Below, piece after piece: positions 1 to 64,000 of a stretch of 64,000 bases of DNA (positions are counted from its first letter, which is position 1; each line of letters begins with the position of its first letter). The stretch is from NCBI RefSeq assembly GCF_003790525.1, contig NZ_CP033635.1. The stretch is one strand, 5' to 3'. The position numbers and the translations under genes were made by a program. This stretch comes from Escherichia coli. GTDB taxonomy: Bacteria > Pseudomonadota > Gammaproteobacteria > Enterobacterales > Enterobacteriaceae. A model generated the notes under the pieces. That model did not search any database. It was not told the DNA's origin and saw only the letters and a list, made by a program, of their open reading frames with translations.

Positions 1-2
1 GT

Positions 3-272
3 GAAAACCTGATTGTTAATCGCCTCGCCATCCCACATTGCTGGAGCGAACAGGAGCGACGTTTTCGTGGATTTTTTATTACCCTCGCCCAACCGGTTGA
101 GGTGAATAACGAAGTAGTTAACCATGTACTGATCGCCTGTGCCGCCGCCGATGCGCGTCATGAGCTAAAAATATTTAGCTATCTGGCAAGCGTATTGTGC
201 CAGCATCCGGCAGAGGTTATTGCCGGGTTAACAGGATATGAGGCATTTATGGAGTTACTTCACAAGGGGTGA
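3..272 (+). CDS. frvR: 3' end of frvR-like PTS-operon regulator (partial; the window starts inside the gene)
   Basis: The frame is open from the window edge to TGA at 270-272 and translates ENLIVNRLAIPHCWSEQERRFRGFF...YEAFMELLHKG*. The position next to yiiG matches the K-12 order. The ORF track misses it because it has no start codon. Confidence 0.6.
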   Translation, partial: ENLIVNRLAIPHCWSEQERRFRGFFITLAQPVEVNNEVVNHVLIACAAADARHELKIFSYLASVLCQHPAEVIAGLTGYEAFMELLHKG

Positions 273-275
273 ACT

Positions 276-300
276 GTGTCGGATGCGCCGCATCCGACAC
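276..300. terminator. Perfect 12-nt inverted repeat between the convergent frvR and yiiG genes (REP-like hairpin, probably a bidirectional terminator)
   Basis: gtgtcggatgcg / cgcatccgacac arms read directly. The hairpin lies 4 nt after the frvR stop and 28 nt after the yiiG stop. Confidence 0.6.
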
Positions 301-327
301 TGCATTTATCACCAAAATCAAAAACGT

Positions 328-1383
328 TTAACGCAAGCTATTATAGTCATCGACCATTTCGTTGTACTCGCGTAACGCTCGTGGAAATGAGTCGTCGACC
401 ATCCAGCTTGTGTTTGCATCCTGAAGTTGCTCTTTATCCCAGTCAGAATACGGAACTTTATCTCTGACGCGGCGAACATATTTTTTAGCCTCGAGTTGAT
501 ACTGGTCTGCCGAATTAATGAACGAGAAATTCATACCGCCTTTATCCGCTTCTTTGGCCTGCGCCACCAGCGTTTCCAGTTCAGACACTTTCTTCATTGC
601 CGCATCAACATCAAACTTCTCTTGCGATATCAGGTTATTAATTTGTTTCGCTGAAATCATGACTGCCAGAGAATAGTAGTGGAATGTTTTCCCTTCTCTT
701 TCTTCAATATTTTTCAGTTCCGCAAGCTGACGCTTATCATTAATTTCCTGGATCGCCGCATGATAAGATTCGGCTACAGGTTCAAAGGCTTCCAGATTTT
801 TTAAGAATGTCTGGTGCAGCGTTTTCCCTTTCGCAAACGCATCGTCTTTATAATTTTCCTGGGTGTAATATTTATCCATTTCGTTAATGGTATTACCCAA
901 CGCCACGGCAGCATCGATATAACTCACCGCTACGCCATCAATAGGTTGCAGCGCAGGCGTTAACGCCACAGCACTTTTTACGCCTTTTTCACACTCAGCG
1001 AGGCTGGATTCACTAAAGCCGTAGATGCCATAAACAGTACTCTCTTTACCGGTAGGCCCCTGTTTAAAATCTTTCAGCCAGTCAGCATAACGCGCCAGAC
1101 TGCGCTGTACCGGGATCTGTAACTTGTTGTAGCACTTGATATAGACATCCATTTTTTCGTCGAAAACCGCTTGTTCATCGACCACCGGTTGGGCAGGAGT
1201 TTCAGGTTTAACTTCTGCTTTTGCAACGGGAGCTTCAGCAGGTTTCGCTTCAGGAGCTGGTGCGGCAGGTTGACTATTGGCAGGCGGGGGCGTTTCTGTT
1301 TCGGCTTTTTTATCATCACAACCCGTGAGACCGAGGGCCATGATGGCGACTATAATAGCGGAAGATAATAAATTCCTTTTCAT
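328..1383 (-). CDS. yiiG: Lipoprotein YiiG (DUF3829 family), 351 aa
   Basis: The N-terminus MKRNLLSSAIIVAIMALGLTGC carries a lipobox (LTG-C), followed by a Pro/Ala/Glu-rich linker. Length and context match K-12 YiiG. Confidence 0.9.
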   Translation of the reverse strand: MKRNLLSSAIIVAIMALGLTGCDDKKAETETPPPANSQPAAPAPEAKPAEAPVAKAEVKPETPAQPVVDEQAVFDEKMDVYIKCYNKLQIPVQRSLARYADWLKDFKQGPTGKESTVYGIYGFSESSLAECEKGVKSAVALTPALQPIDGVAVSYIDAAVALGNTINEMDKYYTQENYKDDAFAKGKTLHQTFLKNLEAFEPVAESYHAAIQEINDKRQLAELKNIEEREGKTFHYYSLAVMISAKQINNLISQEKFDVDAAMKKVSELETLVAQAKEADKGGMNFSFINSADQYQLEAKKYVRRVRDKVPYSDWDKEQLQDANTSWMVDDSFPRALREYNEMVDDYNSLR

Positions 1384-1497
1384 TTAATTGCCTTATAAAT
1401 ATTTAGATAAGAGAGATAATATTTTAAATGAAAAAATGATCCGTCACTATACACATTTTGCTTATAAACAAACCGAAATCATTCACACTCCGAATAA

Positions 1498-1528
1498 TTC
1501 CTGCGACTTAAAATATAAATCGCAGGAA
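1498..1528 (-). terminator. Candidate terminator hairpin of the two-gene accessory cassette
   Basis: ttcctgcga ... tcgcaggaa arms (9-bp stem, AT-rich loop) lie about 50 nt downstream of the 768-aa ORF stop. On the minus strand a T-rich tract (ttatt) follows. Confidence 0.45.
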
Positions 1529-1577
1529 GCGATTTTAATTACCCGCTCTACCACTGGCGCAGGATATAAACTCTCAC

Positions 1578-3884
1578 CTACATTCCATAACGTTCAGAAA
1601 TAGCAGCATGCTTCTCTTCATTCGCCCCGGCTTCTTTGGCAAGACGCCACCAGCACAACGGATGTTCCCAGTCAGCGGTCAATTCGTGCAAGGTCTTATC
1701 GATATCACCTTTAGAAACTGAACGCGGCGCGCTGATAACAAAGTAGAACGCGGGCAGCGGCTGTGCATCTTCTCCCTGCTGGCTGTCCGTTAACGTATAG
1801 TCCTCGTTACTGTTGCTCCAGTAGTACCAGTTTCGTTCACGGAGCGCCTCACGGAAGGCATTAAACTGTTCTTCACCAGGCATGACACCTTCGCAGAACC
1901 AGGACTCGCCGTACTCAGTCGGGATAATGGTTTGCAGGCAGGCATAAAGTGGCGTGAAATTCTTCCGTTCTTCCTCATCCTCTGGTTGGGTGTTCAATAT
2001 TTCCGCATCGAATACCACAACTTCATCAACATGTTGCGGATAATCGGTCCGGTAAGTTGGCTCAATGATCCTTGCTGTTACCGGCCCAATACGTTGAGCA
2101 TAGTAATAGCGGTATTCATAATTTTCCCGGAAGCGAATGTTTAGCAGTCCCCATTTTTCGTCGATAAAACCTTCACCTTCCGTAAGTTCGATTTCCAGTT
2201 CAGCTGCAATAGCACGAACCAAATCCCATTGTTGCAGGATGCTGGCGGTCGCCATGATATCCCACTGGATATTACGAATATCTTCTTCACGGCTAATCAT
2301 CAGTTGCTGCAATTGTTGTAAATAATCCAGCTGTCGATCCCAGGCTTCCTGTTTTTGTGCTGCCCAGGAGCACATGCGATAAACGCCGATCCACTCACGC
2401 CCTTTTTCGTTTTGCAGCAACTGGTGCCCAATCGACTCGAGTTCACTCCAGTCTTCCTGTTGGTTGATCACTCGCGCACGGAACCACAAGGCCATATGTA
2501 GCAGCCCCGCCTGTTCATACTGCTTCGCCAGGTGCTCAATGGTTTGCAGATCGTCACGGTGGAGCAATAAATCCAACAGATCGAAGCAAAGACCATTATC
2601 TTCCTGGATGTGGCTTTCGACGTAGCGTTGCAGAAGTTCAATCGACTCATCAATCGCATTACAGGCGTTTAACGCATTGACCAGTTTGCCCAGCAATTCC
2701 GCATCATCTGGCGCGTTCAGGTAAGCGCGGCGGAATGTTTCGACGTCTTTTTCTGGATCTGGCTGCGTTTCTTCATCGCTATTTTCAGGTACTTCTACAA
2801 CCGGACGAGCAAGCAACTCTGCTTCTTTGGCGGCGATTTTTTCACTCAGTTCGAGAAACTCACGATCAACCCCCAGTAACACGCGTAATTTTGGCATGTG
2901 TCGCTGGGCCAGTTTCATCGCTATTTTGGCAACCCAGACGGATTCACGCTCCAGCGCCAGGGTAATTTGCAGTTTCGCCAGATCAACCACTTTGCGGTGC
3001 GCTCCGGCCTGCGAGCGGTGCTCCAGCATTTTTTGGATGATGCGCGCCAGTTGCCAGTTGTTTCTTTGTGGATGACGGGGAAGTAACACAGTAATGATTT
3101 TCAGCCATGACCCCCATGAATGGGGAGTCAGATCTGACCAACGCGGTAATTCCTCCCAGACTTCTTCGTCCTGCCCGCATAACGCCATGATGTACAGTTT
3201 TTTGAGGTGATTACTAATGCGGTCGCGGCCCCAGTAATCATTGGCTTCTGTCAGCTCATCAATCAGTATGCGTGCTTCATCATAACGCTGAAGTTCAATC
3301 AGAATATCGGCACGAGTATAAAGTAATGCATCAATATCATCTTCCCCGGCTGCTTTAACTGCGTCGATTTGTCGATCCAGATAAGCCAGTGCCTCCTCTA
3401 TTCTTTTGGAATCTATCAGTGCACTGGCATATTCAGTGGACAAACACTGAAAACAGCTCCAGGTCGGATCAATCCGCGCGATGGTTTCTTCACATACCGC
3501 CATACGTTCATTCGCCCAGCCAGGTGCATCAATATTTTCGTAGCAGGCGGATAAATCCTGGGTAACGCAGATAGATTGTGGGCAATCTTTTGTCTCTTCC
3601 CGGTGCGCTTTTTCAAACAGCGCTACCACGTCTGGCAGCACCTTTTCACCTTCTTCATAGTTAGTCAGGCGATGACGCATTTCCCAGTGACCAATAAATA
3701 TTTCCAGCCACGGATTTTTTGCCACCTGGGTAAGTGCTTTTACTTCAGGTAACAGCGAATCGCACTTTTCCATTTGCAGGTGCATAACGCCTTCCGAATA
3801 ATCATCGATAAGTTGCGGAATATACTCCTGCCCGGCATCGCGTAACTCCTTAGTATATTTGTGATACCACTCCCATATATCCAT
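1578..3884 (-). CDS. 768-aa helical-repeat (TPR-like) protein of unknown function, partner of the Hsp90 paralog
   Basis: Long uninterrupted ORF whose ATG (3884-3882) lies 1 nt after the upstream gene's TAA. The N-terminal ~550 aa are rich in Leu/Ala/Glu/Trp amphipathic segments such as ALLYTRADILIELQRYDEARILIDELTEA (TPR-like). It has a Cys cluster (C101-x4-C106, C114, C131, C144-x2-C147). The C-terminal ~200 aa show no recognisable motif. No signal peptide or TM segment. Confidence 0.8.
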   Translation of the reverse strand: MDIWEWYHKYTKELRDAGQEYIPQLIDDYSEGVMHLQMEKCDSLLPEVKALTQVAKNPWLEIFIGHWEMRHRLTNYEEGEKVLPDVVALFEKAHREETKDCPQSICVTQDLSACYENIDAPGWANERMAVCEETIARIDPTWSCFQCLSTEYASALIDSKRIEEALAYLDRQIDAVKAAGEDDIDALLYTRADILIELQRYDEARILIDELTEANDYWGRDRISNHLKKLYIMALCGQDEEVWEELPRWSDLTPHSWGSWLKIITVLLPRHPQRNNWQLARIIQKMLEHRSQAGAHRKVVDLAKLQITLALERESVWVAKIAMKLAQRHMPKLRVLLGVDREFLELSEKIAAKEAELLARPVVEVPENSDEETQPDPEKDVETFRRAYLNAPDDAELLGKLVNALNACNAIDESIELLQRYVESHIQEDNGLCFDLLDLLLHRDDLQTIEHLAKQYEQAGLLHMALWFRARVINQQEDWSELESIGHQLLQNEKGREWIGVYRMCSWAAQKQEAWDRQLDYLQQLQQLMISREEDIRNIQWDIMATASILQQWDLVRAIAAELEIELTEGEGFIDEKWGLLNIRFRENYEYRYYYAQRIGPVTARIIEPTYRTDYPQHVDEVVVFDAEILNTQPEDEEERKNFTPLYACLQTIIPTEYGESWFCEGVMPGEEQFNAFREALRERNWYYWSNSNEDYTLTDSQQGEDAQPLPAFYFVISAPRSVSKGDIDKTLHELTADWEHPLCWWRLAKEAGANEEKHAAISERYGM

Positions 3885-3885
3885 T

Positions 3886-5721
3886 TTATTTTCCTTGATT
3901 AATTAAGACAGGAATAACCTGAGTAAAATCTTCCAGTGCCTGGTGTAAATCCCACTGCTGTTCTTTATTACCGCTGGAGCACAAAATCACTTTCAGCGAT
4001 TTTAATAAGCGTAATGCCGCTGCGGGCTGTTGCTGGTGTTGTAATGCCGTCACCAGTTGCATGATGCAAGGGTTATTAAGGTTGATGTATAAACTTGAGG
4101 TTTTCGTTTTTTGGATTTGTGAAGTAAATTGCCGCGCCAGCATTAACGCTGCGGTGCTGATGCGTTTATCTGCGTCATCCTGTTCGAGAATTTGTTTTAA
4201 TTCTGCTTCGCGGTCTGGCGTAACCACTAACGGTAAAACGGCGGGTTCGAAGCGGGAGATAATTAATTGCTCGCCATCGCAGAGATGCTCTTCCAGATAA
4301 GCTACCTGCTCTTCGGGTAATTCCGCCAGGCTGAACAACTGCTCATTACCTGTTTGCGTACCGACTTCGACAATCCGGCAGTGATATAACAGCGCCCAGC
4401 GACGTAAAAATGGCACGACGGCATAGCGATCGCCACGGGCAACGGGCCGTTGCAGAATGTGGAACAACATCTCTTCAAAACCGCCGTCGCGGCTTAACAG
4501 AATATGAATGCTGTTATTAACGCGTAAATCCTTCGCCAGCAACGCCCCTTTTGACGTTGGCACCTGCAAGCGATCTTTGAGCAAATCAAACAGACGGTCA
4601 TCACATAATGCCGCACCGAGCAACGCTTCGTTGTGGCGCATTAATACACGCCGCCAGATTTCTGGCTGATTTTGTGCGAGATCGGACAAACCAGAAATCA
4701 GCGCCTCTTTTAACGCCTCCTGCACCGCAACCCAGGTTTCGTCCCGCTGGAGATCTTCCCGGCTCGCCGTAGGCGTTAGTTTCGATGACTCAATCACGCC
4801 GCCAATAAATCCGGCCCAGGGAGGTAACAACTCACGCGCTTCATCATCCAGTAACATACCGCGCAAAAACAGCGACAGGTTGCGGTTATCGCTGGTGCCG
4901 TAGGTTGCGCCATCCTGAATCCATAAAATCCCAACCGCGTCGCTCATCCCCACGGGCACCACCGGAATGGTGCAAATCGGTTCGAAGGAGGATTCAAACT
5001 GGGCGGCAAAGGCGAGATTTTTACGCTGTACCAGCGCGCGGTGCATGGTTACGCCTTCGGGGGCAACTTCACGCCACGGTGGTTGAAGTTTATTTACCGG
5101 CTCGCTGGCATCGCCGACATAGACCGGTTCGTGCAGCAATATACAGTAGCGGGAAAGAACGCGGTTCAGCAAATTGTTACTCGCCAGATGGCTGTACTCT
5201 TCTTTGAGCGTCAGAATCACCTGCGTACCCGTTTCCGAGGACTGATGCGGCGTAACGGTATATTTTTGCCCGTCGGTAGAGTGGTATTTCCAGCTCTGAT
5301 CCGGCGTTTGCCAGGATGTGGTCAACACCGTGACCTCTTTCGCCAACACAAAGGCCGACAAAAAACCGAGGCCGAACATACCAATTAAACCGGTGTTGTC
5401 ATCCTGCTGGCGCAACATTCGGGTATAACCCACGCCTACTGTCGCCAGGAAGCCGTGAATTTCACTTTCTGTCAGTCCAGCGCCAGTATCGCTAATAGTG
5501 ATAGTGGACTTCGCCACGTCTGCCACCACACGAATCGCGTTATCCTTTGGTGCATCGGGCTGCTCAATCCTGCGGCGAACGATCGCATCATGGCCGTTCT
5601 GCACCAGCTCGCGCACGGCAACCACGGGAGTGGAGTAAAGATGCTTACTGAGCACCTCAATTAAGCCGTTTAAATTAACTTCTGTAGAATATGAACTACC
5701 AGGTAACTGTAATGTACTCAT
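3886..5721 (-). CDS. Hsp90/HtpG-family GHKL ATPase paralog, 611 aa
   Basis: The protein aligns by eye with E. coli HtpG. TEVNLNGLIEVLSKHLYS...VRELVQNGHDA matches SEVKQLLHLMIHSLYS...LRELISNASDA. TITISDTGAGLT matches TLTISDNGVGMT, and LIGMFGLGFLSAFVLAKEVTVLT matches [23 protein letters not shown]. The middle-domain segment FIGGVIESSKLTPTASREDLQRD matches [23 protein letters not shown]. Confidence 0.88.
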   Translation of the reverse strand: MSTLQLPGSSYSTEVNLNGLIEVLSKHLYSTPVVAVRELVQNGHDAIVRRRIEQPDAPKDNAIRVVADVAKSTITISDTGAGLTESEIHGFLATVGVGYTRMLRQQDDNTGLIGMFGLGFLSAFVLAKEVTVLTTSWQTPDQSWKYHSTDGQKYTVTPHQSSETGTQVILTLKEEYSHLASNNLLNRVLSRYCILLHEPVYVGDASEPVNKLQPPWREVAPEGVTMHRALVQRKNLAFAAQFESSFEPICTIPVVPVGMSDAVGILWIQDGATYGTSDNRNLSLFLRGMLLDDEARELLPPWAGFIGGVIESSKLTPTASREDLQRDETWVAVQEALKEALISGLSDLAQNQPEIWRRVLMRHNEALLGAALCDDRLFDLLKDRLQVPTSKGALLAKDLRVNNSIHILLSRDGGFEEMLFHILQRPVARGDRYAVVPFLRRWALLYHCRIVEVGTQTGNEQLFSLAELPEEQVAYLEEHLCDGEQLIISRFEPAVLPLVVTPDREAELKQILEQDDADKRISTAALMLARQFTSQIQKTKTSSLYINLNNPCIMQLVTALQHQQQPAAALRLLKSLKVILCSSGNKEQQWDLHQALEDFTQVIPVLINQGK

Positions 5722-5987
5722 TTTTCAATACTCATAATCCATCACCTACTATTGAAAATACATCGCTGTTTTTACAACCGGTGCAAGGTTTGTTATTTCA
5801 TTCACTCATCGGAAACATTTATTTATTGACGCGATGATTAAAACAAAATGTCTTATATAAATAATGATTAATTCTTAAAGGATTAATGCGACTGGAGTAT
5901 ATCGATATAACCCGGAGTTAACGAGATAATTTCTTGTGGTGAAATTATTATTTGAATGCTGAATAATATATTGAGGATTATTTAATA

Positions 5988-6024
5988 GAAAAATAAAACC
6001 GCAATCCAGAATCAGAATTGCGGT
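5988..6024 (-). terminator. Rho-independent terminator of fdhD
   Basis: accgcaat / attgcggt stem (5998-6005 and 6017-6024) immediately after the fdhD stop, followed on the minus strand by tttatttttc. Confidence 0.7.
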
Positions 6025-6030
6025 ATTTCT

Positions 6031-6867
6031 TTAATTATGAATCAAACGCTGCGGATGGGTATAAACCGTTGCCCGACCCGGTTTACAAAAACCTACCAGT
6101 GTCAGATTACAGCGCTCAGCCACTTCTACAGCAAGCGTGGTCGCGGCAGACACCGCAAACAAAATCTCTACGCCGCACATCGCTGACTTTTGCACCATTT
6201 CATAACTGGCACGGCTGGAAACCAGCACCGCACCTTGCTGCCAGCTTTCCCCTTCTTGTGACCGGCGGCCTAACAGTTTGTCCAGCGCCACATGGCGACC
6301 CACGTCTTCATGCCCGCCGACCAGTTCGCCAGATGGCAACATCCAGGCGGCGGCGTGAGTACAACCGGTCAGTTGCCCCACTGGCTGAAAATCATTGAGA
6401 TGACGTAATGCATCATCCAGTTTGTTGAGATCAAACGTCTGGGTGAACGGTAGCGGCTGCACCGGTTTTCCGATGTCATTAAGTTGCTCCACGCCGCACA
6501 CGCCACATCCCGTACGTCCCGCCAGTGCCCGGCGACGCTCCTTCAACCCCATAAAGCGGCGGCTGGAAAGCTCAATTTGCACTTCCAGACCATTACAGGA
6601 AGGAACGACATCCATACCGAAGATATCGCGCGGACTTTCGATAATCCCCTCGGAAAGCGAAAAACCGAGCGCAAAGTACTCAAGGTCTTTGGGTGACGCC
6701 ATCATCACTACATGCGAAATGCCGTTGTAGACCAGCGCAACGGGAACCTCTTCCGCCACCTCATCTAACCGTGGGTGTTGTAAATCATCACGCCGCCATA
6801 ACTCAATTTGACGAACACCTGTGACACTTGTCACATTTTCGATTTCTTTTTGCTGTGTTTTTTTCAC
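6031..6867 (-). CDS. fdhD: Formate dehydrogenase sulfurtransferase/accessory protein FdhD
   Basis: The 278-aa ORF is divergent from fdoG. The sequence ([12 protein letters not shown]...GCGVCG...) and context match K-12 FdhD. Confidence 0.95.
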
Positions 6868-7060
6868 TTTCTCTTAACCAGATAAGAACACACACACCAA
6901 CATTATGGTATTCTGTTACAAACCCTTCCTGGATGGAGGGAAATTGAGCCAATTCTGGACCTTTGCGGCCCCTTCCGCAAAGAAAAATAACTCCCACTCC
7001 CTGCACACGCAGCAAGCGAATGTAAATGGGACGTGACAATGTCGAAACAAGGAGCAATCC

Positions 7061-17507: not shown

Positions 17508-17941
17508 ACCTGCAACCAGAATGTCACGGGGCCATCATTGACCAGCGATACCTGCATATCCGCAGCGAAGCGTCCTGTTTGCGTGTTCATCTCTTGCTGA
17601 CGGCAGCGTTCGACGAAATAGTCATATAACGCCTCTGCGCGATCCGGTGATGCACCTTTGGAGAAACTTGGACGCATCCCCCGTTCGGTATCTGCGGCGA
17701 GGGTAAACTGGGAAACCACCAGCACACTGCCGCCCGCCTGTTGCACGTTGAGGTTCATCTTGCCTTCGGCATCGCTAAAGATGCGATAGCCGAGCACACG
17801 CTCGCACAGACGGTTTGCTTTCTGTTCGTCGTCATCCTTTTCGACACCCAATAACACCAAAAGTCCCGCGCCAATTTCGCCCGTCACTTCTCCCTCCACG
17901 GTGACGCTGGCACGGGTTACGCGTTGAATTAATGCAATCAT
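17504..17941 (-). CDS. dtd: D-aminoacyl-tRNA deacylase
   Basis: 145 aa, [17 protein letters not shown]...SQFTLAADT..GxRPSF, the classic Dtd sequence. Confidence 0.96.
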
Positions 17942-18810
17942 GGTTCGTCGTCTTCTTCTTGTTCAGCTGCTTGTTTTAGTTTGCGGTATTCCCCGAGAGT
18001 GACAGTAATTTCCGCACCAAGCAAGACGATACACCATGTCCAGTAGACCCAGACAAAGAGAATGGGGATCACCGCCAGCACACCGTAAATGAGCTGATAT
18101 GAGGGGAACATGGTGATATAAAGCGCGAAACCTTTCTTTCCTGCTTCGAACAGGAGTGCGGCGACAAACGCGCCGACAATCGCGTCGCGATTAGGTACGC
18201 GGATGGTAGGAACAATGCTGTACAGCAACCAGAAGGAGATCCACGACAACAGCAGCGGAAAAATACGCAGCACGTTGTCGATGACAGTATTGAGATCGCT
18301 CGCCCAGCGCAGGGAGAGCAAATAGGAACTGATCGCCAGACTGGCCCCTGCCAGCAGCGGCCCCAGCGTTAAAATCATCCAGTACACGGCAAACGAGTAA
18401 ATTTTTGGTCGCGCTCGTTTACTGCGCCAGATGGTATTCAACGCGCTATCGATGGAGTACATCAACAATAACGCCGTGACGATCAGCCCGCACGCCCCAA
18501 CGGCGGTCATCTTGTTGGAATTGGCAACAAATTGTTCGATATACCGCTGAATAACATCGCCAGTAGCAGGCAGAAAGTTGGCAAAAATAAAGTGACGCAA
18601 CTGAATGCTGACGTCGGAAAACATGGGAAAAGCGGCGAAAAGCGCAAAAACAACGGCAACCAGCGGCACTAATGAGAGCAACGACACATAGGCAAGGTTA
18701 CCTGCCAGGGTTGTCATGTTGTCCTCATCAATGCGTTGCCAGAGTAGTTTTAGCCAGGCCCATAGTGGACGGGTACGGTGCCTGGCTTTGTCCTGAATGG
18801 TTTTTAGCAT
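17938..18810 (-). CDS. yihY: Inner-membrane protein YihY (formerly rbn)
   Basis: 290-aa polytopic membrane protein with overlapping stop/start codons on both sides. Confidence 0.93.
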
Positions 18811-19403
18811 AACACCTTCGCGAAATAGTCCGGGATGGTGGTTTTATCTTTCACCAGAATACTGGTAATGCCTAGCTGATTCGCTCCTTCTATATTATCG
18901 GCGTTATCGTCGAAAAAGACCGTATCGCTGGGTGAAAAACCTTCTGCCTGCAAAACATGCTGATAAATTCGTGCTTCAGGTTTGCGCATCCCCAGATCTT
19001 GCGACAGATAGATATGGTCAGCAGCATCACGGATTTCCGGGTATTCCTCCGGCCAGAAGGTAGTATGCAGGCGGTTAGTATTGGAAAGCACCACCACGCG
19101 ATGCCCCTGCTCACGCAGTTTATGCATGATGGCGATCACTTCCGGGCGCAGCGCGACAAACACCGCCTGCCAGCCGTGAGAGAACTGCTCGTAGCTTAGC
19201 GGTAGAGCCATCTCATGACACAGCGCCTCTGCGAACGCTTCGTCGCTAATTTCCCCACGCTCATGCTGATGAAACGCCTCGCCCATGTGGAAACTCTTCT
19301 TAAGCGTAGCCAGTGGAACACGCGTTAAATCGCTCCAGGCTCCCAGCACACGGTTAAAGTCGATATCGACAATCACATTACCTAAATCAAAGATATAGAG
19401 CAT
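18804..19403 (-). CDS. yihX: HAD-family alpha-D-glucose-1-phosphate phosphatase YihX, 199 aa
   Basis: [15 protein letters not shown] carries the HAD motif I (DxGxV). The ATG at 19403 is preceded by AGGAGG. Confidence 0.92.
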
Positions 19404-19501
19404 TTTTGCCTCCTTTCGCGCCACAAGAAATTAACTGTAGCGGGAAAGGATGGGTTTGGCTATGTGGTCAGGTATGAAGCCAGGTCAACGGTCACAAAAT
19501 T

Positions 19502-20287
19502 CTACGCGTCTTCCTGGGGAAGGATGATTTCAATTTGGCTGTCTTGTAAGCGTGATTTTAGCGCAGCGGGCGGCAGCTCGTCGGTAAAGAGCGCAGTGAC
19601 CTGTGCCACATTACCAATTTCAACCGCCGCCGAAGCATGATACTTAGTGTGATCGGCGACCAGCAGAATATTTCTCGCGTGCGCCATCATCGTTTTCACC
19701 ACGTTAGCTTCGTTAACATCAAACTCCATCAACGCGCCATCGCTCTCAATTGCGCCTACACTTGTTACCAGATAATCGGCGCGAAAATCGGCCACAAAGG
19801 ACGCCGCTGAAGGGCCAATGATCCCACTGTTATGGGAACGCAGCGTTCCGCCAGGCACCATCACTTCAAAGCGCGGGTTGTGGTAAAGAATATGCGCCAC
19901 ACGCAGGCTGTTGGTGATTATCCGCAAATGGTTATGGTTAAGTAACGCCCGGGCAACATGCTCAACGGTCGTACCAATGGTGATAAATATTGTCGATCCA
20001 TCAGGAATATAGTCTGCCACCGCTTCGGCAATCGCTTTTTTCTCTTCAGTTTGCGAAACCTCACGCTGCTCGAACGCCGTATTAACGACGCTGGAAGCCC
20101 GACCCGCGCCACCGTGATGGCGCGTAATCAGTCCTTGCTCGCTTAATTTACGAATATCCCGGCGGACCGTCTGCGTGGAGACATCCAGCAGATTTGCCAG
20201 CTCATCAATATTCATATACCCACGCTCGGCGATCAGCATGAGGAGTTGGTCGTGCCGCGGGTTACCGGTTAGTTCGGTAAGGCTCAT
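19502..20287 (-). CDS. csqR: DeoR-family repressor of the sulfoquinovose cluster (YihW/CsqR), 261 aa
   Basis: N-terminal HTH (MNIDELANLLDVSTQTVRRDIRKL) plus a DeoR C-terminal domain. I chose the internal ATG at 20287. Confidence 0.92.
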   Translation of the reverse strand: MSLTELTGNPRHDQLLMLIAERGYMNIDELANLLDVSTQTVRRDIRKLSEQGLITRHHGGAGRASSVVNTAFEQREVSQTEEKKAIAEAVADYIPDGSTIFITIGTTVEHVARALLNHNHLRIITNSLRVAHILYHNPRFEVMVPGGTLRSHNSGIIGPSAASFVADFRADYLVTSVGAIESDGALMEFDVNEANVVKTMMAHARNILLVADHTKYHASAAVEIGNVAQVTALFTDELPPAALKSRLQDSQIEIILPQEDA

Positions 20288-20320
20288 GAAAATTCCTCGA
20301 AAAACCATCACCCTGGCATT

Positions 20321-21217
20321 TTATACAAAAAGTGACAAAAAAGATCGGGTTTGATCACAGTCAGGGATCCCAGCTCGTCCACCGGGACGTGTGCATTTTA
20401 ACGCCGCTACACCGCTGGCGAAGCGGACTGACTCCGCTAAATCCCCACCTGTGGCCAGCGCCACCGCCAAAGCGCCGTGAAAAACATCACCCGCTCCTGT
20501 GGTATCTACCACATCAACTTTGAAGGCCGGTTGATGTTGACGCCCGCCATTTTCCAGCCAGTCGCAGCCTGCGCTGCCCTGGGTCACATAGACATGACCA
20601 TTTGTGAGCGTTTGTGCCTGTTTTAGGGCACTCGCCATCTCTTTCACGCCCGTTAAGCGCGCCAGACCCGGTTCTGAAAAAGCTGCATGATCGCTTAACG
20701 CCACCAGTTCGCTGATATCCTGCGGCGTAATATCACCGTCCAGCACGGTCATTACGCCCGCCTGCCGCGCCAGAGTGAAGGCTTTTTTCGCGCCGTCGTG
20801 CCAGCGTACATCTGCCAGCACCACGTCCCACTGAGAGAAATCAATTTCCTCCAACCACTCTGCATCTGGCAGTAGGTCTGGGCTGGGATAGTTAATGATG
20901 ATTCGCTCACCTTTGGCATCCACCATGATGGCGGATTGCGAAGATTTCGCCTGGTTATACCGTTTGGTGTAACGGGTGTTAACGCCCCAGGATTCCAGCT
21001 CTGCCAGCAGGCTGTTACCCGTGTCGTCATCACCGACGCGACCAATAAAATCGACCTGCGCCCCCAGCCTTGCCGCCGCAACCGCTGCCGTCGCCGCTGG
21101 CCCGCCACCAACTTCCGTATAATTTCTCGCCACGTATTTACCGCTCTCCGTCGGTAATCCTTCCACGTAATAAATACGATCCATCACGGTAATACCTACA
21201 CAAGCAACACGAATCAT
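20321..21217 (-). CDS. yihV: 6-deoxy-6-sulfofructose kinase (PfkB family)
   Basis: 298 aa with the ribokinase/PfkB motifs GGGPAATAA and DTTGAGDVFHGA. Confidence 0.93.
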   Translation of the reverse strand: MIRVACVGITVMDRIYYVEGLPTESGKYVARNYTEVGGGPAATAAVAAARLGAQVDFIGRVGDDDTGNSLLAELESWGVNTRYTKRYNQAKSSQSAIMVDAKGERIIINYPSPDLLPDAEWLEEIDFSQWDVVLADVRWHDGAKKAFTLARQAGVMTVLDGDITPQDISELVALSDHAAFSEPGLARLTGVKEMASALKQAQTLTNGHVYVTQGSAGCDWLENGGRQHQPAFKVDVVDTTGAGDVFHGALAVALATGGDLAESVRFASGVAALKCTRPGGRAGIPDCDQTRSFLSLFV

Positions 21218-21338
21218 GGTCATTCCTTAAGCATTTTGGGATGCGTTCATTTTAATTTCACCAATTGTTTAAAAAGTGACGGCTGTCAATTTTTTGACGA
21301 TAAATTACAAATACGATCAAAAACAGACAAGCAAAGCA

Positions 21339-21362
21339 TGTCATAAATGACAAAAAGTGACA
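21339..21362. promoter_or_regulatory. Candidate operator in the yihV/yihU divergent promoter region
   Basis: A perfect palindrome tgtcataaatgaca directly abuts aaaaagtgaca. The AAAAAGTGAC motif recurs at 21271-21280 and 20327-20337. Confidence 0.35.
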
Positions 21363-21384
21363 TCACTGTATTCAGGAGAGGGTT

Positions 21385-22281
21385 ATGGCAGCAATCGCGT
21401 TTATCGGTTTAGGACAAATGGGTTCGCCAATGGCGAGCAATTTATTGCAGCAAGGGCATCAACTTCGCGTCTTTGATGTGAACGCCGAAGCTGTGCGGCA
21501 TCTGGTAGACAAAGGTGCGACTCCCGCCGCCAACCCGGCGCAGGCCGCTAAAGATGCCGAATTTATCATTACCATGTTGCCGAATGGCGATCTGGTGCGC
21601 AGCGTGTTGTTCGGTGAAAACGGCGTTTGCGAAAGCTTATCTACCGATGCGCTGGTCATCGATATGTCGACCATCCATCCGCTGCAAACCGATAAATTGA
21701 TTGCCGATATGCAGGCCAGAGGCTTCAGCATGATGGATGTTCCGGTAGGCCGTACTTCTGCAAATGCCATTACCGGTACTCTGTTACTGCTGGCTGGCGG
21801 CACCGCTGAACAAGTTGAACGCGCCACACCGATCCTGATGGCGATGGGCAGCGAGTTGATCAACGCGGGCGGTCCGGGCATGGGGATCCGCGTTAAGCTT
21901 ATCAACAACTACATGAGCATCGCGCTCAATGCGTTGTCGGCAGAAGCCGCCGTTTTGTGCGAAGCCCTCAATCTTCCCTTCGATGTTGCCGTCAAGGTAA
22001 TGAGCGGTACTGCCGCCGGTAAAGGCCACTTCACCACTTCCTGGCCGAACAAAGTCCTCAGCGGGGATCTTTCTCCCGCCTTCATGATCGATCTTGCCCA
22101 TAAGGATCTTGGCATCGCCCTTGATGTCGCCAACCAGTTGCATGTGCCGATGCCACTGGGGGCCGCCTCACGGGAGGTTTATAGCCAGGCGCGCGCAGCG
22201 GGTCGCGGTCGCCAGGACTGGTCCGCCATTCTGGAGCAGGTCCGTGTCAGTGCCGGGATGACTGCCAAAGTAAAAATGTAA
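21385..22281 (+). CDS. yihU: 3-sulfolactaldehyde reductase
   Basis: 298 aa of the beta-hydroxyacid dehydrogenase family ([14 protein letters not shown]ossmann motif). Confidence 0.94.
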
Positions 22282-22304
22282 CGACTGGATAAAGGAATAA
22301 ATGA

Positions 22305-23183
22305 ATGAATAAGTACACCATCAACGACATTACGCGTGCATCGGGCGGTTTTGCCATGCTGGCGGTCGATCAGCGCGAAGCCATGCGCATGATGTTTGCC
22401 GCGGCTGGCGCACCCGCTCCAGTAGCCGATAGCGTTTTAACTGATTTCAAAGTTAACGCCGCGAAGACTCTTTCACCTTATGCATCGGCGATTCTGGTAG
22501 ATCAACAATTCTGCTACCGCCAGGTGGTTGAGCAAAACGCAATTGCCAAAAGCTGCGCCATGATCGTCGCTGCCGATGAATTTATTCCAGGCAACGGTAT
22601 TCCGGTGGATAGCGTAGTCATTGACCGCAAAATCAACCCGCAACAAATCAAACAAGACGGTGGCAAAGCCTTAAAACTGCTGGTGCTGTGGCGTAGTGAT
22701 GAAGATGCGCAGCAACGCCTGGATATGGTGAAAGAGTTCAATGAACTGTGCCACTCACACGGTCTGGTGAGCATCATTGAGCCAGTCGTTCGTCCGCCGC
22801 GTCGTGGCGATAAATTCGATCGCGAACAAGCAATCATCGATGCAGCCAAAGAGCTGGGTGATAGCGGTGCAGACCTCTACAAAGTTGAAATGCCGCTTTA
22901 CGGCAAAGGTCCGCAACAAGAGCTTCTCAGTGCTTCACAACGTTTGAATGACCATATCAATATGCCGTGGGTGATCCTCTCTTCCGGTGTCGACGAAAAA
23001 CTGTTCCCGCGTGCCGTACGCGTGGCAATGACGGCGGGCGCATCGGGATTCCTTGCAGGCCGTGCAGTCTGGGCATCGGTCGTCGGTTTACCAGACAACG
23101 AGTTGATGCTGCGTGACGTTTGCGCACCGAAATTACAACAACTTGGCGATATCGTCGACGAAATGATGGCTAAACGCCGTTAA
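22305..23183 (+). CDS. yihT: 6-deoxy-6-sulfofructose-1-phosphate aldolase
   Basis: 292 aa. Sequence and context match K-12 YihT. Confidence 0.94.
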
Positions 23184-23198
23184 GATGGGGATACAAAA

Positions 23199-24440
23199 AT
23201 GAAATGGTTTAACACCTTAAGTCACAACCGTTGGCTGGAACAGGAAACCGATCGCATCTTTGATTTTGGTAAAAATTCCGTGGTGCCGACTGGTTTTGGC
23301 TGGTTAGGCAATAAAGGGCAAATCAAAGAAGAGATGGGCACCCATCTGTGGATCACCGCCCGTATGTTACACGTTTATTCCGTTGCTGCGGCGATGGGTC
23401 GACCAGGCGCTTACTCGTTGGTTGATCACGGTATCAAAGCCATGAACGGCGCACTGCGCGATAAAAAATATGGCGGCTGGTATGCCTGTGTGAATGACGA
23501 GGGCGTGGTGGATGCCTCCAAACAGGGCTATCAACATTTCTTTGCCCTGCTGGGTGCCGCCAGTGCCGTCACAACGGGTCACCCGGAAGCGCGCAAGCTG
23601 CTCGATTACACCATTGAAATTATCGAGAAATACTTCTGGAGCGAAGAAGAGCAGATGTGCCTGGAATCCTGGGACGAAGCCTTCAGTAAAACCGAAGAGT
23701 ACCGCGGCGGCAACGCCAACATGCATGCGGTAGAAGCCTTCTTGATTGTTTATGACGTAACGCATGACAAAAAATGGCTGGATCGTGCGATTCGCGTAGC
23801 TTCCGTCATTATCCACGACGTCGCCAGAAATAATCATTATCGCGTTAACGAGCACTTCGATACCCAGTGGAATCCGCTGCCGGATTACAACAAAGATAAC
23901 CCGGCGCACCGCTTCCGCGCATTCGGAGGCACGCCGGGCCACTGGATCGAGTGGGGTCGTTTAATGCTGCACATCCATGCCGCCCTGGAAGCCCGCGGCG
24001 AACAGCCGCCAGCCTGGCTGTTAGAAGATGCCAAAGGTCTGTTCAACGCCACCGTGCGCGATGCCTGGGCGCCCGATGGTGCGGACGGGATTGTTTATAC
24101 CGTTGACTGGGAAGGAAAACCGGTCGTTCGCGAACGTGTGCGTTGGCCTATCGTCGAGGCGATGGGTACGGCTTACGCGCTCTACACCGTCACCGGCGAT
24201 CGCCAGTACGAAACCTGGTATCAGACATGGTGGGAGTACTGCATTAAGTACCTGATGGACTATGAAAATGGTTCCTGGTGGCAGGAGCTGGATGCGGACA
24301 ATAAGGTCACCACCAAAGTCTGGGACGGCAAACAGGATATTTATCACCTGCTGCATTGCCTGGTGATCCCGCGTATCCCGTTAGCCCCTGGTCTGGCTCC
24401 GGCAGTTGCGGCGGGGCTGCTGGACGTGAATGCCAAATAA
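23199..24440 (+). CDS. yihS: Sulfoquinovose isomerase
   Basis: 413 aa of the AGE/N-acylglucosamine 2-epimerase-like family. Matches K-12 YihS. Confidence 0.94.
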
Positions 24441-24457
24441 CTGACTGAAAACCCTAA

Positions 24458-24501
24458 CCCTCTCCCCAAAGGGGAGAGGGGACCGCCCGGCGCAGTTTTT
24501 T
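24458..24501 (+). terminator. Hairpin downstream of yihS (possible terminator or attenuator)
   Basis: ccctctcccc-aaa-ggggagaggg is a perfect 10-bp stem. The T6 run lies about 15 nt further on, so this is not a textbook terminator. Confidence 0.45.
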
Positions 24502-24558
24502 GGTTTGACATCAGCCTCATGGGAGGCTGTATACCGTTTTTTAATTAAGGTACCTCGT

Positions 24559-25458
24559 ATGCAAACCACCAATATGCATTGCAGTGGACAGACCGTTTCA
24601 CTCACCGCTGGGGATTATCACGCAACTATCGTGACGGTTGGCGCAGGTCTGGCTGAATTAACTTTTCAGGGCTGCCATTTAGTTATTCCGCATAAACCCG
24701 AAGAGATGCCGCTGGCACACCTGGGCAAAGTCCTTATTCCCTGGCCTAACCGGATTGCCAACGGCTGTTATCGCTATCAGGGGCAGGAATATCAGTTACC
24801 CATTAATGAACATGGTTCAAAAGCCGCTATTCACGGGCTGCTTGCCTGGCGTGACTGGCAAATAAGCGAACAAACCACCACCAGCGTCACATTAACGGCC
24901 TTTTTGCCGCCCAGTTACGGCTATCCGTTTATGCTGGCCTCGCAAGTTGTTTATTCGCTCAACGCACGCACGGGCCTTTCCGTTGAGATCGCAAGCCAGA
25001 ATATCGGCACTGTCGCAGCACCTTATGGTGTGGGTATTCATCCTTATTTAACCTGCAACTTAACGCCTGTTGATGACTATGTATTCCAGCTTCCAGCAGA
25101 ACAGGTTTATGCCGTCGAGCACGCGAATCCGACAACGCTTCACCACGTTGATGAGCTGGATTTAAATTTCACGCAGGCGAAAAAAATAGCCGCGACAAAA
25201 ATCGACCACACCTTTAAAACCGCTAATGATCTGTGGGAAATGACCATTACCCATCCACAACAGGTTCTTTCGGTAAGCCTTTGTTCCGATCAACCCTGGG
25301 TGCAGGTTTATAGCGGAGAAAAATTACAGCGCCAGGGCCTGGCAGTTGAACCTATGAGTTGCCCGCCTAACGCCTTTAATTCAGGTATCGACTTATTATT
25401 ACTGGAACCAGGAAAAACGCACCGCCTGTTTTTTAATATTTACGGACAGAGAAAATAA
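24559..25458 (+). CDS. yihR: Aldose 1-epimerase (mutarotase) family protein YihR
   Basis: Context and sequence match K-12 YihR. The start is uncertain: the ORF track begins at TTG 24505, and I chose the first ATG (MQTTNMHCSG). Confidence 0.85.
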   Translation: MQTTNMHCSGQTVSLTAGDYHATIVTVGAGLAELTFQGCHLVIPHKPEEMPLAHLGKVLIPWPNRIANGCYRYQGQEYQLPINEHGSKAAIHGLLAWRDWQISEQTTTSVTLTAFLPPSYGYPFMLASQVVYSLNARTGLSVEIASQNIGTVAAPYGVGIHPYLTCNLTPVDDYVFQLPAEQVYAVEHANPTTLHHVDELDLNFTQAKKIAATKIDHTFKTANDLWEMTITHPQQVLSVSLCSDQPWVQVYSGEKLQRQGLAVEPMSCPPNAFNSGIDLLLLEPGKTHRLFFNIYGQRK

Positions 25459-25655
25459 CTTGTATTGATTAGCAGTCAAAATCATTGAAGAACATTTCAC
25501 TCGTAAAGGCAACGTTATGTATCTTCAATTTATTAAGTTAAAAAAAGCTCAGCTTCTGTAAAGTTTATATATATCAGTTTTATGAGAATCATTTTACATA
25601 AGCCTGTAATAACGGGAAGGAAACAATCTCGTCCTCAACTCTATGGAGATTATTT

Positions 25656-27692
25656 ATGGATACGCCACGCCCACAGCTATTAGATTTTCAATTTCATCAG
25701 AATAACGACAGTTTTACTCTACGTTTTCAAGACCGCCTTATTTTAATCCATAGCAAAGATAATCCTTGCTTATCGATTGGCTCAGGTATAGCGGATATCG
25801 ATATGTTCCGCGGTAATTTCAGCATTAAAGATAAATTGCAGGAGAAAATTGCGCTTACCGACGCCATCGTCAGCCAGTCACCGGATGGTTGGTTAATCCA
25901 TTTCAGCCGTGGTTCTGACATTAGCGCCACGCTGCGTATCTCTGCCGACGATCAGGGCCGTTTATTGCTGGAACTACAAAACGACAACCATCACCACAAC
26001 CGCATCTGGCTGCGTCTTGCCGCACAACCAGAGGACCATATCTACGGCTGCGGCGAACAATTCTCCTACTTTGATCTGCGCGGCAAACCGTTCCCGCTAT
26101 GGACCAGTGAACAAGGCGTTGGTCGCAACAAACAAACCTATGTCACCTGGCAGGCCGACTGCAAAGAGAACGCGGGCGGCGACTATTACTGGACTTTCTT
26201 CCCGCAGCCTACGTTTGTCAGCACGCAGAAGTATTACTGCCATGTTGATAACAGTTGCTATATGAACTTCGACTTTAGTGCCCCGGAATACCATGAACTG
26301 GCGCTGTGGGAAGAGAAAGCAACACTGCGTTTTGAATGTGCTGACACATACATCTCCCTGTTAGAAAAATTAACCGCCCTGCTGGGACGCCAGCCAGAAC
26401 TGCCCGACTGGATTTATGACGGGGTAACGCTCGGCATTCAGGGCGGGACTGAAGTGTGCCAGAAGAAACTGGACACCATGCGTAACGCGGGCGTGAAGGT
26501 CAACGGCATCTGGGCGCAGGACTGGTCCGGGATCCGTATGACCTCGTTTGGTAAACGTGTGATGTGGAACTGGAAGTGGAACAGCGAAAACTATCCGCAA
26601 CTGGATTCGCGTATTAAACAGTGGAACAAAGAAGGCGTGCAGTTCCTCGCCTACATCAACCCGTATGTTGCCAGCGATAAGGACCTCTGCGCCGAGGCGG
26701 CTTCACACGGCTATCTGGCAAAAGATGCCTCTGGCGGCGACTATCTGGTGGAGTTTGGCGAGTTCTATGGCGGCGTTGTCGATCTCACCAATCCAGAAGC
26801 CTACGCCTGGTTCAAGGAAGTGATCAAAAAGAACATGATTGAACTTGGCTGCGGCGGCTGGATGGCTGACTTCGGCGAGTATCTGCCCACCGACACGTAC
26901 CTGCATAACGGCGTCAGCGCGGAAATTATGCATAACGCCTGGCCTGCGCTGTGGGCGAAATGTAACTACGAAGCCCTTGAAGAAACAGGCAAGCTCGGCG
27001 AGCTCCTCTTCTTTATGCGCGCCGGTTCTACCGGTAGCCAGAAATACTCCACCATGATGTGGGCGGGCGACCAGAACGTTGACTGGAGTCTGGACGATGG
27101 ACTGGCGTCAGTCGTCCCGGCGGCGCTGTCTCTGGCAATGACCGGACATGGCCTGCATCACAGTGATATTGGCGGTTACACCACCCTGTTTGAGATGAAG
27201 CGCAGCAAAGAGCTGCTGCTGCGCTGGTGCGATTTCAGCGCCTTCACGCCGATGATGCGCACCCACGAAGGTAACCGTCCTGGCGACAACTGGCAGTTTG
27301 ATAGCGACGCGGAAACTATCGCCCATTTTGCCCGTATGACCACCGTCTTCACCACCCTGAAACCTTACCTGAAAGAGGCCGTCGCGCTGAATGCGAAGTC
27401 CGGCCTGCCGGTTATGCGCCCGCTGTTCCTGCATTACGAAGACGACGCGCAGACCTACACCCTGAAATATCAGTACCTGTTAGGCCGCGACATTCTGGTC
27501 GCTCCGGTGCATGAAGAAGGCCGTAGCGACTGGACGCTCTATCTGCCGGAGGATAACTGGGTCCATGCCTGGACGGGTGAAGCGTTCCGGGGCGGGGAAG
27601 TTACCGTTAATGCGCCCATCGGTAAACCGCCGGTCTTTTATCGCGCCGGTAGCGAATGGGCGGCACTGTTCGCCACGTTAAAAAGTATCTAA
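25656..27692 (+). CDS. yihQ: Sulfoquinovosidase (GH31)
   Basis: 678 aa with GH31 signatures (..GGWMADFGEYLP.., ..WAGDQNVDW..). Confidence 0.95.
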   Translation: MDTPRPQLLDFQFHQNNDSFTLRFQDRLILIHSKDNPCLSIGSGIADIDMFRGNFSIKDKLQEKIALTDAIVSQSPDGWLIHFSRGSDISATLRISADDQGRLLLELQNDNHHHNRIWLRLAAQPEDHIYGCGEQFSYFDLRGKPFPLWTSEQGVGRNKQTYVTWQADCKENAGGDYYWTFFPQPTFVSTQKYYCHVDNSCYMNFDFSAPEYHELALWEEKATLRFECADTYISLLEKLTALLGRQPELPDWIYDGVTLGIQGGTEVCQKKLDTMRNAGVKVNGIWAQDWSGIRMTSFGKRVMWNWKWNSENYPQLDSRIKQWNKEGVQFLAYINPYVASDKDLCAEAASHGYLAKDASGGDYLVEFGEFYGGVVDLTNPEAYAWFKEVIKKNMIELGCGGWMADFGEYLPTDTYLHNGVSAEIMHNAWPALWAKCNYEALEETGKLGELLFFMRAGSTGSQKYSTMMWAGDQNVDWSLDDGLASVVPAALSLAMTGHGLHHSDIGGYTTLFEMKRSKELLLRWCDFSAFTPMMRTHEGNRPGDNWQFDSDAETIAHFARMTTVFTTLKPYLKEAVALNAKSGLPVMRPLFLHYEDDAQTYTLKYQYLLGRDILVAPVHEEGRSDWTLYLPEDNWVHAWTGEAFRGGEVTVNAPIGKPPVFYRAGSEWAALFATLKSI

Positions 27693-27737
27693 TCATGTCC
27701 GCCCGTGGGGAAACTCACGGGCAAAGGGAGAACAACG

Positions 27738-29123
27738 ATGAGTCACATCACAACGGAAGATCCAGCAACTTTACGCCTGCCCTTTAAAGAGAAACTCTCT
27801 TACGGTATTGGCGACCTGGCCTCTAACATCCTGCTGGATATTGGTACGCTTTATCTTTTGAAGTTTTATACCGACGTTCTGGGGCTGCCTGGCACCTATG
27901 GTGGCATTATCTTTTTGATTTCAAAATTCTTTACTGCGTTTACCGATATGGGAACAGGCATCATGCTGGATTCCCGACGCAAGATCGGCCCAAAAGGCAA
28001 GTTCCGTCCTTTTATTCTGTATGCGTCATTCCCGGTCACCCTGCTGGCGATCGCCAACTTTATCGGTACGCCGTTCGATGTCACCGGTAAAACGGTGATG
28101 GCCACCATCCTGTTTATGCTTTACGGACTGTTTTTCAGCATGATGAACTGCTCGTATGGCGCGATGGTCCCCGCTATTACTAAAAACCCCAACGAACGTG
28201 CATCGCTGGCAGCATGGCGTCAGGGTGGCGCTACATTAGGCCTGCTGCTGTGTACGGTGGGATTCGTGCCGGTTATGAATCTTATCGAAGGTAATCAGCA
28301 ACTTGGCTATATCTTCGCCGCCACGCTGTTTTCACTGTTCGGCCTGCTGTTTATGTGGATCTGCTACTCGGGCGTGAAAGAGCGTTATGTCGAAACCCAA
28401 CCTACCAATCCGGCGCAAAAGCCTGGCTTGTTGCAGTCTTTCCGCGCGATTGCTGGTAACCGCCCACTGTTCATTCTGTGTATTGCCAACCTCTGCACTT
28501 TAGGGGCGTTTAACGTCAAGCTCGCCATTCAGGTCTATTACACCCAGTACGTGCTCAACGATCCCATCCTGTTGTCATATATGGGATTTTTCAGCATGGG
28601 CTGTATTTTCATCGGCGTGTTCCTGATGCCCGGCGCAGTCAGACGTTTTGGTAAGAAGAAGGTCTATATCGGCGGCCTGCTGATTTGGGTGCTTGGCGAT
28701 CTGCTCAACTATTTCTTTGGCGGCGGTTCGGTCAGCTTCGTGGCGTTCTCCTGCCTGGCATTCTTCGGCTCAGCGTTTGTTAACAGCCTGAACTGGGCGC
28801 TGGTTTCCGACACCGTCGAGTACGGCGAGTGGCGCACCGGTGTGCGTTCGGAAGGTACGGTCTACACCGGTTTCACCTTCTTTCGCAAAGTATCTCAGGC
28901 GCTGGCAGGTTTCTTCCCAGGCTGGATGCTGACGCAAATCGGCTATGTGCCAAACGTCGCCCAGGCTGACCACACTATCGAAGGGTTGCGCCAACTGATC
29001 TTCATCTACCCAAGCGCACTGGCAGTAGTCACCATCGTGGCAATGGGTTGCTTCTACAGTCTGAACGAGAAGATGTACGTCCGCATTGTTGAAGAGATAG
29101 AAGCCCGTAAACGCACGGCGTAA
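27738..29123 (+). CDS. yihP: GPH-family (glycoside-pentoside-hexuronide) transporter YihP, 461 aa
   Basis: Polytopic protein, paralog of YihO. The ATG at 27738 is preceded by GGGAG. Confidence 0.92.
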   Translation: MSHITTEDPATLRLPFKEKLSYGIGDLASNILLDIGTLYLLKFYTDVLGLPGTYGGIIFLISKFFTAFTDMGTGIMLDSRRKIGPKGKFRPFILYASFPVTLLAIANFIGTPFDVTGKTVMATILFMLYGLFFSMMNCSYGAMVPAITKNPNERASLAAWRQGGATLGLLLCTVGFVPVMNLIEGNQQLGYIFAATLFSLFGLLFMWICYSGVKERYVETQPTNPAQKPGLLQSFRAIAGNRPLFILCIANLCTLGAFNVKLAIQVYYTQYVLNDPILLSYMGFFSMGCIFIGVFLMPGAVRRFGKKKVYIGGLLIWVLGDLLNYFFGGGSVSFVAFSCLAFFGSAFVNSLNWALVSDTVEYGEWRTGVRSEGTVYTGFTFFRKVSQALAGFFPGWMLTQIGYVPNVAQADHTIEGLRQLIFIYPSALAVVTIVAMGCFYSLNEKMYVRIVEEIEARKRTA

Positions 29124-29165
29124 TTATAATAAACAACGCCCTGCGGGGCGTTATAAGGAGTGATT

Positions 29166-30569
29166 ATGTCTGACCATAATCCACTGACATTAAGACTGAA
29201 TCTGCGGGAAAAAATCGCCTATGGTATGGGCGACGTCGGTTCGAATTTAATGCTCTGCATCGGTACTCTGTATCTCCTCAAATTTTATACCGATGAATTA
29301 GGGATGCCTGCTTACTATGGCGGGATTATCTTTCTGGTGGCGAAGTTTTTTACCGCATTTACCGATATGCTCACCGGATTTTTACTCGACTCGCGGAAAA
29401 ATATTGGGCCTAAAGGCAAATTTCGTCCCTTTATTTTATATGCAGCGGTTCCGGCGGCGTTAATTGCAACGCTCCAGTTTATCGCCACCACCTTTAGTTT
29501 GCCGGTTAAAACGACGATTGCCACCGCACTGTTTATGATGTTTGGACTTTCATACAGTCTGATGAACTGCTCGTATGGTGCGATGATCCCGGCCATTACC
29601 AAAAACCCCAATGAGCGCGCGCAGCTCGCGGCTTACCGCCAGGGTGGTGCAACCATAGGGCTATTGATTTGTACCGTGGCGTTTATTCCGTTGCAGTCGC
29701 TTTTTTCTGACTCAACCGTCGGTTATGCCTGTGCGGCACTGATGTTCTCCATTGGCGGCTTTATTTTTATGATGCTGTGCTACAGAGGCGTCAAAGAGCA
29801 TTATGTGGACACCACGCCAACCGGACATAAGGCCAGTATTCTCAAATCATTTTGCGCGATATTTCATAATCCACCTTTGCTGGTATTGTGCATTGCTAAC
29901 CTGTGTACTCTGGCGGCATTTAATATCAAACTGGCGATTCAGGTCTATTACACCCAGTATGTGCTGAATGATATTAATTTATTGTCGTGGATGGGATTTT
30001 TCAGTATGGGATGCATCCTCGTCGGCGTATTACTGGTGCCATTAACTGTAAAATGTTTTGGTAAAAAACAGGTTTATTTAGCTGGCATGGTGCTATGGGC
30101 GGTTGGTGATATCCTGAATTATTTCTGGGGAAGTAACTCTTTCACTTTCGTCATGTTCTCTTGTGTCGCCTTTTTTGGCACGGCCTTTGTAAACAGCCTG
30201 AACTGGGCACTGGTGCCAGATACCGTAGATTACGGTGAATGGAAAACCGGTATACGTGCCGAAGGTTCTGTTTATACCGGTTATACCTTCTTTCGTAAAA
30301 TTTCAGCCGCACTTGCTGGCTTCTTGCCAGGCATTATGCTGACGCAAATCGGTTATGTTCCCAACATCGCGCAAAGCGATGCGACATTACAGGGTTTGCG
30401 TCAGCTCATTTTTATCTGGCCTTGTGCGCTGGCAATGATTGCTGCATTGACGATGGGGTTCTTTTACACGCTCAATGAGAAACGGTTTGCACTGATTATT
30501 GAGGAAATTAACCAACGCAAAAATAAAGAAATTGAGACAGAAGAAAAAACGGCTTCCGTAACGTTATAA
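29166..30569 (+). CDS. yihO: Sulfoquinovose importer YihO (GPH family), 467 aa
   Basis: Polytopic protein, highly similar to YihP (shared LKFYTD..GGIIFL..KFFTAFTDM). ATG at 29166. Confidence 0.92.
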   Translation: MSDHNPLTLRLNLREKIAYGMGDVGSNLMLCIGTLYLLKFYTDELGMPAYYGGIIFLVAKFFTAFTDMLTGFLLDSRKNIGPKGKFRPFILYAAVPAALIATLQFIATTFSLPVKTTIATALFMMFGLSYSLMNCSYGAMIPAITKNPNERAQLAAYRQGGATIGLLICTVAFIPLQSLFSDSTVGYACAALMFSIGGFIFMMLCYRGVKEHYVDTTPTGHKASILKSFCAIFHNPPLLVLCIANLCTLAAFNIKLAIQVYYTQYVLNDINLLSWMGFFSMGCILVGVLLVPLTVKCFGKKQVYLAGMVLWAVGDILNYFWGSNSFTFVMFSCVAFFGTAFVNSLNWALVPDTVDYGEWKTGIRAEGSVYTGYTFFRKISAALAGFLPGIMLTQIGYVPNIAQSDATLQGLRQLIFIWPCALAMIAALTMGFFYTLNEKRFALIIEEINQRKNKEIETEEKTASVTL

Positions 30570-30635
30570 ATGTCAATAGCCGCTATTTCCATCCTGGTGG
30601 GTGGCGGCCTCCCTACGCTTAAAAATGGACTTATT

Positions 30636-31328
30636 ATGAAAAAGATTAATGCAATAATTCTATTATCCTCTCTGACCTCTGCCTCGGTATTTGCTGGCGC
30701 ATACGTCGAAAACAGGGAGGCATATAATCTCGCCTCCGATCAGGGCGAGGTTATGCTACGTGTGGGTTATAACTTCGATATGGGCGCGGGTATTATGTTA
30801 ACCAATACCTACACCTTTCAGCGAGAAGATGAACTCAAACATGGATATAACGAAATCGAAGGTTGGTATCCGTTATTCAAACCAACCGATAAATTAACCA
30901 TCCAGCCCGGTGGCTTAATTAATGATAAGAGTATCGGTTCGGGTGGTGCTGTTTATCTGGATGTTAACTACAAATTTACTCCATGGTTTAACCTGACGGT
31001 ACGTAATCGTTTTAACCATAATAACTACAGCTCAACCGATTTGAACGGTGATCTGGATAATAATGACAGCTACGAGATTGGCAACTACTGGAACTTTATT
31101 ATTACCGATAAGTTCTCATATACCTTTGAACCGCATTATTTTTATAACATTAATGATTTCAATAGCAGCAATGGTACGAAGCATCACTGGGAAATCACTA
31201 ACACCTTCCGTTATCGCATTAATGAGCACTGGTTGCCCTATATTGAATTGCGCTGGTTAGATCGCAACGTAGAGCCGTACCACCGCGAGCAAAACCAGAT
31301 TCGTATCGGGACGAAGTATTTCTTCTGA
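30636..31328 (+). CDS. ompL: Outer-membrane porin OmpL, 230 aa
   Basis: MKKINAIILLSSLTSASVFA signal peptide, a beta-barrel-like alternating pattern, and a C-terminal ...GTKYFF. Confidence 0.92.
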   Translation: MKKINAIILLSSLTSASVFAGAYVENREAYNLASDQGEVMLRVGYNFDMGAGIMLTNTYTFQREDELKHGYNEIEGWYPLFKPTDKLTIQPGGLINDKSIGSGGAVYLDVNYKFTPWFNLTVRNRFNHNNYSSTDLNGDLDNNDSYEIGNYWNFIITDKFSYTFEPHYFYNINDFNSSNGTKHHWEITNTFRYRINEHWLPYIELRWLDRNVEPYHREQNQIRIGTKYFF

Positions 31329-31336
31329 TGTAAAAC

Positions 31337-31416
31337 TGCCGGATGCGGCGAAAACGCCTTATCCGGCCTACGGTTGATACGGTTTCCGTTGGCCGGATTA
31401 AGCCACATCCGGCCAT
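31337..31416. repeat. REP elements between the convergent ompL and yihN genes
   Basis: tgccggatgcggcgaaaacgccttatccggcctac, plus the ggccggat...atccggcc hairpin. Confidence 0.85.
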
Positions 31417-31419
31417 TAA

Positions 31420-32685
31420 TTAAGCTTCAGCCGCCAGCATCTCTTTCTTACGTTGGCTAATACGCTTAACCAGCATTACGGAAACCACCGCACCACAGAA
31501 TGCGAAGCAGGCCATAATGCCAAACACGATTTTGTAGCCAATAATCCCCGGATTTAAATCCAGAATGTAGCCATACAGACTGAAGCAGAACATCGCCGGG
31601 GCGTAACCAATAAAGCTACCCAACGCCATCGCCGCGCCTGTTTTATTTTCAGCAATTTTTGCTTCGCCGATAGGTGCAAAAAATACGGCTCGCTGTGTAA
31701 AGACTATCGCGCCAAAGCCCAGCGTACATGCCATCCCTAAATAGACCGGCATACTTTCGTGCGGCAGCATAATCAACAGTACGAGCGCAGCGGTACTGAT
31801 GATAAAGGTGTAGCATAGATATTTACTCGGCGATTTCAGGATCTTATCTGAAATCATGCCACCAATCGGTCCACCAATCATTTTCAGACAGTATTGGTTA
31901 ATGATGCCGTAAGCCCCCACCAGCGCAACAGGCAATAGATAGATGTTTTTCAGGAATGGAATGAAGAATGTCAGGCCACAGTAAACCGCGTAAACGAAGA
32001 AGACGTTGAAAGCGATAAGCCAGATAGTTTTGTCTTTCAGCACCGAGGTCATACTGGTGTTTTTCGATGCTCCGTCTTCTTTTTTCACCTCAACGGACGG
32101 TGCCTCTTCTTTGTCATTCAGAACAAAGAAAATGATAATGCCTACGGCAATCACAATAAGGGAATAGAACCAGATGCCTGCTTTAAAACCCAATAAGCCA
32201 CTGCCAAACCAGGTAAATACTGCCAACGCAGAAAATGCCACCACGGTATCGACAATGCCACGCCCTGTTTCGAAGAAGCCAAACAACCGACCTTGTTGTT
32301 CGCTATTGCCCAATCGACTTACCGACTTGAGCAAGACCGGCCAGTTCATCATGTCGCAAGTAACGCCAAATAGCGCCCAGACAAAGAGGATGCCCCAATA
32401 CCCCGGCATTGTCGTCAAATAAACACCCAGTAATCCTGTCGCAATGAGTGAGAATGACATGGTGTATCTGCGCGGTAGTTTATCGGCAAAATAAATAGAC
32501 AGAAAAAAGCCCACTGTCGTGACAAATGAGTTTACCGACATAGCATTACCAATTTGACCATTGGTCAAATGGAAATATTCCTGCATCGGGATATAAAACG
32601 CATCTTTCAGCGACGGTAATTTATAAATTGTACCGCCACACAGTGTTAATAGACTAAATAACGCCCATTTCTTTTTCGTGAGCAT
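31420..32685 (-). CDS. yihN: MFS transporter YihN
   Basis: 421-aa, 12-TM-like MFS protein. Matches K-12 YihN. Confidence 0.92.
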   Translation of the reverse strand: MLTKKKWALFSLLTLCGGTIYKLPSLKDAFYIPMQEYFHLTNGQIGNAMSVNSFVTTVGFFLSIYFADKLPRRYTMSFSLIATGLLGVYLTTMPGYWGILFVWALFGVTCDMMNWPVLLKSVSRLGNSEQQGRLFGFFETGRGIVDTVVAFSALAVFTWFGSGLLGFKAGIWFYSLIVIAVGIIIFFVLNDKEEAPSVEVKKEDGASKNTSMTSVLKDKTIWLIAFNVFFVYAVYCGLTFFIPFLKNIYLLPVALVGAYGIINQYCLKMIGGPIGGMISDKILKSPSKYLCYTFIISTAALVLLIMLPHESMPVYLGMACTLGFGAIVFTQRAVFFAPIGEAKIAENKTGAAMALGSFIGYAPAMFCFSLYGYILDLNPGIIGYKIVFGIMACFAFCGAVVSVMLVKRISQRKKEMLAAEA

Positions 32686-32786
32686 AACATCCCCTAAGCG
32701 ATTTTTAAAATCACTGTTTTAAAGGCAATAAGATACCGACCATTCATATGGAATGGTTTTATTAACAGCGTATGAGTTAAAACTTA

Positions 32787-33767
32787 TTAGTGGTTCAGAA
32801 GATGGTTTGCCTCTTGTTTGATTTGTTGTAGTACGTTACGCACATGATTTATCTGATTAATTGCATCTTCTTTTTCTTTACGTAACCGCGCATCCAGTAA
32901 ATGATTTTCTGGCAATGGTGTTTCACTCATCTGGCGATAAGGGATCCACGGATTATCATCTTCGTCTTCAAAGCGGAACGCCGGCGCATAGTAATCAACC
33001 TCTTCTTCCAGGCCATATGCCGTCACCTGCGGCTCATCATCACCCAGGCAGATAAGGTGCGTTAATAACGCTTTGAACGGCATATCACCCTGACCTGAAA
33101 TACAGGCTTTATGACCCAGGCCACCCTCTTCTTTAACGATCAAGGCATCTTTGATATGGACCTGGGTAATATGCGGTGCCATCGTTTTTAAAGCGTCGAT
33201 GGGATGCTCATTTGCATTGATCATGTTCGCAAAATCAAACAGTAAGGAAAGAGATTCCATCTCACTTTCTTTGACCAGCGACACCAGCTCATGGCTTTTT
33301 AAATCTTCATGCTGTTCGATCGTAAAAGTCAGGCCGCTGTCCTGATACGTTTCTCGTACATAGGCAATGTCGTTAGCGATAATCGATAATACATCGCGCA
33401 AATTACCTTCATAACGCGGATAAAAACGTACGGAGGATGCCCCAGTTTTCAACGCGATGGCGACGGCTTCGTCAATAGATTTTTTATCTGAGGCGCTGGT
33501 TTCAATATGAATATCAAGGTTCAGACGGCGGGCTTTATCCCCAAAGGCAGAGAGTTCTTTATCGTCCATATTACCAAGAGAAAAACGCTCTCCATCCAGA
33601 ACATGGATTTTGACGCCACGTAGATTATTTTCACTTGCGATATCAAGTAAATCAGCAGGCAACACTCTTTCCAGTCGCATATTTAAATGAAAGGCATAAG
33701 CATGTAAATAAAGAGGAAGAGTGTCGACACGTTGTAGAATCTTTCTTGCGTTATTTATTGTCACCAT
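32787..33767 (-). CDS. yihM: Xylose-isomerase-like TIM-barrel protein (sugar-phosphate isomerase/epimerase family) YihM
   Basis: 326 aa. Matches K-12 YihM. Confidence 0.9.
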   Translation of the reverse strand: MVTINNARKILQRVDTLPLYLHAYAFHLNMRLERVLPADLLDIASENNLRGVKIHVLDGERFSLGNMDDKELSAFGDKARRLNLDIHIETSASDKKSIDEAVAIALKTGASSVRFYPRYEGNLRDVLSIIANDIAYVRETYQDSGLTFTIEQHEDLKSHELVSLVKESEMESLSLLFDFANMINANEHPIDALKTMAPHITQVHIKDALIVKEEGGLGHKACISGQGDMPFKALLTHLICLGDDEPQVTAYGLEEEVDYYAPAFRFEDEDDNPWIPYRQMSETPLPENHLLDARLRKEKEDAINQINHVRNVLQQIKQEANHLLNH

Positions 33768-33774
33768 AAAACAC

Positions 33775-34485
33775 CTACAGATTAATGATGAGGTCTACGG
33801 CCTCAAATCGCCAATATTCAATATCTATCTGGACAATATTGCCCTGCTGGTCGGCGCGATGCTTTTCAATTAAGATCGCTGGCATACCCGCAGAACCGCC
33901 AAGATACTTGCTGATATCGCCCGGCATTCTGACGGGTTTGAAAATCAATTTTTTTACTACCGTCTCTTTTTGGTAGCACTTTTCCCAGACTGCAGAAAAT
34001 GAGTGGTTTTCAAGTTGTTCAATAAAACCCGGGGCAACTTCAGGATTAATATATGTTTCGTGATAGAAAACTTTATGTCCTTCCAGCGCCCCCCAGCCGG
34101 TGATGCGATAGAGTTCAGTTGATGGTGTCACTGCAATCAGTGGCGCGAGCGTCTCGGGAATATCGCTGGTACGGTTTTTCTCGGTAAACCCCCAGGAAGG
34201 CTCTCGTCCTTGCTCAATTGCGGCCCGCTGAAAGCTCGCTGACAGCTCCGGACTGTAATTAAATCGCGGCTGGGTCACGAACCACCCCTTACGATCCTTA
34301 CGGAAGATTTTGGATTCTGCCTCGAGGTTCAACAACGCCTGGCGCAGCGTCATACGTTTAATGCCCAGCAGTTCTCCCAGCTCTCTTTCTGAAGGGAGTT
34401 TTCCACCCGGCGTGGTGATGCCATCTTTCAACCACCGATCCAGTTTCTCTTTTGCATTTTCTACGGTGGATTGATTCTCCGCCAT
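33775..34485 (-). CDS. yihL: GntR-family transcriptional regulator YihL
   Basis: 236 aa with an N-terminal wHTH (LPSERELGELLGIKRMTLRQAL) and a UTRA-like C-terminus. Confidence 0.92.
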   Translation of the reverse strand: MAENQSTVENAKEKLDRWLKDGITTPGGKLPSERELGELLGIKRMTLRQALLNLEAESKIFRKDRKGWFVTQPRFNYSPELSASFQRAAIEQGREPSWGFTEKNRTSDIPETLAPLIAVTPSTELYRITGWGALEGHKVFYHETYINPEVAPGFIEQLENHSFSAVWEKCYQKETVVKKLIFKPVRMPGDISKYLGGSAGMPAILIEKHRADQQGNIVQIDIEYWRFEAVDLIINL

Positions 34486-34651
34486 TGTTTAATCCTTTTG
34501 GTTTAAACCAGATGAAGCATCTTACGCTTACGCCAAAAAAGAAAGCAATTAACGGTGTATGACTTTGCAGATAATTGTGACAAAGCTCTCTATTGACGTA
34601 ATCACAGACTTATAAGGGAGATACTCGCATTGGTGTGCGCTCACGACAGGT

Positions 34652-34686
34652 AAAAAAAAACCTGCCAGCGATGGCAGGTTTTTTAT
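34652..34686. terminator. Bidirectional rho-independent terminator downstream of typA
   Basis: aaaaaaaaa-cctgcca-gcga-tggcagg-tttttt. A- and T-runs flank a 7-bp GC-rich stem. Confidence 0.85.
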
Positions 34687-34701
34687 AACTAAAAAACGAA
34701 A

Positions 34702-36525
34702 TTAATCGTCTTTCGGTGCGCGGTTGGCGCGACGACGATCGTTTTCCGTCAGGTGACGTTTACGAATACGGATAGAGGTCGGAGTCACTTCTACCAGTTC
34801 GTCATCATCGATGAACTCCAGAGCTTGTTCCAGAGTCATGCGGATAGGCGGAACCAGAACAACGGCTTCGTCAGTACCGGAAGCACGCATGTTGGTCAGT
34901 TTCTTACCGGTCAGGCAGTTTACAGTCAGGTCGTTAGAGCGGCTATGAATACCGATAATCTGACCTTCGTAAACTTCTGCACCGTGACCGAGGAACAGCT
35001 TACCGCGATCTTGCAGACCGAACAGCGCGAACGCGACCGCTTTACCCTGACCGTTAGAGATCAGTACGCCGTTCTGACGCTGACCCACTTCACCCGGACG
35101 TACGTCGTCGTAGTGGCTGAAGGTGGAGTACAGCAGACCAGTACCGGAAGTCATGGTCATGAACTCAGAACGGAAGCCAATCAGACCACGGCTTGGGATC
35201 ACGTAGTCGAGACGTACGCGGCCTTTACCGTCTGGATTCATGTTTTTCAGGTCGCCTTTACGTTCGCCCAGCGCCTGCATTACAGAACCCTGATGCTGTT
35301 CTTCAACGTCCAGAGTCACGTTTTCATACGGCTCTTGTTTACGACCGTCGATTTCACGGAAGATAACTTTCGGACGGGATACCGCCAGTTCGAAACCTTC
35401 ACGACGCATGTTTTCGATCAGAACAGACAGGTGCAGTTCGCCACGACCAGAAACGCGGAACGCATCGGCGTCTTCGGTTTCTTCTACGCGCAGCGCAACG
35501 TTGTGTACCAGTTCTTTGTTCAGACGATCCAGGATCTGACGAGACGTTACGAACTTACCTTCTTTACCGCAGAACGGCGAGGTGTTAACGCAGAAGAACA
35601 TAGAAACGGTCGGCTCATCAACGGAGAGTGCCGGCAGCGCTTCAACGTTTTGCGTGTCGCAAACGGTGTCAGAAATGTTCAGTTCGCCAAGGCCCGTGAT
35701 CGCAACGATATCGCCAGCTTCCGCCAGATCGGTTTCGATACGTTCCAGACCGAGGTGGCCCAGCACTTTACCGACTTTCGCGTTGCGGGTTTTGCCTTCG
35801 CTATCGATGATAGTGACCTGCTGGTTCGGCTTCACTTTACCGCGCTTGATGCGGCCAATGCCGATAACGCCAACATAGCTGTTGTAATCGAGCTGAGAAA
35901 TCTGCATCTGGAACGGACCGTCAAGGTCAACGTCCGGCGCAGGAACGTGGTCAACAATCGCCTGGTACAGCGGGGTCATGTCTTCCGCCATATCTTCGTG
36001 GTCCAGACCCGCGATACCGTTCAGCGCAGAAGCGTAAACGATCGGGAAGTCCAGCTGCTCGTCGGTCGCGTCGAGGTTAACGAACAGATCGAATACCTGA
36101 TCCACAACCCAATCAGGACGCGCGCCAGGGCGGTCAACTTTGTTGATAACAACAATCGGCTTCAGGCCGTAAGCAAACGCTTTTTTGGTTACGAAGCGCG
36201 TTTGCGGCATCGGGCCGTCAAATGCGTCAACCACCAGCAGCACTGAATCTACCATGGACATTACACGTTCAACTTCACCACCGAAGTCGGCGTGCCCCGG
36301 GGTATCAACGATGTTGATACGGTAATCATTCCATTTGATAGCGGTGTTTTTCGCGAGGATGGTAATCCCACGCTCTTTCTCCAAATCGTTGGAGTCCATC
36401 ACGCGCTCTTGGGTTTCGGCACGAGAGTCGAACGTACCGGATTGTTGGAGCAGCTTGTCTACCAGGGTGGTTTTACCATGGTCTACGTGCGCGATGATGG
36501 CGATATTACGCAATTTTTCGATCAC
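34702..36525 (-). CDS. typA: Ribosome-associated translational GTPase BipA/TypA
   Basis: 607 aa, [41 protein letters not shown]. Confidence 0.97.
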
Positions 36526-36676
36526 AACTTTGCCTCAGGCATTAGAAATAGCGCGTTATTGTACACGGATTAATCGCACTACAAAACAGGATCACAAACA
36601 TCCTCCGCAAACAAGTATTGCAGAGTCCCTTTGTGATCGCTTTCACGGAGCATAAAAAGGGTTATCCAAAGGTCAT

Positions 36677-36744
36677 TGCACCAATATGGTGCTTAATGTT
36701 TCCATTGAAGCACTATATTGGTGCAACATTCACATCATGGTGCA
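36677..36744. promoter_or_regulatory. NtrC enhancer sites upstream of glnA
   Basis: tgcaccaatatggtgc, gcactatattggtgca and tcacatcatggtgca fit the TGCACC-N5-GGTGCA NtrC consensus. Confidence 0.85.
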
Positions 36745-36798
36745 GCCCTTTTGCACGATGTTAAGCATGATAACGCCTTTTAGGGGCAATTTAAAAGT

Positions 36799-36814
36799 TG
36801 GCACAGTTTTCGCT
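36799..36814 (+). promoter_or_regulatory. Sigma-54 promoter glnAp2
   Basis: TGGCAC-agttt-TCGCT (the -24 GG / -12 GC spacing) lies ~85 nt upstream of the glnA ATG. Confidence 0.88.
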
Positions 36815-36897
36815 TTATCTTTTTTACGGCGACACGGCCAAAATAATTGCAGATTTCGTTACCACGACGACCATGACCAATCCAGGAGAGTTAAAGT

Positions 36898-38307
36898 ATG
36901 TCCGCTGAACACGTACTGACGATGCTGAACGAGCACGAAGTGAAGTTTGTTGATTTGCGCTTCACCGATACCAAAGGTAAAGAACAGCACGTCACTATCC
37001 CTGCTCATCAGGTGAATGCCGAATTCTTCGAAGAAGGCAAAATGTTTGACGGCTCCTCGATTGGCGGCTGGAAAGGCATTAATGAATCCGATATGGTGCT
37101 GATGCCAGACGCATCCACCGCAGTGATTGACCCGTTCTTCGCCGATTCTACCCTGATTATCCGTTGCGACATCCTTGAACCTGGCACCCTGCAAGGCTAT
37201 GACCGTGACCCGCGCTCTATTGCGAAGCGCGCCGAAGATTACCTGCGTTCTACTGGCATTGCCGACACCGTACTGTTCGGGCCAGAACCTGAATTCTTCC
37301 TGTTCGATGACATCCGTTTCGGATCGTCTATCTCCGGTTCCCACGTTGCTATCGACGATATCGAAGGTGCATGGAACTCCTCCACCCAATACGAAGGTGG
37401 TAACAAAGGTCACCGTCCGGCAGTGAAAGGCGGTTACTTCCCGGTTCCGCCGGTAGACTCTGCTCAGGATATTCGTTCTGAAATGTGTCTGGTGATGGAA
37501 CAGATGGGTCTGGTGGTTGAAGCCCATCACCACGAAGTAGCGACTGCTGGTCAGAACGAAGTGGCTACCCGCTTCAATACCATGACCAAAAAAGCTGACG
37601 AAATTCAGATCTACAAATATGTTGTGCACAACGTAGCGCACCGCTTCGGTAAAACTGCGACCTTTATGCCAAAACCGATGTTCGGTGATAACGGTTCCGG
37701 TATGCACTGCCACATGTCGCTGTCTAAAAACGGCGTCAACCTGTTCGCAGGCGACAAATACGCAGGTCTGTCTGAGCAGGCGCTGTACTATATTGGCGGC
37801 GTAATCAAACACGCGAAAGCGATTAATGCCCTGGCAAACCCGACCACCAACTCTTACAAGCGTCTGGTCCCGGGCTACGAAGCACCGGTAATGCTGGCTT
37901 ACTCTGCGCGTAACCGTTCTGCGTCTATCCGTATTCCGGTGGTTTCTTCTCCGAAAGCACGTCGTATCGAAGTACGTTTCCCGGACCCGGCGGCTAACCC
38001 GTACCTGTGTTTTGCTGCCCTGCTGATGGCCGGTCTTGACGGTATCAAGAACAAGATCCATCCGGGCGAAGCCATGGACAAAAACCTGTATGACCTGCCG
38101 CCGGAAGAAGCGAAAGAGATCCCACAGGTTGCTGGTTCTCTGGAAGAAGCACTGAACGAACTGGATCTGGACCGCGAGTTCCTGAAAGCCGGTGGCGTGT
38201 TCACTGATGAAGCGATCGATGCGTACATCGCTCTGCGTCGCGAAGAAGATGACCGTGTGCGTATGACTCCGCATCCGGTAGAGTTTGAGCTGTACTACAG
38301 CGTCTAA
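36898..38307 (+). CDS. glnA: Glutamine synthetase
   Basis: 469 aa, [31 protein letters not shown]..., including the adenylylation-site region NLYDLPPEE. Confidence 0.98.
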
Positions 38308-38367
38308 TAGTTGAAGTTGTACTACCCGGCGCAACAACGCTGGGATTTAGTTGCCGTGGAAACTTTC

Positions 38368-38393
38368 AGCCCATCTCTGCATGGGCTTTTTTC
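38368..38393 (+). terminator. glnA rho-independent terminator (3' end of the glnA 3'UTR, the position from which the GlnZ sRNA is reported to derive)
   Basis: cagcccat-ctctgc-atgggct followed by tttttt. Confidence 0.85.
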
Positions 38394-38442
38394 TCCGTCA
38401 ATTCTCTGATGCTTCGCGCTTTTTATCCGTAAAAAGCTATAA

Positions 38443-38459
38443 TGCACTAAAATGGTGCA
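38443..38459. promoter_or_regulatory. NtrC operator overlapping the glnL promoter
   Basis: tgcactaaaatggtgca is palindromic, fits the NtrC consensus, and overlaps a tataat -10 element. Confidence 0.75.
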
Positions 38460-38480
38460 ACCTGTTCAGGAGACTGCTTT

Positions 38481-39530
38481 ATGGCAACAGGCACGCAGCC
38501 CGATGCTGGGCAGATCCTCAACTCGCTGATTAACAGTATTTTGTTAATTGATGACAATCTGGCGATCCATTACGCCAACCCCGCCGCGCAACAACTGCTC
38601 GCCCAAAGCTCCCGCAAATTGTTTGGTACGCCGTTACCGGAACTGTTGAGCTACTTCTCATTAAATATCGAGCTGATGCAAGAAAGTCTGGAGGCGGGGC
38701 AAGGCTTTACCGATAACGAAGTGACGCTGGTCATCGACGGGCGCTCGCATATCCTTTCTGTGACGGCTCAGCGTATGCCGGACGGCATGATCCTGCTGGA
38801 GATGGCACCGATGGATAACCAGCGCCGCTTAAGTCAGGAACAGCTACAGCACGCCCAGCAGGTTGCTGCCCGTGATTTAGTGCGCGGCCTGGCACATGAG
38901 ATTAAAAATCCGCTTGGCGGTTTACGTGGCGCGGCGCAGCTGCTCAGCAAAGCATTACCTGACCCGTCACTACTCGAATATACCAAAGTGATTATCGAAC
39001 AGGCGGACCGGCTGCGAAATCTGGTCGACCGTCTGTTGGGGCCGCAGCTGCCCGGTACGCGTATTACCGAAAGTATTCACAAAGTGGCTGAACGCGTGGT
39101 GACGCTGGTGTCGATGGAACTGCCGAGCAACGTGCGGTTGATTCGGGATTACGACCCCAGCCTGCCGGAACTGGCGCACGACCCGGATCAAATTGAACAG
39201 GTCTTGCTGAATATTGTGCGCAATGCGCTACAGGCGCTGGGGCCGGAGGGTGGTGAAATCATTCTGCGTACCCGCACCGCGTTTCAACTGACCTTACACG
39301 GCGAGCGTTATCGGCTGGCGGCGCGAATTGATGTGGAAGATAACGGGCCAGGTATTCCGCCTCATTTGCAGGATACGCTGTTTTACCCGATGGTCAGCGG
39401 CCGCGAAGGTGGCACCGGGCTTGGCTTATCCATCGCCCGTAATTTGATTGATCAGCATTCAGGCAAAATTGAATTTACCAGTTGGCCAGGTCATACCGAG
39501 TTCTCGGTTTACCTGCCTATCAGGAAATAA
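38481..39530 (+). CDS. glnL: Nitrogen-regulation sensor kinase NtrB
   Basis: 349 aa with H-box [13 protein letters not shown] box and G boxes (DNGPGI, GTGLGLS). Confidence 0.97.
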
Positions 39531-39541
39531 AGGTGACGTTT

Positions 39542-40951
39542 ATGCAACGAGGGATAGTCTGGGTAGTCGATGACGATAGTTCCATCCGTTGGGTGCTTGA
39601 ACGTGCGCTCGCTGGAGCGGGTTTAACCTGTACGACATTTGAGAACGGCGCGGAAGTACTGGAGGCGCTGGCGAGCAAAACGCCGGATGTGCTGCTTTCA
39701 GATATCCGTATGCCGGGAATGGACGGGCTGGCGCTGCTCAAGCAGATTAAACAGCGCCATCCGATGCTTCCGGTCATCATTATGACCGCACATTCCGATC
39801 TGGATGCTGCCGTCAGCGCCTATCAACAAGGGGCGTTTGATTATCTGCCCAAACCGTTTGATATCGACGAAGCCGTCGCGCTGGTTGAGCGCGCCATCAG
39901 TCATTACCAGGAACAGCAGCAGCCGCGTAATGTTCAGCTTAACGGCCCAACGACCGATATCATCGGCGAAGCGCCAGCCATGCAGGACGTGTTCCGTATT
40001 ATCGGTCGGCTTTCGCGTTCTTCTATTAGCGTGCTGATTAACGGCGAATCCGGCACCGGTAAAGAACTGGTCGCTCATGCCCTGCATCGCCACAGTCCGC
40101 GAGCCAAAGCGCCATTTATCGCGCTGAATATGGCTGCTATCCCGAAGGATTTGATCGAATCAGAACTGTTTGGTCACGAGAAAGGCGCATTTACCGGCGC
40201 GAATACCATTCGTCAGGGGCGTTTTGAACAGGCTGATGGCGGTACATTATTCCTCGATGAAATTGGCGATATGCCGCTGGATGTGCAGACGCGTTTGCTG
40301 CGCGTGCTGGCAGACGGTCAGTTTTATCGCGTTGGCGGCTATGCGCCGGTGAAAGTGGATGTGCGGATTATCGCTGCCACTCACCAGAATCTTGAACAGC
40401 GGGTGCAGGAAGGTAAGTTCCGTGAGGATCTGTTCCACCGCCTGAACGTTATCCGCGTTCATCTGCCGCCATTGCGTGAGCGTCGGGAAGATATTCCCCG
40501 TCTGGCACGCCATTTTTTACAGGTTGCCGCGCGCGAACTGGGCGTAGAAGCGAAGTTGCTGCATCCGGAAACCGAAGCCGCGCTGACGCGCCTGGCGTGG
40601 CCAGGCAACGTGCGCCAGCTGGAAAACACCTGTCGCTGGCTAACGGTGATGGCCGCCGGGCAGGAAGTGTTGATTCAGGATTTGCCCGGTGAACTGTTTG
40701 AATCAACGGTTGCGGAGAGTACTTCGCAAATGCAACCGGACAGTTGGGCGACACTTTTAGCGCAGTGGGCAGACAGAGCGCTGCGTTCCGGTCATCAAAA
40801 CCTGCTTTCCGAAGCGCAGCCTGAGCTGGAGCGGACGTTACTGACGACCGCGTTGCGACATACGCAGGGGCATAAACAGGAAGCGGCGCGGCTACTCGGC
40901 TGGGGCCGCAACACCCTGACGCGTAAGTTAAAAGAGCTAGGGATGGAGTGA
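39542..40951 (+). CDS. glnG: Sigma-54-dependent response regulator NtrC, 469 aa
   Basis: [19 protein letters not shown] receiver domain, AAA+ GESGTGKE and GAFTGA motifs, and a C-terminal HTH. ATG at 39542. Confidence 0.97.
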
Positions 40952-41062
40952 TTCACGGCTTGTGAGTAAAGATTGATTATTGAGCGCAAATTGCTGGTAT
41001 TTTGCGCTTTACTGTTCCGATAAGTTCAGTATGATCTTGCCCGGAAAACGGGGAGAGTCATT

Positions 41063-41173
41063 ATGCTGGAATCAATAATTAATCTGGTATCGAGTGGCGC
41101 AGTTGACAGCCACACACCACAAACTGCCGTTGCTGCCGTGCTGTGTGCCGCGATGATTGGGCTGTTTAGTTGA
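41063..41173 (+). CDS. yshB: Small protein YshB, 36 aa
   Basis: MLESIINLVSSGAVDSHTPQTAVAAVLCAAMIGLFS*, with GGGGAGAG upstream. It matches my memory of the K-12 small protein in the glnG-hemN gap. Confidence 0.6.
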   Translation: MLESIINLVSSGAVDSHTPQTAVAAVLCAAMIGLFS

Positions 41174-41205
41174 GTTTCAGATTGCTGATGAAGTGCTCTT
41201 TGTTC

Positions 41206-41298
41206 ATGCCGGATGCGGCGTGAACGCCTTATCCGGCCTGCAAAAGCAATATTTTCAACAGGTTTTGTAGGCCTGATAAGCGTAGCGCATCAGGCAAT
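41206..41298. repeat. Two REP elements
   Basis: atgccggatgcggcgtgaacgccttatccggcctgc and tgtaggcctgataagcgtagcgcatcaggcaat. Confidence 0.85.
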
Positions 41299-41362
41299 CT
41301 TGTTCTCAGCACATTGATGGCGCTTTCGTTTTCTACTTTGTAAACGAAGCGCCATTCACTAT

Positions 41363-42736
41363 TTAAATCACCCGTGAGAACTGCTGCATCCGCGCTTTCT
41401 GGCGCAGATAGGTATCAAAGCACATGCAAATGTTGCGGATCAGCAAGCGACCTTTCGCCGTCACCTGAATCCCCTTCTCATCCACATCCACCAGCCCATC
41501 TTTTGCTAACGGGGCGAGCAGCTTGAGATCTTCCGCAAAGTAATCAGCGAAGTGCAAATCCCACTGTTGCTCAATGGGAGCGTAATCCAGACGGAAGTTG
41601 CAGATGAGCGACTTAATCACATCGCGGCGAATACAGTCATCACGCGTTAGCGCAATACCACGCCACAGCGCGTTGCCTTGTTCATCCACTTGCTGATAGT
41701 AGTGCTTCAACTCTTTCTGGTTCTGCGCGTAGCAGTCGCCAATCATACTGATGGCGGAAACGCCCATCCCCAGCAGATCGGTATCGCCCTGAGTGGTGTA
41801 GCCCTGGAAGTTACGATGCAGCACGCCTTCACGCTGGGCCACCGCCAGCTCGTCATCCGGGCGGGCAAAGTGATCCATCCCGATAAACTGATAGCCCGAT
41901 TGCGTCAGGAAGGCAATGGTTTCCTGCAGGATATCGAGTTTTTGCTGCGGACTCGGCAGGTCAGCATCTTTGATTTTGCGCTGAGCAGCAAAAATGGTCG
42001 GCAAATGCGCGTAGTTAAAGACGCTCAGACGATCGGGGTTCAGCTCCGCCACACGTTTCAGGGTAAAGGCAAAACTTTCCGGCGTCTGTTTCGGCAGACC
42101 GTAAATCAGGTCGATGTTGGTGGAGGTAAAGCCAATCTCACGCGCATGGTTAAGCAGTGCAAAGATGAACTCTTCATCCTGCTCGCGGTTAACCAGACGC
42201 TGTACTTCTTTGTTGAAGTCCTGCACGCCCATGCTCAGGCGATTAAAGTCCTCGGCGCGTAAATGATCGAGTACATCCAGTTCGATTTCGCGCGGATCGA
42301 CTTCGATCGAAATCTCCGCATCGGCATTGAACTGGAAGTTTTCGCGCAGCAGCTTCATCAGACGGCTGATTTGCGCTTTGTTCAGATACGTCGGCGTACC
42401 ACCGCCCCAGTGCAGCTGGCTCACCTTGCGCCCGGCAAAAAGCGGTGCACGATGGACGATTTCTTGCTCCAGCGCGTCCAGATACTGATCGGCCTTGTGC
42501 TGCTGGCGAGTAACTATCTTATTGCAACCGCAGAAGTAACAAAGCTTATGGCAGAACGGAATATGTACGTAGAGAGATAATGGACGCTCAGGATAGCGCG
42601 CCACGGCTTGTAAAAACGCCTGTTCGCCGAAGTCTTCTGAAAACTCCAGCGCGGTCGGGTACGAGGTGTATCGTGGCCCGGAATAGTTATATTTCTGGAT
42701 CAGGGCCAGATCCCAGTCGATTTGCTGTACAGACAT
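41363..42736 (-). CDS. hemN: Oxygen-independent coproporphyrinogen III dehydrogenase (radical SAM), 457 aa
   Basis: CHKLCYFCGC radical-SAM CxxxCxxC motif. The ATG at 42736 is preceded by GGAAGGAG. Confidence 0.96.
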   Translation of the reverse strand: MSVQQIDWDLALIQKYNYSGPRYTSYPTALEFSEDFGEQAFLQAVARYPERPLSLYVHIPFCHKLCYFCGCNKIVTRQQHKADQYLDALEQEIVHRAPLFAGRKVSQLHWGGGTPTYLNKAQISRLMKLLRENFQFNADAEISIEVDPREIELDVLDHLRAEDFNRLSMGVQDFNKEVQRLVNREQDEEFIFALLNHAREIGFTSTNIDLIYGLPKQTPESFAFTLKRVAELNPDRLSVFNYAHLPTIFAAQRKIKDADLPSPQQKLDILQETIAFLTQSGYQFIGMDHFARPDDELAVAQREGVLHRNFQGYTTQGDTDLLGMGVSAISMIGDCYAQNQKELKHYYQQVDEQGNALWRGIALTRDDCIRRDVIKSLICNFRLDYAPIEQQWDLHFADYFAEDLKLLAPLAKDGLVDVDEKGIQVTAKGRLLIRNICMCFDTYLRQKARMQQFSRVI

Positions 42737-42924
42737 GCTCACTCCTTCCGATGGCGTCTCTGGCGGCTACGGCGTACCGGCGGATGCCCGTTTCGGGTCA
42801 TCAGCCGGTTGCGCAGCCACTTTTGTCGCCGCGACAACCGCTGTAGTTTAACGAATAACCACACCAGATAACATATAACCGGAAGGGTTATCAGCAGAAC
42901 GGGAAGGCCCACGGCGGCAATCCG

Positions 42925-43434
42925 TTAGTTGCCCCGCAGCAGACGCATCATGTCTTCTTGCTTCTCGTCTTCTTCCTCTTCTTCGTCATCGTCATAAGAG
43001 AGGCCGAGTTTCTGCATCAACTCATCAATACGATCCAGTTTAGCATCCACCCAGGATTGCTCTTCGGCGCTCAGGGTTTCGCCTGCTTCCAGACGTTCCA
43101 GCAGCGCATCCAGACGCTCATCCGTTTCCAGTAATTCCAACTCCGCCTGCGGTGAAAGCATAGGTTTCTCACTCTTCGGTTTGTGCTGTTTGGTGACTTT
43201 TTCAGTCACGCCCAATGGAATAGGGGTTTTACTGCCAATACGTGGATCTTTTGGTGCGTTCTGGCCTTTGCTGCCTGACGAGGTGTTACCGCCCGCTGCG
43301 CGGCTGCCCGGCGCATGACCACGACGTTTTTTCTGACGCTTACGGTCACGAGCTTCCTGATCCAGCTCCTCGCGTGTTTTTCGACGCGCTTTTGCATGAC
43401 CTTTGCTGCGTGAGTTTGAAGATGATGGTTTCAT
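42925..43434 (-). CDS. yihI: Der GTPase-activating protein YihI, 169 aa
   Basis: [39 protein letters not shown]... has a basic N-terminus and an acidic C-terminus ([14 protein letters not shown]). Confidence 0.93.
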
Positions 43435-43502
43435 AATGGTTCGTCTTTTAGCCGTTTTATTCAGTATAGATTTGCGGCGGAATCTAACAGAAAGCAAGCA
43501 AA

Positions 43503-43745
43503 GAAAAAAGGCGACAGATTACTCTGTCGCCTTTTTTCCTGACTCATAACCCTTAACGGGTCTTACAATCCTTGCAGGCCGCCAACACACCCTGTTTTTC
43601 CATTAGCCGGAACAATCCGTGTTGATTCCATTTCCGTTTAATTACGTCTCCGGACGTTTGTCTTCCTGACAATCCTCTGTCTTCGCCTCCTGGCGCTCCT
43701 GACCCTCATCCTGAGTCATTGTTCCTGTTAGCGTCCTCGCTCTAT
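43503..43745 (-). ncRNA. csrC: CsrC sRNA (CsrA-sequestering)
   Basis: The minus strand reads atagagcgaggacgctaacaggaacaatgactcaggatgagggtcaggagcgccaggagg... I counted 14 GGA motifs in ~240 nt. It ends in the terminator ggcgacag-agtaat-ctgtcgcc followed by a T-run. It sits between yihI and engB, as in K-12. Confidence 0.9.
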
Positions 43746-44015
43746 GGGTGCTACTTTACGCCTTTGCTTTAAACAAACAATCAACCGCCATCAGTATTTG
43801 CACATTTTCAGAGTTTTATATAAAAGCAATTAACTGATTTATATAGCTTATTTGACATGCGTCGCAGAATTTTCTCTGCTATTTCGCATAAAGACTATCG
43901 GCAATGTCTCACAAAGCGTATGGCTTTTACTTACAACGCTCACGCCGAAAAATCCGCCTTTTATTATGGTTCAGGTATAATCGCCGCAAAGCTTTGACTG
44001 ACGGAGACGACCGCT

Positions 44016-44648
44016 TTGACTAATTTGAATTATCAACAGACGCATTTTGTGATGAGTGCGCCTGATATTCGCCACCTACCTTCCGATACCGGAATTGAAG
44101 TGGCTTTTGCAGGCCGTTCCAACGCAGGTAAATCCAGCGCGCTGAACACGCTGACTAACCAGAAAAGCCTGGCGCGGACCTCAAAAACCCCAGGGCGCAC
44201 CCAGCTTATCAACCTGTTTGAAGTGGCTGACGGCAAGCGTCTGGTTGACTTGCCTGGGTACGGTTATGCGGAAGTCCCGGAAGAGATGAAGCGCAAATGG
44301 CAGCGCGCGCTCGGCGAGTACCTCGAAAAACGTCAGAGCCTGCAAGGTCTGGTGGTGCTAATGGATATTCGCCATCCGCTGAAAGATTTGGATCAGCAGA
44401 TGATTGAGTGGGCGGTAGACAGCAATATCGCCGTGCTGGTGCTGCTGACCAAAGCGGACAAACTGGCAAGCGGCGCACGTAAAGCGCAATTGAATATGGT
44501 GCGTGAAGCGGTGCTGGCGTTTAACGGTGATGTGCAGGTTGAAACCTTCTCTTCACTGAAGAAACAAGGCGTGGACAAGCTGCGGCAGAAACTGGATACC
44601 TGGTTTAGCGAGATGCAGCCTGTAGAAGAAACGCAGGACGGCGAATAA
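44016..44648 (+). CDS. engB: Ribosome-biogenesis GTPase EngB/YihA
   Basis: 210 aa with a TTG start. GRSNAGKSS (G1), DLPGYG (G3), TKADK (G4). Confidence 0.94.
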
Positions 44649-44666
44649 TTTTCTTGCCTTAATGCT

Positions 44667-44753
44667 TGTGCCGGATGTGGCGTATCCGGCCCGTAAATTC
44701 AATAGATTACACTTCTACCGTTGGCCTGATAAACATGGCGCATCAGGCATTAC
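44667..44753. repeat. Two REP-like palindromes
   Basis: tgtgccggatgtggcgtatccggcccg and gttggcctgataaacatggcgcatcaggcattac. Confidence 0.75.
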
Positions 44754-44773
44754 GGATCTTTTCTTTCGCCCAA

Positions 44774-44882
44774 TAAAAAACGCCCCAGTCATTACTGACT
44801 GGGGCGGCTAAAATATTCAGCCAAATCCGATTACGTGAAGTAAAAGGTCTGAAAGATAGAACATCTTACCTCTGTACCCTAC
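44774..44882 (-). ncRNA. spf: Spot 42 sRNA
   Basis: The minus strand reads gtagggtacagaggtaagatgttctatctttcagaccttttacttcacgtaatcggatttggctgaatattttagccgccccagtcagtaatgactggggcgtttttta. This is the Spot 42 sequence, about 109 nt including its terminator. Confidence 0.95.
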
Positions 44883-45029
44883 GCGACTAACTTTACTCTT
44901 TTTTGTTCAGTTCAGAAAGCACTTTTTGTAATTTTTTTTCAGTTGTTGCATAGGAATTTCTAATAGCCATCACAAAACGTGACAGCTTATGTTGCTTACT
45001 TACGAAAAAAGGGCATGTTCAGGCGAATC

Positions 45030-47816
45030 TTAGTGCGCCTGATCCCAGTTTTCGCCACTCCCCACTTCCACCAGCAACGGCACATCCAGACGGGTACAGT
45101 TTTCCATCAGTTGATGAATCTGCTTCGCGACGGCATCGACATCATCTTTATGAACTTCAAATACCAGTTCATCGTGTACCTGCATGATCATACGTACACG
45201 CGGTTGCTCAGCCTGTAGCCACGCATCAACGGCAATCATCGCCCGTTTGATAATGTCGGCGGCGGTTCCCTGCATTGGCGCGTTAATGGCTGCACGTTCA
45301 GCCGCTGCACGACGAGCACCATTGCTGGATTTGATATCCGGCAGATACAGACGGCGTCCGTCCAGCGTTTCAACGTAGCCCTGCTCTTTCGCCTGAGCAC
45401 GGGTGCGTTCCATATACTCCAGCACGCCAGGGTAGCGTTCGAAGTAAAGGTCCATGTACTTCTGCGCTTCTTTACGTGGAATGTTCAATTGCCGCGCCAG
45501 GCCGAAAGCACTCATGCCATAAATCAGACCAAAGTTGATCGCTTTCGCGCTACGGCGTTGCTCGCTGGTGACGGTTTCCAGTGGCAAACCAAACACTTCT
45601 GCCGCCGTTGCACGGTGGATATCTTTTCCTTCCGCGAATGCGGTCAGCAAGCCTTTGTCACGCGAGAGATGCGCCATAATGCGCAGTTCAATCTGCGAGT
45701 AGTCCGCCGAGACAATCACATAATCCTCTGGCGCAATAAACGCCTGGCGGATACGACGACCTTCTTCATTACGCACCGGAATGTTTTGCAGGTTAGGATC
45801 GGTTGACGATAAACGTCCCGTTGCGGTTACTGCCTGGTGATAAGAGGTATGTACACGCCCGGTTTTCGGGTTGATCATCAACGGCAGCTTGTCGGTGTAG
45901 GTCGATTTCAGCTTCGCCAGACCACGATACTCCAGAATCACTTTTGGCAACGGATAGTCCAGCGCCAGTTCTTCCAGTACCTCTTCCGACGTTGACGGCG
46001 CGCCACCCGGCGTTTTCTTCAGCGGTTTAATGCCCTGTTTTTCAAACAGAATGGTTTGTAACTGCTTGGTGGAAGAAAGGTTAAATTCTTCACCTGCAAT
46101 TTCATGCGCTTTCTTTTCCAGCTCAGCCAGACGCAAGGTGAGCTCTTCAGAGTGATTGTGCAGCACTTTCGGATCGATCTTCACACCGTTACGTTCAATG
46201 CGTGAAAGCACCGGCACCAGCGGCATTTCGATATTCTCGAAGACGTTCAACGGCCCTTTGTGTTTTTGCAGATCCGGCCACATTTTCAGATGCAACTGCA
46301 AGGTGACATCTGCATCTTCGGCGGCGTAACGTCCGGCTTCTTCGAGGGCAATCTGGTTAAAGGTCAGTTGATTTTTGCCTTTACCCGCAATCTCTTCAAA
46401 AGTGATGGTTTTGTGCTTCAACCAACGTTCCGCGAGGCTGTCCATATCGTGACGCCCGGCAACGCTATTGAGAATGTAGGACTCCAGCATGGTATCAAAC
46501 GCAATCCCACGCAGCTCAATTCCGTAATTCGCCAGAATACCGCGGTCGTATTTCAGGTTTTGCCCGACCTTCAGCGCCTTTTCATTTTCCAGCAGCGGTT
46601 TTAGCAACTCGAGTGCACGCTCGCGAGAGATTTGATCGGGCGCATCAAGATAATCATGAGCAACCGGAATATATGCCGCTACGCCTGGCTCGATAGCAAA
46701 AGAAAGCCCGACCAGGTTAGCAGAGATGTTATCAAGGCTGTCGGTTTCGGTATCAAATGCAAATACCGGCGCTTTTTCCAGCTTCGCAATCCACGTTTTC
46801 AGTGTTTCTTCATCAAGGATGGTGACGTAGTTGTCATAAGAAATCACCGTTGCCGTCACTTCTGGCGCTTCGTCTGCAACACTGGTTTCCTGCGGCCTGG
46901 CTGCGGGTTTCGCCCCTTTAGCCTGTAACCATTTGCCCGCTTCGACATCAGCAGTCCAGCGTTTGAACTCATACTTTTTGAACAGCCCCAACAACTCTTC
47001 CGCCGCCGGTGGCTGCACTTCCAGTTGTTCACAGGTCAGCTCCAGTTCAACGTCGGTTTTAATCGTCGCCAGCTGGTATGAGAGATAAGCAACTTCTTTG
47101 TTTTGCTCGAGCTTCGCTGCCATTGTTTTCGCGCCACGGAAGCTCAACCCAGCAATTTTTTCTGGCTCGGCATACAGCGTATCCAGTCCGCCAAGACCTT
47201 GCAGCAATGCCTGCGCGGTTTTTTCACCGACGCCCGGTACGCCAGGAATGTTATCAGAGGAGTCACCCATCAGCGCCAGGAAATCGATGATCAGTTCTGG
47301 CGGCACGCCGTACTTATTCACCACCTCTTCCGGGCCGAGGATGGTATTCGTCATGGTATTGATAAGCGTAATATTTGGCGTCACCAGCTGCGCCATATCT
47401 TTATCGCCAGTGCTGATAAGCACCGGACGCCCGGCTTTTTCGGCTTCGCGCGCCAGAGTACCGATAACGTCGTCCGCTTCTACGCCAGAAACCGCCAGCA
47501 GCGGCAGTCCCATCGCTTTAACCATCGCGTGCAGAGGTTCGATTTGTGCTCGCAGATCGTCCGGCATTGGCGGGCGATGTGATTTGTAATGTTCAAACAG
47601 TTCATCACGAAAGGTTTTTCCCTTGGCGTCAAAGACCACCGCTGCATGCGTCGGTTTATATTGCATGATCAGACTGCGCAGCATGTTGAGGACACCATAC
47701 ATCGCACCAGTCGGCTCGCCTGCGCTGTTAGTCAGCGGGGGAAACGCGTGATATGCGCGATAAAGATAAGATGAACCATCTACAAGGATAAGTGGATTTT
47801 GGGGGATCTGAACCAT
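45030..47816 (-). CDS. polA: DNA polymerase I
   Basis: 928 aa, [24 protein letters not shown]..., with the Pol A motifs (..DYSQIELR.., ..QVHDELVFE..). Confidence 0.98.
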
Positions 47817-47939
47817 AATGTCCGTGCCTGTTTATCAGATTATGGGTAAAGGATGCCACAGACAGGATGAAAACATGAGTTTTTCACCGCTTTTCGTGAA
47901 AATCTTTTGTAGATCTTCTGGATCGCTCGCAAATCGTCA

Positions 47940-47948
47940 TGTGGATAA
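47940..47948 (-). promoter_or_regulatory. Consensus DnaA box in the polA promoter region
   Basis: tgtggataa is TTATCCACA on the minus strand, a 9/9 match. An 8/9 copy (tgtggatag) lies at 48081-48089. Confidence 0.6.
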
Positions 47949-48179
47949 CTTTGTGCATAAATTATTTACATCACTTTTAATTTATTATCATGCTTTTTAC
48001 AGCATGATGTTTATCTTTGTTTTTCATGCAGTTAAAAATAAAGCCATCCCTAATAATTGAGATAATGGGATTTTTTCTAATGTGGATAGATATGAATTAT
48101 TTTTCTCCTTAAGGATCATCCGTTATTTGGGTCGTTTTCTGCTAAAATCTGCGCCTTGCGCTTCTTTAGCGCACTGTCT

Positions 48180-49112
48180 ATGGCTAACCTTTTGAATAAA
48201 TTCATTATGACGAGAATACTCGCTGCGATAACCCTTTTGCTGAGTATCGTATTGACCATTTTGGTCACTATTTTTTGTTCCGTCCCGATCATCATTGCCG
48301 GGATTGTAAAACTATTGCTACCTGTGCCAGTCATTTGGCGAAAGGTTTCGCGTTTTTGTGATTTTATGATGTATTGCTGGTGTGAAGGTCTGGCGGTATT
48401 ACTGCATCTGAACCCACACCTGCAATGGGAAGTTCACGGGCTGGAAGGGTTAAGTAAGAAGAACTGGTATCTGCTTATTTGTAACCACCGTAGTTGGGCA
48501 GATATTGTCGTACTGTGCGTGCTGTTTCGTAAGCACATTCCGATGAATAAATATTTCCTCAAGCAACAGCTGGCCTGGGTGCCATTTCTTGGCCTGGCGT
48601 GCTGGGCGCTGGATATGCCGTTTATGAAGCGTTATTCCCGCGCTTATTTATTACGTCATCCGGAGCGACGTGGTAAAGATGTTGAAACCACTCGGCGTTC
48701 TTGTGAAAAGTTTCGCCTGCATCCCACCACCATTGTCAATTTCGTTGAAGGCTCCCGTTTCACGCAAGAAAAACATCAGCAAACCCACTCCACTTTTCAA
48801 AACTTGTTGCCACCAAAGGCGGCAGGCATTGCGATGGCGCTAAATGTACTGGGTAAACAATTCGATAAACTGCTTAATGTTACGCTGTGTTATCCGGACA
48901 ATAACCGTCAGCCGTTCTTCGATATGTTAAGCGGTAAACTGACGCGAATTGTCGTACATGTGGATTTGCAGCCTATTTCCGATGAGTTACATGGCGACTA
49001 CATCAATGACAAAAGCTTTAAGCGCCATTTTCAGCAATGGCTGAACTCACTGTGGCAGGAAAAAGACCGGCTTCTGACGTCGTTGATGTCATCACAGCGG
49101 CAGGACAAGTAA
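48180..49112 (+). CDS. yihG: PlsC-family acyltransferase YihG, 310 aa
   Basis: [21 protein letters not shown]..., with the NHRSWADI acyltransferase HX4D motif. ATG at 48180. Confidence 0.92.
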
Positions 49113-49117
49113 GTTTT

Positions 49118-49145
49118 ACTCGCCTCTGAATGAGCAGAGGCGAGT
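49118..49145. terminator. Hairpin between the convergent yihG and yihF genes
   Basis: actcgcctctg-aatgag-cagaggcgagt is a perfect 11-bp stem. Confidence 0.75.
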
Positions 49146-49152
49146 GAGTATT

Positions 49153-50582
49153 TTAATGAACAAAACGTCCGGCACGAGACATAAATTCTTCTTCGCTCAT
49201 CTCCTGTCCGTTAAAAACAACTTTACCCGGTGTATAACGCAGCTGCAGCGAGGCGGTATTGTTGTCAATCGTGATTAACTGAAACATCTGACCTAATGTC
49301 ATCATCCCGCTGATTTGTTTATCAGCCTGCTTTTGCGCTTTTTCCGCATCCATTCCTTCAGATAAATTAAGCTGTTTTGCGGTTTCTGTGACGACATTAA
49401 GCGGTAACTTCACATCAAAATTGAGCGATTTAATATCTTTGTTTGTGGATGATGAAGATTTGGCGGGGTCGGCAATACTGATATCCAGATTGGCATTTAG
49501 TTCGCCGAGTGCGTTCTTCCATCTTACCGGTTGTTTAATGGTCGGCTCACTTTTTTGTAATAACGGTAAATACTCTTTGAACAATGCAGCATTCACTTCT
49601 TGCAGAGCAACTTCATCGTTTGCTAACTCAGGGTGTGCAGCAAGCTGCTTCTGCATCGCAATGTTATACTGGATGATAAATTGGCGCACCGCTGAGGGAT
49701 CAATAGATTCAGCAATCAATGACCACTCACCACTACCGAGTTGCTGATTCCCTTTTATTAACTTATCAAGTTCGTAGGTCAGATTGACATTGATATAATC
49801 TTTGTCTTTAACGCGATCCAGCCTGGTTTTTGCAACGAAAGCATCGATTTGGGCAACGACTTCCCCCTGGTTGATAATATTAACCTGATTAAATTTCGAC
49901 TCGCTTTCACCAACCGGAAATTTCTTTTCTTCTAATCGTGTCAGAGAATCAAAGGTAAAAATTTTCGCCGTTACTTTGTTCATTGGTGAAAATTGCAGAA
50001 CAATATCTTCGACTTTGCCTTCAATATCCAGGTTAGACAATGAACTACCATCACCATTAAAAGTAAACTGGCCCTTACCAAAGGAAAACTTTCCATACTC
50101 TGCAGGGGCAACATCTAATGTCGTGGAGAATGAGCCACCAAACGCGAACCTCAATGTCGCTTCCACGGGCGATTTATTTTTCGCGGCGATAAATAGCGGT
50201 TGTGTCAGTTCATTATTCACTAAGTTCACTTTTGCCGCTGCCAGTGCCGGGATGACATTACCATGCATTAACATTGTGATGGGCAACGGACCGTGCTCAA
50301 CATCCACATCAAATGCAACTTTCTGGCCTGGCTTGATATTGAGATCGGGTGCACCGTTATCAAATGTTATTTGCATTTGAAAATGAGAATTAAAAAAGCC
50401 TTTGTCAAAGTTTTTATAACTTAACGTCATATCGTAGGCATGTTCACCTTTTTTTTAGCATCGTTAAAATCTTTAATAAACTTTTCGACACCAGGCTGAA
50501 TTTGCGTACCTGTGTACCATGTGCCACCACCCCAGATTACGGCTAACGCAACAATAACACCTGTAGCTGACTTACGTATCAT
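49153..50582 (-). pseudogene. yihF: yihF (DUF945 membrane-anchored protein) interrupted by a 1-nt frameshift in an A8 run
   Basis: ORF 50427-50582 (MIRKSATGVIVALAVIWGGGTWYTG...DAKKK-VNMPTI*) and ORF 49153-50430 (MTLSYKNFDKG...) overlap by 4 nt. One extra A in the run at 50449-50456 (T8 on the plus strand) would read ...DAKKKGEHAYDMTLSYKNF... and give a continuous 476-aa protein. Confidence 0.75.
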
Positions 50583-50688
50583 ATAAATATTCCCTGATAA
50601 AACAGCAAAACTTTGAATATCCACTTATGCTGAAATAATGTCCAGCGGCAGGACGCATTATCAGAATGTATTTATATTTATTAAATAA

Positions 50689-50717
50689 TAAAAAAAGCCC
50701 GTGAATATTCACGGGCT
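50689..50717 (-). terminator. dsbA rho-independent terminator
   Basis: On the minus strand, agcccgtg-aatatt-cacgggct is followed by tttttttatt. Confidence 0.88.
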
Positions 50718-50736
50718 TTATGTAATTTACATTGAA

Positions 50737-51363
50737 TTATTTTTTCTCGGACAGATATTTCACCGTATCAGCATACTGCTGAACAAAAACTTCCATATTG
50801 CTGGTATCCATACCCTGCGGATTCAGCTGATATTTACCGTTAACAAACATCGCCGGAACGCCACGCAATTGCACGTCAGCTGCAGCTTTTTCCTGCTGAG
50901 CGACCAGGGATTTCACCACGAAGCTGTTCCACGCCGCGTCGTACTCTTCACCTTTAATACCTGCGTTGATAAATACATCGCGGATATCAGATGCTGAACG
51001 AATGGTCTGGGTTTTCTGTACGCCTTCAAACAGCGGAACAGTGACTTTGTCTTCCACGCCCAGTGCCATCGCCACTGCCCATGCCTGAGTCAGATCTTTG
51101 CCCAGGTCACCACCCATGAAGTTGACGTGGTATTTAGTCATCTTCACGCCTTCCGGCAGTTTTTTCTTCACGTTATCAGAAATATGCAGAACTTCTTCAA
51201 ACTGATAGCAGTGCGGGCAGAAGAAAGAGAAAAACTCCAGCACTTGCGGCGCGCCAGCTACCGGTTTTTCCAGGGTAGTGTACTGTTTACCATCTTCATA
51301 CTGCGCCGCCGATGCGCTAAACGCTAAAACTAAACCAGCCAGCGCCAGCCAAATCTTTTTCAT
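50737..51363 (-). CDS. dsbA: Periplasmic thiol:disulfide oxidoreductase DsbA
   Basis: 208 aa, with signal peptide [19 protein letters not shown] and active site FFCPHCYQF. Confidence 0.98.
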
Positions 51364-51379
51364 GATCTACTCTCTCCGA

Positions 51380-52366
51380 TTAATACATAGGTGTTAATTG
51401 CAAAGGGGGTTCTTGTAGAACTTTTGCCTGTTCTATAAAAGTCGCCGTCTGTCGTAGCCAGTAATCTTCCCCGGTTAACCACGGGAAATTTTTCGGGAAC
51501 GCGGGATCAGCCCAACGCCGCATTAGCCAGGCAAGATAATAAACCAAACGCATGGCGCGTAAAGGTTCAATCAGTCCGATTTCAGCGGTGTCGAACTCGC
51601 TAAATTCTTCATAAGCCTCAATAATAGTTTCCAGTTGCATCCGCTGCTCGGCTTTATCGCCATTGAGCAACATCCACAAATCCTGAATAGCCGGACCATT
51701 ACGTGCATCATCCAGATCAACAAACATTGGACCATCGCGCCAGAGAATATTCCCAGCGTGGCAGTCTCCATGTAGCCGCAGAACGGTGAAATCTTCCCGC
51801 CAGTGTGCTGTAACGGCGGCGATCAGCTCATCTGTCGCTTTCAGAAATGCCGCTTTCAACCCGGAAGGTATCAGTGTAGCGTCCTCAAACAGCTTGCGAG
51901 GCTCAATGAGATATTCATTCAGACCGATGGTCGGGCGATGGATAAAAAGCTGTTTGCGCCCCGTCTGGTGCATACGCCCTAAATAACGCCCAACCGCTTC
52001 CATCTGATCGATATTATCAGCTTCGAACTGGCGACCACCGACGCTTGGAAAAACAGCGAAATAAAATCCCTGATGATTCAATAAAGTCTGACCGTTAAAG
52101 GCCACAGGTGCTGCGACCGGAACTTCATCATTTACCAACTGCAACGCAAATTGATGTTCTTCGAGGATTTGATCGGCTGCCCAACGTTCAGGACGATAAA
52201 ATTTGACGACAAAACGTCGACGATCTTCGTCCTGAAATTGATAGACACGGTTTTCATAGCTGTTAAGCGGGGTAAGACCGGAATCCACCCGGATCCCTTG
52301 CTCAAACAGAGCATCCATGATGGTATCCGGGTGTAGTGTCTGGAAAGTAAAAGCGCTGTTGTTCAT
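51380..52366 (-). CDS. srkA: Stress-response Ser/Thr kinase SrkA (YihE)
   Basis: 328 aa with a kinase-like fold (..RLHGDCHAGNILW..FVDLDD..). Confidence 0.94.
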   Translation of the reverse strand: MNNSAFTFQTLHPDTIMDALFEQGIRVDSGLTPLNSYENRVYQFQDEDRRRFVVKFYRPERWAADQILEEHQFALQLVNDEVPVAAPVAFNGQTLLNHQGFYFAVFPSVGGRQFEADNIDQMEAVGRYLGRMHQTGRKQLFIHRPTIGLNEYLIEPRKLFEDATLIPSGLKAAFLKATDELIAAVTAHWREDFTVLRLHGDCHAGNILWRDGPMFVDLDDARNGPAIQDLWMLLNGDKAEQRMQLETIIEAYEEFSEFDTAEIGLIEPLRAMRLVYYLAWLMRRWADPAFPKNFPWLTGEDYWLRQTATFIEQAKVLQEPPLQLTPMY

Positions 52367-52442
52367 CCCATCATCCGGAAAACATTACGAATGATGAAGG
52401 ATATCATTTCATGATGATTTTGGTGGCACCGCTTACAAGCTT

Positions 52443-52712
52443 TTACTCTTTAATTACACCACGTGCGCGTAATAGCGCCGTTTTGAAATCTTCTTCATAA
52501 TCTTTCTGCAAACCCGGGATCACCGCATCTTTCGCGGAATCACGCATTTTCAGGTGATAGATCAGAATGTCATCCGTCAAATCCGCCAGTTCGCCGTCAA
52601 AACCTGACTCTTTCGCCAGTTTCTGCAAAAATTGCAGCAGGTTAAGGTCTGGCTCTTTTTGCCAGGCTGGCTGGAGGAGTTCAATAACTTCATTCAGACG
52701 TTTACATTTCAT
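52443..52712 (-). CDS. yihD: Protein YihD (DUF1040), 89 aa
   Basis: [33 protein letters not shown]... The ATG at 52712 is preceded by AAGGAG. Confidence 0.9.
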
Positions 52713-52781
52713 AGTAATGCTCCTTACTCTTGAGACAGACACGTTAGCAGGGTCAATCCCACAATAAAAGAGGCGATATCG

Positions 52782-53366
52782 GTGAATCTGATGACGACGA
52801 TAACAGGCGTTGTGCTGGCGGGCGGTAAAGCCAGACGAATGGGCGGCGTAGATAAAGGATTGCTTGAATTAAACGGCAAACCATTATGGCAACATGTCGC
52901 TGACGCGCTTATGACGCAGCTCTCTCACGTCGTGGTTAATGCTAATCGTCATCAGGAAATCTATCAGGCAAGCGGTCTGAAAGTGATTGAAGATTCACTG
53001 GCGGATTACCCTGGCCCTCTGGCAGGAATGCTTTCAGTAATGCAGCAGGAAGCGGGTGAGTGGTTTTTGTTTTGCCCGTGCGATACGCCTTACATTCCCC
53101 ATGATTTAGCCTCCCGGCTTACTCATCAGCGCAAAGATGCGCCTGTCGTGTGGGTCCACGACGGTGAACGCGATCACCCGACTATTGCTCTGGTAAACCG
53201 CGCAATTGAGCCTTTATTACAAGAATATCTGCAAGCAGGAGAACGCCGGGTTATGGCATTTATGCGTCTGGCTGGCGGTCATGCGGTTGATTTCAGCGAT
53301 CGTAAAGAGGCATTTATAAACGTGAATACGCCAGAGGAGCTTGCCCGATGGCAGGAAAAACGATGA
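52782..53366 (+). CDS. mobA: Molybdenum cofactor guanylyltransferase
   Basis: 194 aa with a GTG start, ..[20 protein letters not shown].. Confidence 0.95.
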
Positions 53367-53875
53367 TACCGTTACTCGCCTTTGCTGCATGGAGTGGCAC
53401 CGGAAAAACAACGCTGCTGAAAAAATTGATCCCGGCATTATGCGCCAGAGGGATCCGTCCGGGGCTGATTAAGCATACGCACCATGATATGGATGTTGAT
53501 AAGCCAGGCAAAGATAGCTATGAGCTGCGCAAGGCTGGCGCGGCACAAACCATCGTTGCCAGCCAGCAACGATGGGCCTTGATGACGGAAACACCAGGCG
53601 AAGAAGAGCTGGATCTACATTTTCTCGCAAGTCGAATGGATACCTCAAAGCTGGATTTGATTCTGGTCGAAGGGTTTAAGCATGAAGAGATCGCAAAGAT
53701 TGTGCTGTTTCGCGATGGAGCCGGACATCGACCGGAAGAATTAGTGATAGACAGGCATGTTATTGCTGTAGCCAGTGATGTGCCGCTTAATCTTGATGTC
53801 GCGTTACTGGATATTAATGATGTTGGGGGGCTGGCTGATTTTGTGGTGGAGTGGATGCAAAATCAGGACGGATAA
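53348..53875 (+). CDS. mobB: Molybdopterin-guanine dinucleotide biosynthesis adapter protein MobB
   Basis: 175 aa with Walker A WSGTGKTT. It overlaps the mobA 3' end by 19 nt. Confidence 0.94.
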
Positions 53876-53936
53876 GCAAGAGTAGGCTGGATCAGACGCA
53901 GCCAGCGTCGCAGCCGGCCTTTTTCTGCACCAGCGC

Positions 53937-53966
53937 AAAAAGGCCATCCTTTTGGATGGCCTTTCG
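53937..53966. terminator. rrnA distal terminator hairpin (bidirectional with mobB)
   Basis: aaaaa-ggccatcc-tttt-ggatggcc-ttt. Confidence 0.8.
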
Positions 53967-53975
53967 CTTAATTTG

Positions 53976-54095
53976 ATGCCTGGCAGTTCCCTACTCTCGC
54001 ATGGGGAGACCCCACACTACCATCGGCGCTACGGCGTTTCACTTCTGAGTTCGGCATGGGGTCAGGTGGGACCACCGCGCTAAGGCCGCCAGGCA
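53976..54095 (-). rRNA. rrfA: 5S rRNA
   Basis: The reverse complement reads tgcctggcggcc.tagcgcggtggtcccacctgaccccatgccgaactcagaagtgaaacgccgtagcgccgatggtagtgtggggtctccccatgcgagagtagggaactgccaggcat (120 nt). Confidence 0.97.
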
Positions 54096-54187
54096 AATTC
54101 TGTTTCATCAGACCGCTTCTGCGTTCTGATTTAATCTGTATCAGGCTGAAAATCTTCTCTCTTCCGCCAAAACATCTTCGGCGTTGT

Positions 54188-57092
<2,905 letters not shown>

Positions 57093-57266
57093 TCACAACC
57101 CGAAGATGTTTCACTTCAGAGTTGCGAAAATTTGAGAGACTCACGAACAACTTTCGTTGTTCAGTGTTTCAATTTTCAGCTTGATCCAGATTTTTAAAGA
57201 GCAAAACTTCGCAGTGAACCTTTGCAGGTACACTCTGAAGTATTTTTTATTTAATCACTACAGAGA

Positions 57267-57342
57267 TGGTGGAGCTATGCGGGATCGAACCGCAGACCTC
57301 CTGCGTGCAAAGCAGGCGCTCTCCCAGCTGAGCTATAGCCCC
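57267..57342 (-). tRNA. alaT: tRNA-Ala (UGC)
   Basis: The reverse complement reads ggggctatagctcagctgggagagcgcctgctttgcacgcaggaggtctgcggttcgatcccgcatagctccacca. Confidence 0.97.
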
Positions 57343-57384
57343 ATAACATGTAGTTAAAACCTCTTCAAATTTGCGATGCAAATT

Positions 57385-57461
<77 letters not shown>

Positions 57462-57529
57462 GTAGAGGTTTTACTGCTCATTTTCATCAGACAATCTGTG
57501 TGAGCACTGCAAAGCACAGTTCTTTAAGG

Positions 57530-59071
<1,542 letters not shown>

Positions 59072-59247
59072 AAAAGTTTGATGCTCAAAGAATTAAACTT
59101 CGTAATGAATTACGTGTTCACTCTTGAGACTTGGTATTCATTTTTCGTCTTGCGACGTTAAGAATCCGTATCTTCGAGTGCCCACACAGATTGTCTGATA
59201 AATTGTTAAAGAGCAGTGCCGCTTCGCTTTTTCTCAGCGGCGCGGGG

Positions 59248-59285
59248 TGTGCATAATACGCTTTCCCGCTACAGAGTCAAGCATT
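59248..59285 (-). promoter_or_regulatory. rrnA P2 promoter
   Basis: The minus strand reads ttgact-N17-tattat, followed by the GC-rich discriminator gcacaccccgcgccg. Confidence 0.7.
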
Positions 59286-59364
59286 TTTTTGCTTTTCTCT
59301 GTTGAGATTCTCAGGAGAACCCCGCTGACGCGGCGGCGTGTTTGCCGTTGTTCCGTGTCAGTGG

Positions 59365-59425
59365 TGGCGCATTATAGGGAGTTATTCCGGCCTGACAAGA
59401 GGAAATTTAAAATAATTTTCCGACC
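59365..59425 (-). promoter_or_regulatory. rrnA P1 promoter with UP element
   Basis: The minus strand reads gaaaattattttaaatttcct (A/T UP element), then cttgtcagg (-35), N16, tataat (-10), gcgccaccactg (discriminator). It is near-identical to the canonical rrn P1. Confidence 0.85.
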
Positions 59426-59447
59426 GCGCATTTTTTATTCTTTATGC

Positions 59448-59993
59448 TTATTTCAGCGTCGGTTTGTCGGTTAAATGGGCGATTTCTCGGGCGAAATTCG
59501 CCACCTGCTCCCAATCGGTATAGACAACTTCTTTGCGCGTATCCGTTTCACCGCCTGACATCTTCATAATCAGTTTGATCATAAAGCGGTCGTACCAGCG
59601 ATAACGTGGGTAACGCAGCGCCCCGGCAATGACCGCGCAGCGATCGGGACGCCATTGTGAACTCATCAGGAACTTCCGCGCGTAGCTGTTGGTCTGTGGA
59701 GTACGCTTCTCAGGTTTACGCGCCACCAGGTTTACGGAGTAAAAGGCGCTCGGCATCGAATTCAGTCGCGTCGCATGCTTTTTGACAAATTCCTGGAACG
59801 CAGAGTGGTAGTGACCATAGCGAATAGAAGCACCAATGACCACACGGTCGTAGTTTTCCCACTGTGGTTCTTCAATGCGGTGCACATTGGCGACATCCGC
59901 CTGGATCCCCAGTTCTTTCAGTTCCGAAGCCAGGTAGGAGGCAATCTCGCGCGTTTGTCCGTCCCTTGTTGAGAAAAGAATTAATGTTTTCAC
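59448..59993 (-). CDS. hemG: Protoporphyrinogen IX dehydrogenase (menaquinone), flavodoxin-like
   Basis: 181 aa, [22 protein letters not shown]... Confidence 0.96.
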
Positions 59994-60004
59994 GTATTAC
60001 TCCA

Positions 60005-61456
60005 TCATTCACGCCAGAAAGTCGGGGTAAAGAGCACCAGCAATGTAAAGACCTCGAGACGACCAAACAGCATGTTGGCAATCAGGATCCATTTAGCCAC
60101 CGGGTTCATACTGGTAAAGTTATCAGCAACCACACCAAGCCCTGGCCCCAGGTTATTCAATGTCGCAACAACCGAGGCAAAGGCAGAAAAGTCATCCACG
60201 CCCGTGGCGATAATCGCCAGCATACTGACAATAAACACCAATGCATAGGCGGAGAAAAATCCCCACACGGCTTCGAGGATACGTTCCGGCAGTGCGCGAT
60301 TCCCCAGCTTAATGCTATAGACGGCGTTCGGATGCACCAGTCGTTTCAGCTCACGGTTCCCCTGCTTAAACAGCAGCAGGATGCGGATCACTTTCAGGCC
60401 ACCGCCCGTTGACCCGGCACAACCGCCGATAAAAGCTGAACATAAGAGCAGTACCGGCAAAAAGAGCGGCCAGCGGGCAATGCTGTCAGTTGTAAACCCG
60501 GCGGTTGTCGCCATCGACACCACCTGGAAAAACGCCTGGTTAATTGTCATCAGCGCCGAACTGTAGACATTATGAAACCACAGTACGAGTGTACAAATAA
60601 CCACCAGTGAAAACTGTACGCCGATAAACATGCGAAATTCCGGATCGCGCCAATAAACCTTCAGACTACGCCCACTTAACAGTGAAAAGTGCAGACCGTA
60701 GTTACAGCCAGAGATCAGCAGGAAGATAGCAATGATAGTGTTAATAGTCGGGCTGTCGAAATAACCGATACTGGCATCATGTGTCGAGAAGCCGCCAATA
60801 GCGATAGTCGCAAAGCTATGGCCGATGGCATCAAAGGCATCCATTCCAGCAAACCACAACGCCAGCGCACAGGCGACGGTCAGCAAGACATAAATCAACC
60901 ACAGGGTTTTCGCCGTTTCCGCAATTCGCGGGCGCATTTTGTTATCTTTCAGCGGGCCGGGCATTTCTGCGCGATAGAGCTGCATCCCACCCACGCCGAG
61001 GATAGGCAGTATCGCAACCGCCAACACGATGATCCCCATCCCGCCAAACCATTGCAGCATCTGGCGATAAAAGAGGATGGCATGAGGGAGCGAATCCAGC
61101 CCCACCAGCGTAGTGGCTCCCGTGGTGGTCAGGCCAGAGAAAGATTCAAAAAACGCATCGGTAATCGTGAGGTTCGGGCTTTCCGAGAAGATAAAAGGGA
61201 GCGCACCGACACTACCCAGCACGGTCCAGAACAGCACCACTATCAGAAACCCCTCACGGGATTTCAGTTCGCCCTTCTCTTTGCGGTTCGGCCACCACAG
61301 CATAGAGCCAATGGCGAGGGCGACAAAAAAGGTCTGGGTAAAAGCGCGGCCCGCTCCATCCCGGTAGATGAGTGCTACCAGCCCAGGGATAATCATGGTC
61401 CCTGAAAATAAGATGACCAGTAGTCCAACGATTCGGGTAATGGCGCGAAAATGCAT
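60005..61456 (-). CDS. trkH: Trk potassium uptake protein TrkH
   Basis: 483-aa polytopic membrane protein. Matches K-12 TrkH. Confidence 0.96.
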   Translation of the reverse strand: MHFRAITRIVGLLVILFSGTMIIPGLVALIYRDGAGRAFTQTFFVALAIGSMLWWPNRKEKGELKSREGFLIVVLFWTVLGSVGALPFIFSESPNLTITDAFFESFSGLTTTGATTLVGLDSLPHAILFYRQMLQWFGGMGIIVLAVAILPILGVGGMQLYRAEMPGPLKDNKMRPRIAETAKTLWLIYVLLTVACALALWFAGMDAFDAIGHSFATIAIGGFSTHDASIGYFDSPTINTIIAIFLLISGCNYGLHFSLLSGRSLKVYWRDPEFRMFIGVQFSLVVICTLVLWFHNVYSSALMTINQAFFQVVSMATTAGFTTDSIARWPLFLPVLLLCSAFIGGCAGSTGGGLKVIRILLLFKQGNRELKRLVHPNAVYSIKLGNRALPERILEAVWGFFSAYALVFIVSMLAIIATGVDDFSAFASVVATLNNLGPGLGVVADNFTSMNPVAKWILIANMLFGRLEVFTLLVLFTPTFWRE

Positions 61457-61494
61457 CTCTGCCGCTTCCTTAGTTCTGCAAAACGAAGTGGGGA

Positions 61495-62109
61495 TTATTC
61501 TTCAATCGCTAACAATTGCAATGAACCACGGCTAAAATCCGCCAGCTTTGCGGAAAATTCAGCCACTTTCGCCGCCGGAAGCGCCACCCGCAGCAGAACG
61601 AATGCCTGATAATCACTGTTGATAATTTTGCCGTCACACTGCCCCAGCAACGCTTCAATGCCGGTTAACTGACTATATTCACATTGCAAAGTATATTCGG
61701 TTAATGGCGTCTTGCGTTGGGTCGTTAGCTGGCGCAGCGCCTGATTCACGCCGCCGCCATACGCTTTCACTAACCCACTGGTGCCAAGCAATATGCCGCC
61801 GTAGTAGCGCACCACCACGGCGGTAATTTCCCCGACGCCGCTGCCCATCAGTTGGGCGAGCATCGGTTTACCTGCCGTTCCCGCCGGTTCCCCGTCGTCA
61901 GAGAAACCCAACTGTTGTGAATCATCCGGCGCACCCGCCACCCACGCCACGCAATGGTGGCGGGCATCGGGGTGTTCTGCCCGCACCGATTCAACAAACG
62001 CTTTCGCCGCCTCAACGCCATCGGTATGCGCCAACATCGTTATAAAGCGGCTCTTTTTGATCTCTTCAACAACCGTGACCGGTGCCGCAGGAATTATCCA
62101 GCTTTCCAT
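61495..62109 (-). CDS. yigZ: IMPACT-family protein YigZ, 204 aa
   Basis: [24 protein letters not shown]... Its ATG overlaps the pepQ TGA by 1 nt. Confidence 0.92.
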   Translation of the reverse strand: MESWIIPAAPVTVVEEIKKSRFITMLAHTDGVEAAKAFVESVRAEHPDARHHCVAWVAGAPDDSQQLGFSDDGEPAGTAGKPMLAQLMGSGVGEITAVVVRYYGGILLGTSGLVKAYGGGVNQALRQLTTQRKTPLTEYTLQCEYSQLTGIEALLGQCDGKIINSDYQAFVLLRVALPAAKVAEFSAKLADFSRGSLQLLAIEE

Positions 62110-63440
62110 CACGCCAGTTTCAGATCCCGGGTCATGTTTTCCACGTTGTTTTCGTGGATCACCACGTTGTCTTCGATACGAATGCCGCCGAACGGTTTCA
62201 GTGCTTCAATTTTCTGCCAGTTGAAGTGTTTGCTGAACTGCCCTTCACGCCACGGCGCCAGCAGCGATTCGATGAAGTAGATACCCGGTTCGATGGTTAA
62301 CACCATGCCTGGCTGGAGAATACGGGTGCAGCGCAGGTACGGATATTTTGCCGGTGCCGCGAGGTGCGTACCGCTATCATCTTGCATAAAGCCAGCTACG
62401 TCATGCACCTGCAGGCCCAGCGGATGACCGATACCGTGCGGCATAAACGGTCCGGTGAGATCGTTTTCGACCATCGCTTCTTCACTCATATCGGTGATGA
62501 TTTGATGTTTACGCAGCAATTTGGCGATGCGCTGATGGAACTGGATGTGGTAATCCACATAGCTGACGCCAGCTTTCATGGTGGCGATCAGCGCAAGTTG
62601 TTCATCATTTACGTCTTTCACCAGCTGTGCGTAGTCGTTGTCGCTTTTTGCCGACCAGGTACGGGTCAGGTCAGCCGCATAGCCGTTATATTCGGCCCCG
62701 GCATCCAGCAGGAAGCTGCGCATCTCTTCCGGTGCCTGGTGGTCCAATTTGGTGTAATGCAGCACCGCAGCGTGTTCGTTAAGCGCCACAATGTTGCTGT
62801 AAGGTACGTCGGTATCACGATGACCGGTCGCGGTCAGATAGGCAATATTGATATCAAACTCGCTCATGCCAGAACGGAACGCTTCTTCTGCCGCGCGATG
62901 ACCGTTGACCGCCATTTTCTGCGCTTCACGCATACAGGCCAGTTCGTACTCGGTTTTGAAGGAGCGGTAGTAATGCAGGTAGTCGATCACCCCTTTCGGA
63001 TTGATGTTGCTGGCCTCAATACCCAGTTGCAGCGCACGTTCCGGCACCGGACCGATATAACCGATATTGCCGCGCGCAGCAGGCAGCAGGCTACCAATGC
63101 CATCGGCTTTCGGCAGCGCGATCACTTCCACATCTTCAGTCCAGAAGGAGTTCGGCAGCGGTTCGACGTTGTGCCAGTAATCAACCGGCAGATAAAACCA
63201 CAGTTTCGGCTTGTTCACGCCATCCACCAGCAGCCAGCAGTTTGGCACCTGAGTTACCGGCACCCACGCTTTGAATTGCGGGTTCACTTTAAACGGATAG
63301 GGATGATCGTCGAGAAAAACGTTGAACAGTTCGCCGGAGTGAATAAGTAACGCATCCAGCTTGAAGCGCGCCAGCGCATCGCGAGTCCGTTCCTGTAAGG
63401 TAGCTATATGATTTTTATAGAGCGAGGCCAGTGATTCCAT
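62109..63440 (-). CDS. pepQ: Xaa-Pro dipeptidase (prolidase)
   Basis: 443 aa with M24B metal ligands (..[15 protein letters not shown].., ..[13 protein letters not shown]..). Confidence 0.96.
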
Positions 63441-63587
63441 TTTTTACCCTTCTGTTTTTTTGACCTTAAGTCTCCGCATCTTAGCACATCGTTCATCCAG
63501 AGCGTGATTTCTGCCGAGCGTGATCAGATCGGCATTTCTTTAATCTTTTATTTGCATATTTTTAACACAAAATACACACTTCGATGC

Positions 63588-63604
63588 ATCTGGTACGACC
63601 AGAT
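63588..63604. promoter_or_regulatory. FadR operator in the fadBA promoter
   Basis: atctggtacgaccagat is a palindrome matching the FadR consensus (..CTGGTCCGACCTG..-like). It lies ~26 nt upstream of the fadB ATG. Confidence 0.75.
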
Positions 63605-63629
63605 CACCTTGCGGATTCAGGAGACTGAC

Positions 63630-64000
63630 ATGCTTTACAAAGGCGACACCCTGTACCTTGACTGGCTGGAAGATGGCATTGCCGAACTGGTATTTGATGC
63701 CCCAGGTTCAGTTAATAAACTCGACACTGCCACCGTCGCCAGCCTCGGCGAGGCCATCGGCGTGCTGGAACAGCAATCAGATCTAAAAGGGCTGCTGCTG
63801 CGTTCGAACAAAGCAGCCTTTATCGTCGGTGCTGATATCACCGAATTTTTGTCCCTGTTCCTCGTTCCTGAAGAACAGTTAAGTCAGTGGCTGCACTTTG
63901 CCAATAGCGTGTTTAATCGCCTGGAAGATCTGCCGGTGCCGACCATTGCTGCCGTCAACGGCTATGCGCTGGGCGGTGGCTGCGAATGCGTGCTGGCGAC
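63630..64000 (+). CDS. fadB: Fatty-acid oxidation complex alpha subunit, 5' part (partial, runs off the window)
   Basis: [32 protein letters not shown]...[14 protein letters not shown] is an enoyl-CoA hydratase N-terminus. The frame stays open to the window end. Confidence 0.93.

What the first reader, a model, noticed from the sequence alone, without database searches (positions are those of the whole stretch)
1384..6030. Two-gene cassette (Hsp90-family ATPase plus 768-aa helical-repeat protein) sits between yiiG and fdhD
Seen in the sequence: two long minus-strand ORFs (611 aa, then 768 aa) fill the space between fdhD and yiiG. The first gene's TAA (3888-3886) and the second gene's ATG (3884-3882) are 1 nt apart, which implies one transcript and translational coupling. 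A ~270-bp very AT-rich spacer (5722-5985) lies upstream, after fdhD's own terminator. A 9-bp-stem hairpin (1498-1528) follows the second gene. Established knowledge, from memory: every other gene in this 64-kb window follows the K-12 order, in which fdhD and yiiG are direct neighbours. The housekeeping htpG is at a distant locus, so this would be an extra Hsp90 paralog. Inference: this is a strain-variable accessory cassette acquired without any visible mobility gene. I see no integrase, IS, tRNA or flanking direct repeat longer than chance 8-mers. I cannot match the pairing of a full-length Hsp90-like GHKL ATPase with a large TPR-like partner to any named defence, toxin or chaperone system I know. 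Two hypotheses seem worth testing. One is a dedicated chaperone/co-chaperone pair, analogous to eukaryotic Hsp90 with TPR co-chaperones, serving an unknown client. The other is an NTPase-plus-repeat-sensor conflict or anti-phage module, by analogy with GHKL/MORC-type ATPases and the TPR sensor arms of STAND/Avs proteins.
Basis: partly seen in the sequence, partly recalled or inferred. Interest (0 to 1): 0.85.

Follow-up and report, generated by a model that had tools for sequence, protein, structure and literature searches.

The report
Hsp90 paralog with an obligate partner
Two co-transcribed genes between fdhD and yiiG encode a divergent Hsp90-type ATPase and a 768-residue partner that always travels with it, which looks like an uncharacterised dedicated chaperone pair, old in Escherichia and lost from most E. 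coli, rather than a newly acquired phage-defence cassette.

Summary
Two minus-strand genes (611 aa at 3886-5721; 768 aa at 1578-3884) lie 1 nt apart between fdhD and yiiG. The window is E. coli SMS-3-5. Only 254 of 5,426 complete E. coli genomes carry the pair, and K-12 lacks it.

The "acquired" reading is not supported. The pair sits at the same locus in E. ruysiae, an E. marmotae-named assembly and Superficieibacter, and in the same region in Salmonella Infantis. Its synonymous divergence is of the same order as fdhD's. It is most likely ancestral and lost in most E. coli.

Gene A is a genuine but divergent Hsp90-family protein with all ATPase motifs, including E38 and R321. Gene B is a new, well-folded family. 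It has a highly conserved N-module with an invariant Cys4 site, a second helical-repeat block and an alpha/beta domain with no informative structural relative.

A and B were adjacent in every proteobacterial locus examined, 80 of 80 in the main scan. No third gene is shared and no defence genes flank the pair. Some Pseudomonas keep only B's N-module.

Best reading (about 0.45): a dedicated Hsp90-paralog and co-chaperone/adaptor machine. Defence is disfavoured (about 0.1). Function is untested.

The parts
3886..5721 (-). Gene A: 611-aa Hsp90-family ATPase (RefSeq WP_000105771.1, 'ATP-binding protein'). The N-terminal GHKL domain is roughly aa 1-205 (5107-5721). The middle domain with catalytic-loop R321 is roughly aa 206-360 (4642-5106). 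The C-terminal region is aa 361-611 (3889-4641).
   Evidence: Pfam HATPase_c_3 plus HSP90 middle domain. NCBIfam PRK14083 'HSP90 family protein' scores 288.5 bits over aa 13-571, and HtpG scores 197.5 bits; both are below their cut-offs. PDB sequence search gives TRAP1 5e-30 and HtpG 5.5e-28 over aa 10-359. Motifs E38/N42/D45, D78-G-x-G, GMFGLGF and TASR321EDLQ are invariant or near-invariant across 19 genera.
1578..3884 (-). Gene B: 768-aa partner protein (WP_000355938.1, 'hypothetical protein'). It has four parts: an N-module of helical repeats (aa 1-360, 2805-3884), a linker (aa 361-376, 2757-2804), a second TPR-like block (aa 377-562, 2199-2756) and an alpha/beta C-domain (aa 579-768, 1581-2150).
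3444..3584 (-). Invariant Cys4 site of gene B (C101-P-Q-S-x-C106 ... C144-x-x-C147), inside the most conserved block (aa 1-160). It is a presumed metal-binding site.
   Evidence: C101, C106, C144, C147 and H66 are invariant in 96 of 96 homologs. Region aa 1-160 averages 57% identity to the window protein, against 32-43% for the rest. The site is kept in the short Pseudomonas form. It is lost in the Hsp90-unlinked Nonomuraea homolog. Metal binding itself is inferred.
5718..5735 (-). Five-codon upstream ORF (MSIEK*). Its stop codon overlaps the ATG of gene A (ATGA). The only Shine-Dalgarno-like sequence (AGGTGA) serves this uORF, not gene A's own ATG.
   Evidence: Translation and sequence. It is conserved in the ST131, E. 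marmotae-named and E. ruysiae loci, and as MSVEK* in Salmonella Infantis. Its function (reinitiation coupling) is inferred.
5736..5997 (-). AT-rich upstream spacer that holds the unmapped promoter of the operon.
   Evidence: GC is 0.287. No consensus sigma-70 site on the minus strand passes the tool's threshold. There is no Rfam match. The proximal ~100 nt are conserved from Escherichia to Salmonella.
5998..6024 (-). The fdhD terminator of pair-bearing strains. It is part of the segment that K-12 lacks.
   Evidence: 10-bp stem, 5 GC pairs, followed by TTTTATTTTT. It lies inside the 1542-6029 indel.
1517..1535 (-). Terminator hairpin after gene B. It is homologous to the hairpin that directly follows fdhD in K-12.
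   Evidence: Terminator scan. K-12 DNA aligns continuously through window 1-1541.
1534..1541 (.). Left copy of the junction 8-mer TTTAATTA. The right copy is at 6030-6037 and overlaps the fdhD stop codon.
   Evidence: It fits either a deletion between microhomologies or a target duplication. The sequence alone cannot decide.

Best explanation
The locus is an ancient, self-contained two-gene operon encoding a specialised Hsp90-type chaperone machine. Gene A is a catalytically competent, divergent Hsp90 paralog. It is probably of the 'HtpG group C / Hsp90C' lineage and is distinct from housekeeping HtpG.

Gene B is its obligate partner. Its Cys4-containing N-module (aa 1-360) is the constant element. 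I infer that this module docks on or regulates the Hsp90 paralog. Its second TPR-like block and alpha/beta C-domain are an optional module that I infer recruits or acts on the substrate(s).

The pair is made in fixed proportion from one transcript: uORF-coupled start for A, then a 1-nt gap to B.

Shown: gene structure, Hsp90 family traits, strict gene linkage, modularity, purifying selection, and locus-level conservation across Escherichia and relatives. Inferred: physical A-B interaction, metal binding, co-chaperone/adaptor role, and the client.

In Escherichia the pair is ancestral at fdhD-yiiG. It was lost from most E. coli, probably by deletion between two TTTAATTA 8-mers.
For: 1. Gene A keeps every Hsp90 catalytic element. 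E38/N42/D45, D78, the GxxGxG-like lid, the GMFGLGF motif and the middle-domain SR321E loop are invariant across 19 genera. It aligns to TRAP1 and HtpG over the N and M domains. NCBIfam PRK14083 aligns over aa 13-571.

2. Linkage is strict. In 80 of 80 genome loci from at least 20 genera, an A homolog lies directly upstream of B on the same strand. The same holds in Xanthomonas, P. aeruginosa and Lysobacter, and for the 150th-ranked B representative.

3. No third gene is shared among 21 genera.

4. B is modular. In P. poae the partner is a 372-aa protein equal to B aa 1-357. It ends at the AF2 linker and keeps the Cys4 site. P. syringae pv. maculicola has a similar short form, called as two ORFs.

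5. B aa 1-160 is conserved at 57%, about the same level as A (53-62% in tblastn outside the close enteric relatives). The rest of B is at 32-43%.

6. The one B-like homolog found without an adjacent Hsp90 paralog (Nonomuraea) has lost three of the four Cys.

7. Both genes are under strong purifying selection, and B's length is nearly constant across its best-scoring representatives.

8. The context is housekeeping. Flanking genes encode ABC transporters, two-component systems and metabolic enzymes. The only PADLOC hits are ATPase-type models (mad3, mad8, AriA and the like); I read them as cross-hits of the 8 flanking ABC-transporter ATPases, which the summary outputs do not show member by member.

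9. The locus is the same in E. ruysiae, in the E. marmotae-named assembly and in Superficieibacter, and the region is the same in Salmonella. Cassette dS is of the same order as fdhD dS.
Against: - No experiment bears on the function, and no direct evidence shows that A and B bind each other. A heterocomplex prediction could not be run.
- A's C-terminal tail is not conserved and has no EEVD-like motif, so the canonical eukaryotic TPR-clamp mechanism does not apply.
- B's TPR-like fold resembles ligand- and peptide-sensor domains (MalT domain III, AimR, Rap/NprR) as much as it resembles co-chaperones.
- A scores below NCBIfam's cut-offs for both HtpG and PRK14083, so its chaperone activity is only inferred from motifs.
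- No heat-shock promoter or RNA thermometer was found upstream.
- The distribution is patchy: 361 of 185,579 species genomes, and 4.7% of E. coli. This shows the pair is dispensable and often lost, which is also typical of conflict systems.
Confidence: 0.45

Rival explanations
1. B is not a co-chaperone but the dedicated client or effector. In this reading the Hsp90 paralog exists to fold, assemble or switch the conformation of the large repeat protein B. B then carries out the real, unknown activity through its Cys4 metal site and alpha/beta C-domain.
For: Linkage is strict, synthesis is 1:1 and no third gene is conserved. B is large, multi-domain and highly conserved, with invariant polar residues such as H66, D110, D119, E133 and E151 that could form an active or ligand site. 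B-like proteins can exist without an adjacent Hsp90 paralog, as in Nonomuraea.
Against: No catalytic fold was recognised in any part of B. The short Pseudomonas form lacks the C-half altogether yet keeps the linkage. A whole ATPase dedicated to one client is unusual for Hsp90-family proteins (established knowledge).
Confidence: 0.2
2. The pair is an anti-phage or conflict module. B's helical-repeat arm senses an invader protein, and the GHKL/Hsp90-like ATPase transduces or executes the response, by analogy with STAND/Avs sensors and MORC-type GHKL ATPases.
For: The pair shows presence/absence polymorphism in E. coli and Salmonella, and its distribution across genera is patchy. B's best fold matches include the sensor domain of the STAND protein MalT and phage AimR/Rap receptors. 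A's N-domain gives weak PADLOC hits to Tiamat TmtA and to a type II restriction-enzyme model.
Against: - Neither protein makes a full-length PADLOC match, and B has no PHROGs match.
- No nuclease, NADase, protease, pore or other effector domain is present.
- Neighbours in 22 loci are housekeeping genes, with no defence island.
- No alternative cargo was seen at the E. coli site in the genomes sampled, so it does not look like a hotspot.
- No copies occur on bona fide plasmids or phages.
- Position is conserved across Escherichia species, and the pair is found in many Xanthomonas and Stenotrophomonas species.
- dN/dS is low and B's length is nearly constant, unlike fast-evolving sensors.
- The accessions are not in the held DefensePredictor supplementary tables, one of which was cut when stored.
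Confidence: 0.1
3. The pair is a stress- or redox-switched holdase/foldase. The Cys4 site of B acts as a Zn-thiolate redox sensor, as in Hsp33. It activates the Hsp90 paralog under oxidative or metal stress.
For: The four Cys are invariant. Two motifs sit at helix N-termini, the geometry typical of structural or redox Zn sites. The Cys4 site is lost when the Hsp90 linkage is lost (n=1).
Against: This is purely analogical. No redox regulator or conserved oxidative-stress neighbour was found. The Cys4 site could equally be structural or bind an Fe-S cluster.
Confidence: 0.08

Closest known systems
Bacterial Hsp90 paralogs outside housekeeping HtpG ('HtpG group C / hsp90C'; NCBIfam PRK14083 'HSP90 family protein')
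   Same: Gene A has the GHKL N-domain and the Hsp90 middle domain with the catalytic Arg. Its length is about 600-615 aa. It co-exists with canonical htpG in gamma-proteobacteria. Chen et al. 2006 (PMC1525184) place gamma-proteobacterial HtpGs in groups A and C. Press et al. 2013 (PMC3708813) set hsp90B and hsp90C aside as uncharacterised.
   Different: A scores below the PRK14083 cut-off (288.5 against 455 bits). Its placement in group C is inferred, not tested by phylogeny here. The papers read did not mention an obligate operon partner.
Eukaryotic Hsp90 with TPR co-chaperones (Hop/Sti1, PP5, CHIP, Sgt1, Tah1)
   Same: An Hsp90-family ATPase is paired with a helical TPR-like protein. The partner is modular, with one part for Hsp90 and one for the client, as in adaptor co-chaperones.
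   Different: A has no conserved C-terminal EEVD-type tail. B is far larger and has a Cys4 N-module and a ferredoxin-like C-domain. B has no sequence relationship to any co-chaperone family. The partnership is encoded in one operon.
Plant RAR1-SGT1-HSP90 chaperone complex
   Same: It combines a TPR protein and a Cys/His zinc-binding module (CHORD) acting on the Hsp90 ATPase domain. This comparison is recalled knowledge and an analogy only.
   Different: There is no CHORD, CS or SGS domain in B. No NLR-like client gene is linked.
STAND/Avs and MalT-type TPR sensor arms; RRNPP receptors (AimR, Rap, NprR)
   Different: The similarity is fold-level only (7-10% identity). B has no NB-ARC/NACHT ATPase, no HTH and no effector domain.
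GHKL defence ATPases (Tiamat TmtA, MORC-like, BbrUII/HgiDII-type restriction enzymes)
   Same: They share the Bergerat-fold N-domain. Weak hits were found: TmtA 5.7e-06 over aa 13-137 and BbrUII 1.3e-09 over aa 11-195.
   Different: The hits cover only the ATP-binding domain. A continues with an Hsp90 middle domain and the SRE catalytic loop, not with MORC S5 or nuclease modules.

Membership tests
Hsp90 family (HtpG/TRAP1/Hsp90) | Bergerat-fold ATP site with catalytic Glu, Mg-binding Asn, adenine-binding Asp and Gly-rich lid | tested here: met
   E38, N42, D45, D78-T-G-A-G and GMFGLGF are conserved in 19 genera and align to TRAP1.
Hsp90 family (HtpG/TRAP1/Hsp90) | Middle domain with the catalytic-loop Arg (N/T-x-S-R-E-x-L-Q) | tested here: met
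   TPTASR321EDLQRD is invariant. Pfam HSP90 hits aa 274-353, and the TRAP1 alignment reaches aa 359.
Hsp90 family (HtpG/TRAP1/Hsp90) | C-terminal dimerisation domain | tested here: inconclusive
   PRK14083 aligns to aa 571, but PDB and Pfam matches stop near aa 360. No structure of A was predicted.
Housekeeping HtpG (NCBIfam NF003555 equivalog) | Score above the curated cut-off (371 bits) | tested here: not met
   197.5 bits, covering aa 14-385 only. A is a paralog, not HtpG.
NCBIfam PRK14083 'HSP90 family protein' | Score above the curated cut-off (455 bits) | tested here: not met
   288.5 bits over nearly the full length. This is the closest model, but A is a distinct clade.
EEVD-clamp TPR co-chaperone system | Conserved acidic C-terminal (M)EEVD-like tail on the Hsp90 partner | tested here: not met
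   The last ~25 residues of A are variable, and no acidic terminal motif is present.
EEVD-clamp TPR co-chaperone system | Three-repeat TPR domain with carboxylate-clamp residues | not tested
Only generic TPR similarity was seen.
Known or candidate anti-phage systems (PADLOC-DB v2.0.0) | Full-length match of each component to a system model | tested here: not met
   A gives only N-domain hits to TmtA and a type II restriction-enzyme model. B gives none.
Defence-island residents | Recurrent neighbourhood of defence genes or mobile elements | tested here: not met
   123 flanking ORFs from 22 loci were scanned. They encode transporters, signalling and metabolic proteins. The only PADLOC hits are ATPase-type models, which I read as cross-hits of the flanking ABC-transporter ATPases.
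STAND NTPases (Avs, MalT) | NB-ARC/NACHT P-loop NTPase fused to the repeat sensor | tested here: not met
   No P-loop domain is found in B. The AF2 model is all-helical repeats plus an alpha/beta C-domain.

The most novel reading that the evidence does not exclude
This may be the first dedicated co-chaperone system for a bacterial Hsp90. An ancient Hsp90 paralog would work only together with an operon-encoded, Cys4-metal-containing helical-repeat adaptor. That would make it an independent (or ancestral) invention of the Hsp90-plus-TPR-adaptor principle so far regarded as eukaryotic, with an as yet unknown client class.
Probability: 0.35. Interest if true: 0.75.

Novelty: new variant of a known kind. 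Interest (0 to 1): 0.55.

Why it matters
Bacterial Hsp90 is generally described as working without co-chaperones. The non-HtpG bacterial Hsp90 paralogs have been known from phylogenies since 2004-2006 but were explicitly left out of functional studies (PMC3708813).

Here, one such paralog clade is strictly linked to a partner protein: a 1-nt intergenic gap, 80 of 80 scanned loci, and a minimal N-module retained even when the rest is lost. This gives a concrete, testable candidate for a bacterial Hsp90 co-chaperone or adaptor, and a handle on what these paralogs do.

The pair occurs in clinically and agriculturally relevant bacteria. These include an ST131 blood isolate and other E. coli lineages, Salmonella Infantis, P. 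aeruginosa and P. paraeruginosa, Stenotrophomonas maltophilia and many Xanthomonas species.

The locus is also a clean natural presence/absence polymorphism in E. coli, well suited to isogenic comparison. If the defence rival were true instead, it would be a new system type with no recognisable effector.

Tried and rejected
- PADLOC, PHROGs, Pfam and NCBIfam scans of both proteins gave no named system for B.
- The DefensePredictor paper and its held supplements do not list the RefSeq accessions of A or B. One file with term hits had been cut when stored.
- Literature searches combined Hsp90, TPR, anti-phage, operon and paralog terms, plus 'Hsp90xo'. They returned only family phylogenies and one genome note, with no functional work.
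- An S. maltophilia heat transcriptome lists TPR proteins that could not be mapped to B.
- Rfam found no RNA thermometer or other family in 1300-6200.
- The promoter scan found no minus-strand sigma-70 consensus in the spacer. I saw no sigma-32-like motif by eye.
- The fold search of the C-domain against the AlphaFold database could not be run because the library was unavailable. PDB searches gave only a hypothetical Neisseria protein and generic ferredoxin-like folds.
- Plasmid and phage searches returned only chromosomal records filed in those collections.
- The idea of a third conserved component was rejected by clustering neighbours across 21 genera.
- The idea that the site is a variable hotspot with alternative cargo was rejected from the spread of E. 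coli configurations.
- A heterocomplex prediction was not possible: the tool folds single chains of at most 1,200 aa, and A plus B is 1,379 aa.
Full report
**Observation**

The window is E. coli SMS-3-5 (100% match to NC_010498.1). Two long minus-strand ORFs fill the space between yiiG (328-1383) and fdhD (6031-6867). Gene A (611 aa) runs 3886-5721 and gene B (768 aa) runs 1578-3884. A single base, 3885, separates the stop of A from the ATG of B.

The upstream spacer is AT-rich, with GC 0.287 in 5701-6000. fdhD has its own strong terminator at 6024-5998, and a hairpin at 1535-1517 follows gene B.

K-12 has fdhD and yiiG as direct neighbours. K-12 DNA aligns to window 1-1541 and 6030-7100, so the indel is 1542-6029 (4,488 bp). 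The 8-mer TTTAATTA bounds it at 1534-1541 and 6030-6037, and the right copy overlaps the fdhD stop codon. The hairpin after gene B is the counterpart of the hairpin that terminates fdhD in K-12.

The pair is present in 254 of 5,426 complete E. coli genomes. Both genes are always present together, once per genome and on the chromosome. RefSeq calls them 'ATP-binding protein' and 'hypothetical protein'.

**Origin: old and repeatedly lost, not recently gained**

The same arrangement, fdhD-[A,B]-yiiG, is found in:
- an ST131 blood isolate;
- contigs carrying a protein that NCBI names from E. marmotae and from E. fergusonii;
- E. ruysiae and Superficieibacter, whose flanking ORFs cluster together and match FdhD, molybdopterin oxidoreductase and DUF3829/YiiG.

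E. whittamii also carries the pair, but I did not check its flanks. Salmonella Infantis SARB27 carries the pair (A 91%, B 76.5% identical) in the same fdoG-fdhD...rha region. The record's cross-references show no LT2 counterpart for either gene.

Divergence of the cassette is of the same order as that of its flanks. Against the E. marmotae-named locus, dS is 0.43 for A, 0.56 for B and 0.59 for fdhD. Nucleotide identities are 91.5%, 87.8% and 88.7%. The coding GC of about 0.5 matches the host.

No integrase, IS element or tRNA accompanies the pair. No real plasmid or phage carries it: the few hits in those collections are chromosomal records. Other E. coli configurations at this site are the empty K-12 state, divergent or truncated yiiG, or an IS1-associated deletion. 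None shows alternative cargo.

The most economical reading is an ancestral enterobacterial locus lost in most E. coli. A deletion between the two 8-mers would produce exactly the K-12 junction, leaving B's terminator to serve fdhD. The junction sequence alone would also fit an insertion with an 8-bp duplication. It is the phylogenetic distribution that favours loss.

**Gene A**

Pfam finds HATPase_c_3 and the Hsp90 middle domain. NCBIfam's closest models are PRK14083 'HSP90 family protein' (288.5 bits over aa 13-571) and HtpG (197.5 bits). Both scores are below the curated cut-offs. Against solved structures the best matches are TRAP1 (5e-30) and E. coli HtpG (5.5e-28), over aa 10-359.

I aligned homologs from 19 genera. 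The following motifs are invariant or nearly so:
- HLYSTP;
- VRE38LVQN42xHD45;
- D78TGAGLT;
- GLIGMFGLGFLSAFVLA;
- WAGFxGGVxES...TPTASR321EDLQRD.

The ATP site and the catalytic-loop arginine are therefore intact.

The last ~25 residues are variable and carry no EEVD-like motif. Phylogenies in the literature recognise ancient bacterial Hsp90 paralogs (groups B and C, or hsp90B and hsp90C). They place gamma-proteobacterial sequences in groups A and C, and the functional study read here explicitly left hsp90B and hsp90C out. A probably belongs to the group C lineage, but I did not test this by phylogeny.

**Gene B**

Only a short TPR_19 hit (aa 156-215) is recognised by Pfam. PADLOC, NCBIfam and PHROGs give nothing meaningful.

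The family is nevertheless large and uniform. An exhaustive profile search finds 559 representatives (50% identity clusters) at E<=1e-30. The best 150 are 539-801 aa, and nearly all align from end to end.

AlphaFold2 with 96 homologs gives a confident model (pLDDT 92.7). It shows helical repeats at aa 1-360, a linker at 361-376, helical repeats at 377-562, and an alpha/beta domain at 579-768.

The N-terminal 160 residues are the most conserved part, at 57% mean identity to the window protein against 32-43% elsewhere. They hold an invariant C101-P-Q-S-x-C106 ... C144-x-x-C147 set plus H66, present in 96 of 96 sequences. The two motifs sit at the N-termini of two helices. This geometry suggests a metal site, but metal binding is an inference.

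**Linkage and modularity**

A scan of one genome per species found B relatives in 361 of 185,579 genomes. Among the best 80 loci:
- Escherichia, Superficieibacter, Budvicia, Phytobacter and Kosakonia;
- Pseudomonas, Acinetobacter and Psychrobacter;
- many Xanthomonas, Stenotrophomonas and Lysobacteraceae;
- Wohlfahrtiimonas and Ignatzschineria;
- Azovibrio, Azonexus and a Burkholderiales genome.

In 80 of 80 of these loci an A homolog (53-98% identical) lies directly upstream on the same strand. The same holds in Xanthomonas campestris, P. aeruginosa and Lysobacter, and for the 150th-ranked representative, where the two genes overlap by 4 nt.

Clustering of neighbours across 21 genera shows that only A and B are shared. 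I scanned 123 flanking ORFs from 22 loci. They match ABC transporters, two-component and c-di-GMP signalling proteins and metabolic enzymes. The PADLOC hits among them are to ATPase-type models (mad3, mad8, AriA and others). I read these as cross-hits of the 8 flanking ABC-transporter ATPases, although the summary outputs do not show this member by member.

In Pseudomonas poae the partner gene encodes only 372 residues. These equal B aa 1-357 (40% identity; hhalign E 3.5e-96). The protein stops exactly at the linker and keeps the Cys4 motifs. P. syringae pv. maculicola has a similar short form, called as two ORFs.

Conversely, an actinobacterial B-like protein (Nonomuraea, 25.5% identical over the full length) has no Hsp90 paralog within 6 kb. 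It has lost three of the four Cys. This is a single case.

So the N-module is the constant companion of the Hsp90 paralog, and the C-half is optional.

**Selection and expression signals**

dN/dS is 0.02-0.04 for A and 0.09-0.12 for B across Escherichia lineages. This indicates purifying selection with no sign of diversifying evolution.

The only Shine-Dalgarno-like element upstream (AGGTGA) serves a five-codon uORF, MSIEK*, at 5735-5718. Its stop overlaps A's ATG in an ATGA arrangement. This arrangement is conserved in Escherichia species and, as MSVEK*, in Salmonella. No Rfam family and no consensus sigma-70 promoter was detected in the spacer.

**Interpretation**

The evidence best fits a dedicated two-protein Hsp90-type machine. 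It would comprise a catalytically competent Hsp90 paralog and an obligate partner made from the same transcript. B's Cys4 N-module would contact or regulate the ATPase. B's second repeat block and C-domain would provide substrate recruitment or an accessory activity. I put this at about 0.45.

The rivals are as follows.
- B is the dedicated client or effector of A (about 0.2). The data cannot separate this from the co-chaperone model.
- The pair is a redox- or metal-switched chaperone, by analogy with Hsp33 (about 0.08).
- The pair is an anti-phage or conflict system (about 0.1). This reading rests only on the patchy distribution and on fold-level resemblance to sensor arms. Against it stand the housekeeping context, the absence of any effector domain, the absence of mobile carriers, the conserved position, and the slow, length-constant evolution.

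None of these has been tested experimentally, and I could not run a heterocomplex prediction.

**Comparison and novelty**

A is a member of the Hsp90 family: the ATP site and catalytic loop were tested and met. It is not HtpG proper and does not pass NCBIfam's PRK14083 threshold.

The pair works conceptually like eukaryotic Hsp90 with TPR adaptors. It fails the defining EEVD-tail feature, and B is unrelated in sequence to known co-chaperones.

I found no paper describing the partner or the pairing, within the limits of the open-access library searched. I classify it as a new variant of a known kind: an Hsp90 chaperone system with a previously undescribed obligate partner family.

Interest is moderate to high (0.55). 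Bacterial Hsp90 is described as lacking co-chaperones, and the non-HtpG paralogs have been left uncharacterised. This locus makes both questions directly testable, but everything functional remains inference.

Noticed in passing
window 5718-5735 (-): A five-codon uORF (MSIEK*) with a good Shine-Dalgarno sequence (AGGTGA) overlaps gene A's start codon (ATGA). Gene A's own ATG has no SD. The arrangement is conserved in Escherichia species and in Salmonella (as MSVEK*). In Superficieibacter the same stretch is in frame, with no stop, and could extend the protein by a few residues.
   Followed up: partly
window 328-1383 (yiiG) and 1578-3884: yiiG and the adjoining gene B are unusually divergent between E. 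coli lineages. yiiG is 83% identical in nucleotides between SMS-3-5 and ST131 and about 94% against K-12. fdoG, by contrast, is about 97.6% identical. Several B2 strains have a truncated or re-annotated DUF3829 gene here. This suggests deep allelic lineages or recombination at this locus.
   Followed up: partly
L011:5541-6000 (spacer in the locus carrying the E. marmotae-named protein): The fdhD-gene A spacer carries an extra ~150-bp insertion with REP-like palindromes (GCCGGATGCGGCG...CGCATCAGGC). SMS-3-5 lacks this insertion.
   Followed up: no
L008 (E. coli TBU0218_11-3CC), 8129-8943: In this strain an IS1B sits directly next to fdhD. The yiiG-frv region is missing, which joins rhaM to fdhD. 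This is a different rearrangement at the same junction.
   Followed up: no
L098:5995-8271 (Nonomuraea gerenzanensis): An actinobacterial full-length B-like protein (25.5% identity) lies next to miaA with no Hsp90 paralog nearby. It lacks three of the four conserved Cys. The roughly 1.6 kb upstream of it holds ORFs with no Pfam match.
   Followed up: partly
L095:7885-9003 (Pseudomonas poae) and L097:2273-3367 (P. syringae pv. maculicola): These are short partner forms consisting of the N-module only. In the P. syringae pv. maculicola locus the partner is called as two ORFs (244 + 118 aa), which may reflect a frameshift or decay.
   Followed up: partly
collections 'plasmids' and 'phages' (H61-H64): Records that hold the pair in these collections look like chromosomal sequences filed as plasmid or phage: an 11.85-Mb Nonomuraea 'plasmid', an 847-kb P. 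aeruginosa record and a Salmonella WGS contig. Hits there should not be read as evidence of mobility.
   Followed up: yes
window 3886-5721, PHROGs hit: Gene A matches phrog_32952 (unknown function, E 1.4e-19, aa 127-558). Some phage-encoded proteins therefore share the Hsp90-like middle and C-terminal region. I did not examine them.
   Followed up: no

What the first reader, a model, noticed from the sequence alone, without database searches (positions are those of the whole stretch)
1578..3884. 768-aa partner combines a TPR-like solenoid, an N-terminal Cys cluster and an orphan C-terminal domain
Seen in the sequence: residues ~150-550 are dominated by amphipathic helix-turn-helix-like stretches. 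Examples are IEEALAYLDRQIDAVKAAG, ALLYTRADILIELQRYDEARILIDELTEA, ELLGKLVNALNACNAIDESIELLQRYVE and TIEHLAKQYEQAGLLHMALWFRAR. Seven Cys residues are concentrated in the first 150 aa, including C101-x4-C106 and C144-x2-C147, which could be a metal site. An acidic linker (PVVEVPENSDEETQPDPEKD) splits the repeats. The C-terminal ~200 aa (from about RFRENYEYRYYYAQR to the end) are Trp/Tyr/Glu-rich and contain no nuclease, protease, TIR, SIR2, HEPN or kinase motif that I can recognise. There is no signal peptide or TM segment, so the protein is cytoplasmic. Inference: the solenoid could be a ligand- or protein-recognition module, and the C-terminal domain could be either an effector or the Hsp90-docking element.
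Basis: partly seen in the sequence, partly recalled or inferred. Interest (0 to 1): 0.65.

Follow-up and report, generated by a model that had tools for sequence, protein, structure and literature searches.

The report
Cysteine-TPR partner of an Hsp90 paralog
This 768-residue E. coli gene encodes an uncharacterised, well-conserved protein that always sits directly after a divergent Hsp90-type ATPase gene, which makes it a candidate for the first dedicated helper protein of a bacterial Hsp90, although nothing has been tested at the bench.

Summary
ORF 1578..3884 (-) is a real 768-aa cytoplasmic protein under purifying selection (dN/dS about 0.10).

It has five parts:
- a helical N-terminal module (aa 1-152). 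C101-P-Q-x-x-C106, C144-x-x-C147 and H66 are invariant in 243/243 relatives;
- TPR block 1;
- a disordered acidic linker (aa 360-376);
- TPR block 2;
- a C-terminal alpha/beta domain (aa 563-768) with no Pfam family and only generic ferredoxin-like fold matches.

No family covers the whole protein. It matches no PADLOC model and was not found on viral contigs.

The main new result is linkage. An Hsp90-family gene with intact catalytic motifs lies directly upstream in 87/87 loci. Starting instead from that Hsp90 clade, 78/78 loci with room downstream carry the partner. The two proteins' divergences correlate at r=0.99. Natural half-size relatives (about 355 aa, ending at the linker) still follow the Hsp90 gene. 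The N-half is therefore the conserved core and the C-half is an add-on.

The best reading is a dedicated adaptor or co-chaperone of a bacterial Hsp90 paralog (P. aeruginosa PA1068/PA1069), possibly regulated by metal or redox state. A defence-system reading and a dedicated-client reading remain open. Interest is moderate. I rate it a new variant of a known kind.

The parts
1578..3884 (-). 768-aa ORF (WP_000355938.1, annotated 'hypothetical protein'). It is the Cys/TPR partner protein. The stop codon is at 1578..1580.
   Evidence: dN/dS is 0.10 against other Escherichia species. There are 107 full-length-type homologues.
3429..3884 (-). N-terminal helical module, aa 1-152. It is the most conserved part of the protein and has no Pfam family.
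   Evidence: Column entropy is lowest at aa 51-150. Invariant residues are W6, H66, C101, P102, Q103, C106, C144 and C147 in 243/243. No Pfam family matches. In the top 150 of 595 profile hits among 1.84 billion representatives, the match starts within the first six residues of the protein.
3567..3584 (-). Motif C101-P-Q-S-I-C106, an invariant C-P-Q-x-x-C.
3444..3455 (-). Motif C144-F-Q-C147, an invariant C-x-x-C at the N-terminus of helix 143-158.
2808..3428 (-). TPR block 1, aa 153-359.
   Evidence: Pfam TPR_19, TPR_2, TPR_16 and TPR_12 match at aa 150-215. The model shows helical hairpins. TPR/PPR profile hits cover positions 154-281.
2757..2807 (-). Acidic disordered linker, aa 360-376. 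It marks the boundary between the two halves.
   Evidence: pLDDT is 58 for block 361-370. The segment has pI 4.05. The half-size relatives end here.
2199..2756 (-). TPR block 2, aa 377-562.
   Evidence: The profile hits consensus TPR proteins at positions 385-536, E=2.7e-55. Helices are listed.
1581..2198 (-). C-terminal alpha/beta domain, aa 563-768. It is an orphan, rich in Tyr, Trp and acidic residues.
3886..5721 (-). 611-aa Hsp90-family ATPase (WP_000105771.1, 'ATP-binding protein'; also labelled 'Hsp90xo'). It is the obligate upstream partner. Its stop TAA is separated from the partner's ATG by one base, and AAGGA lies upstream of that ATG.
   Evidence: Family matches: NCBIfam HSP90 family NF010683 at 1e-85, below its cut-off; Pfam HATPase_c_3 plus HSP90; TRAP1/HtpG at E=5e-30 with RELVQNGHDA, DTGAGLT, GMFGLGF and SREDLQ aligned to the catalytic motifs. 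The gene junction is shown. Linkage is 87/87 and 78/78.
5722..6029 (-). AT-rich region upstream of the Hsp90 gene. It is part of the segment absent from E. coli genomes that lack the pair. No convincing promoter was assigned.
1517..1535 (-). Terminator-like hairpin downstream of the 768-aa ORF.
   Evidence: It lies within sequence shared with genomes that lack the pair.

Best explanation
The 768-aa protein is the E. coli member of an uncharacterised family whose P. aeruginosa member is the PA1069 protein. The family is the dedicated, co-inherited partner of a divergent Hsp90-family ATPase (the PA1068 / 'Hsp90xo' clade) in which the ATP-binding and catalytic motifs I checked are present.

Shown:
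- The two genes form a strict, translationally coupled pair.
- The partner is modular: Cys/His helical module, TPR block 1, acidic linker, TPR block 2, alpha/beta domain.
- The N-half is the part that always accompanies the Hsp90.

Inferred:
- The N-half docks on the Hsp90 paralog.
- Its invariant C-P-Q-x-x-C / C-x-x-C / His residues hold a structural or regulatory metal (Zn or Fe-S) or act as a thiol switch.
- The TPR grooves, which are structurally most like peptide or ligand receptors, capture an extended segment of a substrate or ligand.
- The Hsp90 ATPase cycle then remodels that substrate or the partner itself.
- The C-half (second TPR block plus alpha/beta domain) is an accessory specificity or output module. 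Related operons lack it, and in some a different linked gene is present instead, for example a Ser/Thr kinase with TPR repeats.

In short, it most likely acts as an operon-encoded adaptor or co-chaperone of a bacterial Hsp90 paralog.
For: Linkage:
- The Hsp90 gene is directly upstream on the same strand in 87/87 loci from about 23 genera.
- It is the only other gene conserved in the neighbourhood.
- In the reciprocal search from the Hsp90 clade, 78/78 loci with room downstream carry the N-half, and 69 carry both halves.
- Pairwise identities of the two proteins correlate at r=0.987.
- The stop and start codons are one base apart.

Both genes are under purifying selection, with omega 0.10 and 0.02-0.03.

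The Hsp90 partner keeps the Bergerat-fold motifs and the middle-domain catalytic-loop Arg.

The N-module is the most conserved region, with invariant Cys and His.

Half-size relatives that end at the linker still follow the Hsp90 gene in 5 of 6 distinct contexts.

The TPR superhelix resembles MalT-III, AimR, Rap, NprR and APPBP2, which are ligand or peptide receptors.

The PA1069 protein is detected in proteomes and described as operonic with an Hsp90 gene (PMC4053335). It also appears in a co-IP list (PMC13411936).
Against: - No physical interaction, ATPase effect or client has been shown. Everything rests on genomic context and models.
- The Hsp90 paralog has no EEVD-like acidic tail, so the eukaryotic TPR-clamp mode is unlikely.
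- The metal site is not demonstrated. AF2/DSSP draws residues 104-135 as one helix, which would place the two Cys pairs far apart. Only weak covariation argues otherwise.
- PA1069 mRNA falls, with log2 fold change -1.98, at 46 C (PMC4957987). That is not what a classical heat-shock chaperone operon does.
- Strict gene pairing is equally expected for a chaperone-client pair or for a two-gene defence system.
Confidence: 0.5

Rival explanations
1. Dedicated client rather than helper. The 768-aa protein is itself the working protein, for example a metallo- or Fe-S protein or a ligand sensor. The Hsp90 paralog would then be its private folding, maturation or activation factor.
For: The one-to-one pairing and co-divergence fit a private chaperone-client pair just as well. 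An invariant set of four Cys plus one His could hold a cofactor that needs assisted insertion. The PA1069 protein was co-purified alongside IscS and IscR in one co-IP list (PMC13411936), which is anecdotal.
Against: No catalytic family is recognisable in any domain. The variable third genes in related operons, a kinase-TPR protein and a 408-aa unknown, look more like alternative substrates or outputs handled by a constant Hsp90 plus N-half core.
Confidence: 0.2
2. A two-gene conflict or anti-phage system. The TPR superhelix would sense a phage protein or peptide, as the sensor arms of STAND/Avs-type proteins do. The GHKL/Hsp90-like ATPase would act as the switch, and the C-terminal domain as an unrecognised effector.
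For: - In E. coli the pair is accessory. It is present in 254 of 5426 complete genomes as a segment of about 4.5 kb between yiiG and fdhD, which are adjacent elsewhere.
- The distribution is patchy, at 245 of 185,579 species, and identities are incongruent with taxonomy: E. coli is about 40-42% identical to both Phytobacter and Pseudomonas.
- The best fold matches are MalT-III and AimR.
- One variant locus lies beside a Peptidase_C11 / VWA-FHA / zf-UBP / kinase cluster.
- The Hsp90 N-domain gives weak hits to PADLOC TmtA and type II REase GHKL modules.
Against: - The partner matches no PADLOC model, and the ATPase gives only weak generic GHKL hits.
- No relative was found on 2.9 million viral contigs.
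- No nuclease, protease, TIR, SIR2 or other effector family is detectable.
- The flanks are housekeeping genes in E. coli, P. aeruginosa and Xanthomonas.
- No conserved defence neighbours appear.
- Purifying selection is strong with no sign of diversifying selection.
- The pair recurs across many Xanthomonas and Stenotrophomonas species genomes, which suggests it is common in those genera.
Confidence: 0.15
3. A ligand- or redox-sensing regulator. The Cys module would sense oxidants, metal or Fe-S status, and/or the TPR groove would sense a peptide. The Hsp90 ATPase would convert this into a conformational signal to downstream partners.
For: The invariant C-x-x-C and C-x4-C lie at helix starts. 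The RRNPP-like and MalT-like fold points to ligand sensing. PA1069 protein abundance responds to Ca2+, biofilm growth and efhP mutation (PMC4053335), and PA1069 is listed in the AmrZ regulon (PMC3946381). One variant operon includes a Ser/Thr kinase.
Against: There is no DNA-binding or other output domain. No conserved small-peptide gene or regulator lies nearby. This reading overlaps with the main explanation and is not exclusive of it.
Confidence: 0.1

Closest known systems
Eukaryotic TPR co-chaperones of Hsp90 (Hop/Sti1, PP5, CHIP, Sgt1, Unc45)
   Same: A TPR-containing protein is functionally coupled to an Hsp90-family ATPase. The architecture is modular, with TPR repeats plus an extra functional domain.
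   Different: This Hsp90 paralog has no EEVD-type tail. The partner has about 20 helices of TPR-like solenoid rather than a 3-TPR clamp. It carries an invariant Cys/His module with no Pfam family. No sequence homology exists beyond the generic TPR motif. Bacterial Hsp90 is reported to have no identified co-chaperones (PMC7926864).
E. coli HtpG / mitochondrial TRAP1 (compared with the 611-aa partner)
   Same: The N-terminal and middle domains align at E=5e-30 to 7.5e-28, and the ATP-binding and catalytic-loop motifs are kept.
   Different: It is a distinct clade. It scores 288 bits against a 455-bit cut-off for NF010683 and 197 against 371 for HtpG. It has its own signatures, WAGF[VI]GGV and [TS]SDNRNLS. 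It is always followed by the Cys/TPR gene. The bacterial paralog groups B and C have been left out of functional studies (PMC3708813). I did not place this clade in group B or C.
MalT domain III and RRNPP receptors (AimR, Rap, NprR, PlcR)
   Different: There is no STAND NTPase, HTH or phosphatase domain. Sequence identity is only 7-10%. No cognate peptide gene is present.
LapB (YciM): TPR plus a zinc-binding Cys4 domain
   Same: It combines TPR repeats with a conserved four-Cys motif in one bacterial cytoplasmic protein. It appears among the TPR profile hits (7wzb).
   Different: LapB has an N-terminal membrane anchor and a C-terminal rubredoxin-type zinc ribbon. Here the Cys residues lie in an N-terminal helical module, there is no TM segment and there is no zinc-ribbon Pfam match.
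PA1069 (Q9I4Q5) / PA1068 of P. aeruginosa PAO1
   Same: The P. aeruginosa locus L002 has the same pair (42% and 58% identity) between a LysR-type gene and the bra ABC-transporter genes, with flgB a few genes beyond. PA1069 is described as a hypothetical protein operonic with an Hsp90 gene (PMC4053335).
   Different: The assignment to PAO1 locus tags rests on gene order and my own knowledge of the PAO1 map, not on a direct sequence comparison. Only omics mentions exist, and no function has been studied.

Membership tests
TPR repeat proteins | Tandem 34-residue helix-turn-helix repeats recognised by TPR profiles above threshold, forming a superhelix. | tested here: met
Eukaryotic-type Hsp90 TPR-clamp co-chaperones | The Hsp90 partner carries a C-terminal acidic (M)EEVD peptide that the TPR clamp binds. 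| tested here: not met
   The C-terminal tails of the 83 paralog sequences extracted from the loci, plus the window copy, end in an amphipathic helix (DLNxAFxDxAxAxxQLL and variants). None has an EEVD-like tail.
Eukaryotic-type Hsp90 TPR-clamp co-chaperones | Direct physical binding to Hsp90 and modulation of its ATPase cycle. | not testable with these tools
   Only genomic linkage is available. No multimer prediction or biochemistry could be run.
Hsp90 family (the 611-aa neighbour) | GHKL/Bergerat ATP-binding motifs (E-x-x-x-N-x-x-D, D-x-G-x-G, G-x-x-G-x-G) plus a middle-domain catalytic-loop Arg. | tested here: met
   RELVQNGHDA, DTGAGLT, GMFGLGF and SREDLQ align to the TRAP1/HtpG motifs at E=5e-30. 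Pfam HSP90 and HATPase_c_3 score above their cut-offs.
Canonical HtpG (NCBIfam NF003555) or the NF010683 'HSP90 family protein' equivalog | Score at or above the curated cut-off. | tested here: not met
   197.5 bits against 371, and 288.5 bits against 455. It is a separate clade.
STAND / MalT-type sensors | A P-loop NTPase (NB-ARC/NACHT/MalT) domain fused to the TPR sensor. | tested here: not met
   No NTPase family appears in the Pfam or NCBIfam scans of the 768-aa protein. The resemblance is limited to the solenoid.
RRNPP peptide receptors (Rap/NprR/PlcR/AimR) | An N-terminal HTH or phosphatase domain, plus an adjacent gene for the signalling peptide. | tested here: not met
   There is no HTH family. 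No third conserved gene lies in the neighbourhood. A small-peptide ORF was not searched for specifically.
Known anti-phage defence systems (PADLOC-DB 2.0) | A match to a defence-protein HMM and the system's gene set. | tested here: not met
   The 768-aa protein gives 0 hits. The ATPase gives only weak generic GHKL hits, with TmtA at 5.7e-6 over about 110 residues.
Zinc or Fe-S Cys4 site | Four conserved Cys ligands that come together in space and bind metal. | tested here: inconclusive
   Conservation is met at 243/243. Spatial clustering is unresolved: DSSP shows a single helix 104-135, while covariation pairs with i+j of about 240 suggest folding back. Metal content is not testable here.
LapB/YciM-like TPR-rubredoxin proteins | An N-terminal TM anchor and a C-terminal rubredoxin-type zinc ribbon. 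| tested here: not met
   There is no TM segment and no zinc-ribbon family. The Cys residues are N-terminal.

The most novel reading that the evidence does not exclude
This is the first obligate, operon-encoded co-chaperone or adaptor of a bacterial Hsp90-family ATPase. Its core is a constant pair: the Hsp90 paralog and a Cys/His-TPR N-half, possibly metal- or redox-gated. This core would serve exchangeable second modules. In E. coli the second module is a fused TPR plus alpha/beta domain. In some related operons a different linked gene is present instead, for example a TPR-containing Ser/Thr kinase, which recalls eukaryotic Hsp90-Cdc37-kinase logic.
Probability: 0.35. Interest if true: 0.75.

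Novelty: new variant of a known kind. Interest (0 to 1): 0.55.

Why it matters
Bacterial Hsp90 is reported to have no identified co-chaperones (PMC7926864). The non-HtpG paralog groups have been set aside in functional work (PMC3708813).

A strictly paired Hsp90 paralog and TPR/Cys protein gives a compact two-gene system. It is present in E. coli, P. aeruginosa, Xanthomonas and Stenotrophomonas, all of which are genetically tractable. In such a system, co-chaperone-like regulation of an Hsp90 could be tested directly.

The work also defines two orphan domains, the N-terminal Cys/His module and the C-terminal alpha/beta domain, and a natural split point between the halves. These tell an experimenter which constructs to make. 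If instead the pair proves to be a defence system, it would be one with no recognisable effector.

Tried and rejected
- Whole-protein assignment to a known family. Pfam, NCBIfam, PADLOC and PDB sequence searches give only TPR hits.
- The weak PDB hits at aa 693-753 (4y9i and 6wta, E about 0.1) were not reproduced by the C-terminal profile or by fold search. I dropped them as chance.
- C-terminal domain in other architectures. A profile search found only fragments of the same family.
- N-terminal module in other architectures. In the top 150 of 595 hits the match starts within the first six residues, and the proteins are either of full family length or shorter, including the recurrent half-size class. 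The weaker hits were not visible to me.
- The 408-aa third gene in L093 is not a detached C-half. BLASTP shows no similarity. The same holds for the 945-aa kinase-TPR protein.
- Phage origin. There is no relative on viral contigs.
- Diversifying selection. omega is 0.07-0.19 in every segment.
- A conserved third gene. None was found.
- Direct-coupling analysis to settle the Cys geometry. The first runs were dominated by gap artefacts. The cleaned run gives only modest support for a fold-back at D119-G-P-G122 (Meff about 160).
- AFDB Foldseek was not available.
- Literature. No paper on this pair was found. 'PA1068', 'PA1069' and 'Hsp90xo' return only omics tables or unrelated strain names. Kaur et al. 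2020 on chaperone-based conflict systems does not mention Hsp90.
Full report
LOCATION AND REALITY OF THE GENE. The window matches the E. coli SMS-3-5 chromosome at 100% identity. The finding is ORF 1578..3884 on the minus strand, 768 aa, annotated 'hypothetical protein' WP_000355938.1. The protein is acidic (pI 4.7) and has no hydrophobic segment, with a maximum 19-residue Kyte-Doolittle mean of 0.99. Against four other Escherichia species, dN/dS is 0.10 overall and 0.07-0.19 in each segment. It is therefore a functional gene under purifying selection.

ANATOMY. An AlphaFold2 model built on 52 homologues is confident, with pLDDT 92.2 and pTM 0.77. Residues 1-562 are all helical, forming 28 helices. 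They are interrupted only by the acidic stretch 360-376, where pLDDT falls to 58. Residues 579-768 form an alpha/beta domain.

THE CYSTEINES. Of the seven Cys in the first 152 residues, four are invariant: C101, C106, C144 and C147. P102, Q103, H66 and W6 are invariant too. This holds in 52/52 aligned homologues and in 243/243 near-complete N-domains. C114 is kept in 214/243. C131 and C41 are not conserved.

Residues 51-150 are the most conserved part of the protein. Among distantly related pairs the N-module keeps 61% identity, against 36% for each TPR block and 43% for the C-terminal domain. The module has no Pfam family.

It is unresolved whether the four Cys form one site. DSSP on the model shows one helix across 104-135, which would put the C-x4-C and C-x-x-C pairs at opposite ends. 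A mean-field coupling analysis on 278 sequences gives 112-130 (rank 14 of about 13,000), 108-130, 111-131 and 108-134. All have i+j near 240, centred on the nearly invariant D119-G-P-G122. That pattern fits either a hairpin or an antiparallel dimer, and both would bring the two pairs together. The sample is small (Meff about 160), so I treat this as a lead only.

THE PARTNER AND THE LINKAGE. The upstream ORF 3886..5721 encodes 611 aa. Its stop codon is one base from the partner's ATG, and AAGGA lies upstream of that ATG. It is an Hsp90-family protein. Its N and middle domains align to TRAP1 and HtpG at E=5e-30 to 7.5e-28, and the ATP-binding motifs and the catalytic-loop SRE(D/x)LQ are intact. 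It scores below the curated cut-offs of both the HtpG and the 'HSP90 family' NCBIfam models. It has no EEVD-like tail.

A scan of one genome for each of 185,579 species found relatives of the 768-aa protein in 245 stretches. These are mainly Xanthomonas, Stenotrophomonas, other Lysobacteraceae, Pseudomonas, a few Enterobacterales, Acinetobacter, Psychrobacter and some Betaproteobacteria. In all 87 loci held, the Hsp90 paralog lies directly upstream on the same strand. No other neighbouring gene is conserved across 23 genera.

The reverse search started from the Hsp90 clade in metagenomes. It gave 80 loci, of which 78 had room downstream, and all 78 carried the N-half. Both halves were present in 69, and the rest were cut by contig ends. 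Pairwise identities of the two proteins correlate at r=0.987. The pair is inherited and maintained as a unit.

HALF-SIZE RELATIVES. An exhaustive profile search with the N-module against 1.84 billion representative proteins found 595 hits, 369 of them at E of 1e-30 or better. In the top 150 the match starts within the first six residues. Most are 730-810 aa, but a recurrent class is 347-366 aa and ends at the position of the acidic linker. Their genomic contexts are:
- Hsp90, then N-half (L095, L096, L097);
- Hsp90, then N-half, then an unrelated 408-aa protein, with overlapping start and stop codons (L093);
- Hsp90, then a 945-aa Ser/Thr kinase with TPR repeats, then N-half (L091);
- one N-half with no Hsp90 nearby, beside an AAA_27/SMC_N protein (L088).
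The Hsp90 link therefore does not need TPR block 2 or the C-terminal domain. It points to a constant core of Hsp90 plus N-half, with a variable second module.

E. COLI POPULATION CONTEXT. The pair is present in 254 of 5426 complete E. coli genomes. In genomes without it, yiiG and fdhD are adjacent. Homology breaks at about window 1541-1571 on one side and at 6030 on the other. No mobile-element genes lie within the segment. The Hsp90 partner is about 98-99% identical in E. fergusonii, E. marmotae and E. ruysiae. This could reflect ancestral presence with loss in most E. coli, or introgression.

WHAT IT MOST LIKELY DOES. My best reading, at confidence 0.5, is a dedicated adaptor or co-chaperone of this Hsp90 paralog. 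The N-half would dock on the ATPase, and its Cys/His site would be structural or regulatory. The TPR grooves would hold an extended polypeptide or ligand. The C-half would be a specificity or output module. The pairing and the modular structure are shown. The docking, the metal site and the remodelling are inferred.

Rival readings are a private chaperone-client pair (0.2), an unrecognised two-gene defence system (0.15) and a redox or ligand sensor (0.1, which overlaps the main reading). The defence reading is favoured by accessory status in E. coli and by the sensor-like fold. Against it stand the lack of PADLOC hits, the lack of viral copies, the absence of an effector family, housekeeping flanks and strong purifying selection.

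KNOWN BIOLOGY. The P. aeruginosa locus has the gene order I know for PAO1 PA1067-PA1077, which makes the pair PA1068 ('hsp90 family') and PA1069. PMC4053335 calls PA1069 a hypothetical protein apparently operonic with an Hsp90 gene, and says an earlier study by the same authors showed it to be induced by elevated Ca2+ and/or biofilm growth. Its mRNA falls at 46 C (PMC4957987). It is listed in an AmrZ regulon table and in a co-IP list. I found no functional study. Bacterial Hsp90 is stated to have no identified co-chaperones (PMC7926864).

VERDICT. The protein belongs to an uncharacterised family and is not a member of any characterised one. It works most like a TPR co-chaperone of Hsp90 but fails the defining EEVD-clamp feature. 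I therefore rate it a new variant of a known kind, with interest 0.55.

Noticed in passing
window 328..1383 (yiiG) against 6031..6867 (fdhD): The yiiG allele next to the pair is only about 80-91% identical to yiiG in most E. coli genomes, and only 3920 of 5426 genomes match it at all at megablast level. The fdhD side is 95-98% identical in nearly all genomes. This flank may have been exchanged together with the pair.
   Followed up: partly
window 7061..7648 and 7697..10111 (+): The formate dehydrogenase-O alpha subunit appears as two ORFs. They are separated by a short gap (window 7649-7696) whose sequence I did not read. RefSeq annotates one continuous CDS. From own knowledge this is the known selenocysteine TGA codon, not a pseudogene.
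   Followed up: no
L091 1040..7071 (metagenome 3300035180): This is a variant operon: Hsp90 paralog (633 aa), then a 945-aa Ser/Thr protein kinase with C-terminal TPR repeats, then the N-half-only Cys/TPR protein (356 aa). A kinase encoded between an Hsp90 and its putative adaptor recalls Hsp90-Cdc37-kinase.
   Followed up: partly
L093 4178..8321: This is a variant operon with overlapping start and stop codons: Hsp90 paralog (608 aa), N-half (365 aa), then a 408-aa protein with no Pfam family and a twin-arginine-like N-terminus (RRAAFLAGALATLVP). The 408-aa protein is not related to the C-half of the E. coli protein.
   Followed up: partly
L097 7099..14037: Convergent to an Hsp90 plus N-half pair lies a cluster encoding Peptidase_C11, TGase_elicitor, a VWA+FHA protein, zf-UBP and a protein kinase. 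It looks like a signalling or conflict module. Any relation to the pair is unknown.
   Followed up: no
L088 1774..7074: This is the only N-half-only relative found without an adjacent Hsp90 gene. It lies about 600 bp downstream of a 1209-aa AAA_27/SMC_N ATPase gene.
   Followed up: no
L083 (record titled Nocardiopsis yanglingensis strain A18): The locus has the same coordinates and identities as the Stenotrophomonas loci (TPR 37.6%, Hsp90 59.9%). This probably reflects contamination or mis-binning in an actinobacterial assembly.
   Followed up: no
window 5998..6024 (-) and 1517..1535 (-): Two terminator-like hairpins are present. One lies right after fdhD, inside the segment specific to genomes that carry the pair. 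The other lies after the 768-aa ORF, in sequence shared with genomes that lack the pair, where it would follow fdhD directly.
   Followed up: no

What the first reader, a model, noticed from the sequence alone, without database searches (positions are those of the whole stretch)
3886..5721. The 611-aa protein keeps the whole Hsp90 catalytic apparatus but diverges in the lid and C-terminus
These residues read directly from the translation. The candidate catalytic Glu is E14 (STEVN, against HtpG SEVK). The Bergerat-fold N box is ELVQN42GHD45A. The G1 box is ISD78TG80AG82L and the G2 box is LIG114MFG117LG119F. The middle-domain catalytic-loop Arg is R321 (TPTAS-R-EDLQ, against HtpG NVS-R-EILQ). 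All ATP-hydrolysis determinants, in both the N and M domains, are therefore retained, which argues for an active split-ATPase clamp rather than a decayed paralog. The ATP-lid segment differs (ATVGVGYTRML against GTIAKSGTKSFL). The last ~200 aa show only faint resemblance to the HtpG dimerisation domain, and there is no MEEVD-like tail. The divergence sits where Hsp90s contact clients and co-chaperones.
Basis: partly seen in the sequence, partly recalled or inferred. Interest (0 to 1): 0.7.

Follow-up and report, generated by a model that had tools for sequence, protein, structure and literature searches.

The report
Second Hsp90 with dedicated TPR partner
This E. coli strain carries, besides the normal HtpG, a second and apparently working Hsp90-type chaperone ATPase that is almost always encoded next to a large, uncharacterised repeat protein, so the two probably work together, which matters because bacterial Hsp90s are thought to have no dedicated helper proteins.

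Summary
The ORF is real. It is a genuine, full-length Hsp90-family protein. NCBIfam "HSP90 family protein" matches at 1e-85, TRAP1 and HtpG at about 1e-28 to 1e-30, and the AlphaFold model matches full-length Hsp90 structures at TM about 0.70. The catalytic residues are invariant across the subfamily and dN/dS is 0.03.

One correction is needed. The catalytic Glu is E38 (RELVQN, equal to HtpG E34), not E14, which is variable.

The C-terminal third keeps the Hsp90 fold even though its sequence has diverged. The lid is a conserved variant specific to the subfamily.

The most interesting result lies outside the finding. The downstream 768-aa gene starts 1 nt after the stop. It follows the Hsp90 paralog in 77 of 78 assessable loci across several phyla, and no third gene is conserved. 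It encodes an N-terminal domain with four invariant cysteines, a TPR solenoid and an unmatched C-terminal domain.

The pair corresponds to PA1068/PA1069 of P. aeruginosa, which are uncharacterised. The most likely function is a dedicated Hsp90 plus adaptor/co-chaperone module, but this is untested. The paralog clade itself is already known.

The parts
3886..5721 (-). Gene for the 611-aa Hsp90-family paralog (RefSeq WP_000105771.1, named 'ATP-binding protein')
   Evidence: ORF and translation. NCBIfam PRK14083 1e-85 and HtpG 3.7e-58. PDB TRAP1 5e-30 and HtpG 5.5e-28. Annotation in E. coli SMS-3-5.
5107..5721 (-). N-terminal GHKL ATPase domain (about aa 1-205; boundary approximate)
   Evidence: Pfam HATPase_c_3 covers aa 32-174. 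hhalign to the HtpG N-domain. AF2 secondary structure.
5584..5613 (-). Motif I / N box, R37-E38-L-V-Q-N42-G-H-D45-A. E38 is the true catalytic Glu and N42 the Mg ligand.
   Evidence: Aligned to HtpG RELISNASDA (E34, N38). Invariant in 65/65 relatives.
5473..5496 (-). G1 box ISD78TG80AG82L (adenine-binding Asp)
   Evidence: Positions. Invariant.
5410..5448 (-). ATP-lid segment L92-R104 (LATVGVGYTRMLR), a subfamily-specific conserved variant of Hsp90 LGTIAKSGTKxF; the lid is 5 residues shorter than in HtpG
   Evidence: Alignment. Conservation of A93, T94, G96, G98, T100 and R104.
5362..5388 (-). G2 box LIG114MFG117LG119F (phosphate-binding glycines)
4282..5106 (-). Middle domain (about aa 206-480; boundary approximate)
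   Evidence: Pfam HSP90 covers aa 274-353. hhalign to HtpG reaches aa 398. Full-length fold match.
4747..4776 (-). Catalytic loop TPTAS-R321-EDLQ (equal to HtpG NVS-R336-EILQ)
   Evidence: Aligned. R321 is present in 64/65 relatives, and P317, T318, A319 and E322 are invariant in the subfamily.
3889..4281 (-). C-terminal domain (about aa 481-611) ending in two long helices (aa 567-581 and 592-610). The Hsp90 C-terminal-domain fold is kept, the sequence has diverged, and there is no conserved tail peptide.
   Evidence: AF2 model, pLDDT 92.5. Foldseek full-length matches at TM about 0.70 over about 650-680 columns. PRK14083 alignment reaches aa 571. Tails are not conserved.
1578..3884 (-). Gene for the 768-aa partner protein (WP_000355938.1, 'hypothetical protein'). 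It starts 1 nt after the Hsp90-paralog stop and has an AAGGA Shine-Dalgarno inside the upstream gene's end.
   Evidence: It lies directly downstream on the same strand in 77/80 loci and in 5/5 further contexts.
3435..3884 (-). Partner N-terminal helical domain (aa 1-150). It holds nearly all invariant polar residues, including C100-x4-C105, C113 and C143-xx-C146 (window 3447-3587) and H65. This is a possible metal or redox site.
   Evidence: Alignment A1. Motif display. The domain is retained in the 352-aa short partner of a sister lineage.
2202..3434 (-). Partner TPR/SUPR-like alpha-solenoid (aa 151-561, with a disordered break at aa 360-375)
1581..2162 (-). Partner C-terminal alpha/beta domain (aa 575-768). 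No detectable relative; invariant residues are only Gly, Pro, Ala and Tyr.
   Evidence: AF2 secondary structure. No Pfam, PDB-sequence or fold match. Only fragments of the same family were found.
5722..5997 (-). AT-rich upstream region between the fdhD terminator and the start codon. It is the presumed promoter region of the two-gene operon, but no convincing sigma-70 consensus was found on the minus strand.
   Evidence: Sequence. Scan.
5998..6024 (-). Intrinsic-terminator-like hairpin plus T-run ending fdhD, which separates fdhD from the module
1517..1535 (-). Terminator-like hairpin after the partner gene. It lies within a degenerate copy of the fdhD 3' end and the K-12-type fdhD terminator (about 1500-1577).

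Best explanation
The minus-strand ORF 3886..5721 encodes a catalytically competent, full-length Hsp90-family ATPase. It belongs to a divergent bacterial paralog clade, most likely the 'hsp90C / HtpG group C' lineage, and is present in addition to the canonical htpG.

It should work as other Hsp90s do. It would form a C-terminally dimerised clamp and bind ATP in the GHKL pocket (N42-Mg, D78-adenine, and the glycines G80, G82, G114, G117 and G119). It would close its subfamily-specific lid. It would then hydrolyse ATP when the middle-domain loop brings R321 to the gamma-phosphate, with E38 acting as the general base.

It does not act alone. It is one half of a self-contained two-gene operon with the downstream 768-aa protein. 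That protein's N-terminal ~350 aa (Cys-cluster helical domain plus first TPR block) is the conserved core of the partnership. The remaining TPR solenoid and the orphan C-terminal domain would supply client or regulatory binding.

The most likely role is a dedicated Hsp90 plus adaptor/co-chaperone machine, or an Hsp90 with an obligate scaffold client, acting on an unknown substrate.

Shown here: family membership, the fold, residue conservation, purifying selection and gene-pair conservation. Inferred: ATPase activity, dimerisation, physical interaction, and the co-chaperone role.
For: Family membership:
- NCBIfam PRK14083 'HSP90 family protein' 1e-85 over aa 13-571, and HtpG 3.7e-58.
- Pfam HSP90 and HATPase_c_3 score above their cut-offs.
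- The best PDB sequence hits are all Hsp90s: TRAP1 5e-30, HtpG 5.5e-28.
- hhalign against E. coli HtpG gives probability 99.9 and E 1.8e-35. It aligns E38/E34, N42/N38, D78/D80 and R321/R336.

Fold:
- AF2 pLDDT 92.5, pTM 0.88.
- The top 50 Foldseek PDB hits are all full-length Hsp90 protomers, TM 0.67-0.72.

Activity and selection:
- The catalytic residues are invariant in 65 relatives.
- dN/dS is 0.03 for the paralog and 0.11 for the partner.
- It is a second copy: htpG is present in 5424/5426 E. coli genomes.

Partnership:
- The intergenic gap is 1 nt.
- The partner lies immediately downstream in 77/80 genome loci from Proteobacteria, Acidobacteria, Actinobacteria, Chloroflexi and Fibrobacterota. 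Two of the three exceptions are contig ends.
- The same arrangement holds in 5/5 contexts reached from the partner side.
- No third gene is conserved across 32 genera.
- Short partners of 352-369 aa keep exactly the N-terminal Cys-cluster half.

Genomic setting:
- The flanks are housekeeping genes, and the site is fixed (fdhD-yiiG) in Escherichia and Superficieibacter.
- The module is essentially absent from plasmids and phages.
- The PA1069 protein is detected in P. aeruginosa proteomes and was noted as operonic with the Hsp90-family gene (PMC4053335, PMC5541441).
Against: - There is no biochemical or genetic evidence for ATPase activity, dimerisation or binding between the two proteins.
- The Hsp90 paralog has no conserved C-terminal peptide that a TPR clamp could bind, so any interaction must differ from the eukaryotic TPR-MEEVD mode.
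- One genome (Thorsellia, L080) has the paralog without the partner nearby. One sister-clade member (P0297) stands alone.
- Neither the partner's C-terminal domain nor its Cys cluster could be assigned a function.
- Assignment to 'group C' rests on a co-occurrence rule and on shorter variable regions, not on a tree with reference sequences.
- The module is found in only 254 of 5426 complete E. coli genomes, so it is dispensable.
- PA1069 mRNA falls about 4-fold at 46 C (PMC4957987), which does not fit a classical heat-shock chaperone.
Confidence: 0.6

Rival explanations
1. The 768-aa protein is not a helper but the obligate client or cargo. In this reading the Hsp90 paralog exists to fold, assemble or keep poised this one large solenoid protein, which carries the real (unknown) function.
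For: The gene pairing is strict and no third gene is conserved. The partner evolves faster than the Hsp90 paralog (dN/dS 0.11 against 0.03). It is large and multi-domain, with a possible metal site. Eukaryotic Hsp90 clients include TPR/solenoid and sensor proteins (general knowledge).
Against: Short partner forms keep only the N-terminal half. That fits a binding or regulatory module better than a cargo whose function sits in the missing parts. The partner carries no recognisable enzymatic or output domain.
Confidence: 0.2
2. The pair is a conflict or immune (anti-phage or stress-sensing) system. A GHKL ATPase switch would be coupled to a TPR sensor, analogous to STAND/MalT-type or RRNPP-type sensors.
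Against: No PADLOC model matches the partner, and only the generic GHKL part of the ATPase matches. There is no effector domain: the C-terminal domain's invariants are only Gly, Pro, Ala and Tyr. The flanks are housekeeping genes at fixed chromosomal sites, and the P. aeruginosa partner cluster alone holds 2871 sequences. The module is absent from phages and essentially absent from plasmids. Purifying selection is very strong. The TPR similarities are generic to the fold.
Confidence: 0.12
3. It is simply a redundant or condition-specific HtpG isoform with the same clients and mechanism as HtpG, and the neighbouring gene is functionally unrelated.
For: The fold and the catalytic residues are the same.
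Against: It shares only about 25% identity with HtpG over the alignable part, and the region after aa 398 cannot be aligned by sequence. It has its own conserved lid. It scores below the HtpG equivalog cut-off, 197 against 371 bits. Conservation of the neighbour in 77/78 assessable loci across phyla cannot be coincidence.
Confidence: 0.04
4. It is a decayed paralog (pseudo-ATPase), or a non-Hsp90 GHKL protein (MutL, MORC, TopoVI-B, sacsin-like) whose motif matches are superficial.
For: The NCBIfam sacsin N-terminal and BbrUII models and Pfam HATPase_c_3 also hit the N-domain.
Against: Those hits cover only aa ~11-195. The full-length matches are exclusively Hsp90s. The Hsp90-specific middle-domain loop SRExLQ is conserved. 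All catalytic residues are invariant and dN/dS is 0.03.
Confidence: 0.02

Closest known systems
E. coli HtpG (Hsp90Ec, the hsp90A group) and mitochondrial TRAP1
   Same: It has the same three-domain N-M-C fold (TM about 0.70 to HtpG 9a6t_B and to TRAP1). It keeps the catalytic Glu in RELxxN, the Mg Asn, DxGxG, GxxGxG, the middle-domain SRExLQ Arg, and the PPW/ALW motif after the N-domain. Like them it has no MEEVD tail.
   Different: Identity is only about 25% over aa 12-398, and no sequence alignment is possible beyond that. It scores below the HtpG equivalog cut-off. The lid is 5 residues shorter and has its own conserved motif. The N-M linker is shorter. [quoted passage not shown] From the alignment, HtpG E269, K354, R355 and D366 correspond to V257, E339, A340 and N351. 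I recall these as DnaK-contact residues from memory only; this was not verified here.
NCBIfam NF010683 / PRK14083 'HSP90 family protein' and the bacterial 'hsp90C / HtpG group C' paralogs (Chen 2006, PMC1525184; Press 2013, PMC3708813)
   Same: It is the best-scoring curated family, aligned over aa 13-571. All 65 relatives hit it. The protein co-occurs with hsp90A (htpG), as described for hsp90C but not hsp90B. Its variable regions are shorter than in HtpG, as described for group C. Distribution is patchy across phyla.
   Different: It scores 288 bits against a cut-off of 455, so it is a separate subfamily that PGAP names only 'ATP-binding protein'. No tree was built with the published group A, B and C reference sequences. 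In the papers I read (PMC1525184, PMC3708813), group C has no assigned function and no partner is mentioned; hsp90B and hsp90C were explicitly ignored in Press 2013.
P. aeruginosa PA1068 ('probable heat shock protein, hsp90 family'; name recalled from memory) with PA1069 (hypothetical, UniProt Q9I4Q5), and Xanthomonas 'Hsp90xo' with its downstream TPR gene
   Same: These are orthologous two-gene modules. The partner is 42% identical and full length in P. aeruginosa, and 39% in Xanthomonas. The Hsp90 paralogs are 57-58% identical to the window protein.
   Different: The flanking genes differ: LysR and braG in Pseudomonas, and an AraC/OmpR regulator pair in Xanthomonas. In those genera the module looks core, whereas in E. 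coli it is present in about 5% of genomes. The literature gives only expression, proteomic and co-IP list entries, with no function.
Eukaryotic Hsp90 TPR co-chaperones (Hop/Sti1, CHIP, PP5, FKBP51/52, Tah1)
   Different: The defining interaction, a TPR carboxylate clamp on a conserved C-terminal MEEVD, cannot apply here because the paralog's tail is not conserved. The partner is far larger. Its conserved core is a Cys-cluster helical domain rather than a 3-TPR clamp. There is no sequence homology beyond the generic TPR repeat.
MalT domain III (SUPR) and RRNPP peptide sensors (Rap, AimR, NprR, PlcR)
   Different: Sequence identity is 7-10%. The partner has no STAND NTPase, HTH or phosphatase module. 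The resemblance is at the level of a helical-repeat scaffold only.

Membership tests
Hsp90 family (HtpG/TRAP1/Hsp82/GRP94) | GHKL Bergerat-fold motifs: ExxxNxxD (N box), DxGxG (G1) and GxxGxG (G2) | tested here: met
   E38-N42-D45, D78-G80-G82 and G114-G117-G119 are aligned to HtpG and TRAP1 and invariant in 65/65 relatives.
Hsp90 family (HtpG/TRAP1/Hsp82/GRP94) | Catalytic Glu preceding the Mg-binding Asn (yeast E33, HtpG E34) | tested here: met
E38 in RELVQN aligns to HtpG E34. HtpG(E34A) is the mutant used in PMC3708813.
Hsp90 family (HtpG/TRAP1/Hsp82/GRP94) | Middle-domain catalytic loop Arg (yeast R380, HtpG R336) in SRExLQ | tested here: met
   S320-R321-E322-D-L-Q325 aligns to HtpG S335-R336-E337-I-L-Q340. 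R321 is present in 64/65 relatives.
Hsp90 family (HtpG/TRAP1/Hsp82/GRP94) | Three-domain N-M-C architecture over the full length | tested here: met
   AF2 pLDDT 92.5, pTM 0.88. Foldseek gives TM 0.67-0.72 over about 650-680 columns to full-length HtpG, TRAP1, Hsc82, Hsp90-beta and GRP94, and all top 50 hits are Hsp90s.
Hsp90 family (HtpG/TRAP1/Hsp82/GRP94) | Constitutive homodimer through the C-terminal helix bundle | not testable with these tools
   The model ends in two long helices (aa 567-581 and 592-610), as Hsp90 C-terminal domains do. Only a monomer could be predicted.
Hsp90 family (HtpG/TRAP1/Hsp82/GRP94) | Passes curated profile thresholds | tested here: met
   Pfam HSP90 scores 33.5 bits (cut-off 24.4) and HATPase_c_3 38.4 bits (cut-off 25).
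HtpG proper (NCBIfam NF003555 equivalog; hsp90A) | Score at or above the equivalog cut-off, i.e. orthology with E. coli HtpG | tested here: not met
   It scores 197.5 bits against a cut-off of 371, and only aa 14-385 align. The genome carries the true htpG elsewhere, present in 5424/5426 E. coli genomes.
NCBIfam NF010683 (PRK14083) 'HSP90 family protein' | Score at or above the equivalog cut-off | tested here: not met
   It scores 288.5 bits against a cut-off of 455, although the alignment is nearly full length. It is a sister subfamily.
Bacterial hsp90C / HtpG group C (Chen 2006; Press 2013) | Can co-occur with hsp90A; shorter variable regions than group A; patchy distribution | tested here: met
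   It co-occurs with htpG. Relative to HtpG it has gaps of 3, 5 and 10 residues. It is found in scattered phyla. The criteria are quoted.
Bacterial hsp90C / HtpG group C (Chen 2006; Press 2013) | Clusters with the published group C reference sequences in a phylogeny | not tested
   Reference sequences such as S. coelicolor HTPG2 NP_625688.1 were not available in the tools.
Eukaryote-type TPR co-chaperone / Hsp90 pairing | A conserved acidic C-terminal peptide (MEEVD) on the Hsp90, bound by a TPR clamp | tested here: not met
   The C-terminal 15 residues are unrelated among 17 subfamily members. The alignment consensus shows no conserved tail.
Known anti-phage defence systems (PADLOC-DB 2.0) | Match of the component proteins to a system model | tested here: not met
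   Only weak hits of the N-domain (aa 13-137) to TmtA (5.7e-6 and weaker) and to REase_II. The partner has no hit.
MutL / MORC / TopoVI-B type GHKL ATPases | Transducer or other non-Hsp90 domains after the GHKL fold; best matches to those families | tested here: not met
   No such family appears among the best 60 PDB sequence hits or the top 50 fold hits.

The most novel reading that the evidence does not exclude
The 768-aa Cys-cluster/TPR protein is the first obligate, operon-encoded co-chaperone of a bacterial Hsp90. It would bind the hsp90C-type paralog through its N-terminal ~350-aa module, in a mode unrelated to TPR-MEEVD, and gate the paralog's ATPase or client choice. The four invariant cysteines might act as a zinc or redox switch. 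If so, an Hsp90 co-chaperone system evolved independently in bacteria.
Probability: 0.3. Interest if true: 0.75.

Novelty: new variant of a known kind. Interest (0 to 1): 0.55.

Why it matters
No obligate co-chaperone has been identified for bacterial Hsp90 (PMC3708813), and only a handful of its clients are known (PMC11687934). The divergent bacterial paralogs (hsp90B and hsp90C) have been set aside in functional studies.

This work shows that one such paralog subfamily is catalytically intact, is under strong purifying selection, and is locked into a two-gene module with a large TPR protein across several phyla. The module is also present in P. aeruginosa, Xanthomonas and Stenotrophomonas.

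That gives a concrete and tractable system. Both genes are non-essential, and E. coli strains occur naturally with and without the module. It can be used to ask how an Hsp90 is specialised by a partner, and what hsp90C is for.

For genome annotation, 'ATP-binding protein' plus 'hypothetical protein' could be replaced by 'Hsp90-family paralog' plus 'Hsp90-paralog-associated TPR protein'.

Tried and rejected
1. Plus-strand reading of 3886-5721: it contains only stops.
2. E14 as the catalytic Glu: rejected.
3. Defence-system assignment through PADLOC: only generic GHKL hits.
5. Rosetta-stone fusion search: longer Hsp90-like proteins (840-930 aa) carry no partner-like region.
6. Search for a third conserved gene: none. 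The apparent clusters were shadow ORFs inside the two genes.
7. Literature searches for Hsp90xo, PA1068/PA1069, HtpG paralogs, bacterial co-chaperones and hrpX+hsp90. They gave only omics list entries and the group A/B/C phylogeny papers.
8. Sigma-70 promoter scan upstream of the operon: no convincing minus-strand site.
10. Plasmid and phage searches gave 3 and 1 hits. I judge these to be chromosomal sequence from their record sizes (an 847-kb and an 11.85-Mb 'plasmid', a 29-kb record, and a 156-kb Salmonella WGS contig).
Full report
**Observation**

- The coordinates 3886-5721 hold an ORF on the minus strand, running ATG to TAA and encoding 611 aa. The plus strand is closed by stops.
- Every string and residue number in the finding is correct: E14 in STEVN, E38-L-V-Q-N42-G-H-D45-A, ISD78TG80AG82L, LIG114MFG117LG119F, TPTAS-R321-EDLQ, and the lid ATVGVGYTRML (93-103). 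The C-terminus is ...VIPVLINQGK.
Its ATG lies 1 nt after the TAA and is preceded by AAGGA.
- The window is E. coli chromosome, 99.98% identical to strain SMS-3-5. The two genes sit between fdhD and yiiG. RefSeq names them 'ATP-binding protein' (WP_000105771.1) and 'hypothetical protein' (WP_000355938.1).

**Family assignment**

- Pfam gives HATPase_c_3 (aa 32-174) and HSP90 (aa 274-353), both above their cut-offs.
- NCBIfam gives PRK14083 'HSP90 family protein' at 1e-85 over aa 13-571, and HtpG at 3.7e-58 over aa 14-385. Both are below their equivalog cut-offs (288 against 455 bits, and 197 against 371).
- A phmmer search of PDB sequences returns 167 hits. The best 60 are all Hsp90s, led by TRAP1 at 5e-30 and E. 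coli HtpG at 5.5e-28.
- A profile of 49 subfamily members aligns to E. coli HtpG with probability 99.9% and E 1.8e-35 over aa 12-398.
- These alignments fix the residue correspondences: E38 to HtpG E34 (yeast E33 by established numbering), N42 to N38, D78 to D80, and S320-R321-E322 to S335-R336-E337, with Q325 to Q340.
- E14 aligns with HtpG Q10, or the Q of TRAP1 'FQAE', not with a catalytic residue. HtpG(E34A) is the mutant used in the literature.

**Is the apparatus maintained?**

- In 65 relatives (the subfamily plus the next tier at about 30% identity), Y29, R37, E38, N42, D45, D78, G80, G82, G114, G117 and G119 are invariant. R321 is present in 64/65.
- E14 is Glu in only 6/49 subfamily members.
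- Against the E. whittamii ortholog, dN/dS is 0.03 (dS 0.29). Against Superficieibacter it is 0.02. The partner gives 0.11.
- This is a gene under strong purifying selection, not a decaying paralog.

**Lid and C-terminus**

- The lid differs from HtpG. It is 5 residues shorter, and LATVGVGYTRML replaces LGTIAKSGTKSF.
- The variant is itself conserved in the subfamily as LATxGxGYTRxLR: A93 in 49/49, T94 in 45/49, G96 in 47/49, G98 in 48/49, T100 in 45/49 and R104 in 47/49. It is a lineage-specific lid, not drift.
- The last ~210 aa do not align to HtpG by sequence.
- They do align to the PRK14083 profile up to aa 571.
- The AlphaFold2 model (pLDDT 92.5, pTM 0.88) superposes on complete protomers over about 650-680 alignment columns. 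Matches include HtpG (9a6t_B, E 1.9e-37, TM 0.71), TRAP1, Hsc82, Hsp90-beta and GRP94, with TM 0.67-0.72.
- All 50 best hits are Hsp90s, mostly in closed, nucleotide-bound states.
- The whole N-M-C architecture is therefore retained, including a C-terminal domain ending in two long helices.
- The absent MEEVD is not diagnostic, since HtpG lacks it too. C-terminal tails within the subfamily are unrelated to each other.

**The partner and the gene pair**

- The 768-aa protein belongs to a family of uniformly 750-790-aa proteins. Members occur in Klebsiella aerogenes, Cronobacter, P. aeruginosa (one 90% cluster holds 2871 sequences), Xanthomonas, Stenotrophomonas, Acinetobacter, Rhodocyclaceae, Parabeggiatoa and many metagenomes.
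- In five contexts reached from the partner side, an Hsp90-type gene lies immediately upstream on the same strand, and the flanks are unrelated each time.
- From the Hsp90 side, a scan of one genome per species returned 80 loci. They come from Gamma-, Beta- and Deltaproteobacteria, Holophaga, Kitasatospora/Streptomyces, and Chloroflexi and Fibrobacterota MAGs.
- A partner HMM finds the partner directly downstream in 77 of these. Two exceptions are contig ends. One (Thorsellia) truly lacks it nearby, with aspS following instead. One Pseudomonas strain has only the N-terminal 369 aa.
- An all-against-all comparison of flanks from 32 genera finds no third conserved gene.
- In a borderline lineage (P0283, 37% identity) the downstream gene is a 352-aa protein. 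It matches partner positions 2-353 at E 4e-56 and includes the cysteine motif.
- The invariant unit is therefore the Hsp90 paralog plus the partner's N-terminal half.

**Partner anatomy**

- The AF2 model (pLDDT 92.5, pTM 0.79) is all-helical repeat from aa 1 to 561, with a disordered break at aa 360-375. An alpha/beta domain follows at aa 575-767.
- Invariant polar residues are concentrated in the first 150 aa: E46, H65, C100-P-Q-S-x-C105, D109, C113 (at least 90% conserved), D118, E132, C143-x-x-C146 and E150.
- Two cysteine pairs at helix N-termini suggest a Cys4 metal or redox site. This is inference; no coordinates were available to check it.
- The C-terminal domain has only Gly, Pro, Ala and Tyr invariants and no detectable relative. 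I infer that it is unlikely to be an enzyme.

**Genomic setting**

- The module is present in 254 of 5426 complete E. coli genomes. All of these genomes carry htpG as well, which is found in 5424/5426.
- It occupies the same fdhD-yiiG site in other Escherichia species and in Superficieibacter.
- K-12 has a 152-bp spacer at that site. In the window, a degenerate copy of the fdhD 3' end plus the K-12-type terminator follows the partner gene. This is compatible with an old insertion at the end of fdhD followed by loss in most lineages.
- The module is not on plasmids at the DNA level. The few protein-level 'plasmid' and 'phage' hits look like chromosomal sequence, judging by record size.
- In P. 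aeruginosa the locus lies between a LysR-type regulator gene and an ABC-transporter operon that precedes the flagellar rod genes. From memory of the PAO1 map, this corresponds to PA1068 (hsp90 family) and PA1069 (hypothetical).

**Literature**

- Divergent bacterial Hsp90 paralogs are known as HtpG groups B and C (Chen 2006, PMC1525184), also called hsp90B and hsp90C (Press 2013, PMC3708813).
- Press 2013 reports that hsp90A and hsp90B never co-occur. [quoted passage not shown]
- Because E. coli has hsp90A, this protein is by inference hsp90C-like. Its variable regions are shorter than in HtpG, which fits the group C description. I could not build the confirming tree.
- For PA1069 I found only list entries. 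It is noted as operonic with the Hsp90-family gene and less abundant in efhP mutants (PMC4053335). Its mRNA is about 4-fold down at 46 C (PMC4957987). It is detected in adhesion proteomes (PMC5541441) and in a BatR co-IP list (PMC13411936).
- No paper in the searched library describes a function or the pairing.

**Mechanism proposed**

- Shown: this is an intact Hsp90-type split ATPase. The pocket is in the N-domain and the catalytic Arg is in the middle domain. It is conserved and under selection, and it is genetically locked to a TPR protein.
- Inferred: it dimerises through its C-terminal helices and cycles between open and closed states. The partner docks through its N-terminal Cys-cluster/TPR half, not through a tail-peptide clamp. 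It would then modulate the cycle, deliver or select clients, or be the scaffold client itself.
- I put about 0.6 on 'dedicated Hsp90 plus adaptor/co-chaperone or obligate-client module'. Within that, co-chaperone is favoured over client, because short partners retain only the N-terminal half.

**Rivals**

- A conflict or defence system is the main alternative, at about 0.12.
  - In favour: the solenoid's best structural matches are sensor domains. The N-domain weakly resembles Tiamat TmtA and the BbrUII enzymes. A distant Hsp90-like clade sits next to a SLATT gene.
  - Against: there is no effector domain and no PADLOC match. The neighbourhoods are housekeeping genes at fixed sites. The module is absent from mobile elements. 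dN/dS is very low.
- A redundant HtpG isoform, a decayed copy and a non-Hsp90 GHKL protein are each contradicted by the data above.

**Verdict**

- The protein itself belongs to a known but functionally unexplored Hsp90 paralog clade.
- The near-universal pairing with a Cys-cluster/TPR protein is the part worth following up, as a candidate bacterial Hsp90 partner system.

Noticed in passing
window 1500-1577 (and 5998-6024): Just after the partner gene's stop lies a degenerate copy of the last ~35 nt of fdhD plus the hairpin that terminates fdhD in K-12. The real fdhD in this strain ends with a different terminator at 5998-6024. This looks like the scar of an old insertion or deletion at the fdhD 3' end.
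   Followed up: partly
window 7061-10111: The ORF list splits the formate dehydrogenase-O alpha subunit into 195-aa and 804-aa pieces at an in-frame TGA between 7648 and 7697. RefSeq annotates one 3051-nt CDS, labelled fdnG in SMS-3-5 and fdoG in K-12. The TGA is presumably the selenocysteine codon.
   Followed up: partly
window about 14288-16102: By the SMS-3-5 annotation there is a transposase gene and a C-terminally truncated hypothetical ORF between fabY and yiiE, which suggests an IS insertion (coordinates converted from the record).
   Followed up: no
window about 49153-50582: yihF is annotated as a frameshifted pseudogene in SMS-3-5.
   Followed up: no
window 57205-57478: This is the only stretch where the window is not collinear with SMS-3-5. 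It is a small indel zone in the rRNA operon region; the rest is 99.97-99.98% identical.
   Followed up: no
L094:243-5910: A distant Hsp90-like clade occurs as two tandem Hsp90-like genes of 620 and 908 aa. The longer one has a weak nucleoside-2-deoxyribosyltransferase-like C-terminus. A SLATT-domain gene follows. This is a conflict-system-like context, unlike that of the window's subfamily.
   Followed up: partly
L003:2659-5701: In Xanthomonas campestris the module lies right after a divergent pair of regulators, an OmpR-type gene (261 aa) and an AraC-type gene (476 aa). From memory these are probably hrpG and hrpX, which would explain the source name 'Hsp90xo'. NCBIfam has no specific model to confirm this.
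   Followed up: partly
L080:944-4989; L078:8804-9910; L096:2577-3635: Variants of the pairing. Thorsellia anophelis has the Hsp90 paralog followed by aspS and no partner. Pseudomonas sp. 286 and a metagenomic lineage carry only the N-terminal 352-369 aa of the partner.
   Followed up: yes
L079:3999-6110; L081:2-2131: Variovorax loci carry a second, more distant Hsp90-like ORF a short way upstream of the paralog-partner pair.
   Followed up: no
phage-collection record AFYI01000005.1:52933-55239: The only 'phage' hit for the partner is a 156-kb Salmonella Infantis WGS contig with a 76.5% identical ortholog. Some Salmonella therefore carry the module, and the record does not look like a phage.
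   Followed up: no
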